Of a stretch of DNA of 64,000 nucleotides, positions 1 through 64,000 are shown piece after piece. Each line of letters begins with the position of its first letter. Position 1 is the stretch's first letter. The position numbers and the translations under genes are program-made. The notes under the pieces are model-generated. The model worked only from the letters and a program-made list of their open reading frames with translations, had not been told where the DNA came from and searched no databases. The stretch is from Pseudomonadota bacterium (GTDB taxonomy: Bacteria > Pseudomonadota > Gammaproteobacteria > Steroidobacterales > Rariloculaceae). The DNA lies in NCBI GenBank assembly GCA_036337035.1, contig JAYZFC010000008.1, positions 3,213 through 67,212 on the forward strand. Reading direction: 5' to 3'.

Positions 1-959
1 ATAATACATTTAGAATCATTTTCTTTAACATTTAAAATGACCTCAACTACCCAGATATTTTTACTTATAGAAAGATTATACTTTATAGCATCCTTATCAG
101 TGATAAATACAGGAAAATTATCATCAAATAATAAATCATTAGAAACAATATTTGCATGATCTGGTAAAGGGTGTTCAATTACATCAATAGAATAATTTCT
201 AAGCAAATCAAAAAAACTACCTGGGTTACCTATCCCTGCGACGGCATGAACTTTAGCTCCAGAAAAATCTTCAATTTTCTTTATCATTTCACCTTCAAGC
301 TGTCTAACGCTATCTACCTTCAAGCTAGTTTTAATAGCATTAGGATAAGTAAAAAGTCCTTCATTGATTACCACACTATTAGCTTTTTTAATCCGTGATA
401 ATGGCTCTCTTAAAGGACCAGCAGGAAGGCACATTCCATTTCCTAAACCTCTCTTACCATCGATCATAATAAATTCGAAATCTCTTTTCATTCCATAATG
501 CTGTAATCCATCATCACTAAGTAATATATCAATACCATCATCTATAATATATCTTGCTGCTTCAACTCGATTATGAGCAACAACTACAGGGCAATTAGTT
601 TTTTTTGATATCATAACAGCCTCATCTCCAACTACAGATGGGCTACTCTTGCTGTTAACGCTTGTCGGATTGCCAGAGTAGCTTCCTTTATAGCCTCTAC
701 TTATTATTCCAACTTTAATGTTAGACTTTGATAGAGTATTTGCTAGCCAGATAATAAAAGATGTCTTTCCTGTGCCTCCTAATGTAAGGTTTCCAATAAT
801 AACTATAGGAACATTAGGAAAATTAGTATTATTAATAATATACAAAAAATATAATTTTCTTAAAAATACTACTAACCTAAATAGCAAAGAAAGAGGGTAA
901 AGAAGAATTCCTGCAAAGCTATTACTATACCAAATCCAATTAAATACTCTATTAAACAT
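1..959 (-). CDS. lpxK: tetraacyldisaccharide 4'-kinase LpxK (3' end runs off the window)
   Basis: Absent from the supplied ORF track because it is open at the window edge. My minus-strand translation from the ATG at 959 gives MFNRVFNWIWYSNSFAGILLYPLSLLFRLVVFLRKLYF...PIVIIGNLTLGGTGKTSFIIWLA...ISRGYKG...LLSDDGLQHY...GNGMCLPAGPLREP...VAGIGNPGSFF. The P-loop GGTGKT and the SRGY, DDGLQH and GIGNP motifs are typical of LpxK. It starts 6 nt downstream of the msbA stop, as in the E. coli msbA-lpxK operon. Confidence 0.85.
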   Translation of the reverse strand, partial: MFNRVFNWIWYSNSFAGILLYPLSLLFRLVVFLRKLYFLYIINNTNFPNVPIVIIGNLTLGGTGKTSFIIWLANTLSKSNIKVGIISRGYKGSYSGNPTSVNSKSSPSVVGDEAVMISKKTNCPVVVAHNRVEAARYIIDDGIDILLSDDGLQHYGMKRDFEFIMIDGKRGLGNGMCLPAGPLREPLSRIKKANSVVINEGLFTYPNAIKTSLKVDSVRQLEGEMIKKIEDFSGAKVHAVAGIGNPGSFFDLLRNYSIDVIEHPLPDHANIVSNDLLFDDNFPVFITDKDAIKYNLSISKNIWVVEVILNVKENDSKCI

Positions 960-965
960 ATTTAG

Positions 966-2714
966 TTATGTAGAAAATTGCATATTATATAAATCTTTAT
1001 AGTGGCCATTACTAGAAAGTAGTTCTTGGTGTGTCCCACTCTCAATCAAAGATCCATTATTTAAAACTAAAATAAGATCAGCCTTTTCTACTGTAGATAA
1101 ACGGTGGGCAATCACAAGTGTTGTCCTTCCTTTCATAAGAGTTGCCATTGCTTTCTGAATATATTTTTCAGATTCATTATCTAATGCAGAAGTTGCCTCA
1201 TCCAATATCAAAATTGGTGAGTTCTTCAAAAAAGCTCTAGCAATTGCTATCCTTTGCTTTTGGCCGCCAGAAAGCAAAATACCTTTCTCGCCGACCTCAG
1301 AATCTATTCCCTTTGGAAGTGACTCACAAAATTCTAAAACATAAGCTGATTCAGCCGCTTGTAAGATTTTCTTTCTTGGAAGGCTTGAAAGAGATCCATA
1401 ACCAATGTTATTAGCAATAGTATCATTAAAAAGCATGATATCTTGGCTCACTAAGCTAATTTGCCTTCTTAAATCTCTTAGCTCATAATGATTGAGATTA
1501 ATTTTATCAAGTAAAATCTCTCCTTTGTCAACATCATAGAATCTTGGCAACAAGCCAACTAATGTAGATTTACCACTTCCTGATCTACCAACAATTGCGA
1601 CCGTCATTCCAGATTTAACCTCTAATGAAACGTTGCGCAACACCTTTCCTTTTGCTCTATCATATGTAAAAGAAATATTTTTAATATCAATATCTCCATT
1701 AATTTTTCTTATTTTTTTAGATCCATAATCCTCTTCAGTAGGTTCATCTATAATTTCAAAAAGACTTTCTCCAGCAGCAATACCTCTTTGAAGGGCTAAG
1801 TTAATATTAACAACTCTTTTTAATGGAGCTAACAACATTCCCATAGCTGTTAGAAATCCCATAAATGAAGCTGCATTCAACATATTATTAGTAATATCAG
1901 AGAAAGCTACATAAATAACAGCTGCAACTCCTAATGCAACTGTATACTGTGTCAATGCGTCTCCTATAGAAACTGTAGCAACTAACTTTAAGTTCATTTT
2001 ATAGTTAGCTCTGTTTATTTCATTAAACTTATTATTCTCATAATCTTGCCCTTCAAATATCTTAACTACCTTATGACCTGAAATAGCAGACTCAATAATC
2101 CTTGTTGCATCACCCATTGATGTTTGAATTTTAGCGCTATACCTGCGAAAAGCCTTACTCATAATTGAAACAAATATCGCTACAACTGGTGTTGTAATGG
2201 CAACAAGAATAGTTAAAGGAGGGCTAAAATAGATCATGGCACCTATTAATACAAATATTGTTAGACTATCCCTAACTAAAACAACTAGAGCATTAGAAAT
2301 AGCTTCTGCTACCTGTTCAGTATTATAAGTAAGTTTTGAAACAAGCATCCCGATAGAGGAAGAGTCAAAATACTTAGATGGTAATTCAGTATATTTTTTA
2401 AATATTAAAGATCTAAGATCTCTAATAACCCTTCTCCCTATCCAGGCTAAACCATATATAGAAACAAAATCAGTTATTCCTCTAACTGCAAATGTAAGAA
2501 GTATAATAAAAGGAAGATACAATCCTTGGCCATGCATCTCTTGCTCAAGAATCTCAAAAACATCCCTCATGATAAATGGGACATATGCATTCGCAGCTGA
2601 GTAAAACAACATAGCTATAAAAGAAAAAAGCAATACGCGCCAATGAGGAGCTACATACTTAAGTAGCCTTTTATAAACTACTATTACCTTTTTATCTATA
2701 GAAAATCTATTCAA
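966..2714 (-). CDS. msbA: lipid A export ABC transporter (permease/ATPase fusion) MsbA
   Basis: 582-aa ORF with an N-terminal multi-TM ABC exporter domain followed by a nucleotide-binding domain. Walker A GRSGSGKST, signature LSGGQKQRIAIARA, Walker B ILILDEATSALD. Directly upstream of lpxK. Confidence 0.9.
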   Translation of the reverse strand: MNRFSIDKKVIVVYKRLLKYVAPHWRVLLFSFIAMLFYSAANAYVPFIMRDVFEILEQEMHGQGLYLPFIILLTFAVRGITDFVSIYGLAWIGRRVIRDLRSLIFKKYTELPSKYFDSSSIGMLVSKLTYNTEQVAEAISNALVVLVRDSLTIFVLIGAMIYFSPPLTILVAITTPVVAIFVSIMSKAFRRYSAKIQTSMGDATRIIESAISGHKVVKIFEGQDYENNKFNEINRANYKMNLKLVATVSIGDALTQYTVALGVAAVIYVAFSDITNNMLNAASFMGFLTAMGMLLAPLKRVVNINLALQRGIAAGESLFEIIDEPTEEDYGSKKIRKINGDIDIKNISFTYDRAKGKVLRNVSLEVKSGMTVAIVGRSGSGKSTLVGLLPRFYDVDKGEILLDKINLNHYELRDLRRQISLVSQDIMLFNDTIANNIGYGSLSSLPRKKILQAAESAYVLEFCESLPKGIDSEVGEKGILLSGGQKQRIAIARAFLKNSPILILDEATSALDNESEKYIQKAMATLMKGRTTLVIAHRLSTVEKADLILVLNNGSLIESGTHQELLSSNGHYKDLYNMQFST

Positions 2715-2744
2715 TATAATTACCTTTATTCAGTCTATAATAAT

Positions 2745-3446
2745 TTATCTACTTTGATAAAGTGGTTTCAAAGTACCATTTTTTAATTCAAATACTTTTT
2801 CCATTTTATCAGCAATCTTAGCATCATGAGTAACCACTATAAGGCTTGTATTTAAAATAAGATTAAGCTCCATCATTAGATCAAAGACTTTAGAGCTTGT
2901 TTTAGAATCAAGATTTCCGGTTGGCTCATCGGCAAGAACAACAAGCGGCTTGGTAATTAATGCCCTAACGACTGCTACTCTTTGTCTCTCCCCGCCAGAA
3001 AGCTCATTTGGTTTATGATTTAATCTTTTCGATAATCCTGCTTTACTAAGTAAATTACAAGCATCCGATAAAGCCAAACTATATGCTATGCCTCTTATTA
3101 ATAATGGCATTGCAACATTTTCTGCAGCAGTAAATTCTGGTAGTAGATGATGAAATTGATACACAAAGCCAATTGAGCTATTCCTGAACTTGCTAAGTTC
3201 ACCTTCTGGTAAAATATTTATATCTTGTTTACCGATAAATATCTTTCCTGACGATGGTTTATCGAGACCACCTAATAATTGCAATAAAGTAGTTTTACCT
3301 GATCCTGAAGATCCAATAATTGCTACTTTATCTCCAGAAAAAATTTCTAAATTTATGCCTTTAAGCACTTCAAGAGATTGCCCTACTTCAGAAAAGCTTT
3401 TCTTAAGATCAATAGTTTGTAAAAATATTTTTTTATTATCATTCAT
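2745..3446 (-). CDS. lolD: lipoprotein-releasing system ATP-binding protein LolD
   Basis: 233 aa. Walker A GSSGSGKTT, signature LSGGERQRVAVVRAL, Walker B VLADEPTGNLD. Overlaps the 3' end of the second LolC/E-type permease gene by 8 nt. Confidence 0.88.
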   Translation of the reverse strand: MNDNKKIFLQTIDLKKSFSEVGQSLEVLKGINLEIFSGDKVAIIGSSGSGKTTLLQLLGGLDKPSSGKIFIGKQDINILPEGELSKFRNSSIGFVYQFHHLLPEFTAAENVAMPLLIRGIAYSLALSDACNLLSKAGLSKRLNHKPNELSGGERQRVAVVRALITKPLVVLADEPTGNLDSKTSSKVFDLMMELNLILNTSLIVVTHDAKIADKMEKVFELKNGTLKPLYQSR

Positions 3447-4686
3447 AATTAAGATTTTCTATTGGTATTTTTTTAGCAGCAGAGATTGCAGGAAATAATG
3501 TTGCAATTACAGACAAAGATATAGTAAAAAGAGAGACTTTCAAAACCTCAGTTAATCTAATCTGTGTGGGAAGATCACTCAAAAAATAAACATCTTCTGC
3601 AAGAAGTTCAATATTAAAAAACAGCTCAATGAAATAAACAACATTACTCAACTGAGAAGAAATAATCATGCCAAGAATAATACCAATAATAGTACCAATA
3701 ATTCCTATTAGAGAGCCAATAATTAAAAATATTAATAAAATATTATAATGTGATGCTCCCAAAGTTGCTAAAATAGCGACATCTGATCGCTTCTCTCTTA
3801 CTACCATAACTAAAGTAGATATAATATTAAATACAGCAACTGCAATTATTAAAGATAAAATTACAAACATAATAGACTTAGTTATTTGTATAGATTTAAA
3901 AAAATTAATGTATCTTCTTGTCCAGTCATTAGAATAAAAACTTTTACCTAAATCAAAGATAATATCGTCTGTAATAGCACTAACTGCAAAGGCATCATCT
4001 AGGTATAATCTTATTCCATCAACTAAATTACTTTTATTATATAATAATCTTGCATCATCAAGATTTATATAAGCTAAACCACGATCATACTCATACATAC
4101 CAACATCAAAGATACCAGAAACAGTAAAGGTTCTCATTCTAGGGCTTAAGCCAATAGGTGTTACTACTCCTTTTGATGTCATAATTATAACCTTATCTCC
4201 TATTCCTACTCCTAGTTCATTAGACAAACTACTTCCTATAACAATATTAAATTGACTATCTAGTAATGATAATAAACCTCCTTCTGAGAACATCTCTCCA
4301 ATATTGGAAACCCTTGTTTCTAAATTAGCCTCAATCCCTCTTATATTTACTGAATATATGTCTTCATCAAATATAATTAAACTTTGTTCATCAATATATG
4401 GAGCGATATTTAAGACCTCTGGGTTTTCCATTATCCTATTCCCTACACTACTCCAATCTAATATTGGCCCATTAAGGTCTTGAATTGTAGAATGGGCAGC
4501 TACTCCTAAAACTCTTTGTTGAAGTTGATGCTCAAAGCCATTCATTACAGAAAGGACGATCAATAAAACAGCTACAGCTAAGCTTATACCAGCAATCGAG
4601 ACCAAAGAAATGAAAGATAAAAAATTCTTTCTATTTTTCGATAAAAGATATCTAAATGAAATAAATGGTTCTAGTTTAAACATCAT
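3439..4686 (-). CDS. lolE: lipoprotein-releasing system permease (LolE-like)
   Basis: 415 aa with MacB/FtsX-type topology: N-terminal FRYLLSKNRKNFLSFISLVS TM segment, a large periplasmic loop and three C-terminal TM segments. Paralogous to the adjacent upstream permease. The lolE versus lolC label rests on gene order only. Confidence 0.8.
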   Translation of the reverse strand: MMFKLEPFISFRYLLSKNRKNFLSFISLVSIAGISLAVAVLLIVLSVMNGFEHQLQQRVLGVAAHSTIQDLNGPILDWSSVGNRIMENPEVLNIAPYIDEQSLIIFDEDIYSVNIRGIEANLETRVSNIGEMFSEGGLLSLLDSQFNIVIGSSLSNELGVGIGDKVIIMTSKGVVTPIGLSPRMRTFTVSGIFDVGMYEYDRGLAYINLDDARLLYNKSNLVDGIRLYLDDAFAVSAITDDIIFDLGKSFYSNDWTRRYINFFKSIQITKSIMFVILSLIIAVAVFNIISTLVMVVREKRSDVAILATLGASHYNILLIFLIIGSLIGIIGTIIGIILGMIISSQLSNVVYFIELFFNIELLAEDVYFLSDLPTQIRLTEVLKVSLFTISLSVIATLFPAISAAKKIPIENLNYE

Positions 4687-4689
4687 ATA

Positions 4690-5922
4690 TTACTCATATC
4701 TCAAGGAATCAATAGGCAAAACAGATGCTGCTCTATATGATGGATAAATAGTAGATATAACAGAGATAAAAATTGATATGACAGAAATTAATACGATATC
4801 AAAAACCCTTACCTCTGAGGGAAGTACACTAATATAAAAAACATCGCTAGGCATAATATTAAAATTAAAAGTTTTTTCTAACCAAGGAAATATATTCTCT
4901 GCATTGATAGCTAAAAATAAACCAATAATATTTCCTGCAATTATTCCTGAAATTCCTACGATTGATCCTTGTAGAATAAAAATTTTTAATATACTTTTTT
5001 TCTCTATCCCAAGAGTCTTAAGTATAGCAATATCAGTCTCTTTATCAGTTACAAACATAACTAAAGAGGCAACAATATTAAATGTAGCAACCGCAACAAT
5101 TAAACCAAGTAATAAGGTCATCATAATTTTTTCAATTTTAATAGCATTGAAATAGCTACGATTCTCAATGCTCCAATCAGAATACACATAATCATTTCTT
5201 GAAAAATTTAAAAGCTGGTCTTGAATATTAGCAATAGATAATGGCTGATCTAAATAAATACCTATGGTAGTTGGGACCCCTCTTAAACCTTTTAAAATAC
5301 TTGCATCAGAGATATTCATTATAGCTAAACTAGAGTCGTGTTCTAGAACGCCAGCTTCAAAAATTCCAGCTAATAAGAAAGTCTTAATTTTTGCTGAAGG
5401 TATGCCTCCTTCTACTGAAGGAATCATTATATTAACACTATCGCCTATATCCAATCCTAAACTATATGCAAGAGCATAGCCTACAGCAATTCTATTCGAA
5501 TAGGGTTGAAGATTACTAATATCGCCAGAAATAAAAAAAGAATTAGCCTCAAGAAAGTAAGGCCCCTGATCAACTTCGATACCTTGAATAATCACTGGCT
5601 TTAAATTATCTCCAATACCAATAACAGCCTCTCCAGAAACAAATGGCATAGATCTAGTAACACCAGGAATTGTGGATATTTTATTGCTTAGATTTTCCCA
5701 GTATTCTATGCCATCTTTATTACTTATAGTTGCATGTGGTTTCATATTGATTAAACGACTTTTTAGTTCTGTCTCTAGACCGTTCATAACTGACAGTATT
5801 ACTATTAATGATGCCACACCGAGAGCCACACCAGCCAAAGAAGACATACTAATAAAAGACATATATCTGCTCTTTTTTTTTGACCAGATATATCTTAGCG
5901 CTATAAATAATTCAAAAAACAT
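4690..5922 (-). CDS. lolC: lipoprotein-releasing system permease (LolC-like)
   Basis: The ORF track gives 4690..5979. Homologues begin near the conserved FIALRYIWSKKKSRYMSF motif, so I place the start at Met20 (ATG at 5922). Same MacB/FtsX-type architecture as the downstream paralogue. Confidence 0.8.
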   Translation of the reverse strand: MFFELFIALRYIWSKKKSRYMSFISMSSLAGVALGVASLIVILSVMNGLETELKSRLINMKPHATISNKDGIEYWENLSNKISTIPGVTRSMPFVSGEAVIGIGDNLKPVIIQGIEVDQGPYFLEANSFFISGDISNLQPYSNRIAVGYALAYSLGLDIGDSVNIMIPSVEGGIPSAKIKTFLLAGIFEAGVLEHDSSLAIMNISDASILKGLRGVPTTIGIYLDQPLSIANIQDQLLNFSRNDYVYSDWSIENRSYFNAIKIEKIMMTLLLGLIVAVATFNIVASLVMFVTDKETDIAILKTLGIEKKSILKIFILQGSIVGISGIIAGNIIGLFLAINAENIFPWLEKTFNFNIMPSDVFYISVLPSEVRVFDIVLISVISIFISVISTIYPSYRAASVLPIDSLRYE

Positions 5923-5983
5923 TTGAAATAATATATAAGTTGAATAAAATACATGCCTACGAAAACTCCAAAGGAACAATATT

Positions 5984-7042
5984 ATGAAGTTTACTAACTT
6001 ATTAGTGCCGTTTCTAATTGTATTTCTACCTTTTTCATCATTTTCTCAAGATATAGCTATAGATCATGCTCCTATCAGCATAATGGGCGACCATATGCAC
6101 AAAGCTGGCGAATATATGATTTCTTTAAGAACTATGAAGATGAAAATGTCAGGTAACATAAATAAATCAGGAAGTTTATCAGATTCTCAGATTATCAACC
6201 TCCCTAACCCATATCAGATGGGCTCGATGCCAGCAAAGCTAAGTGTTGTTCCACAAAACATGGATATGAATATGACTATGTTAGGTTTCATGTATGCGCC
6301 TTCTGACAAGTTTACATTAATGGCAATGGCAATGTTTAATGGTAAAGAAATGACACTCAACACGTACAAAGGAATGATGGATAGGGCATATATTGGGTCT
6401 TTTGAAACGTTATCTTCAAATAAATTATCATCATTTTCCTTATCAACACTAATCAGGCTAACTAATGAAGAAAATCATAATGCTCACATAGAAATTGGTT
6501 TATCAGAATATTCAGGATCAAATAATCTTAAAGGTATAGTTCTTACCCCAATGAACATGAAAAAAAATATGGTACTTCCATATGCAATGCAGCAATCAGA
6601 TAAATCAAAGAAATTAATATTTGCGTATACTAGAAATAATAAGATTAATGAAAATTATCATTCAGGATTTCAAATAAGAAGTATTTCTACTATAGAAAAG
6701 GATAAATGGAGCTATGGAGATAGGTTGATTTTTTCTGGTTGGCTACAAAAACAGTTTGATATCAATACATCTGGATCATTGGCAGTCTATTTTAAAAATG
6801 AAGGAAAGATAAATGGTAGAGATTCTTCTATAATGGCTCCTGTACAAACTGCTAATCCAGAGAACTATGGCGGCAATACTGTAGAGATAGGATTTGGGAT
6901 AAACAAATTATTGACAATATTCCCAGGTCTTCATAAAGATAGGATAGCTATTGAGGCATTAATTCCAATTAATCAGCAACCAAATGGAACTCAAATGAAA
7001 AGAACATGGTCATTAACTTTTGGATACCAAAAAACATTCTAA
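5984..7042 (+). CDS. Met/His-rich predicted beta-barrel outer-membrane protein, function unknown
   Basis: 352 aa. Sec signal peptide MKFTNLLVPFLIVFLPFSSFSQD. C-terminal ...LTFGYQKTF ends in Phe, as outer-membrane barrel proteins typically do. Met clusters MKMKM, MDMNMTM and LMAMAM, plus DHAPISIMGDHMH near the mature N-terminus. I cannot name a characterised family with confidence. Confidence 0.65.
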   Translation: MKFTNLLVPFLIVFLPFSSFSQDIAIDHAPISIMGDHMHKAGEYMISLRTMKMKMSGNINKSGSLSDSQIINLPNPYQMGSMPAKLSVVPQNMDMNMTMLGFMYAPSDKFTLMAMAMFNGKEMTLNTYKGMMDRAYIGSFETLSSNKLSSFSLSTLIRLTNEENHNAHIEIGLSEYSGSNNLKGIVLTPMNMKKNMVLPYAMQQSDKSKKLIFAYTRNNKINENYHSGFQIRSISTIEKDKWSYGDRLIFSGWLQKQFDINTSGSLAVYFKNEGKINGRDSSIMAPVQTANPENYGGNTVEIGFGINKLLTIFPGLHKDRIAIEALIPINQQPNGTQMKRTWSLTFGYQKTF

Positions 7043-10000
7043 TAGAATATTATTAGAGGGTTTAAAGCCTAATTTTAATCTTACTGAGAATATTTCAGGT
7101 TATTCAATAGGATCTTTATATGGCTGTTCTGATTCCTTATTATTATCATTAATATCAGATAAGTACAAAAATATATGTGTCATAACTAATAATGATGCTA
7201 GTTCAGAACAAATTATTAATGAAATAAAGTTTTTTAATAATCAAATAGAATTAATAAATCTAGGTGATTACGGAACTCTGCCTTATGACGACTATTCTCC
7301 GCCTCAGGAATTACTATCTGAGAGAATTAAATCCTTATATAATATTCTAACTATAAAAAATAAAATAATTGTCTCTAATGTTTCAAATCTATTTAACAAG
7401 CTACCCCCGAAGGAATTTATAAAATCTAGATTATTTAATATAAAGATTAATGCCTATTATAACTATGATTATATAAAAGATAAATTAAACGAGTTTGGCT
7501 ATTTTAAAACAAATAATGTTATATCCCCTGGAGAATTTGCAGTAAGAGGTTCACTTATTGACATTTATCCAGCAAATAAAGAAAACCCTGTTAGGATAGA
7601 TTTTTTTGATAATTCAATTGATTCTATAAGAATTTTCAACCCTAATAGCCAGGCAACTATAAAAAAAATAGAAAACCTAAGTATACTTCCAGCTAGAGAC
7701 TTTACGTTAAATGATGAATCAATAATAAGATTTAGAGAAAATTTTAGAAAATATATTAATTGTAACCCTAGTGAGTCAAATATATATAATAAAATAAGTG
7801 AAGGAAGAATACCGGCAGGAATAGAATACTACCTCCCCCTTTTCTTTGATAAAACTTATTCATTATTAGATTACTTACATAAAGATACGATTCTTATCTC
7901 CCTTGGTAATTATGAAGCTAGCATTAAAGATTCATGGAAAACTATAAATAATCGATTTATAGAGTCAAAAGAGGTTTCAACAGAACCAAAGTTAAAACCA
8001 GAATTTATATTTAATTCTCCTAAAGAAATTAAAAAAGATATCTCTAATTTCAAATCTCTTACACTATTTGATAAAAAAATTAAGGAACAGAAATGTTTAT
8101 CTTATAATGTTGAGGCCATTCACCCATTATCTATTGGCGATCCTTATATTTTAAATAAAATAGATAGATACATTAAATCTAATAAAACTGAAAAGATTTT
8201 AATTACATCATCATCTTTAGGAAATAATGAAATACTAAATAAAATATTAAATGAATACCAAGTTTCAGCTAAATATATACAATCTTGGGATGAATTTATT
8301 TTATCAGATACTGGAATATTTATAATAGTTGCAAATATTAAAGATGGTTTAGTTCTTCCGTATCTCAACTTAATGGTAATAACCTCAGAATTACTTGGAA
8401 TAGAAAAACCTCAGCAATTTATTAAATCAAAGAGAGTAACTAATAAAACTCCAGAGACTATTATAAAAGAATTAAATGATCTTAGAATAAGTTCTCCTGT
8501 CATACATGACGAATATGGAATAGGAAGATATAAGGGCTTAAAGCCAATTAAAGTAAATACAGATGGAATAATAATGACTGAGTTCTTAGCTATTGAGTAT
8601 GCTGACCATGATATGCTTTATGTTCCTATCTATAATTTACATCTAATCAATAGATACACAGGAGCTTCTCCTGATAAAGCCCCACTCCATAAGCTTGGTT
8701 CGGATCAATGGATTAAAGCCAAAAAAAGAGCTGCTACAAAAGTTCGTGATATTGCAGCTGAGCTTCTAAAAATCTATGCTGAAAGATCAGGATCTAAGGG
8801 AATCTCTTTTTCAATTAATGATAATGCCTATCAAGAGTTTTCATTAGAATTTCCATTTCAAGAAACAGAAGATCAGGAAACTACAATTAACTCGGTCCTT
8901 AAAGACTTAGAACAACAATACCCTATGGATAGAATTGTTTGTGGTGATGTAGGATTTGGAAAAACAGAAGTTGCTCTTAGGGCAGCATTCGTTGTTGCTA
9001 ATGCAGGGTATCAAGTTGCTGTTCTGGTACCAACTACACTTCTAGCTCAACAACATTTTACTACATTTAGCGAAAGATTTATAAATTGGCCAATCAATAT
9101 AGGTCTATTATCTCGTTTTGAATCCTCTAAAAATTTAGAAAAAACAAAAAATAATTTAGAGAAAGGGTTAATAGATATAGTTATTGGTACTCATAAATTA
9201 CTAAATAAGGATCTAAAATTTAAATCATTAGGATTAGTTATTATTGATGAAGAGCATAGATTTGGTGTAAGACACAAAGAAAAACTTAAAGAAATAAGGT
9301 CCGATATTGATGTGCTATCACTAACAGCTACACCAATTCCTAGAACCCTAAATATGACTCTAGGCGGTTTAAGAGATTTATCAATAATTGCCACTCCCCC
9401 TCAAGATAGGCTTTCAATTAAAACTATGCATAATGAGTGGAGTAATATTTCTATAAAAGAAACGATTATGAGAGAAATTCATCGAGGTGGTCAAATATAT
9501 TTTGTTCACAATCATATAGATTCCATTAAAACAATCTTCTCTAAGTTAAATAAATTACTACCTGAAATAAAAATTGAAATTGCCCATGGTAGGATGCCTG
9601 AAAATAAGCTTGAATCAATTATGATAGATTTCTATAAAAGAAAATTTGATCTACTTCTTTGTACAACTATAATTGAAAGTGGTATAGATATACCTTCAGC
9701 TAATACAATAATAATTAACAGAGCTGATAAGCTAGGGCTGGCGCAACTACATCAACTAAGAGGAAGAGTTGGTAGATCAAACCATCAAGCCTATGCTTTG
9801 CTTATTAGCCCTCCTAAAATATCTTTGAACGAAGATGCAAAGAAAAGACTAGAGGCTATAGAAATACTAGAAGATCTCGGCTCTGGCTTTACCCTTTCTA
9901 ATCATGATCTTGAAATCAGAGGTGCAGGAGAATTACTAGGAAAAGATCAAAGTGGTAAAATTCAAGCTATAGGATTTTCTTATTACAATCAGCTACTTGA

Positions 10001-10499
10001 AAAAGCAGTGTTATCACTAAAAACTGGGCAGGAACCTGATCTAATAAATAACTCCACAAAAAATGTTGATATTGAAATAGGTCTACCTGCATTAATCACA
10101 GAACAATACATGCCAGATGTCCATATGAGGCTTGTTCATTACAAAAGGATTAGTGAGGCAGGCACTCAAAAAGAGCTTGATAAAATTCAGGCTGATTTGA
10201 TAGATAGGTTTGGAATTCTTCCAGACGAGACTAATACATTATTCTCAGTAACAAGCTTAAAGATTAAAGCTAATATTCTTGGTATTAGTAAGATAATTGT
10301 AAAAAATAATAAGGCAAGCTTAACTTTTAGAGCGGAAACAAAGATTGATCCATTTGCTTTAACAGATCTAGTCAATAATTTTCCTCATAAATATAATCTT
10401 GAAAATCAATACAAACTAACATATAGCTGGCCAATGGACCATCCATCTAATAGAATTGAAGAAGTTAATAACTTCATAAACTTATTATCTAAGGAATAA
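7020..10499 (+). CDS. mfd: transcription-repair coupling factor Mfd
   Basis: 1159 aa. The N-terminal region aligns by eye to the E. coli Mfd UvrB-homology region (LPYDDYSPPQE, GEFAVRGSLIDIYP, RIDFFDNSIDSIRIF). SF2 translocase motifs GDVGFGKTEVA, DEEHRFGV and QLHQLRGRVGRS are present. The TTG start at 7020 overlaps the upstream OMP gene by 23 nt, so the exact start is uncertain. Confidence 0.93.
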   Translation: MDTKKHSNRILLEGLKPNFNLTENISGYSIGSLYGCSDSLLLSLISDKYKNICVITNNDASSEQIINEIKFFNNQIELINLGDYGTLPYDDYSPPQELLSERIKSLYNILTIKNKIIVSNVSNLFNKLPPKEFIKSRLFNIKINAYYNYDYIKDKLNEFGYFKTNNVISPGEFAVRGSLIDIYPANKENPVRIDFFDNSIDSIRIFNPNSQATIKKIENLSILPARDFTLNDESIIRFRENFRKYINCNPSESNIYNKISEGRIPAGIEYYLPLFFDKTYSLLDYLHKDTILISLGNYEASIKDSWKTINNRFIESKEVSTEPKLKPEFIFNSPKEIKKDISNFKSLTLFDKKIKEQKCLSYNVEAIHPLSIGDPYILNKIDRYIKSNKTEKILITSSSLGNNEILNKILNEYQVSAKYIQSWDEFILSDTGIFIIVANIKDGLVLPYLNLMVITSELLGIEKPQQFIKSKRVTNKTPETIIKELNDLRISSPVIHDEYGIGRYKGLKPIKVNTDGIIMTEFLAIEYADHDMLYVPIYNLHLINRYTGASPDKAPLHKLGSDQWIKAKKRAATKVRDIAAELLKIYAERSGSKGISFSINDNAYQEFSLEFPFQETEDQETTINSVLKDLEQQYPMDRIVCGDVGFGKTEVALRAAFVVANAGYQVAVLVPTTLLAQQHFTTFSERFINWPINIGLLSRFESSKNLEKTKNNLEKGLIDIVIGTHKLLNKDLKFKSLGLVIIDEEHRFGVRHKEKLKEIRSDIDVLSLTATPIPRTLNMTLGGLRDLSIIATPPQDRLSIKTMHNEWSNISIKETIMREIHRGGQIYFVHNHIDSIKTIFSKLNKLLPEIKIEIAHGRMPENKLESIMIDFYKRKFDLLLCTTIIESGIDIPSANTIIINRADKLGLAQLHQLRGRVGRSNHQAYALLISPPKISLNEDAKKRLEAIEILEDLGSGFTLSNHDLEIRGAGELLGKDQSGKIQAIGFSYYNQLLEKAVLSLKTGQEPDLINNSTKNVDIEIGLPALITEQYMPDVHMRLVHYKRISEAGTQKELDKIQADLIDRFGILPDETNTLFSVTSLKIKANILGISKIIVKNNKASLTFRAETKIDPFALTDLVNNFPHKYNLENQYKLTYSWPMDHPSNRIEEVNNFINLLSKE

Positions 10500-10500
10500 A

Positions 10501-11238
10501 ATGGATTTTACTATCTTGATGAAAAATATAATATATTTTACTGTCTTAGTTTTTATATCTCAACAGATATACAGTCAAGATGAAAATATAGATGAATCAA
10601 TAAAAAAACAATACAAAATTGAAGTTATATTTTTTACTTATAATGAATTTGATCCCAATGAAGAAAGTTTTGATAACCCAGATCCTCATACTCTTTTGGA
10701 TTTAATAAACAAAGATATATTCACTAATCAATCAATAAGATCGCAATATACTATCGATAGAATAATATCTAACTTAAATACAGTTGCTTTTGCAGATAAT
10801 TATGAACCTAAATCACCCATAGATAACCTTAATACTAATAATATCTACTGGTTTAAACTATTAGATAGTCAAAATTATAGCCTTAATGGAATTGCTGATA
10901 GGCTAAATACTTTGGATGTATACACACTAGTTTCCCATGGAGCCTGGATCCAAGAATCTTACTCAGAAAATGAACCTTATCAATTCAAATTACATCATCT
11001 AGGTTCTATGAATCCGCTTGGTACGATTCATTTTTATGAAAGTAGATTTTTACATGTAAGAATAGATGCTCAATACTCTTCTAAATATTTAGACATCTCC
11101 TATAGTGATGTAATCAATAAAATAAAAATGCCTTATAAATATAATATAGATAAAGAGAGAATAATTAGAGTTGGAGAAATAAATTACTTTGATCATCCAG
11201 CATTTGGAATGATTATTTTAGTTGAAGATTATCCCTAA
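10501..11238 (+). CDS. CsiV-like (DUF2803-type) periplasmic protein
   Basis: 245 aa, starting 1 nt after the mfd stop. Has an N-terminal signal/TM segment (IIYFTVLVFISQQIYSQ). Blocks YKIEVIFFTY, VSHGAWIQ, FLHVRIDAQY and INYFDHPAFGMIILV resemble my memory of the CsiV/DUF2803 family. That family lies beside mfd in Vibrio (recalled, not checked). Confidence 0.55.
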   Translation: MDFTILMKNIIYFTVLVFISQQIYSQDENIDESIKKQYKIEVIFFTYNEFDPNEESFDNPDPHTLLDLINKDIFTNQSIRSQYTIDRIISNLNTVAFADNYEPKSPIDNLNTNNIYWFKLLDSQNYSLNGIADRLNTLDVYTLVSHGAWIQESYSENEPYQFKLHHLGSMNPLGTIHFYESRFLHVRIDAQYSSKYLDISYSDVINKIKMPYKYNIDKERIIRVGEINYFDHPAFGMIILVEDYP

Positions 11239-11258
11239 TAATGAGGTAAGAAGATAAA

Positions 11259-12278
11259 TTAATTCAAGTTGGCTATTGCTTGCTGTGCTTCTAGATAAAG
11301 GTCATTATCTTTTAACTCTGAGAATATATATTCACCTTTACCATATAGCTTCTCTAGTCTTGGCTGTGAATCATAATTAACATAACCATCTAGATTAGCA
11401 ATTATTTTAGATATTTTTTTTGTAGAATTACATAATATAACCATATCACATCCTGATTGTAATGACTTTGTAACTAAATCAGTAGGATCTTCACCTTTTA
11501 ATGCAGCTCCAGACATAGATAAGTCATCTGTAATGATTGCTCCATTAAAATTTAGCTCTCCACGCAATTTATCCTTAATCCATACAGAGGAAAGGCTAGC
11601 TGGAACATCATGAATTTTTGGAAAAACGACATGACTAATCATAATACTTTCTAGCTCTGAGCGAATTAATAATGAATATGGATAAATATCTTTATTTAGC
11701 TCTAGGTAATTTCTCTGATCAATTGCAATCTCTTTATGAGAATCATTCTTGGCGCCTGAATGACTAGGAAAATGCTTGGCTGTTGAAGACATGCCAGCGT
11801 CTCTCATACCGGTAGTTAGTTCTAATGCCATTTCGCTTACAGCTATATGATTAGAGTGGATAGATCTATCACCTATTATTGAAGAAATTCCTAGATCTAG
11901 ATCAACTACTGGCGTAAAAGCTAAATCTATACCAATAGATCTAATTTCAGCTGCTAAAAGCCACCCAATCCTATAAGCTACTATTTTAGATTTCTTTATA
12001 TCTTTATTATATAAGTTACCAAGCTTAGTCATGCTAGGAATAATAGTTAAAGGATCCTTAAATCTTTGTACCCTTCCACCTTCATGATCTACTGCAATTA
12101 TTGGTGCTGGAGATTTTATTGATTTTATCTCTTTGACAAGACCTAATAGCTGATGAAAATTTTTATAATTCCTAGAAAACAATATAACGCCACCAACGAC
12201 AGGAGACTTTATAAACTCTACCTCTTGTGGACTAAGACAAGTACCCTCTATGTCTATCATTAAAGGCCCGATAATCAT
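11259..12278 (-). CDS. nagZ: beta-N-acetylhexosaminidase NagZ (peptidoglycan recycling)
   Basis: 339 aa with a GH3 N-terminal domain: IIAVDHEGGRVQRF, KHFPSHSG and IITDDLSMSGA. Confidence 0.9.
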   Translation of the reverse strand: MIIGPLMIDIEGTCLSPQEVEFIKSPVVGGVILFSRNYKNFHQLLGLVKEIKSIKSPAPIIAVDHEGGRVQRFKDPLTIIPSMTKLGNLYNKDIKKSKIVAYRIGWLLAAEIRSIGIDLAFTPVVDLDLGISSIIGDRSIHSNHIAVSEMALELTTGMRDAGMSSTAKHFPSHSGAKNDSHKEIAIDQRNYLELNKDIYPYSLLIRSELESIMISHVVFPKIHDVPASLSSVWIKDKLRGELNFNGAIITDDLSMSGAALKGEDPTDLVTKSLQSGCDMVILCNSTKKISKIIANLDGYVNYDSQPRLEKLYGKGEYIFSELKDNDLYLEAQQAIANLN

Positions 12279-12285
12279 AAACTTA

Positions 12286-12771
12286 TTAATCTCTTATTAT
12301 TACACTCATTCCAAAATGCACTAGCTCAAATAAATCTAATATATCTTTATTTGTCATCCTGATGCATCCCTTTGAGCCTATCTTGCCCATCTTTTCATTA
12401 TCAGGACATCCATGAATGTAGATATACCTTTGCATAGTGTCAACATTGCCAAGTCTATTTCTACCAACTTCAATCCCTGATAACCAAATAATTCTTGTAA
12501 GTATCCAATCTCTATTAGGATAAGTTAGTCTAAGCCCTTCATTATAAGTTTCACCAGTTACTCTCCTGTTAACAAAAACTGATCCTATAGGTTTGTCTTT
12601 ACCAATTTTTGCTCTAATAATATGCTTTCCTCTTGGCGTCATATAACTATTTTTACTTTCGCCTGCACCATATATAGAGCTAGAAATAGGATAATATTTA
12701 AAAACCTTGTCATTGATTACAAGCTCCAGATTTTGAAGCTTTAGATCAATATTGATATATCTACTAATCAT
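12286..12771 (-). CDS. YkuD-domain protein without signal peptide (L,D-transpeptidase fold; possible cytoplasmic L,D-carboxypeptidase)
   Basis: 161 aa. The catalytic YkuD motif is IYIHGCPDNEKMGKIGSKGCIRM (His ... Gly-Cys-Ile-Arg). The N-terminus MISRYINIDLKLQNLELV has no hydrophobic signal sequence or lipobox. Starts 7 nt downstream of the nagZ stop on the same strand. Confidence 0.75.
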   Translation of the reverse strand: MISRYINIDLKLQNLELVINDKVFKYYPISSSIYGAGESKNSYMTPRGKHIIRAKIGKDKPIGSVFVNRRVTGETYNEGLRLTYPNRDWILTRIIWLSGIEVGRNRLGNVDTMQRYIYIHGCPDNEKMGKIGSKGCIRMTNKDILDLFELVHFGMSVIIRD

Positions 12772-12780
12772 ATATCTCTA

Positions 12781-13167
12781 TCATTTACCTAAAGACATTA
12801 AGACAGAAAAAGCAACTACTAATCCATCATCATCGCTTAAAGATATATAGCTACTTCCAATACCTAAACTTTCTTTAATTTTCATCCCTTTATCAGAAAA
12901 TATAACGAAAGGCTTTCCTTTATCGTCTTGATCTATGCCAATATCTTTTAACCAAATACCTTTAGATAGTCCTGTTCCCATAGCTTTTACAATTGCTTCT
13001 TTAGCAGCAAATCTCATAGCCAAAAAACGAACTTTATTATTTGATTCATAAAACTTAATTAGCTCTTCTTTTAGCAGGATACGAATAGCAAAATTATCAC
13101 TATAAATATCAAATATTTTTTTTATTCTTGATATCTTGACGATATCTGAACCTATACCGTAAATCAT
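12781..13167 (-). CDS. acpS: holo-[acyl-carrier-protein] synthase
   Basis: 128 aa. MIYGIGSDIVKISRI and FAAKEAIVKA are typical of AcpS. Follows pdxJ as in E. coli. Confidence 0.9.
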   Translation of the reverse strand: MIYGIGSDIVKISRIKKIFDIYSDNFAIRILLKEELIKFYESNNKVRFLAMRFAAKEAIVKAMGTGLSKGIWLKDIGIDQDDKGKPFVIFSDKGMKIKESLGIGSSYISLSDDDGLVVAFSVLMSLGK

Positions 13168-13168
13168 T

Positions 13169-13906
13169 CTAGTCGCGCCTCTTTAAAAGCCCCTTCATTT
13201 CTTTTACTGCCTTTTCCATACCATCAAATAAAGATCTAGAAATTATAGAGTGGCCAATATTTAACTCAACAATCTCAGTTATAGAAACTATTTCAGATAC
13301 ATTATGGTAATTTAATCCATGACCTGCATGAATAGTTAAACCTAAACTTGATCCAAACAAGGCAGCGTCACTTATTCTTTTTAACTCAGATGCTTTATCA
13401 CTTTGTTTAACAGAATCAGCATACAAACCAGTATGTAACTCTATTACTTTCACACCGCATGATAAAGCAGCTTCTATTTGGCTAAAATCAGGGTCTATAA
13501 ATAATGAAGGTCTTATCTTATTTTGAATTAGCATTTTACAAGCATCAGAAACTTCATCTATCTGATTTAGAACATCTAATCCTCCTTCAGTTGTTAACTC
13601 TTCTCTCTTCTCTGGAACGAGACAACAATCAGTTGGTTTATATTTAACTGCTATATCGAGCATTTCTCTAGTAATTGCCATTTCTAAGTTAACTCGAGAT
13701 GATACTGAATTCAATATTAGCTCTAGATCGCTTAACTGAATATGACGACGATCTTCTCTTAAATGAATAGTGATGCTATCAGCACCAGATGATATTGCTA
13801 TTAAAGCAGCGTCAAGAGGGCTAGGATAATCCGTACCTCTCGCTTGACGTACTGTTGCCACATGATCGACATTTACACCTAAAGAAATATATTTTTGATC
13901 ACTCAT
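13169..13906 (-). CDS. pdxJ: pyridoxine 5'-phosphate synthase
   Basis: 245 aa. LGVNVDHVATVRQARG, ITIHLREDRRHI and ELHTG motifs. Confidence 0.93.
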   Translation of the reverse strand: MSDQKYISLGVNVDHVATVRQARGTDYPSPLDAALIAISSGADSITIHLREDRRHIQLSDLELILNSVSSRVNLEMAITREMLDIAVKYKPTDCCLVPEKREELTTEGGLDVLNQIDEVSDACKMLIQNKIRPSLFIDPDFSQIEAALSCGVKVIELHTGLYADSVKQSDKASELKRISDAALFGSSLGLTIHAGHGLNYHNVSEIVSITEIVELNIGHSIISRSLFDGMEKAVKEMKGLLKRRD

Positions 13907-13918
13907 AGAGTTTAAAGT

Positions 13919-14638
13919 CTAATTATATAAATTATTAAGGACATAAGTTGTTTTTAGAGACCTGCCTCCTAATTGGTGACTCAATGCAATAGACAGCAAT
14001 CTCTTTGCTGATCTTAAAACAGATGAGTCATTTAAATCTTTATTAGCCATAGATATCAAATTTTTTCCTAAAAAAATATTTTTGTCTTCAGAGCTTTTAT
14101 TAGTTGCTATTAAACCATTTTCTGGCTCAAACTTGTAATAACGATTAGATTCAACAGGCTTTCTAGTAGCTATCTCCTTTGTTAAGTCTATACCATAACC
14201 TATTGACTTTAATAGCTTAAACTCAAAAATTCTTACGTATTTCGCTGGATCTACATTATTAGATAAATTGTTTATTGCAAATGAGTAAGCATTATAAAGC
14301 TCTATATTAGAATCATTCCTCGTCGCTAATCTTATTATTAACTCGTTTATATAATAACCAGCCATAAGTGACTTTTTCTTCAAAAATGAATGTGGTGCCA
14401 AAGATTCAATATTAGTAAGAACTCCTAAATCAGTCTTTTTGTTATATGAAATCTTTAATTCATTAAACGGAAGAAGTGTGCCTTTTTTTTTGCTACCTTT
14501 CCTTCTTACGCCTTTAGCAACAACGCTCAGAAGCCCATGATTTAAAGTCATAAAGTCTATAATAGCGCTAGTATTCATATAAGGTCTATGATGTAAAATA
14601 TATGAATTCTCGTTATAAAAATTATTATTTTTATTCAT
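13919..14638 (-). CDS. recO: DNA repair protein RecO
   Basis: 239 aa. The N-terminal OB-fold-like pattern YILHHRPYMNTSAIIDFMTLNHGLLSVVAKGVRR matches the RecO consensus. Lies in the conserved era-recO-pdxJ position. Confidence 0.8.
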   Translation of the reverse strand: MNKNNNFYNENSYILHHRPYMNTSAIIDFMTLNHGLLSVVAKGVRRKGSKKKGTLLPFNELKISYNKKTDLGVLTNIESLAPHSFLKKKSLMAGYYINELIIRLATRNDSNIELYNAYSFAINNLSNNVDPAKYVRIFEFKLLKSIGYGIDLTKEIATRKPVESNRYYKFEPENGLIATNKSSEDKNIFLGKNLISMANKDLNDSSVLRSAKRLLSIALSHQLGGRSLKTTYVLNNLYN

Positions 14639-14643
14639 AATTA

Positions 14644-15537
14644 TTAATTAGAATCTAAATTCAATTGACTGCTAGTACTATCAGACCAGCTCTCTGCAGT
14701 CTTCACCCATAGCTCAATATGAGATCTTATACCAAATAAAAAATTTATCTCCTTTCTAGCAAGAGTACCAACATTCTTTAAAACTTTGCCTCCTTTTCCT
14801 ATAACAATAGACTTGTGACTTTCTTTATTTATCAGGATAACAGCATGAATATGAATCCTTGAGCCCTCTTTACCTATATGCTCAACTTTTACCTTTAGCT
14901 CATATGGTATTTCCTCATGAAGGCTATTCATAAGCTTTTCTCTAATAATCTCCTCTACTCTATACTTCTTATCTTTATCAGTAATAAAGCTATTGCTAAA
15001 AATAATTGGAGCTACAGGTAGGTTCTTTATAATCTGGTCAATTAATCTATCAAGATTAATCTTTTTCTTTGAAGATATAGGGACATAACTAAGAAAATCA
15101 AATTCTTTCTTCACCTTAGAAAGAAAGGGTAATAAATTTCTCTTATCTTTAATATTATCTATCTTATTAATTACTAAGATAGTTTTTTTAGATAGCTTAA
15201 TCAAACTATCTCTTAACATATAATCTTGTTTAGTGATTCTAGAAGCTTCAATCATAAAAACTATAAGATCTGAATCTATCATAGTTTGGTTAATTGACTT
15301 AGCCATTAGCTGATTAAGAAGTGCTTTTCTCTTTAACTGGAGACCTGGGGTATCAACAAATATAATTTGATTATTAGAAGTATTTAGCACACCCAAAATA
15401 TTATCTCTTGTAGTATGTGCTTTATTAGTAACAATACTAATCTTCTCTCCTATTAATGTATTTATTAAGGTTGATTTACCTACATTGGGTCTACCTATAA
15501 TACCTACATAACCACATCTAATTTTATTATTTTTCAT
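14644..15537 (-). CDS. era: GTPase Era
   Basis: 297 aa. G1 GRPNVGKST, G3 DTPG and G4 NKID motifs, with a C-terminal KH domain (VIGKGGKVLK). Confidence 0.94.
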   Translation of the reverse strand: MKNNKIRCGYVGIIGRPNVGKSTLINTLIGEKISIVTNKAHTTRDNILGVLNTSNNQIIFVDTPGLQLKRKALLNQLMAKSINQTMIDSDLIVFMIEASRITKQDYMLRDSLIKLSKKTILVINKIDNIKDKRNLLPFLSKVKKEFDFLSYVPISSKKKINLDRLIDQIIKNLPVAPIIFSNSFITDKDKKYRVEEIIREKLMNSLHEEIPYELKVKVEHIGKEGSRIHIHAVILINKESHKSIVIGKGGKVLKNVGTLARKEINFLFGIRSHIELWVKTAESWSDSTSSQLNLDSN

Positions 15538-16225
15538 TATTGATCTTCATAATCATCTCATAGGCTGCTTTTTGTTCAGCAATTCTCCTACTGCTTCCTT
15601 TTCCTTCAGTAGCTAAGCAACCATTATCTATTTGGCATGAAACATAAAAATGTTTATCATGCTCAGCTCCAACAATTTTTGTTATTTTATAAATCGGCAA
15701 ATCTCTATCTAGTTTCTGCAAAATTTCCTGCAATTTAGTTTTCGAATCTTTAAGAGCGCTTGGATGGGGTAATTGATTTAATCGATAATCAAAAAGTACC
15801 CCTATACTTTTATCAGCTAAGTCATAACCGCCATCAATATATATAGCACCGACGATAGCTTCTATTGCACACGCTAAAATAGAGTCGCTATTTCCTCCAC
15901 CTGATGATGAAGCTCCAGGACCTAAAATCAAATACTTTGAGAGATTAATTTCTTTTGCTATATTTGCTAAGGTAATTCCCTTAACTAGCTCTGATCTAAA
16001 TCGACTTAAGTCACCTTCATTAGTCTGATGTTTTATTTTATATAGCCTACTAGATATACTAAAACTTAATAAGGAATCTCCTAAGAACTCTAACCTTTCA
16101 TTATTAACCTTAGAGAAACTTTTATGTGTCAAAGCTTGATCAAGAAGTGACAAGTCATTAAACCTATACTTAAAATGCTTCTCAACCCAATTAAATCTTA
16201 TTTTTTGTGTCAAACTATCATCCAA
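15527..16225 (-). CDS. rnc: ribonuclease III
   Basis: 232 aa. RNase III signature ERLEFLGDS and a C-terminal dsRBD. Overlaps era by 11 nt. Confidence 0.93.
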   Translation of the reverse strand: MDDSLTQKIRFNWVEKHFKYRFNDLSLLDQALTHKSFSKVNNERLEFLGDSLLSFSISSRLYKIKHQTNEGDLSRFRSELVKGITLANIAKEINLSKYLILGPGASSSGGGNSDSILACAIEAIVGAIYIDGGYDLADKSIGVLFDYRLNQLPHPSALKDSKTKLQEILQKLDRDLPIYKITKIVGAEHDKHFYVSCQIDNGCLATEGKGSSRRIAEQKAAYEMIMKINNEK

Positions 16226-16234
16226 GTAAAAAAT

Positions 16235-16993
16235 TTACTCAATATTAGTACCAATTCTTGACCAGTATGGACCTCCTTCGCTAGGCCATCTCCAGTTCAT
16301 CCAAATAAGTACAGCTTTCCCTACAAGGTTTTCTTCAGGAATAAAATCTACTCCATCAAAACGACTATCCCTACTATTATCCCTGTTATCACCCATCATA
16401 AAGTAATGATTATCAGGAACTATGTATACTCCACCAGGGCTTATTCTATCTTTCATAAGCAACAGCTTATGTAGCTTATCACCTAAAACTTCCTCACCAA
16501 GCTCAAGATTTGTATCAAAATCATAAAATCCTATTAATTTAATAGAAATAACCTCTCCATTTATGGTTAAACTCTTAGAGTATTGATCATAAAAAATTTC
16601 ATCCCCTGGTAAGCCTATTAATCTTTTAACATAATTTATTTTAGGGTCCGAGGGAAGCCTAAATACAACAACATCACCTCTTTTTGGTAATCCAATATCT
16701 AAAACTTTTGTGTTTATAACAGGAAGTCTTAATCCATATGCAAACTTACTTACAAAAATAAAGTCACCTCGTATCAATGTCGGCATCATTGAGCCAGAAG
16801 GTATCCTGAATGGCTCAAATATAAAAGATCTTAAGACCAAGACTAGTAGTAAAACTGGAAAAAAAGATTTTGAATATTCAAATAAAAGAGGTTCTTTCTT
16901 GTTAGATTTTTTATAATTAAAAAATATTATATCAACCAAATAAACAACACCTGTAAAGAATGTTAATAATACCAATATTAATGCAAAATCCAT
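16235..16993 (-). CDS. lepB: signal peptidase I
   Basis: 252 aa with an N-terminal TM segment. Catalytic boxes SGSMMPTL, VKRLIGLPGD and GDNRDNSRDSR. Confidence 0.93.
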   Translation of the reverse strand: MDFALILVLLTFFTGVVYLVDIIFFNYKKSNKKEPLLFEYSKSFFPVLLLVLVLRSFIFEPFRIPSGSMMPTLIRGDFIFVSKFAYGLRLPVINTKVLDIGLPKRGDVVVFRLPSDPKINYVKRLIGLPGDEIFYDQYSKSLTINGEVISIKLIGFYDFDTNLELGEEVLGDKLHKLLLMKDRISPGGVYIVPDNHYFMMGDNRDNSRDSRFDGVDFIPEENLVGKAVLIWMNWRWPSEGGPYWSRIGTNIE

Positions 16994-17017
16994 TGTATAT
17001 TACCTCGATAAAATTAA

Positions 17018-18829
17018 TTATTTGTTTCCCTTAAGTATAGCTAAAAACGCCTCTTGAGGAACCTCAACTGTTCCTACTTGCTTCATTCTTTTCTTACCTG
17101 ACTTTTGTTTTTCTAATAGCTTCATCTTCCTCGTCACATCTCCACCATATAGCTTAGCAGTAACATCTTTCCTAAGTGCTTTAACTGTACTCCTTGCCAA
17201 TACTTGGCTTCCTATAGCTGCCTGAATAGCTACATCGAATAGCTGTCTAGGTATGACATTTTTTAATGTATCAACAATCTGTCTACCTCTTCTATCAGCA
17301 AAATCACGAAATACAATCGTAGACATAGCATCAACCTTTTCTTTATTAATCAGAATATCTAATTTAACTAAATCAGACTTCTGAAATCTAACAAAATGAT
17401 AATCAAAGGAAGCATACCCACGACTCACTGATTTAAGCCTATCAAAAAAATCTAGAACAACTTCAGACAGTGGTAGCTCATAATCTAAAGAAACCTGATT
17501 ACCTAAATATTGTAATTTTTTTTGAACGCCTCTTTTTTCTATACAAAGCTTAATAACAGGACCTACATAGTCCTGAGGAAGTAAAATATTTGCTAATATA
17601 ATTGGTTCTTTTATGTGTTTAATTTGATTTAAATCAGGCAGTAAAGCTGGACTTTCTATACTTATGCTTTTTCCACTCAAAAGATCAACTTGATAAACTA
17701 CCGTTGGAGCTGTAGATATAAGATTTAAACTATACTCTCTCTCTAGCCTTTCTTGAACTATCTCTAGGTGTAGCATTCCTAAAAAACCACATCTAAAACC
17801 AAAGCCTAATGCTGCACTTCCTTCTGGTTCAAAATGAAAAGCAGCATCATTAAGGCGTAATTTTTCAAGGGCATCTCTAAAAGATTCGTAGTCATCTGAA
17901 TTAATTGGGAATAGACCAGCAAAGACTCTTGGCTTGATCTTTTTAAATCCTGGTAACGCAAGAGTTTTTTCATCACCTGGCTTTCTTATTGTGTCTCCAA
18001 CAGGAGCACCATTTATATCTTTTATTGCAGCAATAATAAACCCAACCTCTCCTGCATTAAGGCTATCTTTATCTATCATCTTTGGAGTAAATATTCCTAA
18101 CCTATCAGCAGAATAGGACCTTCCAGAAGACATAACTTGAATCTTATCTCCTTTTTTTAAGCTTCCATCTACTATTCGAACTAATGATACTACTCCACAG
18201 TATGGATCAAACCACGAATCAATAATTAAGGCTTGAAGATATGAATTATTATTAGCTACAGGAGCAGGTATCGTTTTAATAATTCTTTCAATTAAGTCAG
18301 GTACTCCTAAACCAGTCTTAGCACTTACTTTATGGATATCGCTAGTATCTAAACCAATTAACTCTTCTATCTCTCTAGACACTTTATCTGGATCAGATGC
18401 TGGCAAATCTATTTTATTTAGCACTGGTAAAACCTCTAGATTTTGCTCAATTGCAGAATAGCAATTTGCTATACTTTGAGCCTCTACGCCCTGAGCTGAA
18501 TCAACAACTAAAATAGCTCCCTCGCAAGCCGATAAAGATCTAGAAACCTCATAGGAAAAATCAACATGGCCTGGTGTATCAATAAAATTCAGCTGGTAAC
18601 GGTCCCCATCCTCGGAGTTATAATTTAATGAGACGCTTTGTGCCTTAATTGTGATTCCTCTCTCTCTTTCTAAATCCATAGAATCAAGAACCTGATCATT
18701 CATCTCTCTATCAGAAAGCCCACCGCATAATTGAATAATTCTGTCAGCCAATGTTGATTTACCATGATCAATATGGGCTATTATTGAAAAATTTCTTATT
18801 TTTTTTATTGAGTATTTATTATCAACCAC
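17018..18829 (-). CDS. lepA: translation elongation factor 4 (LepA)
   Basis: 603 aa. [28 protein letters not shown] and NKID motifs, with the characteristic LepA C-terminal domain. Confidence 0.95.
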
Positions 18830-18855
18830 TTCAGACCTAAATATAACTTAGACTA

Positions 18856-19089
18856 TTATCTACTAAGATAATCTAATACGGCATCAGAATCTAGTGGATA
18901 TCCAGAAAGCTCTCCATGATCTCCCAAAATGACAGGAACTCTTAGGCCATAAGATTTTATTAACTCATAATCACCATCAATATTAATTATTATTAAATTA
19001 GCTTTATCACTAATTAATGACTCTAATTTATCTTTAACAACATCACATAAATGACAGTCATTTCTTGTATAAATATAAATATTTTTCAA
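18856..19089 (-). CDS. glutaredoxin-like small protein (thioredoxin fold, DUF836-like)
   Basis: 77 aa. N-terminal CxxC (YTRNDCHLCD) followed by a short Trx-fold-length body with VPVI. The TTG start overlaps the sdhE stop by 4 nt. Confidence 0.6.
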   Translation of the reverse strand: MKNIYIYTRNDCHLCDVVKDKLESLISDKANLIIINIDGDYELIKSYGLRVPVILGDHGELSGYPLDSDAVLDYLSR

Positions 19090-19340
19090 TTGATGCTTTT
19101 TATACTTGATCTAATTAATTTTAACAAATTCACTAATACTTCATTATCTGATAATTTATTTCCTAGAATAAAAGAATGTAGGTCTGGATCAGGTAACTCT
19201 AAAAGCGAGGCAAACATTTCTTTTTCTTCTTGATTTAGATCTACAAAGAAGTTATCAAGAAAATTAATCAGTACTGAATCTAATTCTCGCATTCCTCTTC
19301 TGCAACGCCAACGAAGTTTTGAAATATTATCGACTAACAA
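19086..19340 (-). CDS. sdhE: FAD assembly factor SdhE (SDHAF2/YgfY family)
   Basis: 84 aa. RWRCRRGMRELD and LELPDPDL align by eye to E. coli SdhE (HWACRRGMRELD ... LECDDPDL). TTG start 8 nt after the sdhB stop. Confidence 0.88.
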   Translation of the reverse strand: MLVDNISKLRWRCRRGMRELDSVLINFLDNFFVDLNQEEKEMFASLLELPDPDLHSFILGNKLSDNEVLVNLLKLIRSSIKSIN

Positions 19341-19348
19341 GATTTATC

Positions 19349-20131
19349 CTAAGAGCTTTCTTCAGCTATCAATTGTTTAATTTTAGATATTTTTTCGCCT
19401 GGGTTGAGGTCTTTAGGACATGATTTGGTACAATTTAATATAGTGTGACAACGATATAACTTAAACGAATCATTCAGATCTTTTAGTCGCTCTTTCTTCT
19501 TGTCATCCCTAGTATCTACAATCCATCGATATGCTTGTAATAGCGCTGCGGGACCAAGATACTTATCTGAATTCCACCAATAACTTGGACATGAAGTTGA
19601 GCAACATGCGCATAAAATACATGCAGATGGCTCATCAATCTTTTCTTGGTCTTCTTTACTTTGTATTCTTTCTTGATCATCAGGTAAATGATCCTCAGAC
19701 TGGAGCCAAGGCTTTACTGAAGCGTATTGCTTATAAAATTCAGTTAAATCAGTAACAAGATCTTTTACAACAGGCATATGAGGAAGAGGATAAATATTAA
19801 TAGCACCTGAAACATCTTCTACCGACTTTAGACATGCTAAGGTATTTGTTCCATCAATATTCATCGAACATGATCCACATATACCTTCTCTACAAGATCT
19901 TCTGAATGTAAGTGTAGGATCTATTTCATTTTTTATCTTAATAAGGGCATCTAACACCATTGGTCCACAAGAATCCATATCAACTTCATAGCTATCCATA
20001 TGCGGATTATTTTTCTCGGTAGGGTCATATCTATATATTTTAAACTCTTTTTTATTTATAGATTTTCCCTTAAAAGGAAAATTAGCCCCTTTCTTTATTT
20101 TAGAATTTTTTGGTAATGTAAATTTTGCCAT
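19349..20131 (-). CDS. sdhB: succinate dehydrogenase iron-sulfur subunit
   Basis: 260 aa. Cys clusters [27 protein letters not shown] and [12 protein letters not shown]. Confidence 0.95.
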
Positions 20132-20150
20132 TCCTAATCCTTAATAAACA

Positions 20151-21938
20151 CTAATAAGTTCTTGCCTTGGGAGGGATTGCTTCAACTTCATCAGTCATTG
20201 TGTCTAGTTTCACATTTCTATAAGAAAAGCTAACATCTCCCTTTTCACTAACCCAACACAATGTATGCTTCATCCAGTTATCATCATCTCGATTAGGGTA
20301 GTCTTCCCTAGCCTGAGCGCCTCGACTTTCAGTCCTATTAATGGCAGATTTGATAGTACCCATAGACTGAAGTAAAAGGTTTTCGAGCTCCATTGTTTCA
20401 ATTAAATCTGTATTCCAAACTAAAGATCTATCTTTTGTTTCTACATCCTGAAAAGATGCAAAAATCGGCTCTAGCTTATCAATACCTTCCTGCAATGACT
20501 CTCCAGTTCTAAACACAGCAGCATATGTCTGCATTACTTTCTGCATTTCTAACCTAATTGAAGATGTTGATCTTTTACCTTTTGAATATCGCAATTTATC
20601 GAGCCTATCAATTGAATCTTGGCCGGCATCTTTAGAAAACGAGTCATTATTATTATCTCTTTTTAATATATCGGCACATCTATTTGCTGCGGCCCGACCA
20701 AAAACAACTAAATCTATAAGTGAATTAGAACCAAGCCTATTAGCACCATGTACAGAGACACACCCAGCCTCCCCAACAGCCATTAAGCCTGGAAAAACAG
20801 ATTCTTTGCCCTTCGAATCCATAGTGACAACTTCGCCATGATAGTTTGTAGGTATCCCCCCCATATTATAATGAACAGTAGGTAATACTGGAATAGGGTC
20901 CTTGGTTACATCAATACCAGCAAAAATCTTAGCCGTCTCAGCAATGCCAGGTAAACGCTCTTCTATAACATCGCTCCCCAAATGTTCAAGATGCAAAAAA
21001 ATATGATCTTTTTCTAGGCCAACTCCTCTTCCTTCTCTAATCTCAATAGCCATAGAACGGCTTACCACATCCCTAGAGGCAAGATCTTTAGCGTTTGGTG
21101 CGTATCTCTCCATAAACCTCTCACCTTCAGAATTAGTCAAATAACCACCTTCACCTCTAGATCCTTCCGTAATAAGACAACCAGGACCATAAATACCTGT
21201 TGGATGAAATTGAACAAATTCTAGGTCTTGTAGAGGTAATCCGGCCCTTAAGACCATTGCATTACCATCTCCGGTACAAATATGTGCTGAAGTGCAAGAA
21301 AAGTATGATCTTCCGTAACCACCAGTTGCAAGAATTACCATCTGACTTCTAAATCGATGTATCTTGCCTGTAGAAAGCTCAATAGCAACAATACCTTTGC
21401 ATTTAGAATTCTCTATAATCAAGTCAATAGCAAAAAATTCTATAAAAAACTCTGCTTTGTGCTTTAGCGATTGTTGATACAAAGTATGGAGCATCGCATG
21501 ACCAGTTCTATCTGCTGCCGCACAAGTTCGTTGGGCAATACCTTCACCAAAATGTGTTGTCATCCCACCAAATGGTCTTTGGTAGATCTTCCCCTCTTCT
21601 GTTCTAGAAAAAGGGACGCCGTAGTGCTCTAGCTCTATAACAGAAGCTGGAGCTTGCTTGCACATATACTCTATAGCATCTTGGTCGCCTAACCAATCAG
21701 ATCCCTTAACAGTGTCATACATATGCCATCTCCAATCATCAGGGCCCATATTGCCTAAAGCGGCACTTATGCCACCTTGTGCCGCAACAGTATGGCTTCT
21801 AGTAGGGAAGACTTTAGTAATGCATGCAGTTTTTAAACCAAGTTCGGCTAAACCAAATGTTGCTCTTAAGCCTGAACCACCAGCACCTACGACAACAACA
21901 TCATAATCATGATCTATAAATTCGTAATCTTTATTCAT
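20151..21938 (-). CDS. sdhA: succinate dehydrogenase flavoprotein subunit
   Basis: 595 aa. FAD-binding [13 protein letters not shown], the flavinylation-site context [10 protein letters not shown], and HGANRLG. Confidence 0.96.
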
Positions 21939-22312
21939 TAATTAGGTCCAAAAAAAATAAAGCATAAAGAAAAAAAACCAACAATAACAGCTGAACAATG
22001 AACTAATAATGATAGTCGTAGCATAAGGGGCTGAATAACTTCATTGCTAATATAATCTTCAATAATTATCTCAATACCTAGCTTTGAGTGAAAGCAAGCA
22101 AGAGCTACAAAAAAAATAAAATATAGAAATATTATTGGTCTTTTAAGTAGGCTCTCAACTAACTCATAAGAGAAGTCACCTAAATTTACAATGATAATTA
22201 TAGAAAAAGGAAATACAAGAAAAAATAAAAAGATTGCTGATAATCTCTGCAGCTTCCAATGTCTTAATGCATTATCATTAAGTGAAATTTTAAATAAAGA
22301 TAACAGGTTCAA
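21938..22312 (-). CDS. sdhD: succinate dehydrogenase membrane anchor subunit
   Basis: 124 aa with three predicted TM helices. [11 protein letters not shown] motif. Shares 1 nt with the sdhA start. Confidence 0.8.
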
Positions 22313-22328
22313 AATTAATCCCTAAATC

Positions 22329-22706
22329 CTATAAAAACAAAAAAATAAGTGAAGAGGTGCTAATAATTGATAAAAGCATTACAACTATTCCAGAATAAAA
22401 AATCTCTTTATGACTAAAACCAATGCCTATATCCCAAAAAATATGTCTAATTCCATTAAATAAATGATAAGAAAAACAAAAAAACCAAAAACCATATAGT
22501 AGCTTAGCAATCGTGGACTTAAGTATGGATAAAGAGAAATTATAAAAAACCTCACCAAGAGATACTGAAGCAATCCAATAAATAATAATAAAGAGACCAA
22601 ACGATAGATATATACCAGTTAGCCGGTGTAGTATAGATAAACCACTTGTTATCTGTGGTTTATATATCTGCAAATGAGGTGATAAGGGTCTATCTGAGCT
22701 CTTCAT
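22329..22706 (-). CDS. sdhC: succinate dehydrogenase cytochrome b556 subunit
   Basis: The ORF track extends to 22781. The conserved N-terminus RPLSPHLQIYKPQITSGLSILHRLTG begins just after Met26, so I call the start at the ATG at 22706. That is 4 nt after the stop of the upstream DUF1674-like ORF. Confidence 0.85.
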   Translation of the reverse strand: MKSSDRPLSPHLQIYKPQITSGLSILHRLTGIYLSFGLFIIIYWIASVSLGEVFYNFSLSILKSTIAKLLYGFWFFCFSYHLFNGIRHIFWDIGIGFSHKEIFYSGIVVMLLSIISTSSLIFLFL

Positions 22707-22710
22707 GATC

Positions 22711-22905
22711 CTAAAAATCAATACATCGTCCAGCTCTTTCCCAATCTCCATATCTAGTAGGTTCTGGCCCCTTAGGGCCACCTCTTTCTTTAGAGCGAGA
22801 AATAACTTGGTCTAAACTAATATTATCTGAAGAACTATGATTCATATCAGATTTTTTTTTAGATTCTAATTTAGCTTTAGATTTATTTTTCCCTAGATTT
22901 GACAT
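22711..22905 (-). CDS. DUF1674 / SDHAF4-like small protein
   Basis: 64 aa. The N-terminal half is Lys/Ser-rich and low-complexity. The C-terminus GPEPTRYGDWERAGRCIDF matches the DUF1674 (SDHAF4 family) signature as I recall it. First gene of the sdh transcription unit. Confidence 0.7.
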   Translation of the reverse strand: MSNLGKNKSKAKLESKKKSDMNHSSSDNISLDQVISRSKERGGPKGPEPTRYGDWERAGRCIDF

Positions 22906-22933
22906 ATATTGATACCTGTAATTTGTTATATAT

Positions 22934-22974
22934 TATACATTTTAATTGATCTATAAGCATATTTAAAATGTATA
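22934..22974. promoter_or_regulatory. perfect 12-bp inverted repeat (TATACATTTTAA-N17-TTAAAATGTATA) in the divergent sdh/ygfZ intergenic region
   Basis: Read directly: the left arm is 22934..22945 and the right arm 22963..22974, with a 17-nt spacer. The left arm overlaps a minus-strand TATAAT hexamer (22932..22937) about 27 nt upstream of the DUF1674 ATG. The function, operator or RNA hairpin, is inferred only. Confidence 0.3.
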
Positions 22975-22999
22975 TATTGAATAAAATATGAGTTATTAA

Positions 23000-23923
23000 A
23001 TGGTTCATAAAATGTGTAAAACTCCTCATAGAACAAACATTGAAGAAAGATTTGTTTTTATTGAAGTTTCCGGTAGGGATGCAAAAGATTTCCTTAATAA
23101 CCTACTAAGTACTTCGGTAGATAATCTAGACGAAAAGCATTTTTATCTATCTGCATGGCATAATAGACTAGGAAAGGTAAAGTCCATATTCAATATAATA
23201 TATGAAAATGGTTTATTTCTCCTGATGTTTGATAAAAGTGTTGAAAATTTAATTATTAATGAAATTCAGAAATTCACTATAAACCTAGAAGTAAAAGTTT
23301 CAGTTAAAAAAAATTATGTAGCAATATCAGCTTTTAACTATATCAATCTTATTAAAGAAATAAATCAAGATTTTATTAGCAATAATAAAAAAATAATAGA
23401 AATAAACAAATGTAAGTTATTGATAATTGACGGTGATTTTTCCTATATTATAGGAGATATTAATGATGTAAAAGGTCTGATAAAAAGTGACATGAAATCA
23501 TTTAAAGTTTCTAATTATAATGAATCAATTAAAAAAGAAATGAGTCTCGGAATTTTATATATTTGTAATGAGATATTTGAGAAATTTACGCCTCATATGC
23601 TAAACCTAGATAAACTTGGAATAATAAATAACAAGCAAGGTTGCTATCATGGACAAGAAATAATAACAAGAATAAATAGATTAGGTAATACTAAGAGAAA
23701 GTTAAAATATTATTCTGGAGAATATCAATCTAAAATAGCATCAATGTCAAATATAGTAAATAGAGATAATAAAAAAGTTGGCAGTGTTGTTAGAGCTACA
23801 AGGATTGATAATATCTCATATATTCTTGGCATAATTGACATTAATACAGAAAATAAAATAATACATATTAGCAATTCTAATTCTTTACCGTTAAAAGAAA
23901 ACATAATTAAGAGATTCGCATAA
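23000..23923 (+). CDS. ygfZ: folate-binding Fe-S cluster maintenance protein YgfZ
   Basis: 307 aa. The C-terminal motif KQGCYHGQEIITRINRLG matches the YgfZ signature K-G-C-Y-x-G-Q-E. Has a GcvT-like fold length. Divergent from the sdh/sdhE unit; in E. coli ygfZ is divergent from sdhE. Confidence 0.8.
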   Translation: MVHKMCKTPHRTNIEERFVFIEVSGRDAKDFLNNLLSTSVDNLDEKHFYLSAWHNRLGKVKSIFNIIYENGLFLLMFDKSVENLIINEIQKFTINLEVKVSVKKNYVAISAFNYINLIKEINQDFISNNKKIIEINKCKLLIIDGDFSYIIGDINDVKGLIKSDMKSFKVSNYNESIKKEMSLGILYICNEIFEKFTPHMLNLDKLGIINNKQGCYHGQEIITRINRLGNTKRKLKYYSGEYQSKIASMSNIVNRDNKKVGSVVRATRIDNISYILGIIDINTENKIIHISNSNSLPLKENIIKRFA

Positions 23924-23924
23924 A

Positions 23925-25421
23925 TTATTTTTTTCTCTTTATATGTGGAAAAAGTATTACATCTCTTATTGATGGTGAATCTGTAATTAGCATAACTAGC
24001 CTATCTATACCAACTCCAAGACCTGCTGCTGGTGGCATTCCATATTCTAACGCTTTGATATAATCATCATCATAGAACATCGCTTCCTCATCTCCTGCTG
24101 ACTTAGATTCTAACTGTTTCTTAAATCGCTCTGCTTGGTCTTCAGGGTCATTTAGCTCAGAAAATCCGTTAGCTATTTCCTTACCATCAATAAATAGCTC
24201 AAACCGATCAGTTATAAATGGATCATCATTGTTCATCCTAGCTAAAGGAGAGACTTCTTTTGGATAACTTGTTATAAAAATAGGTCCAGTAAGATTTTTT
24301 TCCACTGTTTTCTCAAATAGCTCTACTTGTATTTTACCAGCACCACAATTGGGAGCAATATCAATCTTATTTTTTCTACATACTTTAGATAAAGTATCAA
24401 TATCTCTAATACAGCTAACATCTATATCCTGATTATATTTTAGGATAGCAGACTCTAATGTCATCACCTCAAAATCTTCACCAAAATTAATAACATTACC
24501 TTGGTAGTCAATTTTTTCTTTCCCTAATATAGTTTTGATAGACTGCTTTATAATATCCTGAGTCAACACTATCAAATCCTTATAATCGGAATATGATTGA
24601 TATAGTTCAAGCATAGTAAATTCAGGATTATGCTGTGTTGAAATACCTTCATTTCTAAAACTTCTATTAATTTCAAATACTTTCTCCATACCACCTACTA
24701 ACAATCTTTTTAAATATAATTCAGGTGCTATCCGAAGATATAAATCCATATCTAAAGCATTATGATGAGTGATAAAAGGTTTTGCTAAAGCACCTCCTGG
24801 CACAGGATGCATCATAGGTGTCTCAACTTCTAGAAAATTTAACGAAGAAAGGTATGATCGTATGAAGGTAATTAGCTCACTTCTTATTTTAAAAATATTT
24901 CTAGTCTTCTTGCTAACAATCAGGTCTAAGTATCGTTGTCTAACTTTTATTTCCTGATCTGATATACCATGCCATTTTTCAGGAAGAGGTCTAAGTGATT
25001 TAACTAGCAAATAAACTTCCTCAACCTTTAATGAAAGCTCATTTGTATTAGTTTTGAAGATCTTTCCTTTGGCTCCTACAATATCACCTAAATCCCAACT
25101 CCTTAATTGATTATAAGCTTGTTCTGAAATATGGTTTTTCTGTATAAATAGCTGAATTGATCCTGAACTATCTTGTATTTTCAAGAAGCTTGCTTTTCCC
25201 ATAACTCTTTTAGCCATAACCCTACCTGCAATGGAAATATTAGAATCTTCTTTTTCAAGAGACTCCTTACTTTTTTTCCCGTAAGTAAGATGTAATTGTT
25301 CAGCTAATGCAGTACGTCTAAAAGTATTAACATATACCTCTTCTTGACTTCTTAACCTACTAAGTTTCTCTCTTCTCTCAGCAATTAACTTATTTTCCTC
25401 ATTTTTATTTTCTTCATTCAT
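23925..25421 (-). CDS. lysS: lysine--tRNA ligase (class II)
   Basis: 498 aa with an OB-fold anticodon-binding N-domain. Class II motifs FLEVETPMM, FRNEG and GLGVGIDRLVM. Directly follows prfB as in E. coli. Confidence 0.95.
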   Translation of the reverse strand: MNEENKNEENKLIAERREKLSRLRSQEEVYVNTFRRTALAEQLHLTYGKKSKESLEKEDSNISIAGRVMAKRVMGKASFLKIQDSSGSIQLFIQKNHISEQAYNQLRSWDLGDIVGAKGKIFKTNTNELSLKVEEVYLLVKSLRPLPEKWHGISDQEIKVRQRYLDLIVSKKTRNIFKIRSELITFIRSYLSSLNFLEVETPMMHPVPGGALAKPFITHHNALDMDLYLRIAPELYLKRLLVGGMEKVFEINRSFRNEGISTQHNPEFTMLELYQSYSDYKDLIVLTQDIIKQSIKTILGKEKIDYQGNVINFGEDFEVMTLESAILKYNQDIDVSCIRDIDTLSKVCRKNKIDIAPNCGAGKIQVELFEKTVEKNLTGPIFITSYPKEVSPLARMNNDDPFITDRFELFIDGKEIANGFSELNDPEDQAERFKKQLESKSAGDEEAMFYDDDYIKALEYGMPPAAGLGVGIDRLVMLITDSPSIRDVILFPHIKRKK

Positions 25422-26520
25422 TTAGGATATTCCCTTTTTAAGACTATACTCTAAAAAAGATTCTATATTACCATCTAAAATAGATTCTGGATTAGAGCTC
25501 TCTAAGCCTGTTCTTAAATCTTTAACTCTCGACTGGTCCAGAACATAAGATCTAATTTGGTTTCCCCAGCCTATATCAGATTTATTTTCTTCAAGAAAAT
25601 CTTTTTCAGCATCTCGCTTGCTCTTTTCTAGCTCATATAGCTTTGCCTTGAGCTGATTCATTGCTGTTGCCTTATTTTTGTGTTGTGACCTTCCATTCTG
25701 ACACTGAACAACAATATTAGATGGCAAATGAGTAATCCTAACTGCAGATTCAGTTTTATTAACATGTTGTCCTCCTGCTCCGCTAGCTCTATAAACATCA
25801 ATTCTAATATCTGAGGGATTGATAATTATATCTAGATTATCATCAACTTCAGGAGAAACAAAAACAGCGGCAAATGATGTATGTCGCCTATTACTCGAAT
25901 CAAAAGGTGATTTTCTCACTAATCTATGAACACCAGTTTCCGTTTTGATCCATCCATAGGCATAACTCCCAGAAATTAAGATCGTTGCGCTTTTTATACC
26001 TGCAACTTCTCCTGGTGATTTCTCTAGTATCTCAGATTTGAAATTATTAGATTCAGCCCATCTTAAATACATTCTAAGTAACATCTCAGCCCAATCTTGC
26101 GCTTCAGTACCGCCTGAGCCTGCTTGAATATCTAAATAGGCATTAAAGCTATCCATTTCACCAGAAAACATTCTTTGAAACTCTAATTTCTCTAAAAGGT
26201 GTCTTATATTCTCCAGGTCTAAAAAAATATCTCCAAGAGTTTCGCTATCTCTTTCATCCTTAGCTATCATGAATAGCTCCTTATTATCATCAATGGCCAA
26301 GGAGGCAGTTTCTATATCATGAACAATAGATTCTAATGAAGATTTTTCTTTACTCAGAAGGCCAATTTTTTTTTGATCTTTCCAGATTTCAGGATTCTCT
26401 AATTCACTTTTAAGAACTTGGAGTCTATCCTTCTTTTTATCATAGTCAAAGATACCCCCTCAAAGAACCACATCGCTCTACCAAATCAGATATTAAAACA
26501 CCAACAGAAGTGAAATCCAT
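25422..26520 (-). CDS. prfB: peptide chain release factor 2, requiring a programmed +1 ribosomal frameshift
   Basis: The ORF track shows only 25422..26300. Frame 0 from the ATG at 26520 encodes [24 protein letters not shown] and then TGA. The +1 frame continues [29 protein letters not shown]... into the tracked ORF, which carries the SPF and GGQ motifs ([16 protein letters not shown]). The recoding site is identical to the E. coli one. Confidence 0.93.
26445..26460 (-). promoter_or_regulatory. prfB +1 frameshift (recoding) site: AGGGGG TAT CTT TGA C
   Basis: The minus-strand sequence reads AGG GGG TAT CTT TGA C. It has an internal Shine-Dalgarno-like AGGGGG, a slippery CUU at 26451..26449, an in-frame UGA at 26448..26446, and a following C as weak-stop context. 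Confidence 0.9.
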
Positions 26521-26581
26521 AAATACTAGCCTTGTTAACTTAAAAAAATAAATATGCCATACAATATTTAATTGTTCCAGC

Positions 26582-28270
26582 TTATTCTTCTATATGAATA
26601 ATAATAAGTTGGAGCCTGGGTAAATCAAAATAATTATTTATTTTTAATTTATAGATAATTCTTATTTTAGTTCCAATCTGCCATGATCCTGGCAATTTAT
26701 TAAAAGCTATGGCATCAATTTTTGAACTAGAGCCTAATGGATTTAATACCATCTTTAGATGGGTATTACCAACAATACTCTGACTAACAAGTATAAAAAA
26801 ATTATCAAAAAGTGGCTCTGGAAAGTTTTGGCCCCAAGGCCCTCCATCTAGAATTAATTTAGCAGAATTTAATGTAAACTTAGATTTATCTAGCTGTCCA
26901 TCAGTTATTAATTTGTGTGAGAGAATCTCTTCATCTAAATATTTATCACAAATTTTCTTTATCTCCTTATTAAAAGACTCTAGATTTGATTGCTTGATAG
27001 TTAGGCCTGCTGCCATAGCGTGTCCTCCAAACTTACTAATTAATTCTGGATTACCTGTATCTATCTCAGCTAGTGCATCTCTTAGATGAAATCCTGGAAT
27101 AGATCGGCCTGAACCTTTAATCATATCATTCTCTGCTGATGCAAAAATAAATACTGGTCTATAGTATTTCTCTTTTAACTTTGATGCGACTATTCCTACA
27201 ACTCCTTCATGCCAATCATCTCTATATAAAGATATAATATTTGGTAAGCTACTAGCCTTTAAAATATCAATTGAATTAACCATATTATCTGCCTCAATAC
27301 TCATTTTTCCTTGAACCAACTTCCTTCGCTTATTAATTTTCTCTAACCGATTAGCTAGATCGTTTGCTTTACTGTACGATGAACTTGTTAGACATTTAAT
27401 ACCAATAGCCATATCCTCCATACGCCCTGCAGCATTAATTTTAGGAGCTATCCTGTAAGATAAGTCAGCTTCATTAATTTCCTCTAATTTTATATTAGAT
27501 ATATTAGCGAGAGCCTTAATCCCATCTAAACATTTTGAAGACCGCATGAGATCTAAACCATATTTTATAAAAATTCTATTTGTTAAATCTAATTTTACTA
27601 AATCCGCTACTGTTCCTAATGCAACTAGATCTAAATATTTTAATACTGTTCTATGGCTATTATAAAACTTACCTAAAGCTGCCATAAGATAAAAAGCAAC
27701 TCCAACTCCCGCAAGATTTTTTCCTTTGAATGAGCACTGATTTAAGTTAGGATTTACTAATGTAGCATCAGGTAAATCTTCTCCAGGAATGTGATGATCT
27801 GTTATAAGAACATCTATATTTTTCTCCTTAGCTAGCTTACAACCTTCAATACTTGTAATTCCGTTATCTACTGTAATTATCATATCTGGAGATAGTGGAT
27901 CCAAAGAATGAATAAGCTCCTCTGATAATCCATAACCAAGCTTAAATCTATCAGGTATAAAATAATCTATATCCTTGAATCCAAAATCTTTTAAACATAA
28001 AAGAACTAATGATGTGCTAGTAGCTCCATCAACATCAAAATCACCTACAACTAAGATTTTATTTTTTTTATGTTTTACTAATAAATCTACTGCTTGATCT
28101 AGCTCTTTAAAATGACTAATGGGAAGGATATTTGATAGCACATAATTAATATCATCAGGTGAGTTCACTTCCCTTGAGGAATATATTTTTCTCAATAAAG
28201 GAGGGATGCTGCTTGGCCATTGCCAAGATGATGATTCTTCTTTAATAGTCCTATTTTCTATTATAGTCAT
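26582..28270 (-). CDS. recJ: single-stranded-DNA-specific exonuclease RecJ
   Basis: 562 aa. DHH-family motifs VVGDFDVDGATS, TVDNG and ITDHH, plus the DHHA1 GGHAMAAG motif. Confidence 0.93.
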   Translation of the reverse strand: MTIIENRTIKEESSSWQWPSSIPPLLRKIYSSREVNSPDDINYVLSNILPISHFKELDQAVDLLVKHKKNKILVVGDFDVDGATSTSLVLLCLKDFGFKDIDYFIPDRFKLGYGLSEELIHSLDPLSPDMIITVDNGITSIEGCKLAKEKNIDVLITDHHIPGEDLPDATLVNPNLNQCSFKGKNLAGVGVAFYLMAALGKFYNSHRTVLKYLDLVALGTVADLVKLDLTNRIFIKYGLDLMRSSKCLDGIKALANISNIKLEEINEADLSYRIAPKINAAGRMEDMAIGIKCLTSSSYSKANDLANRLEKINKRRKLVQGKMSIEADNMVNSIDILKASSLPNIISLYRDDWHEGVVGIVASKLKEKYYRPVFIFASAENDMIKGSGRSIPGFHLRDALAEIDTGNPELISKFGGHAMAAGLTIKQSNLESFNKEIKKICDKYLDEEILSHKLITDGQLDKSKFTLNSAKLILDGGPWGQNFPEPLFDNFFILVSQSIVGNTHLKMVLNPLGSSSKIDAIAFNKLPGSWQIGTKIRIIYKLKINNYFDLPRLQLIIIHIEE

Positions 28271-28331
28271 CTATGTTACTTTAAAAAAAACTATATTATA
28301 TAGATAAATTATAATAACCTTGTAACAAATT

Positions 28332-28697
28332 ATGGAACTTGTCAAAGAAAAAACTGATGTCAACATTATCAATGCTTGGGAAAATAGAAGAATTCTTGTA
28401 AATGAAAAATGGTACACTAGTAATTTTATCATTTCTAAAGAAAAAATTATTCCTAATTGGTCTTGTGCGACAATAGAAGAAATTTGTATAGAGAACCTCT
28501 CATTAATGGCTGACCAAAATCCAGAAATTATATTAATAGGTACTGGAAAAGATCAGATATTGATAAATCCAGAAATAGCTCGATTCTTTAATCAGAAAAA
28601 AATTGGTATTGAAATAATGAATACTCCTTCGGCCTGTAGGACATATAACTTACTAGCACATGAGTTAAGAAAAGTGGTAGCTGGAATAATAATTTAA
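28332..28697 (+). CDS. Mth938-domain (DUF498, NDUFAF3-like) protein
   Basis: 121 aa. The pattern ILIGTGKDQ ... IGIEIMNTPSACRTYNLLAHELRKVVAGII matches the DUF498/Mth938 family as I recall it (MxTxAACRTYNxLxxEGRxV). Confidence 0.65.
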   Translation: MELVKEKTDVNIINAWENRRILVNEKWYTSNFIISKEKIIPNWSCATIEEICIENLSLMADQNPEIILIGTGKDQILINPEIARFFNQKKIGIEIMNTPSACRTYNLLAHELRKVVAGIII

Positions 28698-28698
28698 T

Positions 28699-29352
28699 CT
28701 AGTCAAAATCAATATAGACCATCGGATTAACAGGAGTTCCATTTTCTCTTATCTCAAAGTGAAGTTGTGGTAAGTTTCCTGGCCCTTCACCCATATGAGA
28801 AATAACTTGTCCTGCTACAACTTCATCACCTTCGGCAACTAATAAATCCTTATTAAATCCATAAGCTGTAAGGTAGGCCTCTCCATGCTTTATAATGATA
28901 AGATTTCCATAGCTCGTTAAACCTGAGCCAGCATAAACAACTTCACCAGACAATGTGGCATAAATATTATCTCCAACTGATCCTCTTATTCCTATACCGC
29001 TACCTAATAATAAATCTTCATTAAATTTCCTTATCACTAATCCATTTGCTGGCAAAATCCAAGTATTCCTTCCTATAATACCCGTATCTAATAAGGGTCT
29101 ATCTTTTGAATAATTCTCACTAATAGCTGAATCATAAGAACCCCTTATTAATAATCTCTGTCCTGGGTAAATTAAATTTGGATCATCTATATTATTTAAT
29201 AAAATAATATCGTCATATTTAACTCGATAAATCCATGCAATATAGTGAAGAGATTCTCCCTCTTTAACTGTATGACTAGTAATAGAATAATCAACTAAAG
29301 TTTTAGTACAGCTAGAAAATAATAATAAAGTAAATAAAAAATAATTTTTCAC
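28699..29352 (-). CDS. nlpD: LysM + M23 peptidase-domain lipoprotein (NlpD-like)
   Basis: 217 aa. Lipobox LLLFSSC, a LysM domain (HTVKEGESLHYIAWIYRVKYDDIILLNNI...IYPGQRLLI) and an M23 C-domain ending LHFEIRENGTPVNP. Lies in the surE-pcm-nlpD neighbourhood. Confidence 0.85.
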   Translation of the reverse strand: MKNYFLFTLLLFSSCTKTLVDYSITSHTVKEGESLHYIAWIYRVKYDDIILLNNIDDPNLIYPGQRLLIRGSYDSAISENYSKDRPLLDTGIIGRNTWILPANGLVIRKFNEDLLLGSGIGIRGSVGDNIYATLSGEVVYAGSGLTSYGNLIIIKHGEAYLTAYGFNKDLLVAEGDEVVAGQVISHMGEGPGNLPQLHFEIRENGTPVNPMVYIDFD

Positions 29353-29358
29353 AATATA

Positions 29359-29940
29359 TTAGAAAATAATGAATAATAAAATTAAAAATATAATTGTTAC
29401 TACAATAACTATCTTATCAAAATATAGCCTTATATTATTATTCATATTTTCTCCTCCTAAAACAATCAGCCCTGATACTAAAAAAAACCTTGCTCCTCTT
29501 CCTATAAAAGAAGCCAAAATAAAACCTGGAAGAAACATCCCTAAGCTACCTGCTGAAATGGTAAATATTTTATATGGAACCGGAGAAAAGCCAGCAATAA
29601 GTACTGACAAAAATCCCCAAGTTGTAAACCACTCTTTTGCTCTAATAAAATCATCTATATAGCCTCTAGATTTTAAAACTGGCTCAATTATATCTATTGC
29701 AAAAAAACCTAAGAAATACCCCACAATTCCTCCAACAACAGAGGATATAGTAGTTAAAAACGCATAATAAAAGGCTTTTTTATGATTAGCTAATGACATT
29801 GGAATTAACATTGTATCTGGAGGTATAGGAAAAAATATTGATTCTGAAAAACTTAAAATAACTAGAGCAAATTGAGAGGCTTTCTTTCTAGAAAGAGCTA
29901 AAATATAGTCATAAGTATCAGAAAAATTAATCAACCTCAT
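29359..29940 (-). CDS. DedA/YqaA-family inner-membrane protein
   Basis: 193 aa and multi-TM. The FFPIPPDTMLIPM motif is typical of the YqaA/DedA (SNARE-associated) family. Overlaps the pcm stop by 4 nt. Confidence 0.7.
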   Translation of the reverse strand: MRLINFSDTYDYILALSRKKASQFALVILSFSESIFFPIPPDTMLIPMSLANHKKAFYYAFLTTISSVVGGIVGYFLGFFAIDIIEPVLKSRGYIDDFIRAKEWFTTWGFLSVLIAGFSPVPYKIFTISAGSLGMFLPGFILASFIGRGARFFLVSGLIVLGGENMNNNIRLYFDKIVIVVTIIFLILLFIIF

Positions 29941-30611
29941 AGCCCTTCTATTAATGGAACAAAGTTAACAGATCCAATAGTTTTTTTATCGAAATTGTCG
30001 CCGCGACGAGTAATACACTCTAGATTCTGATCGTCATTCTTCCCAACAGGAATTACTAGCCTGCCTCCATTATCTAGCTGCATCAATAGATCATTAGGGA
30101 CTTTAGGTGGTGCAGCTGAAACAATTATAGCCTGAAATGGTGATTTATCTCTCCAACCTAAATAACCATCAGAAAGCTTAAAAGAAACATTCTTAATATT
30201 AATTTTTAATAAATTATCTCTAGATCTATGAAGCAAAGGTTTTATTCTCTCTATACTAAAAATTTTTTTAGCGAAAGGCGATAAGACAGCAGTTTGATAT
30301 CCACATCCAGTTCCAATCTCTAGAACTTTATTAAATTTTTTATCTTTATCCAAAACACCTAACAAAATCTCTGTCATTAAAGCGACAACATATGGCTGTG
30401 AAATAGTTTGGCTAAATCCTATTGGTAAGGCTGTATCCTCATAAGCGCGACTTGATAATGCCTCGTCTATAAACAAATGCCTAGGTACATCTTTAATTCT
30501 CTCTAATACTAGATTATTGCTTATGCCCTTCTCCCTTAATCTATCAATAAGTCTCTCTCTAGTTCTAGAGGAGGTCATCCCTATGCCATTTTCTTTTGAA
30601 AAATTATCCAC
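29937..30611 (-). CDS. pcm: protein-L-isoaspartate O-methyltransferase
   Basis: 224 aa. SAM-binding VLEIGTGCGYQTAVL and the substrate motif TISQPYVVA. Confidence 0.93.
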   Translation of the reverse strand: MDNFSKENGIGMTSSRTRERLIDRLREKGISNNLVLERIKDVPRHLFIDEALSSRAYEDTALPIGFSQTISQPYVVALMTEILLGVLDKDKKFNKVLEIGTGCGYQTAVLSPFAKKIFSIERIKPLLHRSRDNLLKINIKNVSFKLSDGYLGWRDKSPFQAIIVSAAPPKVPNDLLMQLDNGGRLVIPVGKNDDQNLECITRRGDNFDKKTIGSVNFVPLIEGL

Positions 30612-30614
30612 TAT

Positions 30615-31361
30615 CTATATCTTTGATAAGATATTGTTTAAACTAGAAATTGAATTATGGGCAGTAAAATTAACTTCTAATGGTGTGACAGAAATATAAT
30701 TATTAGCTATTGAATAAAAATCAGTACCCTTTCCATTGTCTTTGCTAGCTCCAGCCTTGCCTATCCAATACAACATTTTACCCTTAGGATTTGCTGTTCC
30801 TATTATTGGCTCAGGCTTGGATCTAGTGCCAAGTCGTGTTGCATGAATGCCCTGTATATTTTTTTTTGGTATATCAGGAACATTTACATTAAGAATAATA
30901 TTCTTCTCTAAGCGATTATTAACGATCAAATTAATTAAATCTATTGTAGTAGAGATGGCTGTTTCAAAATTTGATCCATCTTTATAAGCTAATGAAACTG
31001 CAATTGAAGGAATTCCAAATAACCTAGCCTCAAGAGCAGCAGCAACAGTTCCTGAATACAAAACATCATCACCAAGATTAGCGCCATGGTTTATTCCAGA
31101 TATGATAATATCAGGTTGAAAATCTAGAAAGCCAGTAAGAGCTAAATGGATGCAGTCTGTAGGTGTACCATTAACATAATAAAAATCTTTCTCAAATCGT
31201 TCAATATTAAGAGGAGAAGAAAGTGTAATAGCGCTACTTCCACCACTACAGTTTCTATCAGGTGCAATAATAAGTATTTCAGCTATTTCTTTGAGGTTAT
31301 TAGCTAACACTCTAAGTCCCTTTGCTTGATAGCCGTCGTCATTTGATAGAAGTATTTTCAC
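30615..31361 (-). CDS. surE: 5'/3'-nucleotidase SurE
   Basis: 248 aa. N-terminal MKILLSNDDGYQAKGL and the GINHGANLG motif. Confidence 0.93.
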   Translation of the reverse strand: MKILLSNDDGYQAKGLRVLANNLKEIAEILIIAPDRNCSGGSSAITLSSPLNIERFEKDFYYVNGTPTDCIHLALTGFLDFQPDIIISGINHGANLGDDVLYSGTVAAALEARLFGIPSIAVSLAYKDGSNFETAISTTIDLINLIVNNRLEKNIILNVNVPDIPKKNIQGIHATRLGTRSKPEPIIGTANPKGKMLYWIGKAGASKDNGKGTDFYSIANNYISVTPLEVNFTAHNSISSLNNILSKI

Positions 31362-31427
31362 TTTGAGATACCTAAATTAAATATTTATAATCAGATTATA
31401 CTTAAAGCTTACATATAATGAGATAAA

Positions 31428-31970
31428 TTGATGAAAAAAAGTGATGAAGATAAGGATTTATTTAAAAATGCAATGAAAAACGTTACTCCTATCAAAAAAG
31501 ATAGGAGACTCTATAATGATGATTTATCGAAAAATAAAAAGAAAATTAGATCAAAAAATATAAATAATCAGAATTATGAGAACTCTATGTTGGAGCTTAA
31601 TATCTCTGCAGATGAAGTAGAGCAATTAGGTAATGAAATTGCCTTCCGTAGAAAAGGAGTATCGAAAAAAATCCTATCAAGGCTAAAAAAAGGAGATTAT
31701 TACATTGAATCAGAGATTGACTTACACGGGTATACTGTTGATCAAGCAAAAATAATACTTAAAGAATTTATAGCCAATAGCTCTTCTGAAAACATAGGGT
31801 GCGTGAGAGTAATTCATGGGAAAGGTCTAGGATCAGGAATAAATGGTCCTGTAATAAAAAATTATGTCCAAAGATGGCTTGGTCAGTGGGATGATGTATT
31901 AGCATTTGTTACTGCTAGAGCTAAAGATGGTGGAAGCGGCGCATTATATGTATTGATTAAAAAAAGGTAA
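31428..31970 (+). CDS. Smr-domain protein
   Basis: 180 aa with a Lys-rich N-terminal region. The C-terminal Smr domain reads IDLHGYTVDQAKIILKEFI...VRVIHGKG. TTG start. Confidence 0.75.
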   Translation: MMKKSDEDKDLFKNAMKNVTPIKKDRRLYNDDLSKNKKKIRSKNINNQNYENSMLELNISADEVEQLGNEIAFRRKGVSKKILSRLKKGDYYIESEIDLHGYTVDQAKIILKEFIANSSSENIGCVRVIHGKGLGSGINGPVIKNYVQRWLGQWDDVLAFVTARAKDGGSGALYVLIKKR

Positions 31971-31972
31971 AA

Positions 31973-32248
31973 TTACTCTTCGATAATCTGATAATAAGTC
32001 TCTTGCTCTTCAATCATTCCTAAATCTGTTCTGGCTCTTTCTTCAATGGCACTTAAGCCCTGTTTGAGATCACTAACTTCCGCTTCTAAAGAGATATTCC
32101 TGTCTCTTAATTGTTGATTTTCATTTTCCCTTATATCAACCTCTCTATCTAATTCCCAAGCTTCTCTTATTCCTCCATCAGATATCCAAGAAAAACTTTG
32201 GATAATAATTAATAACAATGCCATCGAAAATATAATAATCTTAATCAT
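31973..32248 (-). CDS. ftsB: cell division protein FtsB
   Basis: The ORF track extends to 32302. Aligned to E. coli FtsB, with its short cytoplasmic tail, TM segment and coiled coil, the start fits Met19 (ATG at 32248, an 8-nt overlap with the eno stop). Met27 at 32224 is also possible. The coiled coil reads [23 protein letters not shown]...[10 protein letters not shown]. Confidence 0.8.
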
Positions 32249-33533
32249 TAGATAAACTAAAGTTAAAGGCATCAAACGATGCATATTGGATATTCTTACC
32301 AAGATTATTTTCTATTCTCATAATTTGGTTATACTTTGATAATCTATCAGATCTACATAAAGAACCTGTTTTTATTTGTGTTGCACTTGTTGCAATTGAA
32401 ATATCTGCAATAATGTTATCTTCGGTCTCACCTGATCTATGTGAGATAACAGAGGAATAATCAGCACCACTAGCCATATCTATAGCATCTAATGTTTCAC
32501 TCAAAGTACCAATTTGGTTTGGCTTAATGAGAATACTATTAGCAATTTTTCTTGATATTCCTTTTGATAAAAGTTTGGTATTAGTTACAAAAAGATCATC
32601 ACCTACAAGCTGAATTCTCTTGTCAAACCTTTTAGACATTAACTCCCATCCAGACCAATCATCTTCGGCCATACCGTCTTCAATAGAAATTATTGGATAT
32701 CTAGAAACTAAGTCCTCTAAATAAAAGCAAAAATCTTTAGAATCAAATTTTTTATTCTCAGACTCAAGATAATAGAAGCCTTCTGAATAAATTTCAGTAC
32801 TTGCAACATCTAGACCTAAAAAAACATCTCTTCCTAATGTATATCCAGAAATATCAACAGCTTCGCTAATGGCTATTAAAGCCTCTTCATTTGATGAAAA
32901 ATCTGGAGCAAAACCTCCTTCATCACCAACTGCAGTATTTAAACCCCTTTTAGAAAGTATTTCTTTTAAACTATGAAAAACTTCAGCTCCACATCTCACT
33001 GCCTCAGAAAAGGAATCTACACCTATTGGAATAATCATAAATTCCTGAATATCTACATTATTTTCTGCGTGTGAACCTCCATTCAAAATATTCATCATAG
33101 GAACTGGAGAAATGTAATTATTTGATCGTGATAAACTTTCATATAAATGGAGGCCCTTACTATTGGCACTAGCTCTTGCGTAGGCCAATGAAACAGCTAA
33201 AATAGCATTTGCTCCTAAATGAGACTTATTTGGAGTGCCATCAAGATCAATAAGTAAAGAATCTATAAATTTTTGGCTGTCAATATTTTGTCCAACCAAA
33301 CTATCATTAATTATATTATTAATATTAAATACCGCTTTAGTAACACCTTTACCAAAATATCTATCTTTGTTTTTATCTCTTAGCTCAACTGCTTCATTAG
33401 AGCCAGTCGAAGCGCCAGAAGGAACTGAAGCACAGCCAGAAAAACCTGATTCTAAGAAAACTTCTGCTTCTACAGTTGGTATTCCTCTTGAGTCTATAAT
33501 CTCAATACCCTTAATTTTTTTTATCATATCCAT
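32241..33533 (-). CDS. eno: enolase
   Basis: 430 aa. [18 protein letters not shown] and [11 protein letters not shown] motifs. Confidence 0.96.
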
Positions 33534-33554
33534 AATTAAAATATCTAAAATTAC

Positions 33555-35192
<1,638 letters not shown>

Positions 35193-35311
35193 CTAAATTG
35201 CAGTAATAAAATTGATATAAGACGGTTCTATAAAATACCAAAAGAAAGATTTGATCGCCAGCATTATAATTTATTTTTTTTTTCGCTTAAATAAAATGGC
35301 TAAAACTAAGG

Positions 35312-36646
35312 TTAATATATGGGAGGATGATCAACCCAATTCACTTTCCAATAAATATTTTCTTTTTTTTCGCTATTAATTATATCCGATATCCATAGAT
35401 CAGCAATAGCAACTAATTGATCCTCATAATAAATTAATGGAATTTTATTCCTCATCCAAGGAACAATTGATTTAGACTGAAAAAGACTTTTTAAAGTCTT
35501 ATGATGATGCGTATTTATGAGCTTAAACTTCTCTCCTCCTTCTCTAAATCTAATTTCTAAACCTTTATTTACCCATGAATCAGGTATCCCTATGCTTGAA
35601 GTTTTTTCAAGCCGTAATTCTCCTACTGGACTAATCCATTTTTTTTCTTTAGATATTACTCCTCTATTATGGTTAGAAAAACTATCGATAGGCTCAAATA
35701 AGTACAATACACCCTTAAAAATTCTTGCTTCTAAACCCTTCCATTTGATTTGTGTTTCTGCATCCGGTCTTGATATATAAAGAGCATCATATAATTTTTT
35801 CAAATGCATAGAGCTTGGTATTGGTAAATCTAGATCTGTTATTAATTTTCTTAATAAATTATTTAATCTCGCCTCACTATGTATTGTAATCAGCTCTACT
35901 GGTATTCTTTTTTTATCAGGAATTAATTCTAAATCTAAATCTGCTAGCACATTGAGCAATTCTTCAGCATCTTTCATTTGTTTTGAGGTCCTTGCTGCAA
36001 TAACTGCAGAAGATGGCCATCTATTATTAATAAGAGGAACAACCTGATGCCTTAAATAGTTTCTATCATAACCTATATCCTTATTGCTTGGATCTTCAAT
36101 CCATTGTAATTTCCATTCCTTAGCAACATCCTTAATTTCAGATTTAGTAGTGTTTAAAAGTGGTCTAGCTAAGAAGCCTTTTCCAAAATTATTATAATCT
36201 AATATTCCTCTCAGACCTCTTACACCACTACCTCGTAAAAACCTATATAAAAAAGTTTCAAGTTGGTCATCAGCATGATGTGCAGTTACTAATAAATCAT
36301 TACTAGAAAGCTCTTCCTTAAAAAATGCATACCTAGCCTCTCTAGCTCTTTCCTCAATATTTCCTTTATTTTCTAGGTTAAGTGATGCTGTTTTAGAAAC
36401 AAATTTTATATTTAACTTTTCGCAATTATCTCGACAAAAATCTTCCCAGCTAGACGATTTACTATCAAGCTGATGGTTAACATGAATCGCCTTTATACAA
36501 ATTTGTAAATTTAATCTAGAAATAGTATATAAAAGAACTGTAGAATCCAAACCACCGCTATATGCAATACTTATAGTCTTAATATCATTTAAACTAATAA
36601 AATGCTCAAGAGATGCTTTGATTTTTTTTAGAAATTTTTCGATCAA
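35312..36646 (-). CDS. tilS: tRNA(Ile)-lysidine synthase
   Basis: 444 aa. PP-loop IAYSGGLDSTVLL, with a C-terminal TilS substrate-binding region. Confidence 0.9.
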   Translation of the reverse strand: MIEKFLKKIKASLEHFISLNDIKTISIAYSGGLDSTVLLYTISRLNLQICIKAIHVNHQLDSKSSSWEDFCRDNCEKLNIKFVSKTASLNLENKGNIEERAREARYAFFKEELSSNDLLVTAHHADDQLETFLYRFLRGSGVRGLRGILDYNNFGKGFLARPLLNTTKSEIKDVAKEWKLQWIEDPSNKDIGYDRNYLRHQVVPLINNRWPSSAVIAARTSKQMKDAEELLNVLADLDLELIPDKKRIPVELITIHSEARLNNLLRKLITDLDLPIPSSMHLKKLYDALYISRPDAETQIKWKGLEARIFKGVLYLFEPIDSFSNHNRGVISKEKKWISPVGELRLEKTSSIGIPDSWVNKGLEIRFREGGEKFKLINTHHHKTLKSLFQSKSIVPWMRNKIPLIYYEDQLVAIADLWISDIINSEKKENIYWKVNWVDHPPIY

Positions 36647-36685
36647 TGTTTATAATTTTTTTTAAAAAAACTCTACTTATTCAAG

Positions 36686-37645
36686 TTATTCTTCTTGAAA
36701 AATCCCATACTTTGAATACATATTCTGCCTTTCATGAATTAATGAATCGGTAGATAAAGATTCAAGCTCATTTAAAGAACTAATAATTGATTTTTTTAAA
36801 ATATTTGACATAGATTCTGGGTCACGATGAGCTCCACCTAATGGCTCCTTGATTACCTGATGAACTAGACCTAATTCATGGAGGCGATCTGCTGTTACGC
36901 CAAGAGAATCTGCCGCTTCTTTTGCATGCTCTGGGCCCTTCCACAGTATTGAAGAGCACCCTTCCGGTGAAATAACAGAATACATACTATACTGAAGCAT
37001 TAAAATACGATCAGCTACACCAATTGCAAGCGCTCCTCCGGATCCTCCCTCGCCTATAATAATAGAAATTACGGGTGTTCTTAACTTAACCATTTCATAG
37101 ATATTTCTAGCAATAGCTTCGCTTTGACCTCTTTTTTCTGCTCCTAGACCTGGATGAGCACCAGGAGTATCAATAAAAGTAATAATCGGTAAATTAAATT
37201 TTTCTGCTAATTTCATCACCCTTAATGATTTCCTGTATCCTTCTGGCTTTGCCATGCCAAAATTTCTTCTCAAACGGTCTTTTGAATCTCTTCCCTTTTG
37301 CTGACCAATAAGAACAACTGGGCGCTCTTCTAATTTAGCTAATCCACATACTAAAGATTCATCATCTGCGTACATACGATCACCATGTAATTCGTGAAAA
37401 TCAGAAAAACATGATTTAATATAATCTAAAGTATAAGGTCTAGAAGGATGTCTAGATATTTTAACTATATCCCAAGATGATAGATTAGAAAAAATTTTCT
37501 TTGTTAATGCGTTGCTTTTATTTTTTAGCTTAGAAATTTCTTCACTTATATTTACTGTAGAATCATCTCCAATAAATTTAAGTTCTTCTATCTTAGCTTC
37601 AAGCTCAGCTATTGGCTCCTCTAGCTTTATAAATTTAGTATCCAT
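36686..37645 (-). CDS. accA: acetyl-CoA carboxylase carboxyltransferase alpha subunit
   Basis: 319 aa. [10 protein letters not shown] and [11 protein letters not shown] motifs. Confidence 0.95.
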
Positions 37646-37665
37646 TTAAACATAATAATAGAAAA

Positions 37666-40600
37666 TTAGAATTTCTTATAGTGAATACTATAACCTTCTT
37701 CTCCAAAAAGAGAAGAAATCTGGTCTCGAGCATCTCTCTTAAGTGATATTGACCAATTATTTCCAAGCTTTACCGATGTACTAGCCTTAGAATTAGTATA
37801 ATTTAAATAAACATCGCAGCCTCCCCCCTTGTATGGCTGAAGTGCTTGCTTTAAGTTTTTTGATAAAGCGCTATTATTCTTATTACTATTAAAGTTAATA
37901 GTTAACCTCTTAGCATTATCCTCAATAGCTTGATCTATAGTTTTTATATATTGAGCTTTTAGCTTCCAATTGCTATTAAAATCATCGTAGCTTAGCTGCC
38001 CTTCGATATATAAAATATAATCCTTTATTATGATATCTTGATACTTATTAAATGTATCTTCAAATAAAGTAACTTCAATCTTAGCTGTTGTATCATCAAT
38101 AATTATGCTTATTGTATTTTTATTTCTAAATATATCAACTACCAAACCAGCGATACTTATCTTTGATTTCGAGCTAAAATACTTCTTTCCTTTTGGTAAA
38201 ATATGAGAGGTGCTTAATATTGTTCCATTAGTGAATTGGGATGAGTGTCTACTATATTCATTGAATGGGTGTCCAGTTAAATAAAATCCTAGGCTTTCTT
38301 TTTCAAACATTAATTTATCTCTATCTCTCCATTCATTAGTTTGTTTAAGAACATGCTCTAACCCTTCATTTCCTTCATCAGAAAACAGAGAATGTTGTCC
38401 AGCAGCTCTCATATTAGCATTATTTCCTGCTATCATGAGTAAGCTATTAATAGCTTCATATGCAGAAGCCCTATTTGACCCTAGCACATCCATAGCTCCT
38501 GATTTAATTAATGCCTCTAAAGATCTTTTATTGATAGATTGATTACCTAATCTTTTACAAAAATCAATTAAATCTAAATATTTTCCATTGATCTTTCTCT
38601 CTACAATAATATCATCAATAATATTCTTCCCAACTCCTTTAATTGCTCCTAAACCATAATCAACACTCTTATTATCTCTTACTGAAAATTCATAAACAGA
38701 TTGATTAATGTCTGGTGCATGAATTTTAATTCTCATTCTTTTACATTCTTGAACCAACTCCATGACCTTATCTGTATTTCCCATATCCATTGTAAGAACA
38801 GCAGACATAAATTCATTGGGATAATGCGTTTTTAGCCAAGCCGTCCTAAATGCTACAACAGCATATGCAACAGCATGAGACTTATTAAATCCATACCCTG
38901 CAAATTTCTCCATTATGTCAAAAACTTCTTCAGAAATTCTTTTATCTATATCTTTATTACTAGCGCCTTGAATGAATATAGCTCTCTGATTGGCCATTTC
39001 ATCTTCATTTTTCTTACCCATTGCCCTTCTAAGAATATCTGCCTCTCCTAAACTATAACCTGCTAAAATTTGGGCTGCCTGCATCACCTGTTCTTGGTAA
39101 ACAAATACTCCATAGGTAGGCTCAAGAATTGGCTTAAGAAGAGGATGGAAATAATTAATAGGCTTATCATTAACGCCATGTTTACAACGAATAAACTCTT
39201 GAACGCTACCCGATTCCATAGGTCCGGGCCTACCTAAAGCTAGAATAGCTGCTAGATCTTCAAAAGTATCTGGCTGGACGCCCTTAATAACACCTCTCAT
39301 CATCTTTGACTCAATCTGAAAAACAGCCGATGTATTACAAGTTTTTAAAAGCTCAAATGTATTAGTATCATCTAATGGAATTTTTGTTATATTAACAGGC
39401 TCCAAACCTTCTTGTTCTTTTACTCTATTTATGTTCTCTACAGCATGTTTAATAATAGTTAAGGTTTTAAGCCCAAGAAAGTCAAACTTTATAAGACCAA
39501 TAGACTCAACATCATCTTTATCAAGCTGACTAAGAATATTACCATCCTCATCACAATATAATGGCATATATTCAGTTAAAGGCTCTGGAGCAATAACTAC
39601 TCCTCCAGCATGAGTTCCAGCATTACGCGCCAAGCCTTCTAAAGACTTTGCTCTATCAATAAGTAACTTTATATCATCTTCATTATTATAGCGTTTCTTT
39701 AACTCAGGGTTTTCTTCAATTGCTTGATCTAATGTAACACCGACTGTAAATGGAATGAGTTTTGCAACACTATCAACAAACCCATGAGGCATACCTAAGA
39801 CCCTACCTACATCTCTAACCACAGCTTTAGCTGCCATAGTTCCAAAAGTAATAATTTGAGACACATGGTCAACTCCATACTTATTTGAAATATACTCAAT
39901 TACCTTTTCTCTACCTTCTATGCAAAAATCAATATCAAAATCTGGCATTGAGACTCTTTCCTTATTTAAAAATCTTTCAAATAACAAATCATAAAAAATA
40001 GGGTCAATGTCGGTGATTTCTAGTGCATATGCTACTAATGATCCCGCCCCGGATCCGCGGCCAGGACCAACTGGAATTAAATTATCATTTGACCAAGAAA
40101 TAAAGTCAGCAACAATTAAAAAATAACCTTCGAAACCCATATCGCAAATTGTAGTTAACTCATAATCCAATCTCTGAAAATAGATATCTCGCTTATTTTT
40201 ATCTGGATCTTTAAAGCTCATTCTTTTTTCAAGACCTATTTTAGATTGCTCTCTAAGATATGACTTTGTGTCACTACTATTAGGTGTATCGAAATATGGA
40301 AATATTGTATTTCCAAAATTTAAGTTAAAATTACATCTCTTAGCTATTTCAATTGTATTTTCTATAGCTTCAGGAATTTCAGAAAAAATTTCTTCCATTT
40401 CAATCGATGATTTTAAGTACTGGTGCTTAGTATATTTTTGTTGCCTTCCTGGATCTGATAAAACTACCTTATCTTGAATAGCTACCCTTATTTCATGTGA
40501 GTCATAATTTTCTTTTTTTAAAAACCTAACATCATTTGTAGCTACTACAGGAACAGATGTATTAGATGCTAAGGTAATCGCTCCGTCTAAATATATATCT

Positions 40601-41136
40601 TCATTTGGTCTACCTAGCTTCTGAAGCTCAATATAAAAATTATCAGGAAATATCCTTAAATATTTTTCTAGTTCTTTTTTTGCCTCAATGTGGTTTGTGG
40701 ATAATAAGCTATCTCCAATACTTCCAAATTGTCCTCCAGATAAAGCTATCAATCCAGATGTAATATTATTTTCTAACCAGTTCTCAATAATATATGATTT
40801 TTCATTTTCTCTACCTTTAGAATGAGCCATGCTTAATAATTTACTTAAGTTTCTAAATCCAGTCTTGTTCTTACATAATAAAGTCATCCGATATGACTTA
40901 GTATCACTTATATTTTTCTTAACTATAATATCTGAACCAATAATAGGTTTTATTCCATTTGATGTGGCCATTTTGTAAAACTTGACAAGTGAAAAAGTAT
41001 TTATTTCTTCGCAAAGAGCAATAGCAGGAATTTTTTCACGACTTGCTAAATCAATCAGTGAAGGTATCTTAATAACACTATCTATAAGTGAAAATTCACT
41101 ATGTATCTTTAGATGTACAAATTTATTTTTGCTCAT
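37666..41136 (-). CDS. dnaE: DNA polymerase III alpha subunit
   Basis: 1156 aa. N-terminal PHP domain (FVHLKIHSEFSL), palm motifs GPGRGSGAGSLVAY and PDFDIDF, and a C-terminal OB fold. Confidence 0.96.
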   Translation of the reverse strand: MSKNKFVHLKIHSEFSLIDSVIKIPSLIDLASREKIPAIALCEEINTFSLVKFYKMATSNGIKPIIGSDIIVKKNISDTKSYRMTLLCKNKTGFRNLSKLLSMAHSKGRENEKSYIIENWLENNITSGLIALSGGQFGSIGDSLLSTNHIEAKKELEKYLRIFPDNFYIELQKLGRPNEDIYLDGAITLASNTSVPVVATNDVRFLKKENYDSHEIRVAIQDKVVLSDPGRQQKYTKHQYLKSSIEMEEIFSEIPEAIENTIEIAKRCNFNLNFGNTIFPYFDTPNSSDTKSYLREQSKIGLEKRMSFKDPDKNKRDIYFQRLDYELTTICDMGFEGYFLIVADFISWSNDNLIPVGPGRGSGAGSLVAYALEITDIDPIFYDLLFERFLNKERVSMPDFDIDFCIEGREKVIEYISNKYGVDHVSQIITFGTMAAKAVVRDVGRVLGMPHGFVDSVAKLIPFTVGVTLDQAIEENPELKKRYNNEDDIKLLIDRAKSLEGLARNAGTHAGGVVIAPEPLTEYMPLYCDEDGNILSQLDKDDVESIGLIKFDFLGLKTLTIIKHAVENINRVKEQEGLEPVNITKIPLDDTNTFELLKTCNTSAVFQIESKMMRGVIKGVQPDTFEDLAAILALGRPGPMESGSVQEFIRCKHGVNDKPINYFHPLLKPILEPTYGVFVYQEQVMQAAQILAGYSLGEADILRRAMGKKNEDEMANQRAIFIQGASNKDIDKRISEEVFDIMEKFAGYGFNKSHAVAYAVVAFRTAWLKTHYPNEFMSAVLTMDMGNTDKVMELVQECKRMRIKIHAPDINQSVYEFSVRDNKSVDYGLGAIKGVGKNIIDDIIVERKINGKYLDLIDFCKRLGNQSINKRSLEALIKSGAMDVLGSNRASAYEAINSLLMIAGNNANMRAAGQHSLFSDEGNEGLEHVLKQTNEWRDRDKLMFEKESLGFYLTGHPFNEYSRHSSQFTNGTILSTSHILPKGKKYFSSKSKISIAGLVVDIFRNKNTISIIIDDTTAKIEVTLFEDTFNKYQDIIIKDYILYIEGQLSYDDFNSNWKLKAQYIKTIDQAIEDNAKRLTINFNSNKNNSALSKNLKQALQPYKGGGCDVYLNYTNSKASTSVKLGNNWSISLKRDARDQISSLFGEEGYSIHYKKF

Positions 41137-41718
41137 CTAGATAGTGCTCCTAATAAAGACACATGGTTTAAAACTCAATCTATGAAATGGGGTTAAGCCA
41201 AATTTTTTTAGCCTATCTATATGATCTTTAGTTGGGTATCCTTTATTTATAATAAAATTATAATTTGGATACTTAAAGTGTAAAAGATTCATATATCTGT
41301 CTCTATAAACTTTAGCCATAATAGAAGCTGCGCTAATCTCCTGAACTTTCTCATCGCCTTTAATTATAGATTCAAGATAAAAATCTGTAACAACTTTATT
41401 AAAATTTGGAACTTGATTACCATCTATTTTAACAATATTAGGCTGGATGCTGAGAGATAAGATAGATCTCTTCATAGCAAGCAACGAAGCTTGAAGAATA
41501 TTTATTTTATCAATGATTTGCGATTCAATCATAGAAACAGAGTAGGCTAATGAATTTTTCCTTATTAGGCTAGAAAGAGCTATTCTCTTCTTTTTTGACA
41601 ACTTCTTTGAGTCTGCCAAGCCATAAATTGGCTTATTTTTATCTAATATTACTGCAGCAGCAAAAACAGGTCCCGCTATTGGTCCTCTTCCTGCCTCATC
41701 TACACCAGCTATATACAT
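41137..41718 (-). CDS. rnhB: ribonuclease HII
   Basis: 193 aa. IAGVDEAGRGPIAGPV and ADSKKLS motifs. Abuts dnaE with no gap. Confidence 0.93.
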   Translation of the reverse strand: MYIAGVDEAGRGPIAGPVFAAAVILDKNKPIYGLADSKKLSKKKRIALSSLIRKNSLAYSVSMIESQIIDKINILQASLLAMKRSILSLSIQPNIVKIDGNQVPNFNKVVTDFYLESIIKGDEKVQEISAASIMAKVYRDRYMNLLHFKYPNYNFIINKGYPTKDHIDRLKKFGLTPFHRLSFKPCVFIRSTI

Positions 41719-42909
41719 TTAATTATTAGACTTATTTAGCAAGTTATATATAGCTTTCGCAGAGTTTTTGCTAGCATTAATTCTAAGTTTTTTATGAATT
41801 TCATTAAACATTTTTTTTTGATTTTCAAAATTCTCAGGGTGTTTTAAGATAGACTCTAAAGTCTTTCCCATTTTATCAGGCCTAACCTCTTCCTGAGAAT
41901 ATTCAGGAACATGTTTTGAGTTAGCAAGAAGATTGGGTAAGCTAAAATAAGATAGCTTTTCTAAACCTAATTTATTGAAAATCCAATAAGAAATACTTGA
42001 AACTATGTATGCAACCACCATAGGTTTCTTTATAAGAGCAGCCTCAAGAGATGCTGTTCCCGAAGCAGTCAAAACAACATCAGACGCTGAAATTACAGAT
42101 CTAGCCTTTCCTATAATAATTTTAAATCTATCATCTGCATTTATCTTACTCATAAGGTTTTTATTGTTCTTTAAAAGAACTTTTAAACTATCCTCATCTG
42201 ATAATGCAATTAAAACTAATAGATTAGAAAATCTATTTAATAGCCATTGGGCAGTCTTTATAAATGGTTCTGCAAGATATTGTATCTCACTAGACCTACT
42301 ACCTGGAAGAATGGCTAGAACTTTCTGACTATCATTAATATCAAATTCCTTTCTATCAAAATTATAATCTATTTCATAAGGTATCTGATCTGCTATTGGA
42401 TGACCTACAAATAAAGATTCTACTTTATTAGACTCATAAAAACTTTGCTCGAAGGGAAGAATGCACAACATGAGATCAACTGAATCTTTTATTTTTCTTA
42501 CTCTAGACTGTCTCCAAGCCCAAACTTGTGGGCTAACATATTGAACCACAGGAATATCTAACTTTTTCAATGAATAGCCTATAGGTAAATTAAAATCTGG
42601 AGCATCTATACCTATAAATAAATCAGGTTTTATCTTCTTTATTTTATTTATTAAATTAAACCTTAGCCACAATATTCTAGGTAAATGTCTTAAAACCTCT
42701 AACAATCCCATTACTGATAGCTGATCTACTTTATAAAAAGCTTTGCAGCCTTGACTAATCATTTTTGGACCAGCTACTCCATAAAATTCTGCTTGAGGAA
42801 ATAATAGCTTAAGATCTTTGATTAGTTCTGAACCTAGATTATCCCCAGAAATCTCGCCTGCACAAATAGCAATCTTAATTTTCTTCAAATATGGATAATC
42901 CTTCTTCAC
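41719..42909 (-). CDS. lpxB: lipid-A-disaccharide synthase
   Basis: 396 aa. N-terminal IAICAGEISGD and the YVSPQVWAWR motif. Confidence 0.92.
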   Translation of the reverse strand: MKKDYPYLKKIKIAICAGEISGDNLGSELIKDLKLLFPQAEFYGVAGPKMISQGCKAFYKVDQLSVMGLLEVLRHLPRILWLRFNLINKIKKIKPDLFIGIDAPDFNLPIGYSLKKLDIPVVQYVSPQVWAWRQSRVRKIKDSVDLMLCILPFEQSFYESNKVESLFVGHPIADQIPYEIDYNFDRKEFDINDSQKVLAILPGSRSSEIQYLAEPFIKTAQWLLNRFSNLLVLIALSDEDSLKVLLKNNKNLMSKINADDRFKIIIGKARSVISASDVVLTASGTASLEAALIKKPMVVAYIVSSISYWIFNKLGLEKLSYFSLPNLLANSKHVPEYSQEEVRPDKMGKTLESILKHPENFENQKKMFNEIHKKLRINASKNSAKAIYNLLNKSNN

Positions 42910-42911
42910 GC

Positions 42912-43682
42912 CTATCTTACAATACTTCTAGATCCATTATTTAGAGATTCTAACATAGGCAATATTTCCTTATTATTTTTGCTAATTATCTGAAGGCGGC
43001 TTATCGCTTCTTCTAACTTTAGGCCCTTACGGTAGATAATCCTATAAGCTTCTTTAATATTTTGTATGCTGATATTATCAAAGTTTTTTCTTTTAAGACC
43101 TTCTAAATTAACCCCTCTTGGTTCTGCAGGCCTGCCAGATACAACTACATATGCTGGAATATCTTTAGTAATATATGTAAACATACTAGAAAAACTATAT
43201 GGGCCTATTCTGCAATACTGGTGGGCTGTGGTGAAACCTCCTAATATTGCCCAATCTTCAACTTTAACATGGCCTGCTATTGAAGCATTATTAGCAAATA
43301 TAGTATTGTTTCCAACTATGCAATCATGTGCTATATGAGCATAAGCCATTATCCAATTATCATCTCCAATAATCGTTACACCATTGTCTTGAATAGTTCC
43401 TCGATTAATTGTACAACCTTCCCTTATTGTGTTTCTCTCACCTATAATTAACTTGGTAGGTTCTCCTGAATATTTCTTGTCTTGAGGGCTATCTCCTATA
43501 GATGAAAATTGAAAAATATGATTATCGCATCCTATAACAGTTGGACCTTTTATCACTGCATTAGCCTCTATGATGCTACCTTGCATAATTTCTACATTTG
43601 GACCTATAACTGAATAAGGGCCGATAGAAACATTTTTATGAATCTTAGAATCTTTCGAGATAATTGCTGTTTTATGTATCAT
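42912..43682 (-). CDS. lpxA: acyl-ACP--UDP-N-acetylglucosamine O-acyltransferase
   Basis: 256 aa with hexapeptide-repeat left-handed beta-helix periodicity. Lies in the conserved fabZ-lpxA-lpxB position. Confidence 0.92.
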   Translation of the reverse strand: MIHKTAIISKDSKIHKNVSIGPYSVIGPNVEIMQGSIIEANAVIKGPTVIGCDNHIFQFSSIGDSPQDKKYSGEPTKLIIGERNTIREGCTINRGTIQDNGVTIIGDDNWIMAYAHIAHDCIVGNNTIFANNASIAGHVKVEDWAILGGFTTAHQYCRIGPYSFSSMFTYITKDIPAYVVVSGRPAEPRGVNLEGLKRKNFDNISIQNIKEAYRIIYRKGLKLEEAISRLQIISKNNKEILPMLESLNNGSRSIVR

Positions 43683-44130
43683 TATAAATTCCTGGAGATT
43701 CTAAGAGCTCAGCAGTAGCACACACAATTCCTCCTACTTCAACCTTTGTCTTAAATCGCCAAAGATTGCTTCTACTAGTAATAATCTCAGCAGTAATTTT
43801 CATTTCATCGCCAGGCATGACTGGCTTCCTAAATCTTGCCTTTTCTACACCAACTAAATATAAAATAAAATTTCTATTTTTAACTGGAACAGTATCCCAA
43901 ACTAATACCCCTGCTGCTTGACCCATTGCCTCAATTATTAAAACGCCTGGCATAACTGGGTGAGTCGGGAAGTGTCCTTCAAAATACACTTCGCTAGACA
44001 ATACCTTTCTAGTAGCAACAATATTTTTACCAGGATTACAGGAGATAACAAAATCTAAAAATAGAAAAGGTTCTCTCTGGGGTATTCTTTCCTTTATTCC
44101 ATCGAGGTTATACAGATAATTATTTTTCAA
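43672..44130 (-). CDS. fabZ: 3-hydroxyacyl-ACP dehydratase FabZ
   Basis: 152 aa. Hotdog-fold motif FEGHFPTHPVMPGVLIIEAMGQ. Confidence 0.94.
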   Translation of the reverse strand: MKNNYLYNLDGIKERIPQREPFLFLDFVISCNPGKNIVATRKVLSSEVYFEGHFPTHPVMPGVLIIEAMGQAAGVLVWDTVPVKNRNFILYLVGVEKARFRKPVMPGDEMKITAEIITSRSNLWRFKTKVEVGGIVCATAELLESPGIYNDT

Positions 44131-44131
44131 G

Positions 44132-45139
44132 CTATCTCCTCTCTCTCCCTCTTATTTTTTTAAATAATTTATCTAAATCTTTTAGTCTAATAATATTCCT
44201 TTTCCATATATTTGCTTCTTGAGCTGGTATAACTCCAGAATAAGTTCCAGATGTAGAAATAGACTTAACAACAGTTGTTTTAGCATTAATATAAACATCA
44301 TCTGTAATATTTAAATGACCTATGATTGAAGCTCCACCTCCAAGCCTACACCTTTTTCCTATAATGGTACTACCAGCAACTGCACTACACCCAGCTATAG
44401 CTGTAAATTCTCCAATTCTGACATTATGGCCTATATGAACAAGGTTATCTATCTTAACGCCTTTACCAATAAAGGTATCATCAATTGTTCCACAATCAAT
44501 GGTAGAGTTTGCACCAATCTCTACATCGGAATCAATCTTTACACCTCCTAATTGGGGAATAGATTTCCATTCATCATTATCATTAGCAAACCCAAAACCA
44601 TCAGAGCCAATCACACAACCAGGATGCAAAAAACATCCTTTACCTATTTGAACATTGCTCTTTATAGTGACATTTTCACTTATGACAGTATCACTCTTTA
44701 TAATTGAATTTGGCCCAATAACAGTATTCGGAGCAATAATTACATTATCTCCTATAAAAACATTATCCTTAATCACTACATTTTCAGATATTTCTGCAGT
44801 AGAGGAAATGTTTGATCTTTCAGAGATTACTGATGTTATATGTTTGATCCCATTTGATTTAGGGAGTGGATAAAGATATCTTGCTGCTTTTGCATATGCG
44901 AGATATGGATCATTAGACAAAATACAAGATGATGGACACTTATCTTTCATATTTTCTGTTAATATGACACACCCAGCTTTTGTCTTAGATAGTATGTTAG
45001 CTTTATTGGAATCTAGAAAAAAACATAATGAATTTTTTTCCGCTTTTTCCAAAGTAGAAACACTATCAACTATCTGATCTGGATCACCATCAAGCTTGCA
45101 ATTAAGAAAATCAGCAAGTTCTCCTAATTTAGCTGGCAT
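44132..45139 (-). CDS. lpxD: UDP-3-O-(3-hydroxyacyl)glucosamine N-acyltransferase
   Basis: 335 aa with hexapeptide repeats. Lies in the conserved skp-lpxD-fabZ position. Confidence 0.92.
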   Translation of the reverse strand: MPAKLGELADFLNCKLDGDPDQIVDSVSTLEKAEKNSLCFFLDSNKANILSKTKAGCVILTENMKDKCPSSCILSNDPYLAYAKAARYLYPLPKSNGIKHITSVISERSNISSTAEISENVVIKDNVFIGDNVIIAPNTVIGPNSIIKSDTVISENVTIKSNVQIGKGCFLHPGCVIGSDGFGFANDNDEWKSIPQLGGVKIDSDVEIGANSTIDCGTIDDTFIGKGVKIDNLVHIGHNVRIGEFTAIAGCSAVAGSTIIGKRCRLGGGASIIGHLNITDDVYINAKTTVVKSISTSGTYSGVIPAQEANIWKRNIIRLKDLDKLFKKIRGRERR

Positions 45140-45150
45140 AGAAAAAAAAA

Positions 45151-45699
45151 TTAGTTAGTGGTATCAAAATTATTTTGTAAAGTCTGGAGAACTTCATCAG
45201 TAATATCGATAGCAATACTGAAGTAAAGCGCATCCGCTACTACTAAATCATAATCTTCAGAGCTAGAAAATTGGTTAATAGCATCAACAAGAATGCCTTG
45301 CAGCTCACTGAGCTCTTGATTCTGTCTTAAATTAAAATCTTCTGATGCTTGCTCTTGCTCTCTAGTAAGATCTCTTTGTTCATTAGAAATTTCTCTTTCA
45401 AGCCTTTGTCGCTCCTCCTCGCCCATAACTGCAGCATCTCTCTCATATAGCTCTACCTTTTCTTGCAAAGAAGTTTGAATAGCTATAATTTCTCTCTCCC
45501 TCGGAGAAAATTCCTGTTGCAATGTTTCCATTACAGAAATATATTGAGGAGACTGGCTTAATAATCTAGAGACATCAACAACACCTATTTTAATACCTCC
45601 CTCTTGAGCAATGATGGTGCTGCTACTAAAAAACAGTATCAAAACTGGAACTATCCTAGCAACTAAAAAACTCATAAAATCTAAACTTTTACTATTCAT
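45151..45699 (-). CDS. skp: periplasmic chaperone Skp (OmpH)
   Basis: 182 aa. A signal peptide is followed by a Glu/Gln/Arg-rich coiled-coil body. Located between bamA and lpxD. Confidence 0.85.
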   Translation of the reverse strand: MNSKSLDFMSFLVARIVPVLILFFSSSTIIAQEGGIKIGVVDVSRLLSQSPQYISVMETLQQEFSPREREIIAIQTSLQEKVELYERDAAVMGEEERQRLEREISNEQRDLTREQEQASEDFNLRQNQELSELQGILVDAINQFSSSEDYDLVVADALYFSIAIDITDEVLQTLQNNFDTTN

Positions 45700-45728
45700 A
45701 ATAATTACCTACCTCATAAAAAAATAAA

Positions 45729-48122
45729 TTAAAACGCATTACCTACGGTAAATTGAAATTCTTCTGTCTCATCTCCATAAAAACGCTCAGTGGTAACCTT
45801 ATTATTTAAAGGTTGACCATAACTAAACCTCAATAAACCAAGAGGAGCTAACCATTCTACGCCAATTCCAAATGAACGTTTAAGATTATTTGGGTTATAT
45901 TTATATTCATCAGTAATATCTCCTAATCTATCACGAAAAGTTACGCCTCCAGTAGAAAATACATTACCAATATCATAAAACAAGGACAATCTTGCTGATG
46001 TCTCAAATTGCTCAGGCATTGGTACTATTAACTCTAATTGTGATATGGCTTTAACATTGCCCCCATAAGGATTTCCCCAGGAATCCTTTGGGCCTAAACG
46101 GCTCTCTCTATAGCCTCTAACCGATCCAGGACCACCAGCAAAAAAGTTTCTATATGGTGGTATTGCGGTTGTTTTATTTCCATATGGATTACCATAAGCT
46201 AAATCAGAGTTAAATCTAAGAATCCATCTTCCAGTAATTGGAAAATATTGTGTATAACGAATATTAGCAACATAATATTCTACATCACTTCCTGGTATTG
46301 AAGCATTAACACTAAATCCAAGTCTTGTGCCATCAGTAGGAAAAATAAATCTATTTCTAGAATCATAAATCCAGCCAGTTGTAAGCTCTATAGTTTCAGC
46401 CTTAGTACCAAAAAATTCCCCATCTCCTGAAACGCTAAAAACTTTCCCGTTCGATTTAACCCACTCATTAGACTGCTCAGAGCTATAAAAACTAGTTGCC
46501 ATCTCAGTATCTGAATAGGCAAAACCAAATTGAAGATACTGATATTCAGTTATTGGGTAAGACCAATCAGCACCTAAGGAATAAGTTTCTGTAGAAAAAG
46601 CTGAACTGGCAGAAGTAAACTGAGTAATATCCCTAAAAGAAAAAGATAAGGTCTGAGATAGTCCATCCATAGTTTTATATGGGTCTGTATAATTCAAAGT
46701 ATAGAATGAAGAATACTTGCCTCCACTCATATTCAATGCCACCCTATCTCCCGAGCCCATAAAATTTGAATGAATAAAATTAGCATTAAGCTGGCCTCCC
46801 CAAGTTTCGGAATAACCTATTCCTCCACCAAATTGACCTGGTAAACCTTCTTCTATTTCAAAATCAATATCTACTAAATCTGTCTCTCCTAGTACAGGGT
46901 TTGTTTCGTACTCAACACTTTCAACATAAGGAAGTCTCTGAAGCCTAATCTGCGATCTATCTAATAATGTATTTGATAAATAGCCGCCTTCTAATTGACG
47001 CATTTCTCTTCTAAAGACTTCATCATTAACATTATCTGTATTATTAAAATTTATTCTTCTAACATATACTCTATCTTGAGAATCTAAAAAGAAAGTTATT
47101 TCAGCTTCATTATTTTCTCTATCTAATTCTGGAATTGCAACAATCTCTGCAAATGAATAGCCATCTTGCCCCAAACGAAGACGAATTAGCTCTTCACTAC
47201 TAGTGAGCAATTGTTGTGAAAAAATTTGTCCAGGACTTGCCAATATAAGGTCAGTTATCTCATCTCTAGGTACTACAAGATCACCAGCAATCTTGATATC
47301 TGAAATTTTATAGCTCTCCCCTTCAACGATATTTATCGTTATAAATATGTCTTGCTTATCAGGAGAAATTGCTACCTGTACACTATCCGATCTAAAATCT
47401 GCAAAGCCCCTATCCATATAAAAAGACCTTAAAGTTTCAAGATCTCCTTCTAAGGCTTCTTTAGAATATCTATCATCATTACGAAAAAAAGATAATAAAT
47501 TACCTGTCTTTAGCTCAAACTCATTTAATATTTCATTATCACCAAAACTAGTATTGCCAACTACATTAATCTGTCTAATCTTAGCCCTATCCCCTTCAGC
47601 TATCTCAATTGCTAATCTAACTCTGTTATCTGAAAGCTCTTCTATAGGAGTTCTTACCTGAACAGCATATTTTCCCTGACTATAATATTGCTCGGTTAAT
47701 GCTCTTTTAATTTCGAGCAAAACAGATTGGTCAAATATTTTTCCTACTGTCAACCCAACATCGGTTAATGATTGCTCTAGCTGTTCAGTTTCAATATCTT
47801 TATTACCAGAAATAGTAAAAGCTTCTATAGATGGTCTTTCAAGAACCACAATAATTAAAGCATCTTCATCTCGGCGAAACTCTATATTTTGAAAAAATCC
47901 AGTTGAATATATTGCTTTAATAGCTTCTTGAACTCTCTGATCTGTAATAGTATCTCCTAAATTGATAGGTAAGTAGTTAAAAATAGTTCCTTCAGAAATA
48001 CGTTGAGCTCCTTCAACTCTAAAGTCATTCACTACCCACGGATCAAAAGAAAAGGCACTTTGTGAATTAAAAAGATAAACTAAAATGCACAAAGATAAGT
48101 TATATTTTATTGATATATTCAT
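45729..48122 (-). CDS. bamA: outer-membrane protein assembly factor BamA
   Basis: 797 aa. Signal peptide, five POTRA-length repeats and a C-terminal 16-strand-length barrel ending FQFTVGNAF. Confidence 0.95.
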   Translation of the reverse strand: MNISIKYNLSLCILVYLFNSQSAFSFDPWVVNDFRVEGAQRISEGTIFNYLPINLGDTITDQRVQEAIKAIYSTGFFQNIEFRRDEDALIIVVLERPSIEAFTISGNKDIETEQLEQSLTDVGLTVGKIFDQSVLLEIKRALTEQYYSQGKYAVQVRTPIEELSDNRVRLAIEIAEGDRAKIRQINVVGNTSFGDNEILNEFELKTGNLLSFFRNDDRYSKEALEGDLETLRSFYMDRGFADFRSDSVQVAISPDKQDIFITINIVEGESYKISDIKIAGDLVVPRDEITDLILASPGQIFSQQLLTSSEELIRLRLGQDGYSFAEIVAIPELDRENNEAEITFFLDSQDRVYVRRINFNNTDNVNDEVFRREMRQLEGGYLSNTLLDRSQIRLQRLPYVESVEYETNPVLGETDLVDIDFEIEEGLPGQFGGGIGYSETWGGQLNANFIHSNFMGSGDRVALNMSGGKYSSFYTLNYTDPYKTMDGLSQTLSFSFRDITQFTSASSAFSTETYSLGADWSYPITEYQYLQFGFAYSDTEMATSFYSSEQSNEWVKSNGKVFSVSGDGEFFGTKAETIELTTGWIYDSRNRFIFPTDGTRLGFSVNASIPGSDVEYYVANIRYTQYFPITGRWILRFNSDLAYGNPYGNKTTAIPPYRNFFAGGPGSVRGYRESRLGPKDSWGNPYGGNVKAISQLELIVPMPEQFETSARLSLFYDIGNVFSTGGVTFRDRLGDITDEYKYNPNNLKRSFGIGVEWLAPLGLLRFSYGQPLNNKVTTERFYGDETEEFQFTVGNAF

Positions 48123-49492
48123 GATATAAGTCTAATAAAATCATTATAAAAAGCAAAACTAATAATCATTGCGATCAAAACTAATCCTAAATTCTGAGAT
48201 ACTATTAGTGTTTTATCTGAGATAGGTGAACCTTTAACAAATTCAACTACTTGATAAACAATCTGACCTCCATCTAGTAACGGTATAGGCAATAAATTTA
48301 AAACACCAAGGCTGATACTGATGATTGCTAAAAAATTAATAAAAGACAATAAGCCGCTTTGGGCGCTATCTCCTGCATATACGGCAATATTGATAGGACC
48401 GCTTATATTTTTAGCTGATACATCTCCCATAATCATTTTACTAATCATTTTTAAAGTCATAACGCTCATTTGGAAGGTCTTAATAATTGATCTTTCGATA
48501 GAACCAAAGAAACCATGGCTTTCAATAACTACTGATTGGTTTAAAATTTCAGAAACCACTGCAATATTTTCTTTAACTCCAATTATTCCTATTGGTGCAT
48601 TGTTAATATTAGAATATCCTATTTGTAATGACTTAGTTAAATTTTCACCATTTCTTTGAATAATTACTTCTACGACCTTATTAGGTCTAATTTGGACATT
48701 GGTGACAAGATCTGAGAAATTATTTATTTTTATATTATCTAAATATAGAATTAAATCATTTCTAACTAGCCCTGCATTATCAGCAGGCATATTCTGAGAT
48801 ACATCTCCTAATATAGCCGGTCTTAAAGGCCCTGGCATAAATCCTAAACCTTTATATAGTTCTCCGGGCATGGTTAAATCCTTCTCTAAACCTCTAACAT
48901 CAAGCTCTAAATATCTAAAATTACCTAATTCATTAGAAGTTGTAATTTGAATTATTCCATCAGAAAGAATCTCATCCAAAATTGAGAGTGTTGCGGCCTC
49001 AAGTGTTGGTGTCAGATTATCACCAACTTTTACTATCATCTCGTCTGCAACCATGCCTGATATATCAGCAATTGAGCCTTCATCAATATAACCTATAGAA
49101 GGTTTATAATGAGTAACCCCAAAAGAAAAAATAACAAAATATGCAAAAATGGCAAAAATGAAATTAAATCCAGGACCGGCTAAGAGTACACAAACTCTTT
49201 GATATATTGGTCTTCTATTAAATGCTTTATGAAGCTCGCTTCTATCAACTTCGCCTTCTCTCTCATCAAGAAGTTTTACATAACCACCTAAAGGAATGGG
49301 GCTTAGAATATATTCAGTAGCGTCAGGTTTTTTTCCTACATATTTTAATAAGGGTTTGCCAAATCCTAAAGAAAACCTTAATACTTTAAAGCCTAATTTT
49401 TTAGCTACAATGTAATGCCCATACTCATGAATAGATACTAGTATGGAAAGAGCAATAATAAATGAAATAAGTGAAATAATTATTTGAGTCAT
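48119..49492 (-). CDS. rseP: sigma-E regulated intramembrane zinc metalloprotease RseP
   Basis: 457 aa. HEYGHY (HExxH) lies in the first TM segment, with PDZ-length central region(s) and a C-terminal NLLPIPLLDGG motif. Confidence 0.93.
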   Translation of the reverse strand: MTQIIISLISFIIALSILVSIHEYGHYIVAKKLGFKVLRFSLGFGKPLLKYVGKKPDATEYILSPIPLGGYVKLLDEREGEVDRSELHKAFNRRPIYQRVCVLLAGPGFNFIFAIFAYFVIFSFGVTHYKPSIGYIDEGSIADISGMVADEMIVKVGDNLTPTLEAATLSILDEILSDGIIQITTSNELGNFRYLELDVRGLEKDLTMPGELYKGLGFMPGPLRPAILGDVSQNMPADNAGLVRNDLILYLDNIKINNFSDLVTNVQIRPNKVVEVIIQRNGENLTKSLQIGYSNINNAPIGIIGVKENIAVVSEILNQSVVIESHGFFGSIERSIIKTFQMSVMTLKMISKMIMGDVSAKNISGPINIAVYAGDSAQSGLLSFINFLAIISISLGVLNLLPIPLLDGGQIVYQVVEFVKGSPISDKTLIVSQNLGLVLIAMIISFAFYNDFIRLIS

Positions 49493-49498
49493 ATTTTT

Positions 49499-50281
49499 TT
49501 AAATCATACCAGAAAAATTAAGACCTATAAAAAAGAATATTGAAGCAGCCAATGTACTATCTAGACGGTCAAGAATTCCGCCATGGCTAGGCAAAAAAAC
49601 ACCAGTATCTTTTAACCCCCTGTTTCTTTTAAGCATGCTTATAGAAAGATCACCTAATACAGAGGAAATAGAGACAATTGAGGAAAAAATAATAGAAGTA
49701 AGCAAAGGTAATGGAAAAAATAAAGCTAGAATTAGAGAAGCTATTAAAGTAAAAATGAATCCTCCAATAGCTCCTTCCCAGGTTTTATTAGGGCTAATAA
49801 TTGGAGCTAACTTTATTCTTCCAATTAGCTTACCAAAAAAATAAGAACCCACATCATTAGCCCAGACCATAATAAATAAAAATAGAAGATAGATAGCTGA
49901 TAATTCATGAAGATAAATTATTATAAATAATGATGGAAATAAAAGAAACGGGCATAACAATGCTATAACTATAGAATTGATATGGAATGGATAAAAATAA
50001 AAAGAAATAAAGAATAAAATCCAAAAAATGAATGCAAAATAAGCAGCTATATAAATATCGTATGTATTAAAAAAAATTGATAATAATAAAAACAATGCCA
50101 TAAATAGATTAAACAATAGTTTTTTATAAAATATATCAAAAGCTAATCCTGACCATTCCCAAATCGCTATCAACCATAAGGCTGTGAAAAAAAAACAAAA
50201 AACAAAGGTAGATGAATATATTATTAAAGCTATAATAAAAATTCCGAAAATAAATGCTGAAATTATCCTTGATAAGGTCAA
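49499..50281 (-). CDS. cdsA: phosphatidate cytidylyltransferase
   Basis: 260 aa and multi-TM. C-terminal signature SMLKRNRGLKDTGVFLPSHGGILDRLDS. Confidence 0.92.
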   Translation of the reverse strand: MTLSRIISAFIFGIFIIALIIYSSTFVFCFFFTALWLIAIWEWSGLAFDIFYKKLLFNLFMALFLLLSIFFNTYDIYIAAYFAFIFWILFFISFYFYPFHINSIVIALLCPFLLFPSLFIIIYLHELSAIYLLFLFIMVWANDVGSYFFGKLIGRIKLAPIISPNKTWEGAIGGFIFTLIASLILALFFPLPLLTSIIFSSIVSISSVLGDLSISMLKRNRGLKDTGVFLPSHGGILDRLDSTLAASIFFFIGLNFSGMI

Positions 50282-51021
50282 TTGATTTCCTCTATTTGTT
50301 TACTAACTTTTCCAAATCTTCTTTCCCTATTAGAATAAAAACTTATAGCCTTATCCAAATCATTCTCTGTAAAGGATGGCCATAAAATGTCTGTAAAATA
50401 AATTTCAGCATAAGCTATCTGCCATAAAAGAAAGTTACTTATCCTCTTCTCACCACCAGTTCTGATTAATAAGTCAACATCAGGAATCCTTGATGTCATA
50501 AGTTCTGATATAAATAAATCTTCGAGCTCTATTTCATTACTTTTGCCATTTTTTAAAACATAATCTACTAGTCTCTTTGAGGCCGAAATAATATCCTGTC
50601 TTCCACCATAAGAAATAGCTAGAATAAGATTCATATTTTTATTGTCTTTGGTTAAGTTTTTTGCATAATTTATCGATGATTGTATCTGCTCGCTAAGTAA
50701 TGTCGTATCTCCTATAAAGCTTAAACGAACTCCTTTATTATTTAGTTCATCAATCTCTGTTTTAAGTGAATTTAAAAAAAGATCCATAATCCAATTTACT
50801 TCTTCCGTTGGTCTAGACCAATTCTCAGCTGAAAAAATAAATAGTGTCAAAGAAGATATGCCTTTTTGCATACATGCTTTGATAATTTCTTTGGCAGGCT
50901 TAATACCAGACTTATGGCCAGTTTTTCTTGGTAGTGATTTTTTTTCGGCCCAGCGACCATTACCATCCATGATTATAGCTATATGATCTGGTATCGACAT
51001 ATTCATAAGATCATCTTTCAT
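50278..51021 (-). CDS. uppS: di-trans,poly-cis-undecaprenyl-diphosphate synthase
   Basis: 247 aa. HIAIIMDGNGRWA, and FSAENWSRP in place of the usual FSxENxxRP. Confidence 0.94.
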   Translation of the reverse strand: MKDDLMNMSIPDHIAIIMDGNGRWAEKKSLPRKTGHKSGIKPAKEIIKACMQKGISSLTLFIFSAENWSRPTEEVNWIMDLFLNSLKTEIDELNNKGVRLSFIGDTTLLSEQIQSSINYAKNLTKDNKNMNLILAISYGGRQDIISASKRLVDYVLKNGKSNEIELEDLFISELMTSRIPDVDLLIRTGGEKRISNFLLWQIAYAEIYFTDILWPSFTENDLDKAISFYSNRERRFGKVSKQIEEIN

Positions 51022-51029
51022 AAAAAAAA

Positions 51030-51587
51030 CTAGAACTCCATTATTTCTTCTTCTTTAGAAGCTGATAAATTATCCATTCTAGATGTCACATCATCTGTAT
51101 ATTTTTGAACCTCATCTTGAGACTTTCTTAGATCATCTTCTGTAATTTCTTTATCTTTAAGTAAATCTTTAATATCATTCAATGCATCTCTTCTTATATT
51201 TCTAACTGCAACTTTTGCAGATTCAAGCTCTCCTTTTACAATTTTTGCTAAATCTCTTCGTCGATCCTCTGTCATAGGAGGTAGGGGTACTCTAATCACA
51301 GCTCCAGCTGTAACAGGAGTAAGTCCTAAATCTGATACTAATATAGCCTTCTCAATAACAGCAACTGTCTGCTTATCCCAAGGAGAGATAACTAAATTTC
51401 TTGAGTCTTCAACAGTTATTGAGGCAACCTGGCTTAATGGGACTTCTGATCCATAATGCTCAATGCTTATATGCTCAAGTAAATCTGGATGTGCTCTTCC
51501 AGTTCTTATTTTCTTCAATTCGTCTTTGAAAGAAATAATACTCTTCTCCATCCTATCAAAAGCTGATTTCTTGACTTGTTCAATCAT
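51030..51587 (-). CDS. frr: ribosome recycling factor
   Basis: 185 aa. LKKIRTGRAHPDLL and VRNIRRDA motifs. Confidence 0.95.
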   Translation of the reverse strand: MIEQVKKSAFDRMEKSIISFKDELKKIRTGRAHPDLLEHISIEHYGSEVPLSQVASITVEDSRNLVISPWDKQTVAVIEKAILVSDLGLTPVTAGAVIRVPLPPMTEDRRRDLAKIVKGELESAKVAVRNIRRDALNDIKDLLKDKEITEDDLRKSQDEVQKYTDDVTSRMDNLSASKEEEIMEF

Positions 51588-51590
51588 ATT

Positions 51591-52310
51591 TTAATCTTCC
51601 ATGTTTGTAACAACTGTCCCGACATTGTCCCCTTTTAATAAACGAACCATGTCCCCCTTATTATTTATATTAAATACTACTAATGGTAATCTATTTTCTT
51701 TACACATCACAATTGAAGTAGCGTCCATGACGCCAAGATTCTTATCTAAAACATCATCATAGGTTAATCTCTTATACAAATGTGCATTTTTTGAAATAAC
51801 TGGATCACTTGAATATATGCCATTAACTTTTGTTGCTTTAATTAATAGATCAGCATTAATTTCTATTGCTCTTAGGCTAGCTGCTGTATCAGTAGTAAAA
51901 AAAGGGTTGCCCGTTCCGGCAGCAAAAATAACTACTCGTTTTTTTTCAAGATGTCTAATAGCCCTTCTTCTAATATAATCTTCGCAAACATCATTAACTT
52001 TAATCGCTGACATTACGCGCGCTACCACACCTTCTTTCTCAAGTGCATCTTGTAAAGCTAGAGCATTCATTACAGTAGCTAGCATCCCCATATGATCAGC
52101 AGTAACTCTATCAATACCAGATTCCGCAAGACCCACACCGCGAAATATATTTCCACCTCCAACTACTAGACCTATCTCTACATCTAAATCTAATACTCTT
52201 GAAATATCTTGAGCTATTCTTTTTATAATTGAAGGTTTGATACCGCTTTTTTGAGACCCCATAAGAGCTTCTCCACTTAATTTCAAAAGCACTCTCTTAT
52301 AAGGCTGCAT
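51591..52310 (-). CDS. pyrH: UMP kinase
   Basis: 239 aa. [11 protein letters not shown] and [10 protein letters not shown] motifs. Confidence 0.95.
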
Positions 52311-52336
52311 CTCTCTAGATCTCCAAATTAAAATAT

Positions 52337-53203
52337 TTACTGGGAAGCCTGTGCCATAACCTCCGCTACAAAATCTTCCTGTTTCTTAGTAATACCTTCA
52401 CCGAGCTCATAACGAATAAAACTAATCACTTCAATAGACGATGAAGATAATAAGCTACCTACAGTAATGTCGGTATCTTTTATAAAGCTTTGGCCAACTA
52501 GAGTAATCTCAGACAAATGCTTACGAAGCCTGCCATCAACCATTTTTTCTACAATATCCTCTGACTTACCCTCTTGTAACGCTTGAGCTACTAGAATTTC
52601 TCGTTCTTTATTAAGCTCGACTTCTGGGATATCATCTATATCAATATATTGGGGAGCTGAAGCAGCTATCTGCATAGAAATATCATTCGCTATAGTTTGA
52701 TTGTCACCCTTAATTTCAACCATAACTCCTATACGCCCCATGTGAGAATACTGCGATACCATATTCTTGGTTCTTAAAAGGGAAAACCTTCTAACTGAGA
52801 TATTTTCACCAACTTTCGATACTAGTTCTTTTCTAATTTCTTCTAAACTAGAGCCATTAACCTCTATTTTCATTAGATCCTCAATATTTTTTGGCTGATG
52901 CTCAAGAATTAACTGGACAACTAAATCAGAAAAATGAGTGAAATTCTGATCCTTAGCAACAAAATCAGTCTCAGAATTTACTTCTATTATTGCATATAGA
53001 TCATCAAGTTCTTTTAAAACAATTATTCCTTCAGCTGCAATTCTTGATGATTTTTTATCAGCCTTAGCTTGTCCTGCCTTTCTTAAAAACTCTACTGCCT
53101 TATCAAGATCACCATCAGTCTCTAGAAGTGCCTTCTTGCAATCCATCATTCCTACTCCTGTTCTTTCTCGGAGTTCTTTAACTACTTTAGCCTCTATCGT
53201 CAT
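52337..53203 (-). CDS. tsf: translation elongation factor Ts
   Basis: 288 aa. N-terminal UBA-like [19 protein letters not shown]. Confidence 0.95.
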
Positions 53204-53241
53204 TTTAATACCCTTTATAGTAAAAAATATCTATCAAAAAC

Positions 53242-54177
53242 CTAAACTTCAGTATCATTGATAGCTGTATCCTTCTTAGTAGCTGTTTTTTTAGTAGCTG
53301 CTTTTTTAGTAGCTGTTTTTTTAGTAGCTGTTTTTTTAGTAGCTGTTTTTTTAGTAGCTGTTTTTTTAGTAGCTGTTTTTTTAGTAACTTTTATTTTAGT
53401 AGCTGTTTTTTTAACTAAAGCATTATCTTGTGATTTGGGTCTACCTTGGCCATCCAATTCAACAAACTCATCATCACCTTCTGGAATAACTGGTATAGAT
53501 TTTTTACCCTCCAATATTGCATCAGCTATCTGCTTAACATAAAGCTCAATGGATTTCATAGCGTCATCGTTTCCAGGAATTAAATAATCCACTCCATCAG
53601 GGGAACAATTAGTATCAACTACTGCAACAACTGGGATATTAAGTTTAATAGCCTCCTTTATAGCGATAGATTCATAGCCAACATCAATGACAAAAATAGC
53701 ATCAGGCAGCTTAACCATGTCCTTAATTCCACCAAGATTTTTTTCTAATTTTTCTCTCTCTCTGTTAAGTTGAAGAACTTCTTTCTTTGTAAAGTCAGCT
53801 GAGCTTTCATCAGCAATAATCTCTTCTATGCTTGAAAGTCTTTTTATAGACTGCTGTATAGTTTTAAAATTAGTAAGCATTCCTCCAAGCCACCTATTAT
53901 TAACATAAGGCATAGAGCAACGCGATGCTTCTTCTCTAATTGCTTTTCTAGCTGATCGCTTAGAACCGACAAAAAGAACTTGGCCGCCATTAGATGCTAA
54001 GTCAAAAATATACTTTTCAGCTGCAATAAATAATGGAAGAGTTTTCTCAAGATTTATTATATGAATTTTATTTCTTTGTCCAAAAATATATGGTGACATT
54101 TTTGGATTCCAGAAACGAGTTTGATGGCCAAAATGAACGCCAGCCTCAAGCATTTGGCGCATAGTTAAATCTGTCAT
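53242..54177 (-). CDS. rpsB: 30S ribosomal protein S2 with a C-terminal Lys-rich (KKTAT)n extension
   Basis: The ORF track extends to 54249. E. coli S2 begins [27 protein letters not shown], which aligns to [27 protein letters not shown], so the start is the ATG at 54177 (Met25 of the track ORF). The C-terminus carries about 60 extra residues containing tandem KKTAT units. Confidence 0.93.
53266..53415 (-). repeat. 15-nt in-frame tandem repeat (plus-strand unit AGCTGTTTTTTTAGT; encodes T-K-K-T-A), about 9-10 units
   Basis: Read directly: five consecutive identical units span 53311..53385. Near-identical units lie at 53281, 53296 (one substitution, giving KKAAT) and 53401. Degenerate units lie at 53386 and 53266. 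All are inside the 3' end of rpsB. Confidence 0.95.
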
Positions 54178-54295
54178 CTCTTTAGATTCTCCAATTTGGG
54201 TTATTCCTCCATACACCCTTTCCAAATAACTATTCCTTAAGAAAAGCACCCATTTGAAAGTTAATGGTATATATCCGTATTTACCTGCGGCGGTT

Positions 54296-54306
54296 TTTAT
54301 ACCATA
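54296..54306 (-). promoter_or_regulatory. candidate extended -10 promoter element of rpsB (TATGGTATAAA)
   Basis: The minus-strand sequence TATGGTATAAA lies about 120 nt upstream of the rpsB ATG. It closely resembles the E. coli rpsB extended -10 element (TGTGGTATAAA, recalled from the literature and not verified here). This implies a 5' leader of about 110 nt. Confidence 0.4.
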
Positions 54307-54397
54307 GGTAGATAACTACAACAATATAAATTACGAAAATTTATTGGTTTTTTTGTTTATAATAAAGATCTTAGGAGAATTTAATCAATTTAATGAA

Positions 54398-55159
54398 ATG
54401 AACATTACAATTAAATCTGCATCAGAACAAGAAAAAATGCGGCTGGCCGGTCGTTTAGCTGCTAGCGTACTTGATATGATAGGTGAATTTGTAACTCCCG
54501 GAATGACAACTGAAGAGTTAGATAATATCTGTCATAGCTATATTGTAGATAATTTAAGCGCAATACCCGCTCCACTTAATTATAAGGGATTTCCTAAATC
54601 AATCTGCACCTCTGTAAATCATGTGGTATGTCATGGCATACCTGGAAAAAAAATTTTAAAAAATGGCGACTTTCTTAATATCGACATAACTGTGATTAAA
54701 GATGGCTATCATGGAGATACAAGTAGAATGTTTTTTGTTGGAAAACCGAAAGTTTTAGCAAAAAGACTTTCTGATGTTTCCTACAATGCAATGTGGTTAG
54801 GAATAAAAGAGATAAAACCAGGAGCTCAAATTGGGAATATTGGATATGCAATACAAAAATATGTTCAGGAAAATAGATTCTCAATTGTAAGAGAATATTG
54901 TGGACATGGAATTGGCAAGGCTTTTCATGAAGACCCGCAAATACTTCACTATGGCAACCAAGGTGAAGGTATAACGCTTCAAGAAGGTATGACAATTACT
55001 GTTGAACCAATGATAAACTCTGGGAAATCAGATGTTAAATTATTAAATGATGGTTGGACAGTTGTTACTAAAGACCACTCTTTATCTGCTCAATGGGAAC
55101 ACACAATATTAGTTACAAAAGATGGTTATGAAGTGCTAACTTTAAACGATAATATATGA
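54398..55159 (+). CDS. map: methionine aminopeptidase type I
   Basis: The ORF track starts at a TTG at 54344. E. coli Map begins MAISIKTPEDIEKMRVAGRLAA, which aligns to MNITIKSASEQEKMRLAGRLAA, so the start is the ATG at 54398. Metal-ligand contexts are DITVIKDGYHGD, CGHGIG and TVEPM. Confidence 0.93.
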   Translation: MNITIKSASEQEKMRLAGRLAASVLDMIGEFVTPGMTTEELDNICHSYIVDNLSAIPAPLNYKGFPKSICTSVNHVVCHGIPGKKILKNGDFLNIDITVIKDGYHGDTSRMFFVGKPKVLAKRLSDVSYNAMWLGIKEIKPGAQIGNIGYAIQKYVQENRFSIVREYCGHGIGKAFHEDPQILHYGNQGEGITLQEGMTITVEPMINSGKSDVKLLNDGWTVVTKDHSLSAQWEHTILVTKDGYEVLTLNDNI

Positions 55160-57795
55160 TGCTGAAATCACAAATAAAAAAAATAAATCCTGAAATAAGT
55201 AGTAACGATAGAATTTGTATATTCAAGAATAGACTAACAGACCTAAAAAACAATCTAGAAAAGAAATTTTTAGGTAAATTAAACATAGAAAATATTATTA
55301 AAAAAAGATCTATAGAAATAGACTTGATTATAAGTGACGCCTTTAAAATATTCCTTAGTGAATTTACAGATAAAATATCATTAATATCAGTAGGTGGATA
55401 TGGGAGAAGTGAGTTGCACCCATGCTCCGACATAGACCTACTGATAATTACTAATAATAAAAGAAATAATCAAATTAATAAGTCTATTACTAAATTTATT
55501 ACTTTTCTATGGGATATAGGCTTGGATGTAGGACACTCTGTCAGAACAAATAAAGAAAATATTCAACTAGCAAGAAAAGATCAGACAATTTATACAACTA
55601 TAATAGAAAATAGGTATCTTTGTGGCTCAAAAAAACTATATAAAGATTTTAAAGACAGCATATTCCTAGATAACCTATGGGAAATAAAGAGCTACTTTAA
55701 CAATAAAGTTAAAGAACAGCGATTAAGGCATGCTAGATATGATGATACTGCGTACAAACTAGAGCCAAATTTAAAAGGTAGCCCTGGTGGTCTAAGAGAT
55801 ATTCATGTATTTTTTTGGATTGCTAAAAAATATCTAAAAAATAATAATGTAGATGCTGTAATTAAATCTAACCTTATAAGCAAAATACAATACAAAGAAC
55901 TTATGAAATCTAGGTCACTATTATGGAAAATGAGATTTGGACTTCACATGATTACAAATAGATCAGAAGATAGATTACTATTTAACCACCAAATAAAATT
56001 AGCTAAATTACTTGGCTATAAAAAAACAAAACATAAATTAGCTATAGAAATTTTAATGCAGGATTATTACAGAGCTGTAATGGAAATAAATAATACTTCT
56101 GAAGTACTAATGCAAATTTTAGAAGAAAAAATATTTAATAAAGATGATAAAATTATAGAAAATATAGATGACGATTTCAGAATAATAAATGGCTATATTG
56201 AAGCAAAAAAAGAAAATATCTTTTCTATTAATACCTCTAATCTCTTAAAGGTTTTTCTATTATTAACCAAAAATCCAAAATCGAAAGGTATTGGTGCTAA
56301 AACAATTACACTAATAAAGAGAAATAGACACCTTATAAATAAATCTTTTATAAATAATAAAATAAATCAGAATATCTTTCTTGATATATTAAAAGCACCT
56401 AAAGGTGTAACTATAGCTCTAAGAAAAATGAATACTTATGGGATCTTAGGTCTATATATACCTTCGTTTGGAAAAATAGTAGGTCATATGCAATATGATC
56501 TATTTCATACCTATACAGTAGATGCTCATACTTTATTTGTTGTTGAAAATCTTAGAGAAGTTTCTTTAACTGAAAATAATCATAAAAACTTAAAATCAAG
56601 TACAATAATGCAATCTCTTGATAAGCCCTATATAGCATATTTAGCTGCAATTTTTCATGACATAGCTAAGGGAAGAGGGGGTGACCATTCTGAGCTAGGC
56701 TCAATAGAAGCTGAACAATTTTGTCTAAATCATGGTCTAAGCACTTATGACTCAAGATTAGTTGGCTGGTTAGTAAAAAATCACCTTCTATTATCAGTTA
56801 CAGCTCAAAAAAAAGATTTAAATGATCCAGAAGTTATTAGAGAATTCATAACAGTAGTGGGTGATCAAATTCATCTTGATTATCTTTATGTCCTAACTGT
56901 TGCCGATGTCAAAGCAACTAATCCTAAAACGTGGAACTCATGGAAAGCAGCCCTATTCTGGGAGCTTTATCTGATATCCAAAAGTGCTTTAATGAGAGGA
57001 AAGACTAATCTAATTGATTCAGAAGAGCTAATTAAGGAAAAACTATCTAAAGTAGAAGAAATATTAGAAATTGATTCACTAGAACCAGATAATAGCTTAA
57101 TAAAGAAATTTGATATATGGAAAGATTTCACAGAAGAATATTTTTTAAGGCATAAACCTAATGAGATTGCATGGCATACTAGAGTGCTTTCGACAAATAA
57201 TAGTAATGTTATTTTAAATATTAATAATAATTTAGTATCCGGCCTTTCTGCATTAATGATATTAGCACCATATAAAATTCGATCATTTATTAGGGCAACA
57301 GCCGCTTTAGACAAGTTAGGGATATCTATTGTTGATGCTAGAATAGTATTATTATCAAAAAAAGATCAGGTATTGCATACTTATTTTATTCTTAATTCTG
57401 AAGGAAAAATGATATCAGATAAAGCTTTTACAGAGCAGATACTATTTAACCTGTCTCAAGACCTAAATAAAAAATCATATGATAATATTAAAATAAATAG
57501 AAAAGCCTCTAGACAAGTTCGTGTTTTTTCAACGCCTACCAAAATAAATTTATCAAAAGATTCTGGAAATAATAGAACAGTTCTTGAATTAATAGCTCAG
57601 GATCAACCTGGTTTATTAGCTAAACTAGGTAAAGTTTTTTTTGACCTGAATATTAGATTACAAAATGCTAAAATATCTACAATTGGAGAAAGGGCCGAGG
57701 ATGTCTTTTTTATTACTAATGCAAAAAATCAAGCTTTAGGATTAAATGCTTGTGATAAATTATCTAGATCCATAAAGAAAAATCTATCTAATTAA
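55156..57795 (+). CDS. glnD: bifunctional [protein-PII] uridylyltransferase/uridylyl-removing enzyme GlnD
   Basis: 879 aa. Nucleotidyltransferase motif VGGYGRSELHPCSDIDLL, an HD domain (FHDIAKG) and two C-terminal ACT-length domains. ATGA overlap with the map stop. Confidence 0.92.
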   Translation: MMLKSQIKKINPEISSNDRICIFKNRLTDLKNNLEKKFLGKLNIENIIKKRSIEIDLIISDAFKIFLSEFTDKISLISVGGYGRSELHPCSDIDLLIITNNKRNNQINKSITKFITFLWDIGLDVGHSVRTNKENIQLARKDQTIYTTIIENRYLCGSKKLYKDFKDSIFLDNLWEIKSYFNNKVKEQRLRHARYDDTAYKLEPNLKGSPGGLRDIHVFFWIAKKYLKNNNVDAVIKSNLISKIQYKELMKSRSLLWKMRFGLHMITNRSEDRLLFNHQIKLAKLLGYKKTKHKLAIEILMQDYYRAVMEINNTSEVLMQILEEKIFNKDDKIIENIDDDFRIINGYIEAKKENIFSINTSNLLKVFLLLTKNPKSKGIGAKTITLIKRNRHLINKSFINNKINQNIFLDILKAPKGVTIALRKMNTYGILGLYIPSFGKIVGHMQYDLFHTYTVDAHTLFVVENLREVSLTENNHKNLKSSTIMQSLDKPYIAYLAAIFHDIAKGRGGDHSELGSIEAEQFCLNHGLSTYDSRLVGWLVKNHLLLSVTAQKKDLNDPEVIREFITVVGDQIHLDYLYVLTVADVKATNPKTWNSWKAALFWELYLISKSALMRGKTNLIDSEELIKEKLSKVEEILEIDSLEPDNSLIKKFDIWKDFTEEYFLRHKPNEIAWHTRVLSTNNSNVILNINNNLVSGLSALMILAPYKIRSFIRATAALDKLGISIVDARIVLLSKKDQVLHTYFILNSEGKMISDKAFTEQILFNLSQDLNKKSYDNIKINRKASRQVRVFSTPTKINLSKDSGNNRTVLELIAQDQPGLLAKLGKVFFDLNIRLQNAKISTIGERAEDVFFITNAKNQALGLNACDKLSRSIKKNLSN

Positions 57796-57810
57796 AAATA
57801 AGGAATATAA

Positions 57811-58635
57811 ATGTCTACTCAAAAAGAAATTATTGAAAATGCATGGAATAACAAAGAAAATTTAGTTGAAGGAAGTTACCATGATGATCTTGTGAGCGCA
57901 ATTGAACAAACAATACTTGATCTTGATTCAGGAGAATTAAGAGTTGCTTATAAAGACTTAGACTCAAATAGTTGGGTTGTTAACGAATGGGCTAAAAAAG
58001 CTGTTTTATTATCCTTTAAGATCAATTCAAATTACGTACTTAAGGGACCGTATGGATCCTGGTACGATAAAGTTGATGGTAAAACTGCTGGATGGGATGA
58101 GAATAAATGGATGAGCTCAGGCTTTAGATTAGTTCCAAATGGTGTTGTTAGAAAGGGTTCATTTATTGCAAAAAAAGTAGTTGTAATGCCCTCTTTCGTA
58201 AATATAGGTGCCTATATTGATGAAGGAGCAATGATTGATACCTGGGCGACAGTTGGCTCATGTGCACAAATAGGAAAAAATGTTCATTTGTCTGGTGGTG
58301 CTGGTATTGGAGGTGTCCTTGAACCTTTGCAAGCCTCTCCTACAATCATAGAGGATAATTGCTTTATTGGTGCAAGATCAGAAATAGTTGAAGGAGTGAT
58401 TGTAGAAAAGGGAAGCGTAATATCAATGGGGGTATATATAGGTCAAAGTACAAAAATCTATGATAGAGAAACTGGAAACATAATATATGGCCGAGTTCCT
58501 GCTGGATCGGTTGTGGTATCAGGTAGCCTACCTTCAGAAGATAAAAGCTATAATCTTTATTGTGCAGTTATCGTTAAAAAAGTAGATGAAAAAACTAGGG
58601 CTAAAACAAGTCTGAATGAACTACTGAGAACCTAG
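57811..58635 (+). CDS. dapD: 2,3,4,5-tetrahydropyridine-2,6-dicarboxylate N-succinyltransferase
   Basis: 274 aa with hexapeptide repeats in the C-terminal half. dapD-glnD-map adjacency as in E. coli. Confidence 0.92.
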
Positions 58636-58646
58636 ATCACTTCATC

Positions 58647-59879
58647 TTAATAACGAAAACTAAAATCTATCATTAACCTGTTATAGTCACGCTTGTTGCC
58701 TACCGCAAAGCCTCTTTCATTAATAAAATAATTAAGGCCGAGGTTCCAGCCTCTTGGTAAAATATAGCTTCCTCTAATGTTGTGGCCTCTACCATCTGTT
58801 GATCCACCGGCCCAGTCTGAATCAGAAAATACACCTAAAACTGCATCTGCTTCCAAATCTTGATAAGTGTAGGCCATATCCCAAGTGCCTGGTGCTGAAG
58901 CATCTCTATAACTAAATCCAGTTGCATAGCCAGTATCAAATTTATCTACTTCTGTGTTAGTAACATAATCAAAAAATATCGTTATAGGATGAGCGCCTAA
59001 ATTGAAACTCAACTCATTAAAAAACTCAATTTCTCTATAATCATTAGCATATTCTCCTCCTTCCATTTCTCCAAATTTACAAGGGGCTCTTTCGCCACCT
59101 TCAGTTTCAAGTGGTAAAAGTGTATTACCAGCACCTGATTCAAAAAAAATAGGGCAGCTATTTTTGATGCCATCATAATTGTAATAACTAATACCAGTTA
59201 TAAAGTCTATTTCATTAGCAAATTGATATTGATAACCTAGCTGAGCGCCAAACATACTTATATCAGTAGCTTTAGACCTTTCTTCGATTTGGAATAAACC
59301 AAAATTTCCAAAAAAACTATCTGAATCATATTTAAAAGCAAATCCCTCCGGCTTAAGATCATTGTCGAATATAAGATAGTGACCTCCTGGCCTAAAAAAA
59401 GGGTTAGAGACCTTGCCTCCTCTTATGCTAAGAGCATTATTTATATCAAAGTCAAAATATGCATAATCAATAGTAACCGTCTTTCTTGTAAATCCACCAT
59501 CTAAGGTTTGATTGCCAGAAACTGGATTACCACCACCAGTTGTTAGACCAAAGCCTAACTCTAAATCCTCAGAAGGCTGGCTTTTGATTCCAACTCTTGC
59601 GCGTATTCTTTGACGATCTCTTTGAATAGATTCAGCAGCATCAATAGACTCAAATCGATATCTGAAATCGCCCGCTAATGATGTCTTTTCTATCCATGAA
59701 GGTAAATTATTATTATTTTTTTGCTCTAATATTTGAGCCTGATCTTTTTCAAGTTCATTAATCTTATTCATAAGAACCTGAACTTGATCTTTTAGAGAGT
59801 TAATTTCACTATCTAAGGTTTGTGAAAAGGCATAAGAGTTAAAAAATATGAAAAATAAGGCTAAAAAAATACATTTCAT
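58647..59879 (-). CDS. predicted outer-membrane porin with N-terminal coiled coil
   Basis: 410 aa. Signal peptide MKCIFLALFFIFFNSYAFSQ, then a heptad-like segment (LDSEINSLKDQVQVLMNKINELEKDQAQILEQ), then alternating amphipathic beta-strand patterns ending DFSFRY. Same strand as pstB and 105 nt downstream of it. GAAAGGAAG lies 5 nt upstream of the ATG as a ribosome-binding site. Confidence 0.7.
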   Translation of the reverse strand: MKCIFLALFFIFFNSYAFSQTLDSEINSLKDQVQVLMNKINELEKDQAQILEQKNNNNLPSWIEKTSLAGDFRYRFESIDAAESIQRDRQRIRARVGIKSQPSEDLELGFGLTTGGGNPVSGNQTLDGGFTRKTVTIDYAYFDFDINNALSIRGGKVSNPFFRPGGHYLIFDNDLKPEGFAFKYDSDSFFGNFGLFQIEERSKATDISMFGAQLGYQYQFANEIDFITGISYYNYDGIKNSCPIFFESGAGNTLLPLETEGGERAPCKFGEMEGGEYANDYREIEFFNELSFNLGAHPITIFFDYVTNTEVDKFDTGYATGFSYRDASAPGTWDMAYTYQDLEADAVLGVFSDSDWAGGSTDGRGHNIRGSYILPRGWNLGLNYFINERGFAVGNKRDYNRLMIDFSFRY

Positions 59880-59984
59880 GAAAGCTTCCTTTCAATTATC
59901 ATCATAAGGCTAAAATATAATATATAAATATTACAATTTTATTAAAATATTTCAGAAAGTTTGATTAAAATTATTTAACTAATC

Positions 59985-60788
59985 TTAGCCAAATCTTCCA
60001 GTAATATAATCTTCTGTAATCCTATGAGACGGATTAGTAAATATAGTTTCAGTTGGACCAACTTCTATTAACTGACCTAAGTGAAAATAAGCTGTTCTTT
60101 GGGAAACTCTTGCTGCCTGCTGCATTGAATGGGTAACAATAGCAATAGCATATTTATTTTTTAATTCATCAATTAGATCTTCAATTTTAGCGGTAGCAAT
60201 AGGATCTAAAGCAGAACAAGGTTCATCCATAAGAATAACTTCTGGATCAACGGCAATAGCTCTAGCAATACACAATCGCTGCTGTTGACCTCCAGATAGA
60301 CTGGTGCCGCTCAAAGACAATCGATCTTTTACCTCATTCCATAAGCCAGCTCTAGTTAAACTTTTTTCAACGATCATATCTAAACTAGTCCTATCATGAG
60401 CTAAACCATGAATTTTCGGGCCATAAGCTACATTATCGTAAATAGTTTTTGGAAATGGATTTGGTTTCTGAAAAACAATCCCTACTTTAGCCCTTAGCAT
60501 TACTACATCTACATTTTTATTAAGAATCTCTTCGCCATCTAGTTGGATACTACCAGTAACTTTAGCCGAATCTATCGTGTCATTCATTCGATTTAAACAT
60601 CTAATAAATGTTGACTTACCACAGCCTGAAGGTCCAATTAATGAAATAACTTCATTCGATCCTATATCTAAATTTATATTCTTTATTGCATGAACATCGC
60701 CATAAAAAACATTAAGATCTCTTGCTTTAATGACAGGATCAGATGACTCAATTTTACCAATTGTTTTAAAATCTTTATCTATTTTCAT
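59985..60788 (-). CDS. pstB: phosphate ABC transporter ATP-binding protein
   Basis: 267 aa. Walker [20 protein letters not shown], signature [14 protein letters not shown] and Walker [12 protein letters not shown]. Confidence 0.95.
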
Positions 60789-60841
60789 CGGGGCAGATCA
60801 AACGAGTAATAAAATGATAAGATAGCAATGATAAAGAAAAC

Positions 60842-62110
60842 TTACCAGCGCTTCTCAAATTTTTTCCTAAAATATATTGCTGATGCATTCATTATAAAAA
60901 GAAATAAAAGTAAGATCATGATAGCTGCAGAGGTTTTTTCGTTAAAGGCTCTTTCTGGGCTGTCAGCCCAAAGATAAACTTGAACTGGCAGAGCAGTTGA
61001 AGGATCTAAAACTGAGCTAGGCTTATCAACAATAAAGGCTACCATTCCAATCATTAATAAAGGTGCTGATTCACCTAAAGCTCTTGCCATTCCAATAATT
61101 GAACCAGTTAACATGCCTGGCAAAGCTAAAGGCAATACATGATGAGATATCATTTGCATTTTAGATGCTCCAACACCTAAAGCAGCATCACGAATAGATG
61201 AAGGTACTGAGGATAACGAGACTCTTGATGAAATAATAATTACTGGCAACGTCATTAAAGATAAAACTAAACCACCTACCAAGGGTGCAGATCTTGGCAA
61301 ATGGAAGAAATTAATAAAAAGCGCTAATCCTAATAATCCATATATAATCGAAGGCACTGCTGCTAAATTACTTATATTTACAGATATAAAATCAGTCCAT
61401 CTACTCTTTGGAGCAAACTCCTCCAAATAGATTGCAGCCGCAATGCCAATTGGAAATGATAAAATAAATGTAATAAATAACATGTAAATCGACCCAAGTG
61501 ATGAGCTAGCAATACCAGCTAATTCTGGATCTCTAGAATCTCCAGAGGTAAAGAAAAGAGTATTAAATTTTAGTTTTATTCTATTTTCATTCTCTAAGTT
61601 TTTAATAAAATTTATTTTATCTTCTGATATAAAGTTATTGCTACTTTCTGACTTATATATCGTATCTACTTCATCATCAGCTAAAATCCAAAAACTACTA
61701 CTATCTGAATACAATGAAGGCGTTTTAATAATTCTACTTTTAAATTCGTAAATACCTCCTGAACTTACTAAAGAATATAGGTTTCTTAATTTTGAGCGTT
61801 CTGATACATCAGGAAAAATCTCTCTCAAGCCATCTCTAATAAGATTTTGATAATTTAATTCATCGTAAAAAGATTCATTAGAAACATCTTCAGAAGTATG
61901 ATTTTTATCTATATCAATAAGAATATAAGTTTGCTGAAAAGCAGGGTAGCCAGTACTAATAATCGTATAAAAGAAAAATAATAAAAAAGAAAATCCAACA
62001 AGCAAAGAAAATATTCCTCCAAGCTTAAACAAAAATTCTGAAGCATATCTCCTTTTCAAATTCTGTCTCAATTTTTTCTCTCTACTACTCATAAATATAT
62101 CTTTATTCAT
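60842..62110 (-). CDS. pstA: phosphate ABC transporter permease PstA (long form)
   Basis: 422 aa. An N-terminal TM segment and a periplasmic insertion of about 150 aa precede the BPD-transporter core (ALGVGASKMQMISHHVLPLALPG). Confidence 0.88.
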   Translation of the reverse strand: MNKDIFMSSREKKLRQNLKRRYASEFLFKLGGIFSLLVGFSFLLFFFYTIISTGYPAFQQTYILIDIDKNHTSEDVSNESFYDELNYQNLIRDGLREIFPDVSERSKLRNLYSLVSSGGIYEFKSRIIKTPSLYSDSSSFWILADDEVDTIYKSESSNNFISEDKINFIKNLENENRIKLKFNTLFFTSGDSRDPELAGIASSSLGSIYMLFITFILSFPIGIAAAIYLEEFAPKSRWTDFISVNISNLAAVPSIIYGLLGLALFINFFHLPRSAPLVGGLVLSLMTLPVIIISSRVSLSSVPSSIRDAALGVGASKMQMISHHVLPLALPGMLTGSIIGMARALGESAPLLMIGMVAFIVDKPSSVLDPSTALPVQVYLWADSPERAFNEKTSAAIMILLLFLFIMNASAIYFRKKFEKRW

Positions 62111-63470
62111 ACTGCTCTTGATAGCGACGAACTACTTTTAATGCAATAACATTTAACAATAAAGTTAGCGAAAATAAGACTAATCCCAAAGCAAAAGCAG
62201 CAAGAGTTTTTGGGCTATCGAATTCTTGATCACCTACTAACAAAGTTACAATTTGAACTGTTACTGTAGTCACTGCTTCAAAAGGGTTAATTGTAAGATT
62301 AGCTGAAAGTCCAGCCGCCATAACAACAATCATAGTTTCTCCAATTGCTCTTGATAGCGCTAGCAGTATACCTCCAATAATTCCTGGAAGAGCGGCTGGT
62401 AATACTACTTTTTTGATTGTTTCCGATGTTGTTGCACCCAAGCCATAAGATCCATCCCTCATGCTATTAGGAACAGCATTTAGAGCATCATCTGATAAAG
62501 ATGAAACAAAGGGTATAATCATAATACCCATAACTAATCCTGCTCCCAAAGCACTTTCTGAAGAGACAGTTAGATTCATTGATTCACCAATATCCCTCAT
62601 TATCGGCGCCACAGTCACTGCTGCAAAATACCCATAAACAACAGTTGGGATTCCTGCTAAAACCTCAAGCATTGGCTTCATAAAGCTCCTGAAAGTTGAA
62701 TTAGCGTATTCAGATAGATAAATAGCAGACATCAAACCTATTGGTACAGCTACAAACATAGCTATACAGGATATTAAAATAGTACCCACGAAGAGTGGAA
62801 TGACACCAAAAGAGCCTGATGAGCCAACTTGATCAACTCTAATAGCAGTTTGTGGACTCCATGAGGTTCCAAATAAAAATTCTATAACTGGGATTTGCTC
62901 GAAAAATCTTATCGATTCGAATATTACAGAGAGTATAATACCAAATGTTGTCAGAATGGCGACTAGTGAACAGATAGATAAAAATAATTTTAACAATCCT
63001 TCAACTTTATCTCTGGCCTTAAAGTTTGGCTTACTATTATTTATTGCCCAAATAAATGAAAATAGCAACGAACTTAGTAATACAATTAATAAGAAAGTAC
63101 GACTCAGATCAACAGACTCTTGATAAATATTAACTAGAAATAAGAACGATTGGCCTGGGTCCTCTAAAAAAATAGCCCCAGAAGAAAATGCTTTAATATT
63201 ATTAAAAACTAATTGTAGTTCTAGAGCTGAAAGAGACAAAAACTCTTCAGGCAAACTAGAAAGCAATACAGCTTCAATGTAATAAGGCTCAAACAAATTC
63301 CATAGTAGAAATATCAAAAAAGTAGGTATGAAGCACCACAAGGCTACATACAAGCCATGATATGAAGGCAGGGAATGGTATGAAGATAAATTATCTAAAA
63401 ATAATGTTCTATACCTAACATATACATATGAAGATAGGGATAAGAAAAATATTAAAAATATAAATAACAC
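62103..63470 (-). CDS. pstC: phosphate ABC transporter permease PstC (long form)
   Basis: 455 aa. An N-terminal extension of about 140 aa precedes the core (GSYGLGATTSETIKKVVLPAALPG). Overlaps the pstA start by 8 nt. Confidence 0.88.
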   Translation of the reverse strand: MLFIFLIFFLSLSSYVYVRYRTLFLDNLSSYHSLPSYHGLYVALWCFIPTFLIFLLWNLFEPYYIEAVLLSSLPEEFLSLSALELQLVFNNIKAFSSGAIFLEDPGQSFLFLVNIYQESVDLSRTFLLIVLLSSLLFSFIWAINNSKPNFKARDKVEGLLKLFLSICSLVAILTTFGIILSVIFESIRFFEQIPVIEFLFGTSWSPQTAIRVDQVGSSGSFGVIPLFVGTILISCIAMFVAVPIGLMSAIYLSEYANSTFRSFMKPMLEVLAGIPTVVYGYFAAVTVAPIMRDIGESMNLTVSSESALGAGLVMGIMIIPFVSSLSDDALNAVPNSMRDGSYGLGATTSETIKKVVLPAALPGIIGGILLALSRAIGETMIVVMAAGLSANLTINPFEAVTTVTVQIVTLLVGDQEFDSPKTLAAFALGLVLFSLTLLLNVIALKVVRRYQEQYE

Positions 63471-63486
63471 ATTTTCCTAGAATAGT

Positions 63487-64000
63487 TCAATCATCTATTT
63501 GCAAGGTATTCAAATTACTTACAGCTGTCAAGATTTCATTTTTCTCATTTTGGGATAATGGTATCAAGCCTCTATCTGAAAGATAACCGAAATCTCCCCA
63601 AGCATTCTCACTAGTAAATTCATCCATGAATTCTTCTAAGCCAGGTATAAGCCCAATGTGCTCTTTTTTTAAATAAAAATATAAGGGCCGAGAAACTGGA
63701 TAGCTTCCATCCGCAATATCTTCAAATGTTGGGGGCACGCCATCGATTAATGAGCCCTTTACTATATCGAGATTTTGATCTAAAAAACTATAGCCAAAAA
63801 TACCAAGTGCATTTTGATTAACTTCAAGCTTCTGAACAATTAAATTATCATTTTCACCAGCCTCAATAAACCTCCCGTCTTCTCTCATAGTATGGCAGGC
63901 TGATAAACGCTCATCATCATTTAAAGAATTAATTATATTAAAACTTGAACAACCAGGATCCATGACAAGTTCAACAAAAGCATCTCGGGTGCCAGAAGTT
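63487..64000 (-). CDS. pstS: phosphate ABC transporter substrate-binding protein PstS family (5' end beyond the window)
   Basis: The tracked ORF starts at an internal Met at 63963. The frame stays open to the window edge (...TSGTRDAFVELVMDPGC...). YPVSRPLYFYLKKEH and the periplasmic-binding-protein length and context upstream of pstCAB support the call. Confidence 0.85.
   Translation of the reverse strand, partial: TSGTRDAFVELVMDPGCSSFNIINSLNDDERLSACHTMREDGRFIEAGENDNLIVQKLEVNQNALGIFGYSFLDQNLDIVKGSLIDGVPPTFEDIADGSYPVSRPLYFYLKKEHIGLIPGLEEFMDEFTSENAWGDFGYLSDRGLIPLSQNEKNEILTAVSNLNTLQIDD

Follow-up and report, generated by a model that had tools for sequence, protein, structure and literature searches.

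The barrel gene and its surroundings

The analyzed window (a 64-kb stretch of DNA) contains, at positions 5984..7042 of the forward strand, a complete gene (start codon ATG, stop codon TAA) encoding a 352-aa protein, which is predicted from its AlphaFold2 (AF2) model, its Foldseek matches and its homologs to be a Met/His-rich outer-membrane beta-barrel. The gene is oriented divergently from lolC, and mfd is located downstream of it. Among more than 80 family loci this placement is shared only by L007 (85% identity) and L012 (64% identity), so an earlier note on this DNA fairly described the gene as inserted between lolC and mfd.

The 3′ end of the barrel gene overlaps the mfd ORF (TTG start at 7020) by 23 nt (7020..7042, forward strand), with no terminator between them, and the ORF calls of the syntenic contig L007 show an identical overlap. 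This arrangement suggests that the barrel gene is co-transcribed with mfd, a housekeeping gene. The lolC/barrel divergent region (approx. 120 bp) contains a promoter-like site (TTGAAA-16-TAAAAT, 10/12 match; 5923..5950, forward strand) placed about 34 bp before the ATG, which is a candidate only, since the region holds no more of these sites than expected from shuffling. The CsoR box (TACCC-N-GGGTA) had no match in the barrel promoter region or anywhere in the 64-kb window, which also contained no csoR homolog and no RAPP-terminated or CruR-like uORF (the gap to lolC being only about 120 bp). PCuAC, SCO1, merC, PepSY_TM and msrAB were likewise not found in the window. The lack of a visible copper regulator, together with the probable co-transcription with mfd, implies that expression is constitutive in this genome segment.

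The protein contains 26 Met, 20 of them within residues 1-135, exactly as counted in the earlier note, and the Met clusters listed there (TMKMKMSG, NMDMNMTMLGFM, TLMAMAMF and KGMMD) and the N-terminal paired-His motif (DHAPISIMGDHMH) were all located in the ORF. The 352 aa include no Cys, and the His residues are those at positions 28, 37, 39, 165, 168, 226 and 317. With the start residue omitted, the Met content (7.1%) is the highest among window ORFs of at least 100 aa (z = 6.4; mean of the 58 others 2.1%, sd 1.0%), and its density is 16.7% in residues 22-135 vs 2.8% in the rest of the protein. The G+C content of the ORF (32.3%) is close to that of the window (32.1%), and the Met richness is not due to background composition.

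Direct reading of the sequence bears out the export signals that had been proposed. The N-terminus (MK, 15 hydrophobic residues, then SFS|Q) has the make-up of a Sec-type signal peptide (residues 1-21, MKFTNLLVPFLIVFLPFSSFS|Q; 5984..6046, forward strand), which is helical with low pLDDT in the AF2 model and variable across the family alignment. The protein ends with a beta-signal-like strand, SLTFGYQKTF (7010..7039, forward strand), in which aromatic/hydrophobic residues alternate and Phe is the last residue; within it, G347 never varies and conservation at Y348, Q349 and K350 is 84-89%. The last strand of the model spans residues 337-351.

Single-sequence searches gave no Pfam match at E≤10 and no NCBIfam or PDB sequence match. 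The protein, which the earlier note was unable to place, is thus assigned to no characterized family by these searches. The AF2 model is all-beta (pLDDT 88.2, pTM 0.84), and its strand list, read from the secondary-structure string, fits 12 transmembrane strands plus an extracellular hairpin. The top Foldseek matches were FapF (5o65, E 8e-13) and a COG4313 channel (4rl8, E 1.4e-12; TM 0.73, normalized by target), both of them 12-stranded, in agreement with the proposed outer-membrane barrel. Residues 22-43 are non-regular yet confidently modeled (block pLDDT 83-87) and highly conserved, features that fit a packed segment better than a floppy one.

A pore of the FapF type, for the secretion of polypeptides or amyloid, has to be considered because no structure matched better than the FapF chains (E 8e-13). 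Against PDB sequences, profile searches hit only FapF chains (E 0.23) and adenylosuccinate lyase (E 0.31), both matches being insignificant. The structural match reflects a common 12-strand scaffold, because FapF and COG4313 barrels are structural neighbors, and fap or amyloid subunit genes were near no locus examined. FapF-like secretion, which is scarcely credible here, was rejected on account of this missing fap context.

The protein could be connected with PF13557 (gathering score 22 bits) through its relatives: one of 45 close relatives reaches E 0.0015, four distant homologs exceed the gathering score (P0249, 30.8 bits; P0223, 31.9; P0225, 25.1; P0131, 24.8), and the domain is precomputed on about one quarter of the profile hits. 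As judged from these matches, the link is a transitive one, at the superfamily level.

Conserved methionine and histidine positions

Analysis of the family alignments revealed that the N-terminal His/Met motif DHAPISIMGDHMHK (residues 27-40; 6062..6103, forward strand), which precedes strand 1 and corresponds to the family consensus HAPIGVMGDHxHK, is strongly conserved. In alignment A1, P30 is present in 100% of the sequences, H37 in 89%, M34 in 87%, and H28 and H39 in 82% each. Of the 199 family proteins in which the motif was located, 181 keep the complete His triad, and this segment belongs to the non-regular, confidently modeled region (pLDDT 83-87).

The motif is followed by three strands, all encoded on the forward strand, each with a row of methionines on a single face: (i) beta1 (residues 44-60; 6113..6163), with M45, M51, M53 and M55 (plus S47 and R49), in which M45 and M55 are invariant, M53 is 93% conserved and the entropy of the Met face is 0.81 bits vs 2.23 for the opposite face, (ii) beta2 (residues 88-104; 6245..6295), with M93, M95, M97, M99 and M103, in which Met is 98-100% conserved at all five positions (0.38 vs 1.49 bits) and 195 of the 221 family proteins matched retain the whole five-Met pattern, and (iii) beta3 (residues 110-128; 6311..6367), with M113, M115, M117 and M123 (plus K121), in which Met is 91-100% conserved (0.49 vs 1.64 bits). 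The opposite face of beta3 (L112/A114/A116/F118) looks lipid-facing. In total, 14-15 conserved Met of these neighboring strands lie on a single strand face. From the periodicity and conservation of these residues, and by analogy with COG4313, we infer that the Met face lines the barrel lumen.

Further conserved positions (all on the forward strand) include the Met pair M131-M132 in the loop after beta3 (6374..6379; Met in 78% and 91% of A1, respectively) and a hairpin/loop, TPMNMKKNMVLPYAMQ (residues 188-203; 6545..6592), which contains M190 (98%), M192, M196 and M202 and in which P189, P199, Y200, M202 and Q203 are invariant. A long, highly conserved loop between strands 9 and 10, IMAPVQTANPENYGG (residues 283-297; 6830..6874), with invariant I283, P286, Q288, N294, Y295, G296 and G297, might be a constriction loop.

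Eight Met (M45, M55, M93, M95, M99, M113, M202 and M338) are invariant in 45 sequences and eight more are at least 90% conserved. At greater distance (50 sequences at 25-63% identity), 10 Met and H37 still reach at least 90%. On this alignment evidence, no positions in this very large family are better conserved than the Met/His ones, which do not result from drift. A relative from Methylocystis has a Met content of 1.3%, with I, L, A, T or V in place of the beta2 Met. Since this Met-free relative aligns end to end, the fold has no need of the Met ladder.

These patterns bear on the view that the protein is an uptake channel for hydrophobic molecules, comparable to the COG4313 members TcpY, SphA and Pput2725, with Met serving as a flexible greasy lining or a lateral-opening surface. 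COG4313/PF13557 is the nearest superfamily in both structure and sequence, and its COG4313 members have been implicated in taking up hydrophobic compounds, with detergent binding in their lumen. SAR86 bacteria, which carry members of the family, use lipids and hydrophobic compounds and have many outer-membrane receptors, which also fits such a role. However, Met is 98-100% conserved where I, L or V would serve, and these very replacements are seen in the Met-free relative; the PTG loop motif of COG4313 is degenerate in the window protein, and no aromatic or lipid catabolic genes recur beside the barrel at the 80+ loci. This view also leaves unexplained the His triad and, among the relatives described below, the His/Met-rich tails, three copper-chaperone fusions, CsoR operators and CruR-like uORFs, and we consider it quite improbable. 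The earlier note had named, as evidence against a metal channel, a match to a characterized non-metal family in which the Met/His positions are not conserved. The nearest structural family, COG4313/PF13557, indeed consists of channels for hydrophobic substrates, but the metal reading survives the comparison because the Met/His positions are conserved within the clade and absent from the Met-free relative.

Family distribution and copper-related contexts

Searches with the window protein identified 755 homologs at E≤1e-3, and the family comprises 1385 representative clusters at 50% identity, concentrated in abundant ocean lineages. Cultured carriers include Marinobacter sp. SS21, Roseovarius sp. 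EL26, Ruegeria (on plasmids) and Methyloligella; the plasmid search yielded only distant homologs (23-27% identity). Proteins of this family are widely misannotated, as 'alpha-amylase' or as a generic 'transporter'. The gene contexts of the close marine relatives are mostly variable and uninformative. The window protein is 45-50% identical to CsoR-linked and SAR86 members and keeps every ladder position.

Loci of the family were found by means of its two most conserved peptides, [MI][ITV]LPY[GA]MQ and QTANPxNYG. The suggestion of the earlier note that the protein is a metal channel is supported through these relatives by several types of linkage to copper; all of this evidence comes from homologs at 25-50% identity and not from the window locus. 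The barrel is fused to PCuAC (E 4e-32 and 2.4e-36), NosL (E 1.1e-28 and 2.9e-13) or CusF (E 3.9e-13), and in Roseovarius a stand-alone PCuAC gene is located 83 bp downstream of the barrel gene. At nine loci, plus L004-6, the barrel gene is divergent from a csoR gene (PF02583, E 3.5e-26) whose product carries Cys33, His58 and Cys62. Each csoR locus contains a single TACCC-N4-5-GGGTA box, 116-141 bp before the barrel match, and csoR-barrel loci account for 10 of the 45 matches to this box in 1.37 Mb of sequence; both the boxes and the C-H-C ligand set agree with those published for CsoR. In all, a CsoR box, an adjacent csoR gene or both were present at 10-11 homologous loci. A candidate target DNA of the CsoR of Porticoccaceae is TTTTACCCTGCGGGGGTAT.

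Another type of linkage is an exported, RAPP-terminated ORF situated immediately upstream of the barrel gene at 5-6 loci (L079, L095, L096 and L097/98). These uORFs have a Cys-to-RAPP spacing of exactly 46 residues, contain a single Cys rather than CXXC, and show weak full-length matches to DUF2946, which corresponds to CruR, a copper-responsive uORF. At four SAR86 loci, SCO1-cruR-TonB receptor operons are found 2.6-6 kb from the barrel, and at 18 of the 80 loci a PepSY_TM gene is located directly upstream of it; PepSY_TM partners are also known for oprC (PA3789) and for cruR operons. Many family members carry His/Met-rich N-terminal tracts (e.g. MDHMDHMDHMDHMDHM), and at least six His plus Met occur in the 25 residues before the motif in 10 of the 49 barrels from the 80 loci. 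A motif scan within ±10 kb of these loci detected no CopA-type ATPase, HMA, multicopper oxidase or CuA motif proteins. At this neighborhood level, the co-occurrence with cop/cus genes put forward in the earlier note was not observed, and 45 of the 80 loci have no metal-related neighbor.

A signal-peptide-bearing MsrA-thioredoxin-MsrB fusion is encoded on the same strand, 0.9-2.9 kb downstream of the barrel, at eight SAR86 loci, and AhpC/Redoxin genes are present near the barrel in L001, L004 and L097. The protein could, on these grounds, be a sacrificial antioxidant shield, in which surface or lumenal Met scavenge oxidants (photochemical ROS of surface seawater) and are recycled by a secreted methionine sulfoxide reductase. 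For a sink of this kind, Met need only be abundant; it does not call for invariance of individual positions along one face of three strands together with a His triad, and it would explain neither the copper-chaperone fusions nor the CsoR box and the CruR-like uORFs. Moreover, Msr proximity concerns only 8 of 80 loci, in a single lineage, and would be equally expected if a Met-dependent copper channel requires repair. We regard a shield function as very improbable.

Other neighbors raise the question of the metal. The barrel might conduct another soft or transition metal, or a broad range of them (Fe(II), Zn, Ni, Hg(II), Ag(I)), with copper as one context among several. On a Methylosinus plasmid, a homolog carries a fused OMP domain and a His/Gly-rich linker, its gene directly precedes feoB-feoC, and a PepSY_TM gene is nearby; some PepSY_TM proteins, FoxB among them, act as iron reductases. 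In 13 SAR86 loci, as well as in L004-6, a MerC-family gene is found with the barrel. Ni and Zn, too, are bound by His-rich tracts, and CutF-like uORFs with His-only motifs have been linked to Ni/Co. Against this, thioether ladders typify Cu(I)/Ag(I), as in the OprC track, and not Fe(II), Zn or Ni, the three fused chaperone families (PCuAC, NosL and CusF) are all copper-specific, and the associated regulator combines a Cu(I)-type C-H-C ligand set with a canonical CsoR box. In the Methylosinus protein, the ladder of beta1 is lost, as is part of the His motif, and its function may for this reason have diverged. A different or broader metal specificity is thus unlikely.

Proposed function and comparison with known systems

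We propose, with a probability of roughly 0.6, that the window protein is a passive, Cu(I)-conducting outer-membrane channel. Its substrate would be Cu(I), and it would presumably do the same job as its copper-linked relatives. The methionines of beta1-beta3 may form thioether ladders spanning the full depth of the membrane, because the 14-15 conserved Met alternate along a single face of three adjacent strands. By analogy with COG4313, the His motif before strand 1 (a His-x8-His-x-His/Met segment) would be placed inside the lumen. Cu(I), and probably also Ag(I), could then cross the outer membrane by stepwise ligand exchange at the Met and His sites with no energy input, along a path resembling the methionine track of OprC, the Met relay of CusA and the Met rings of Ctr1. 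Any transport by the window protein would be passive, because it has no plug domain and no TonB box.

At the N-terminal side, periplasmic partners (PCuAC, NosL and CusF domains, or His/Met-rich tails) might give or take copper. Control by CsoR (derepression by excess Cu), the only direction signal of known sign, and His/Met tails that would face the periplasm as in PcoB favor the venting of periplasmic Cu(I). The PCuAC/NosL fusions, the SCO1-cruR-TonB receptor neighbors and the PepSY_TM partners favor delivery of copper to cuproenzymes. With the gradient setting the direction, one passive channel could fulfil both purposes.

A wider proposal, which we put forward tentatively and with slightly more doubt than confidence, is that the family constitutes a globally abundant, unrecognized class of passive Cu(I)-selective outer-membrane channels. 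These would be COG4313-type barrels repurposed by a Met ladder and a His-rich plug, forming the main route of ionic copper in SAR86, PS1, OCS116, Porticoccaceae, marine Acidobacteriota and some methylotrophs and roseobacters, and wired, depending on the lineage, to CsoR, to CruR-like arrest peptides or directly to chaperones by fusion. The passage of ionic copper across the Gram-negative outer membrane is still poorly understood. In a 2020 review, the outer-membrane copper routes comprise only general porins, OprC/NosA, MbnT, ComC, CusC and PcoB, and the role of PcoB is still disputed. No earlier description of this barrel family in copper biology was found in the literature searched, in which the supplements of two uORF papers were included and subscription journals were thinly covered. 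If our reading is correct, a small, energy-independent Met-ladder barrel would represent a mechanistically distinct copper route and a tractable system for the study of Cu(I) selectivity in a beta-barrel; the 'alpha-amylase' and 'transporter' annotations would be corrected, and the target range of CsoR and of CruR-type arrest peptides would be extended. The family also bears on marine copper cycling and on the interpretation of metagenomes, because it is concentrated in the oceans, where copper is both limiting and toxic.

The closest structural comparison is with COG4313, a group that, like the present family, is named 'transporter' by NCBI. COG4313 barrels are monomeric. The window protein shares with them a predicted barrel of approx. 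12 strands, a similar size and a non-strand N-terminal segment before strand 1; in Pput2725 (PDB 4rl8) the corresponding segment occupies the barrel lumen (PMC4493636). A conserved loop cluster of COG4313 contains a Pro-Thr-Gly motif in L3 (PMC4493636), and this LPTG loop motif is kept in the broad-family consensus (SLPTGS), whereas the window protein has SEYSGS at the PTG position and its marine clade has QKSxGxND. The Met ladders and the His triad distinguish the window protein from COG4313 as described. Characterized COG4313 members transport hydrophobic organic compounds (TcpY, trichlorophenol; SphA, sphingosine), whereas the contexts of the present family are related to copper and not to aromatic or lipid catabolism, the window context being lolCDE/mfd. 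FapF differs in being trimeric with a coiled-coil, neither of which is indicated for the window protein.

PcoB/CopB resembles the family in being a small, copper-dedicated outer-membrane barrel, and many family members have a periplasmic His/Met-rich N-terminal tract. Copper resistance depends on the His/Met-rich, disordered N-terminal domain (NTD) of PcoB. The window protein lacks such an extension, its signal peptide running straight into the conserved 22-residue motif. The CopB/PcoB profile (PF05275) matched neither the window protein nor the 45 relatives at E≤10. In PcoB, Asp/Glu residues make the pore an acidic funnel that suits Cu(II) and has a single binding site, while the conserved wall Met of the present family would suit Cu(I). 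PcoB is encoded together with the multicopper oxidase PcoA, and a protein with the HCHxxxHxxxxM motif was absent within ±10 kb of 80 family loci. As with the present family, the direction of transport by PcoB is debated.

The 14-15 conserved Met on a single face of three neighboring strands, a putative metal-binding path, are comparable to the methionine track of OprC, in which 11-12 Met include triads that act as Ag(I)/Cu(I) sites and steer the ion. The SAR86 barrels, like OprC/NosA, are partnered with a PepSY_TM/FoxB-like inner-membrane protein (PA3789 in the case of OprC), and CruR-type uORFs head operons of the OprC/NosA type. OprC itself has 22 strands, a plug, TonB energization and a high-affinity CxxxM-HxM site, while the window protein showed no Plug or TonB_dep_Rec Pfam match and no TonB box. 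Movement of Cu(I) by ligand exchange from one stacked methionine to the next is an idea shared with eukaryotic Ctr1 and with CusA, which, unlike the predicted barrel, are alpha-helical proteins of the plasma or inner membrane with an unrelated fold.

The predicted barrel gene and its setting in the window

The ORF located between lolC and mfd (positions 5984-7042, + strand; ATG start, TAA stop) encodes a 352-aa protein. Direct counting confirmed its length, its start and stop codons and the composition described in the earlier note: it contains exactly 26 Met, 20 of which lie within residues 1-135, seven His, three of them within DHAPISIMGDHMH (residues 27-39), and no Cys. By direct reading of the sequence, it starts with a Sec-type signal peptide and has a terminal Phe. 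Its Met content (7.1%; 16.7% in residues 22-135) is the highest of the 59 ORFs in the window that reach 100 aa (others 2.1 ± 1.0%; z = 6.4) and the G+C content of the gene equals that of the window; therefore, the enrichment does not result from an AT-rich genome composition.

The gene is divergent from lolC, and its last 23 nt overlap the mfd ORF (7020-10499, + strand), which starts with a TTG codon. This placement is common only to the window and its two closest relatives among the loci compared. No terminator was found between the barrel gene and mfd, a promoter-like site upstream of the former is a plausible candidate at most, and expression in this organism looks constitutive. The lolC ORF as listed (4690-5979, - strand; 429 aa from the TTG at 5979) is probably annotated too long: its syntenic counterpart in a related locus (L007) is called at 390 aa, which would leave a divergent intergenic region of ~120 bp.

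Predicted fold and the conserved Met/His signature

The protein gave no match to Pfam, NCBIfam or PDB sequences, even at E≤10. The AlphaFold2 model, built on 45 homologs (mean pLDDT 88.2; pTM 0.84), is nearly all β-strand, and Foldseek returned 262 PDB matches at E≤1e-3, all of them outer-membrane barrels among the matches listed, in agreement with the outer-membrane β-barrel proposed earlier. The best match was the 12-stranded FapF (5o65; E 8e-13), followed by the COG4313 channel Pput2725 (4rl8; E 1.4e-12; TM 0.73 normalised by target) and then by FadL/TodX. FapF-like secretion is an unlikely function, having no supporting genomic context.

COG4313 channels are 12-stranded monomers whose lumen is occupied by the N-terminal segment preceding strand 1 (PMC4493636). 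The corresponding segment of the window protein (residues 22-43) has no regular secondary structure, yet it is confidently placed in the model and highly conserved. Several distant homologs reach the gathering score of the COG4313 family PF13557 and one of 45 close relatives matches it weakly, whereas the window protein falls below the threshold and has a degenerate loop PTG motif. Based on the 4rl8 match, these distant homologs and the N-terminal segment, the protein is predicted to be a divergent offshoot of the COG4313 superfamily; that it is a COG4313-like outer-membrane barrel is very probable.

The family comprises 755 proteins at E≤1e-3 (90%-identity database) and 1,385 cluster representatives (50%-identity library). 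In 45 relatives (42-85% identity), M45, M55, M93, M95, M99, M113, M202 and M338 are invariant, and M53, M97, M103, M115, M117, M123, M132 and M190 are at least 90% conserved. Ten Met and H37 retain at least 90% conservation across 50 sequences with identity down to 25% (consensus HAPIGVMGDHxH…MxSYRxMxMxM…PxxMxMxMHMxGxMYAP…TLMxM). All five strand-2 Met occur in 195 of 266 family proteins, and the His triad (H28/H37/H39) in 181. At the level of sequence conservation, these features are a signature of the family.

Within each of strands 1, 2 and 3 the conserved Met lie on the same alternate face, the entropy of which is 0.81, 0.38 and 0.49 bits, respectively, versus 2.23, 1.49 and 1.64 bits on the opposite face; further Met are located in adjoining loops (131/132, 190/192/196/202). 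In the rest of the barrel it is the polar face that is conserved and the hydrophobic one that varies, from which we infer that the Met face the lumen. Read most simply, three neighbouring strands would present to it continuous Met ladders running from one membrane surface to the other. A generic COG4313 channel for hydrophobic substrates would account for the fold, but leaves the identity of the Met, the His triad and the copper wiring of the relatives (described below) unexplained. The fold does not need the ladder, since a Methylocystis iwaonis plasmid homolog (L094:9007-9966; 1.3% Met) aligns end to end with I/L/A/T/V at the ladder positions; this gene adjoins TetR and ABC transporter genes. 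In two homologs (P0044 and P0049) the first extracellular loop has gained a Met-rich insert (…MPMMMKNSES…MKMP…; columns about 195-225 of the 45-relative alignment), which suggests Met-rich capture elements outside as well as at the periplasmic N-terminus.

Family members are annotated as 'transporter', 'hypothetical protein' or, wrongly, 'alpha-amylase'. The last name, carried in RefSeq/UniRef by the Methylocystis copy, P0268, P0273 and P0294, is an evident propagated misannotation. Copper channels of the outer membrane are already known, and so are COG4313 barrels; within the searchable literature, the present family is undescribed. None of the COG4313 literature searched concerns copper, a 2020 review of bacterial copper transport has no such barrel among its entries, and PF13557 is absent from the text and the searched supplements of the CruR and CutF synteny analyses.

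Genomic context of the relatives

All copper links are drawn from relatives; a search of the 64-kb window, its barrel locus included, found none of their copper-linked elements. Some homologs have an extra domain fused N-terminally to the barrel, which places it in the periplasm: (i) PCuAC (E 4e-32 and 2.4e-36), (ii) NosL (E 1.1e-28 and 2.9e-13) and (iii), in one protein, CusF (E 3.9e-13). The PCuAC pairing recurs in Roseovarius sp. EL26 as a stand-alone gene 83 bp downstream of the barrel, on the same strand. Many members have His/Met-rich N-terminal tails (e.g. EDPHAHHNHAHHDHHAH, SSMDMESMSVKPMEMESMKMM, MDHMDHMDHMDHMDHM), resembling the N-terminal domain that PcoB needs for copper resistance (PMC12509749). 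On a plasmid of Ruegeria sp. SCSIO 43209 (L092:1041-8560), a barrel with the Met-rich tail NMSGMGSMSRMM adjoins genes for a DsbD-domain protein, DUF2933 and a second CcmF/CcmH/CcmI/DsbE set, i.e. kinds of envelope redox genes found in metal-stress islands.

A csoR-family gene (87 aa) is divergent from the barrel in nine Porticoccaceae/Cellvibrionales species loci and in the contigs encoding P0060 (L004-L006, where MerC is also nearby). Its product (PF02583; E 3.5e-26) contains Cys33, His58 and Cys62; the Cu(I)-sensor ligand set is C-H-C, and published CsoR boxes include ATATACCCCTNAGGGGTATAT, TATACCCnnnnnGGGTATA and ATACCCCnnnGGGGTAT (PMC3902906, PMC5057107). The region between csoR and the barrel contains a single palindrome (e.g. 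TTTTACCCTGCGGGGGTAT); in 1.37 Mb of loci ACCC-N3-7-GGGT matched 45 times, 10 of them in this ~400-bp position. Excess Cu(I) releases CsoR repressors, so these divergons imply induction of the barrel under copper stress.

Marinobacter sp. SS21, Roseovarius, a widespread gammaproteobacterial contig set and a Cellvibrionaceae MAG carry a small exported ORF ~75-85 bp upstream of the barrel start codon, on the same strand. These ORFs match DUF2946 (CruR) weakly over their full length and share one conserved Cys, exactly 46 residues, RAPP and 3-6 residues to the stop, an ending of a kind present in 13 of 8,384 ORFs scanned. Canonical CruR has CXXC; as the first Cys is absent here, we refer to them as CruR-like. 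Those at L095:6458-6925, L096:6544-6927, L097:6487-6918 and L079:9460-9936, which always head the barrel gene, have a TM anchor, an LCxG motif and a His/acidic-rich middle with up to 14 His. CutF, a relative of CruR, controls a multicopper oxidase (PMC9973294).

Four SAR86 loci contain, 2.6-6 kb from the barrel, a SCO1/SenC gene (E 2.3e-37), a canonical upstream ORF (DCQVCE…SARAPPNS; 40 residues from CXXC to RAPP; no Pfam match at E≤0.01) and a TonB-dependent receptor gene (L066:13607-16836, - strand; likewise L078, L083 and L091), the same architecture as Bordetella cruR-bfrG. A Pseudomonadales MAG has such an ORF-receptor pair upstream of the barrel (L039:5242-7845, + strand). In 18 SAR86 loci (within L056-L090) a co-oriented gene for a short (180-aa) PepSY_TM protein lies 114-165 bp upstream of the barrel; 13 of these loci also have a MerC-family gene ahead of it (L081:7421-7831 and 9299-9841, barrel at 10001, all co-directional). 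The copper importer OprC likewise has a PepSY_TM partner (PA3789), as do CruR operons, and the cassette may supply an inner-membrane partner for a soft metal.

Strictly copper-linked elements lie within ±10 kb in 17 of 80 species loci (35 counting PepSY_TM and MerC). No CopA-type ATPase, HMA protein, multicopper oxidase or CuA protein was found in these intervals; thus the family does not reside in classical cop/cus/pco islands, and the cop/cus co-occurrence raised in the earlier note is negative at the neighbourhood level. The copper-handling interpretation given in that note is backed by the fusions, neighbours, CsoR and CruR-like ORFs of the relatives, and the family is probably copper-linked.

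A channel for another metal, or a broad range of metals, would fit the MerC contexts and a Methylosinus relative lying directly upstream of feoB/feoC, in which the strand-1 ladder is lost, but the copper specificity of the chaperones and the Cu-type CsoR contradict it. In Methylosinus sp. C49 this relative is encoded on plasmid pMSC49c (L093:7110-13185) as a 738-aa protein that joins an OMP_b-brl domain, a His/Gly-rich linker of ~100 aa and the barrel. A RAPP-terminated ORF rich in Cys precedes its gene, and PepSY_TM, FecR/sigma and TonB receptor genes are located upstream; an exclusively copper-based reading conflicts with such an iron-type context.

Downstream of the barrel (0.9-2.9 kb, same strand), eight SAR86 species encode a MsrA-thioredoxin-MsrB fusion with a signal peptide (PF01625 + PF13098 + PF01641; e.g. 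L067:12881-14152, + strand; L056, L057, L067, L074, L077, L080, L084 and L089). This enzyme may serve to repair Met-dependent proteins of the envelope. A less likely alternative, that the barrel is a Met-rich antioxidant shield serviced by the secreted enzyme, would leave position-specific conservation unexplained.

Tyrosine recombinase/phage-type integrase genes adjoin the barrel on a Tara contig encoding P0014 (L001:7914-9239, - strand) and on the Ruegeria plasmid (L092:10836-11891, + strand). These genes, and a distribution in Gamma- and Alphaproteobacteria and Acidobacteriota that is phylogenetically patchy but ecologically coherent (marine), suggest that the barrel has spread horizontally. 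The P0014 and P0060 barrels, from different 90%-identity clusters, each have a ferrochelatase gene 0.5-1.2 kb downstream (L001:11610-12578 and L004:12294-13292, respectively, both - strand); this may be coincidence or a haem/metal link.

Proposed function and comparison with known copper channels

The best-supported model, to which we assign a probability of roughly 0.6, is a Met-ladder channel, i.e. a passive conduit for Cu(I), and probably also Ag(I), across the outer membrane. The soft-metal ion would step by ligand exchange along the ladders, the conserved His/Met N-terminal segment would gate the channel or hand over the ion on the periplasmic side, and fused or neighbouring chaperones would dock there. 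The csoR divergons and the periplasm-facing, PcoB-like tails favour a channel that vents Cu(I) from the periplasm. Acquisition is suggested instead by PCuAC, NosL and SCO1, which serve in cuproenzyme assembly, and by Bordetella CruR, whose uptake operon is switched off by copper. If driven by the gradient, one channel could fill both roles in different lineages. The family is of interest because it is abundant in marine bacterioplankton, chemically distinct and open to testing in cultured carriers. Direct structural precedent for the proposed ladders is provided by the methionine track of OprC, whose Met triads bind Ag(I) (PMC8610252), whereas PcoB has an acidic, Cu(II)-type funnel (PMC9210255) in place of the Met-lined Cu(I) conduit proposed here.

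Follow-up and report, generated by a model that had tools for sequence, protein, structure and literature searches.

In E. coli (NC_000913) the sdhCDAB genes are followed by sucABCD at 0.755 Mb, and 2.3 Mb away, at 3.04 Mb and near lysS-prfB-recJ, ygfX (cptA) follows sdhE, which is divergent from ygfZ. An earlier note on the DNA described here had placed the E. coli sdhE and ygfZ genes together, far from sdhCDAB and its following sucABCD, and this is indeed the arrangement on that chromosome. The divergent sdhE and ygfZ pair persists there without sdhCDAB. Genes for DUF1674 and DUF836 proteins are absent from E. coli, and rseC is followed by lepA with no DUF836 gene between them. It has been reported that YgfZ supports succinate dehydrogenase (SDH) activity and that ygfZ genes cluster with genes for Fe-S enzymes (PMC3245475, PMC3223725). 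It has also been reported that SDHAF4 frees SDHA from SDHAF2 and that both alpha- and gamma-proteobacteria possess homologues of it (PMC10238741). The locus described here is an ordinary conserved module of modest interest. The DUF836 or MGP12 glutaredoxin-like proteins (yeast Ydr286c, mouse 1WJK, Xanthomonas XCC2852 in 1XPV and the Deinococcus DR_0057 type) share a thioredoxin fold, a CxLC motif and a cis-proline (PMC8945050). The yeast protein Ydr286c is found in mitochondria and has been linked to the CoQ synthome; strains that lack it respire less and express COQ and complex II-IV genes at lower levels (PMC13350749).

In the window, by which we mean the whole 64-kb stretch of DNA that was analysed, the eight genes described in the earlier note were all found where it had placed them and all scored above curated family thresholds (Table 1). 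The sdhCDAB order and the SdhE and YgfZ families, with their RGxxE and KGCYxGQE motifs, are shared with E. coli, and so is the position of sdhE and ygfZ near lysS-prfB-recJ. Unlike in E. coli, ygfZ and sdhE enclose the structural genes, and there is no cptA.

Table 1. Features of the sdh locus and its borders, in window positions, with the matching family model and its cut-off.
Feature	Position	Strand	Basis
lepA, 26 nt downstream of the DUF836 gene	17018-18829	-	ORF list
DUF836 / MGP12-like thioredoxin-fold CxxC protein, 77 aa	18856-19089	-	PF05768, 54.5 bits (cut-off 26)
sdhE/DUF836 junction, site of the block missing here (in relatives cptA-(nadB)-rpoE-rseA-rseB-rseC)	19086-19089	-	
sdhE, SDHAF2 family FAD assembly factor, 84 aa, TTG start	19086-19340	-	PF03937 (Sdh5), 66.4 bits (cut-off 27)
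sdhB, iron-sulfur subunit	19349-20131	-	NF004616, 362 bits (cut-off 228)
sdhA, flavoprotein subunit	20151-21938	-	TIGR01816, 963 bits (cut-off 727)
sdhD, membrane anchor subunit	21938-22312	-	TIGR02968, 62.1 bits (cut-off 41.8)
sdhC, cytochrome b556 subunit, 125 aa from ATG 22706	22329-22706	-	TIGR02970, 112.5 bits (cut-off 52.3)
DUF1674 / SDHAF4-like, 64 aa, first gene of the sdh run	22711-22905	-	PF07896, 55.5 bits (cut-off 23.5)
Divergent intergenic region between the DUF1674 gene and ygfZ, 94 bp	22906-22999		
ygfZ / COG0354-like, 307 aa, divergent	23000-23923	+	TIGR03317 (CAF17-like YgfZ domain), 57.3 bits (cut-off 49)

The structural genes, in the order C-D-A-B, encode a type-C succinate:quinone oxidoreductase, each of the four subunits scoring above the cut-off of its model. 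In the list of open reading frames sdhC starts at a GTG at 22781 and overlaps the DUF1674 gene, but the TIGR02970 match begins only at residue 30 of this longer frame and the proteins of relatives are called at 124-125 residues, and therefore the ATG is taken as the conserved start. SdhA contains a 10-residue stretch that is presumably the site of the FAD-linked histidine. The 64-residue and 77-residue products had been assigned to DUF1674 and DUF836 in the earlier note, and the family searches confirmed both assignments. No NCBIfam model matched the DUF1674 protein; its C-terminal 33 residues are identical to the human SDHAF4 chain 8dyd_C at 27 of 33 positions (E 1e-12), and the alignment runs to the last residue of both proteins and includes the conserved tail GPEPTRYGDWExxGxxxDF. 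It thus shares with eukaryotic SDHAF4 (yeast Sdh8; human SDHA-AF2-AF4 structures 8DYD and 8DYE) the Pfam family, the near-identical tail GGPxGPEPTRYGDWERxGRCIDF, small size and a low-complexity N-terminal part, whereas the bacterial protein has no targeting peptide and its gene stands at the head of the sdh cluster. A full-length alignment of SdhE with its E. coli counterpart gives 35% identity and shows the RGxxE motif kept as RRGMRELD, but the protein scores 58.5 bits against the cut-off of 120 for the E. coli-type equivalog PRK10878, and on this sequence evidence its membership holds at the family level and not as a close equivalog. Identity between the YgfZ-like protein and its E. coli counterpart is 19% (E 8e-17); the K-x-G-C-Y-x-G-Q-E motif with the functional cysteine is present, KQGCYHGQE aligning with KKGCYTGQE of E. 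coli. It had no Pfam match, the GCV_T domain included, at E<=0.01 and reached 78.4 bits against the cut-off of 219 for the E. coli-type full-length equivalog PRK09559; by these comparisons it is a divergent member of the YgfZ / COG0354 / Iba57 family. In the DUF836 protein the C-H-L-C motif and the cis-proline are conserved, C12, L14, C15 and P52 being invariant in the family alignment, and the family profile matches PDB entries 2fgx (E 8e-23), 1xpv, 1ttz and 1wjk. This protein scores below the cut-offs for NrdH redoxin (TIGR02194, 23.2 bits against 85.75; PRK10329, 22.5 against 131).

When the spacing was examined, the gaps from the DUF1674 gene to the DUF836 gene were, in order, +4, +16, -1, +19, +8 and -4 nt, in agreement with the earlier range of -4 to 19 nt, and the 94-bp divergent region was likewise confirmed by the ORF coordinates. 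About 97% of the window is coding, the median gap between neighbors on the same strand is 6 nt and 82% of such gaps are 26 nt or shorter, and the gaps within the sdh cluster are not tighter than those in the rest of the window. As tight gaps are the norm throughout, spacing is no evidence of an operon here. The earlier note had described a minus-strand unit that ends with the DUF836 gene. Such an end is not visible, because lepA follows closely and a scan of 16000-24200 found no minus-strand terminator, so there is no evident 3' boundary at 18856, and the run on the same strand continues as lepA-lepB-rnc-era-recO-pdxJ-acpS. The 94-bp region has one promoter-like match for each strand (plus, 22909-22936, 10/12; minus, 22967-22939, 9/12), but such sites were not enriched overall, 30 being found against 38.9 expected from shuffled sequences.

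We then compared the locus in 80 species genomes anchored on DUF836, 30 of which have sdh genes within 8 kb; these genomes were picked by a single DUF836 peptide pattern, Y[ST]R[PNR][DGE]CHLC, and are therefore a biased sample that is not representative of all Gammaproteobacteria. The DUF1674 gene immediately precedes sdhC in 25/25 genome loci, and 8 of 10 DUF1674 proteins that were looked up show the same placement; sdhE follows sdhB in 30/30, and ygfZ points away from the sdh run in 20/25. In two loci (L009 and L010) ygfZ is rearranged but still with sdh, lying behind sdhE in the same orientation. Genomes that differ widely in size and G+C content share the order ygfZ<>DUF1674-sdhCDAB-sdhE, and it recurs in every Woeseiaceae-type gammaproteobacterial locus examined, including that of the cultured Lentisalinibacter sediminis (L016). 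The consolidation is thus not special to this genome but is an old layout common to many Gammaproteobacteria. The survey bears out the co-localization of DUF1674, sdhE and ygfZ with sdhCDAB but not that of DUF836, which lies 2.9-6.5 kb from sdhE, with rpoE in between, in all 30 of the larger-genome relatives that have sdh. In relatives (L011-L085, L095 and L097) about 3 kb of intervening genes, cptA-(nadB)-rpoE-rseA-rseB-rseC, separate sdhE from DUF836. In all 30, DUF836 follows rpoE-rseA-rseB-rseC and precedes lepA, and it frequently overlaps the stop codon of rseC; in 22 of 23 loci its match starts between -16 and +64 nt relative to where the rseC match ends. This gene order was confirmed with Pfam in L016, L095 and L097. 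The Woeseiaceae-type loci of L. sediminis and of the metagenome contig L097 have the same recJ-prfB-lysS, ygfZ<>DUF1674-sdhCDAB-sdhE and DUF836-lepA-lepB as the window, and L097 also has the same upstream genes VTT, NlpD and DUF498; what differs is that they retain the cptA-to-rseC block, whereas no rpoE or rseABC homologue was found in the 64-kb window. The compact form is common to relatives down to 77% SdhA identity (L005), and adjacency or fusion of sdhE and DUF836 was seen only in the window's own clade.

A probable explanation is that the window carries a conserved gammaproteobacterial locus for complex II and its assembly factors, in which DUF836 came to lie beside sdhE by deletion of the block for the stress sigma factor sigma-E. 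The larger ancestral block would have been recJ-prfB-lysS, ygfZ<>DUF1674-sdhCDAB-sdhE-cptA-(nadB)-rpoE-rseABC-DUF836-lepA-lepB-rnc-era, and in a streamlined marine lineage the cptA-rpoE-rseABC segment of about 3 kb would have been lost, as a result of which DUF836, ancestrally coupled to rseC, would abut sdhE. After rseC the lepA order of E. coli is that of the window, and the same three blocks sit at separate sites in E. coli. The direction, a deletion here and not an insertion elsewhere, is deduced from how widely the forms are distributed and from synteny with E. coli rather than from a rooted tree. As for what the assembly factors may do, the characterized families suggest that SdhE would promote the covalent attachment of FAD to SdhA and that YgfZ would support the loading or repair of the Fe-S clusters of SdhB. 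From its homology and its constant position upstream of sdhC, the DUF1674 protein would bind flavinylated SdhA through its conserved C-terminal tail and release SdhE, upon which SdhB could dock. The DUF1674 gene shows dN/dS values of 0.33-0.48 against relatives. The idea of a structural-plus-assembly module is consistent with the non-random and widespread association of DUF1674, sdhE and ygfZ with sdhCDAB.

That the whole co-localization is chance packing in a 97%-coding genome, without functional meaning, would agree with cluster gaps that are no tighter than elsewhere and with uninformative promoter and terminator scans, but we give it hardly any credence. The gene order has been kept despite differing genome size and G+C content, ygfZ remains with sdh even where it is rearranged, and E. 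coli retains the sdhE and ygfZ pair even though sdhCDAB is elsewhere. For DUF1674, sdhE and ygfZ this conservation already contradicts chance packing, which is viable only for DUF836. As regards DUF836 itself, a functional tie to the sigma-E/RseC module may exist: the protein would be a redox partner of RseC, which is rich in cysteine, or belong to an ECF stress regulon, and would be a leftover of that module in this lineage. Wherever rseC was detected, in 23 loci, DUF836 comes immediately after it, and the start of one gene overlaps the stop of the other by 8 nt in L016 and by 4 nt in L095 and L097; in two Actinomycetota loci (L055 and L090) a divergent ECF sigma gene lies 23-66 nt from DUF836. 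Such a tie is possible but doubtful, as DUF836 is still conserved where the locus has lost rpoE-rseABC, E. coli has rseC and then lepA without it, and the actinobacterial cases are only two.

The earlier note went further and implicated the CxxC protein in SdhA or SdhB maturation. DUF836 would then be a dedicated complex II factor that was brought into a complete structural-plus-assembly operon. It could, for instance, act as a thiol reductase and hold the cluster-ligand cysteines of SdhB, or an SdhA/SdhE intermediate, in the reduced state. The adjacency gives this little weight, since it would have come about by deletion and nearly all neighboring genes here touch, and we regard such a role as improbable. 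In the larger-genome relatives DUF836 comes straight after rseC and kilobases away from sdhE, and sdh genes were found near it neither in 50 genome loci of other lineages (within 8 kb; one of these, the 3.8-kb gammaproteobacterial fragment L045 with rpoE-rseABC-DUF836-lepA, is too short to reach sdh) nor in 31 metagenome loci. The effects of Ydr286c deletion on respiration and on COQ and complex II-IV expression would speak for such a role, but the yeast data indicate the CoQ synthome and not SDH (PMC13350749). Most probably DUF836 is a thiol-disulfide oxidoreductase of general or RseC-related function that synteny has carried along, and not a dedicated SDH factor.

What favors a closer link with SDH lies at the junction itself. 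The TTG start of DUF836 lies inside the last codons of sdhE in a 4-nt ATTGA overlap, seen also in L005, and its translation is therefore probably coupled to that of sdhE. At this junction a sister species has a 1-nt insertion and a TTG to TTA change, which produce an in-frame SdhE-DUF836 fusion, found in three independent assemblies (L001, L002 and L099) and in protein cluster P0295, so that DUF836 would be translated there as a fusion with SdhE. Against such a link, overlaps and short gaps are normal in this genome and a 1-nt indel suffices to fuse overlapping genes; in a search with the fusion protein, in which 166 matches passed E<=0.001, both domains were present in only 1 among the 120 matches listed. 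The dN/dS of DUF836 is 0.17-0.19, which points to purifying selection after loss of the sigma-E block, and this together with the fusion would also fit a real SDH-related role. The fusion in the sister species is the one fact that keeps the idea of a DUF836-SDH link alive.

The ORF list and the family scans agree with the gene list of the earlier note for all eight genes of the sdh locus (see the table), and the 64-aa and 77-aa ORFs are indeed members of DUF1674 and DUF836, as the cut-offs of PF07896 and PF05768 were exceeded. Its comparison with E. coli, where sdhE and ygfZ lie together but far from sdhCDAB and sdhCDAB is followed by sucABCD, was also found to be correct when checked on the E. 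coli genome. SdhE, with the RGxxE motif conserved, has 35% identity to its E. coli counterpart, and of the last 33 residues at the C-terminus of the DUF1674 protein 27 are identical to human SDHAF4 (PDB 8dyd/8dye). The ygfZ-like protein has only 19% identity to E. coli YgfZ with the KxGCYxGQE motif intact; no Pfam match at E<=0.01 was found for it and its score is below the E. coli equivalog cut-off. The small genes are all under purifying selection when compared with relatives, with dN/dS of 0.11-0.48.

Features of the sdh locus and other genes of the window
Feature	Position	Strand	Observation
DUF836/Glrx-like	18856-19089	-	PF05768 54.5 bits, cut-off 26
sdhE	19086-19340	-	PF03937 66.4 bits, cut-off 27
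sdhB	19349-20131	-	NCBIfam cut-off exceeded
sdhA	20151-21938	-	NCBIfam cut-off exceeded
sdhD	21938-22312	-	NCBIfam cut-off exceeded
sdhC	22329-22706	-	NCBIfam cut-off exceeded
DUF1674	22711-22905	-	PF07896 55.5 bits, cut-off 23.5
ygfZ-like, 307 aa	23000-23923	+	divergent, 94 bp from DUF1674; TIGR03317 57.3, cut-off 49
prfB ORF	25422-26581	-	292 aa, TTG start, 281 nt left before recJ
ORF flanking mfd	5984-7042	+	352 aa; NCBIfam match at E<=1e-5 not found
ORF flanking mfd	10501-11238	+	245 aa; NCBIfam match at E<=1e-5 not found
rseP	48119-49492	-	site-2 protease gene

The earlier note gives the minus-strand genes as one unit with gaps of -4 to 19 nt, but gaps of this size are the norm in the window and the unit has no visible end at DUF836. 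About 97% of the window is coding, and the same-strand gaps have a median of 6 nt with 82% of them being 26 nt or less. Gene spacing was dropped as evidence for an operon because the distribution of gaps across the window is equally tight. The minus-strand run continues past DUF836 with lepA 26 nt on and lepB 24 nt later, and then with rnc, era, recO, pdxJ, and acpS. When promoters and terminators were scanned, the minus strand gave no terminator-like site from 16000 to 24200, and the matches to promoters were not above shuffled expectation. Thus, with the run continuing beyond DUF836, the operon boundaries cannot be read from the sequence. The packing is extreme across the whole of 1-64000, where many genes overlap by 1-11 nt, and the Rfam scan of this same stretch gave no family at threshold.

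When ten DUF1674 proteins of varying similarity were placed in their contigs, the gene was directly upstream of sdhC in eight of them and the remaining two, which are suspected to be alphaproteobacterial, adjoin rsmB without sdh nearby. DUF836 relatives were obtained by an exhaustive representative search, as the word-indexed protein search gave only one near-identical match. Genomes, one per GTDB species, were then scanned with DUF836 as the anchor; an alignment of 50 DUF836 sequences proved too diverse for this and one of 10 sequences was used, so that the resulting sample of 80 loci is limited to a single peptide pattern. These loci were annotated by phmmer using as queries the window proteins together with RpoE and RseA/B/C from L016, which is the locus of Lentisalinibacter sediminis. 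In 30 of the 80 loci sdh was within the flank, and these are from Woeseiaceae, the cultured L. sediminis, and many MAGs named "Gammaproteobacteria bacterium". In this DUF836-anchored scan sdhE comes after sdhB in all 30 sdh-bearing loci, DUF1674 comes before sdhC in all 25 loci in which sdhC is covered, and ygfZ is divergent in 20 of 25 loci. In L009 and L010, two loci of another lineage, ygfZ is on the same strand after sdhE, which shows that the association of ygfZ with sdh survives rearrangement. The arrangement of ygfZ divergent from DUF1674-sdhCDAB-sdhE is old and widespread, and the consolidation is therefore not special to this genome. The locus is a further example of a known arrangement, and the earlier interpretation of a structural-plus-assembly module is supported in part, for the conserved co-localisation upholds it for DUF1674, sdhE, and ygfZ but not for DUF836.

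The adjacency of DUF836 had been taken to implicate it in SdhA or SdhB maturation, and this is not borne out because DUF836 is coupled to rseC and is 2.9-6.5 kb from sdhE in all 30 sdh-bearing loci. The stretch in between has a gene similar to cptA/ygfX, in some loci an oppositely oriented nadB, and then rpoE-rseA-rseB-rseC, which together form the sigma-E block; rpoE is there in all 30. DUF836 is directly after rseC and ahead of lepA; in 22 of 23 loci the distance from where the rseC match ends to where that of DUF836 starts is -16 to +64 nt. As called, the two genes overlap, start on stop, by 8 nt in L016:7538-8282 and by 4 nt in two other gammaproteobacterial loci, L095:14580-15226 and the metagenome contig L097:13666-14159. 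The upstream genes (VTT-domain, nlpD-like, DUF498, recJ, prfB, lysS, and ygfZ) are common to L097 and the window, the sole difference being that L097 has cptA-rpoE-rseABC in addition. In E. coli, nadB and the divergent rpoE-rseABC-lepA-lepB-rnc-era-recO-pdxJ-acpS are one block without DUF836, and the downstream genes of the window are in that order. Homologues of rpoE and rseABC were not found anywhere in the 64-kb window. The simplest account of these gene orders is that the lineage of the window deleted a sigma-E block of about 3 kb, which would have brought DUF836 next to sdhE. L001-L007 and L099 also have the compact form, and in one of these relatives the identity of SdhA is as low as 77%; this indicates that the loss is old within the marine clade. 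The source is a marine MAG of low G+C content (about 32%) that is present in Tara Oceans samples. In streamlined genomes adjacency, and even fusion, can come from deletion of intervening genes, and guilt-by-association needs to be checked against larger-genome relatives. Outside the gammaproteobacterial group sdh was not found near DUF836 in 50 genome loci, mainly of Chloroflexota, Acidobacteriota, Actinomycetota, and Planctomycetota; among these 50 is L045, a gammaproteobacterial fragment of 3.8 kb that carries rpoE-rseABC-DUF836-lepA and is not long enough to extend to sdh. Likewise, sdh, rse, and lepA were not neighbours of DUF836 in 31 distant metagenome loci, many of them on short contigs, and the metagenome scan with the DUF836 of the window added one close relative, L099.

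In two relatives (L034:1914-3485 and L052:2539-4143, both minus strand) sdhE and rpoE are separated by an oppositely oriented SdhA paralogue; it is most likely nadB, and this agrees with the divergent nadB-rpoE arrangement of E. coli. The rseP gene is kept in the window in its usual context, cdsA-rseP-bamA-skp-lpxD, and rpoE-rseA-rseB-rseC, the classical substrate system of RseP, is absent from the ancestral site and from the 64-kb window.

The only possible start of DUF836 in the window is a TTG inside the last sdhE codons (ATTGA), so that translation of the two genes is probably coupled. The DUF836 of a sister species is about 91% identical, and there an insertion of 1 nt together with a change of TTG to TTA gives a single in-frame SdhE-DUF836 protein. 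This fusion was found in three independent assemblies (L001:10566-11051, L002 at the same coordinates, and L099:838-1323) and also in the protein cluster P0295. It could be a Rosetta-stone sign that DUF836 is a physical partner of the machinery for SdhA flavinylation, conserved to the mitochondrial Ydr286c/C5orf63, in which case DUF836/MGP12 would be a true actor in respiratory-chain biogenesis, either of complex II or quinone-linked. We consider such a role improbable. Yeast Ydr286c, of the DUF836 family, is found in mitochondria, and respiration is lowered when it is deleted, but the link that has been published is to the CoQ synthome (PMC13350749). When the fusion protein was used for a search, both domains were present in one of the 120 matches listed, out of 166 at E<=0.001; the fusion is rare, and genes that overlap are easily joined in this way. 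That DUF836 is a dedicated SDH factor is likewise very doubtful, and the natural fusion is worth one experiment. The other lead is that DUF836 may be associated with RseC or with ECF sigma factors, which is favoured by its coupling to rseC in gammaproteobacteria and by two Actinomycetota MAG loci (L055:7369-8219 and L090:7421-8234) in which an ECF sigma gene divergently adjoins DUF836. The coupling of DUF836 to modules of ECF sigma factors is seen in two phyla, and RseC, which is rich in cysteine, may have DUF836 as its redox partner.

In six Chloroflexota loci (L019, L027, L030, L032, L037, and L042; compare the proteins P0222 and P0240) the DUF836 domain is at the N-terminus of ORFs of about 330 aa, an architecture that differs from the stand-alone form. 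A second and different domain fusion of SdhE is P0408, a metagenome protein of 117 aa in which an SdhE-family protein is joined to PF06155.

The identities of the genes, their motifs, and the conserved gene order are established here. For the mechanism, we propose that SdhE would flavinylate SdhA, that the SDHAF4-like DUF1674 protein would bind flavinylated SdhA via its C-terminal tail and release SdhE so that SdhB can dock, and that YgfZ may help to load or repair the Fe-S clusters of SdhB. In this scheme DUF836 would be a thioredoxin-fold CxxC oxidoreductase, and its co-expression with SdhE in this lineage would be a side effect of genome reduction. It has been reported that COG0354/ygfZ genes cluster with genes of Fe-S enzymes and that YgfZ supports SDH activity (PMC3223725, PMC3245475). 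A structural paper of 2018 stated that bacterial homologues of SDHAF4 had not been identified (PMC5773532); homologues do exist in alpha- and gamma-proteobacteria, and a 2023 review describes them as few and in non-model organisms (PMC10238741). Some DUF1674 proteins carry the name "succinate dehydrogenase assembly factor 4" at NCBI, and full-text literature searches for DUF1674 with succinate dehydrogenase and for the sdhE/ygfZ/sdhCDAB context gave nothing directly relevant. To our knowledge there has been no experimental test of bacterial SDHAF4 homologues. DUF1674 is fixed as the first gene of sdh operons, also in the cultured isolate L. sediminis, and this offers a tractable bacterial system for the release of SdhE from SdhA. 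It raises the prediction, testable in cultured Woeseiaceae, that bacterial DUF1674 would be a true SDHAF4.

The prfB ORF is probably short because RF2 is normally made by a programmed +1 frameshift, the short first ORF being upstream, and in relatives prfB was called at 284-364 aa. Finally, the two ORFs that flank mfd look like exported or outer-membrane proteins from their sequences.
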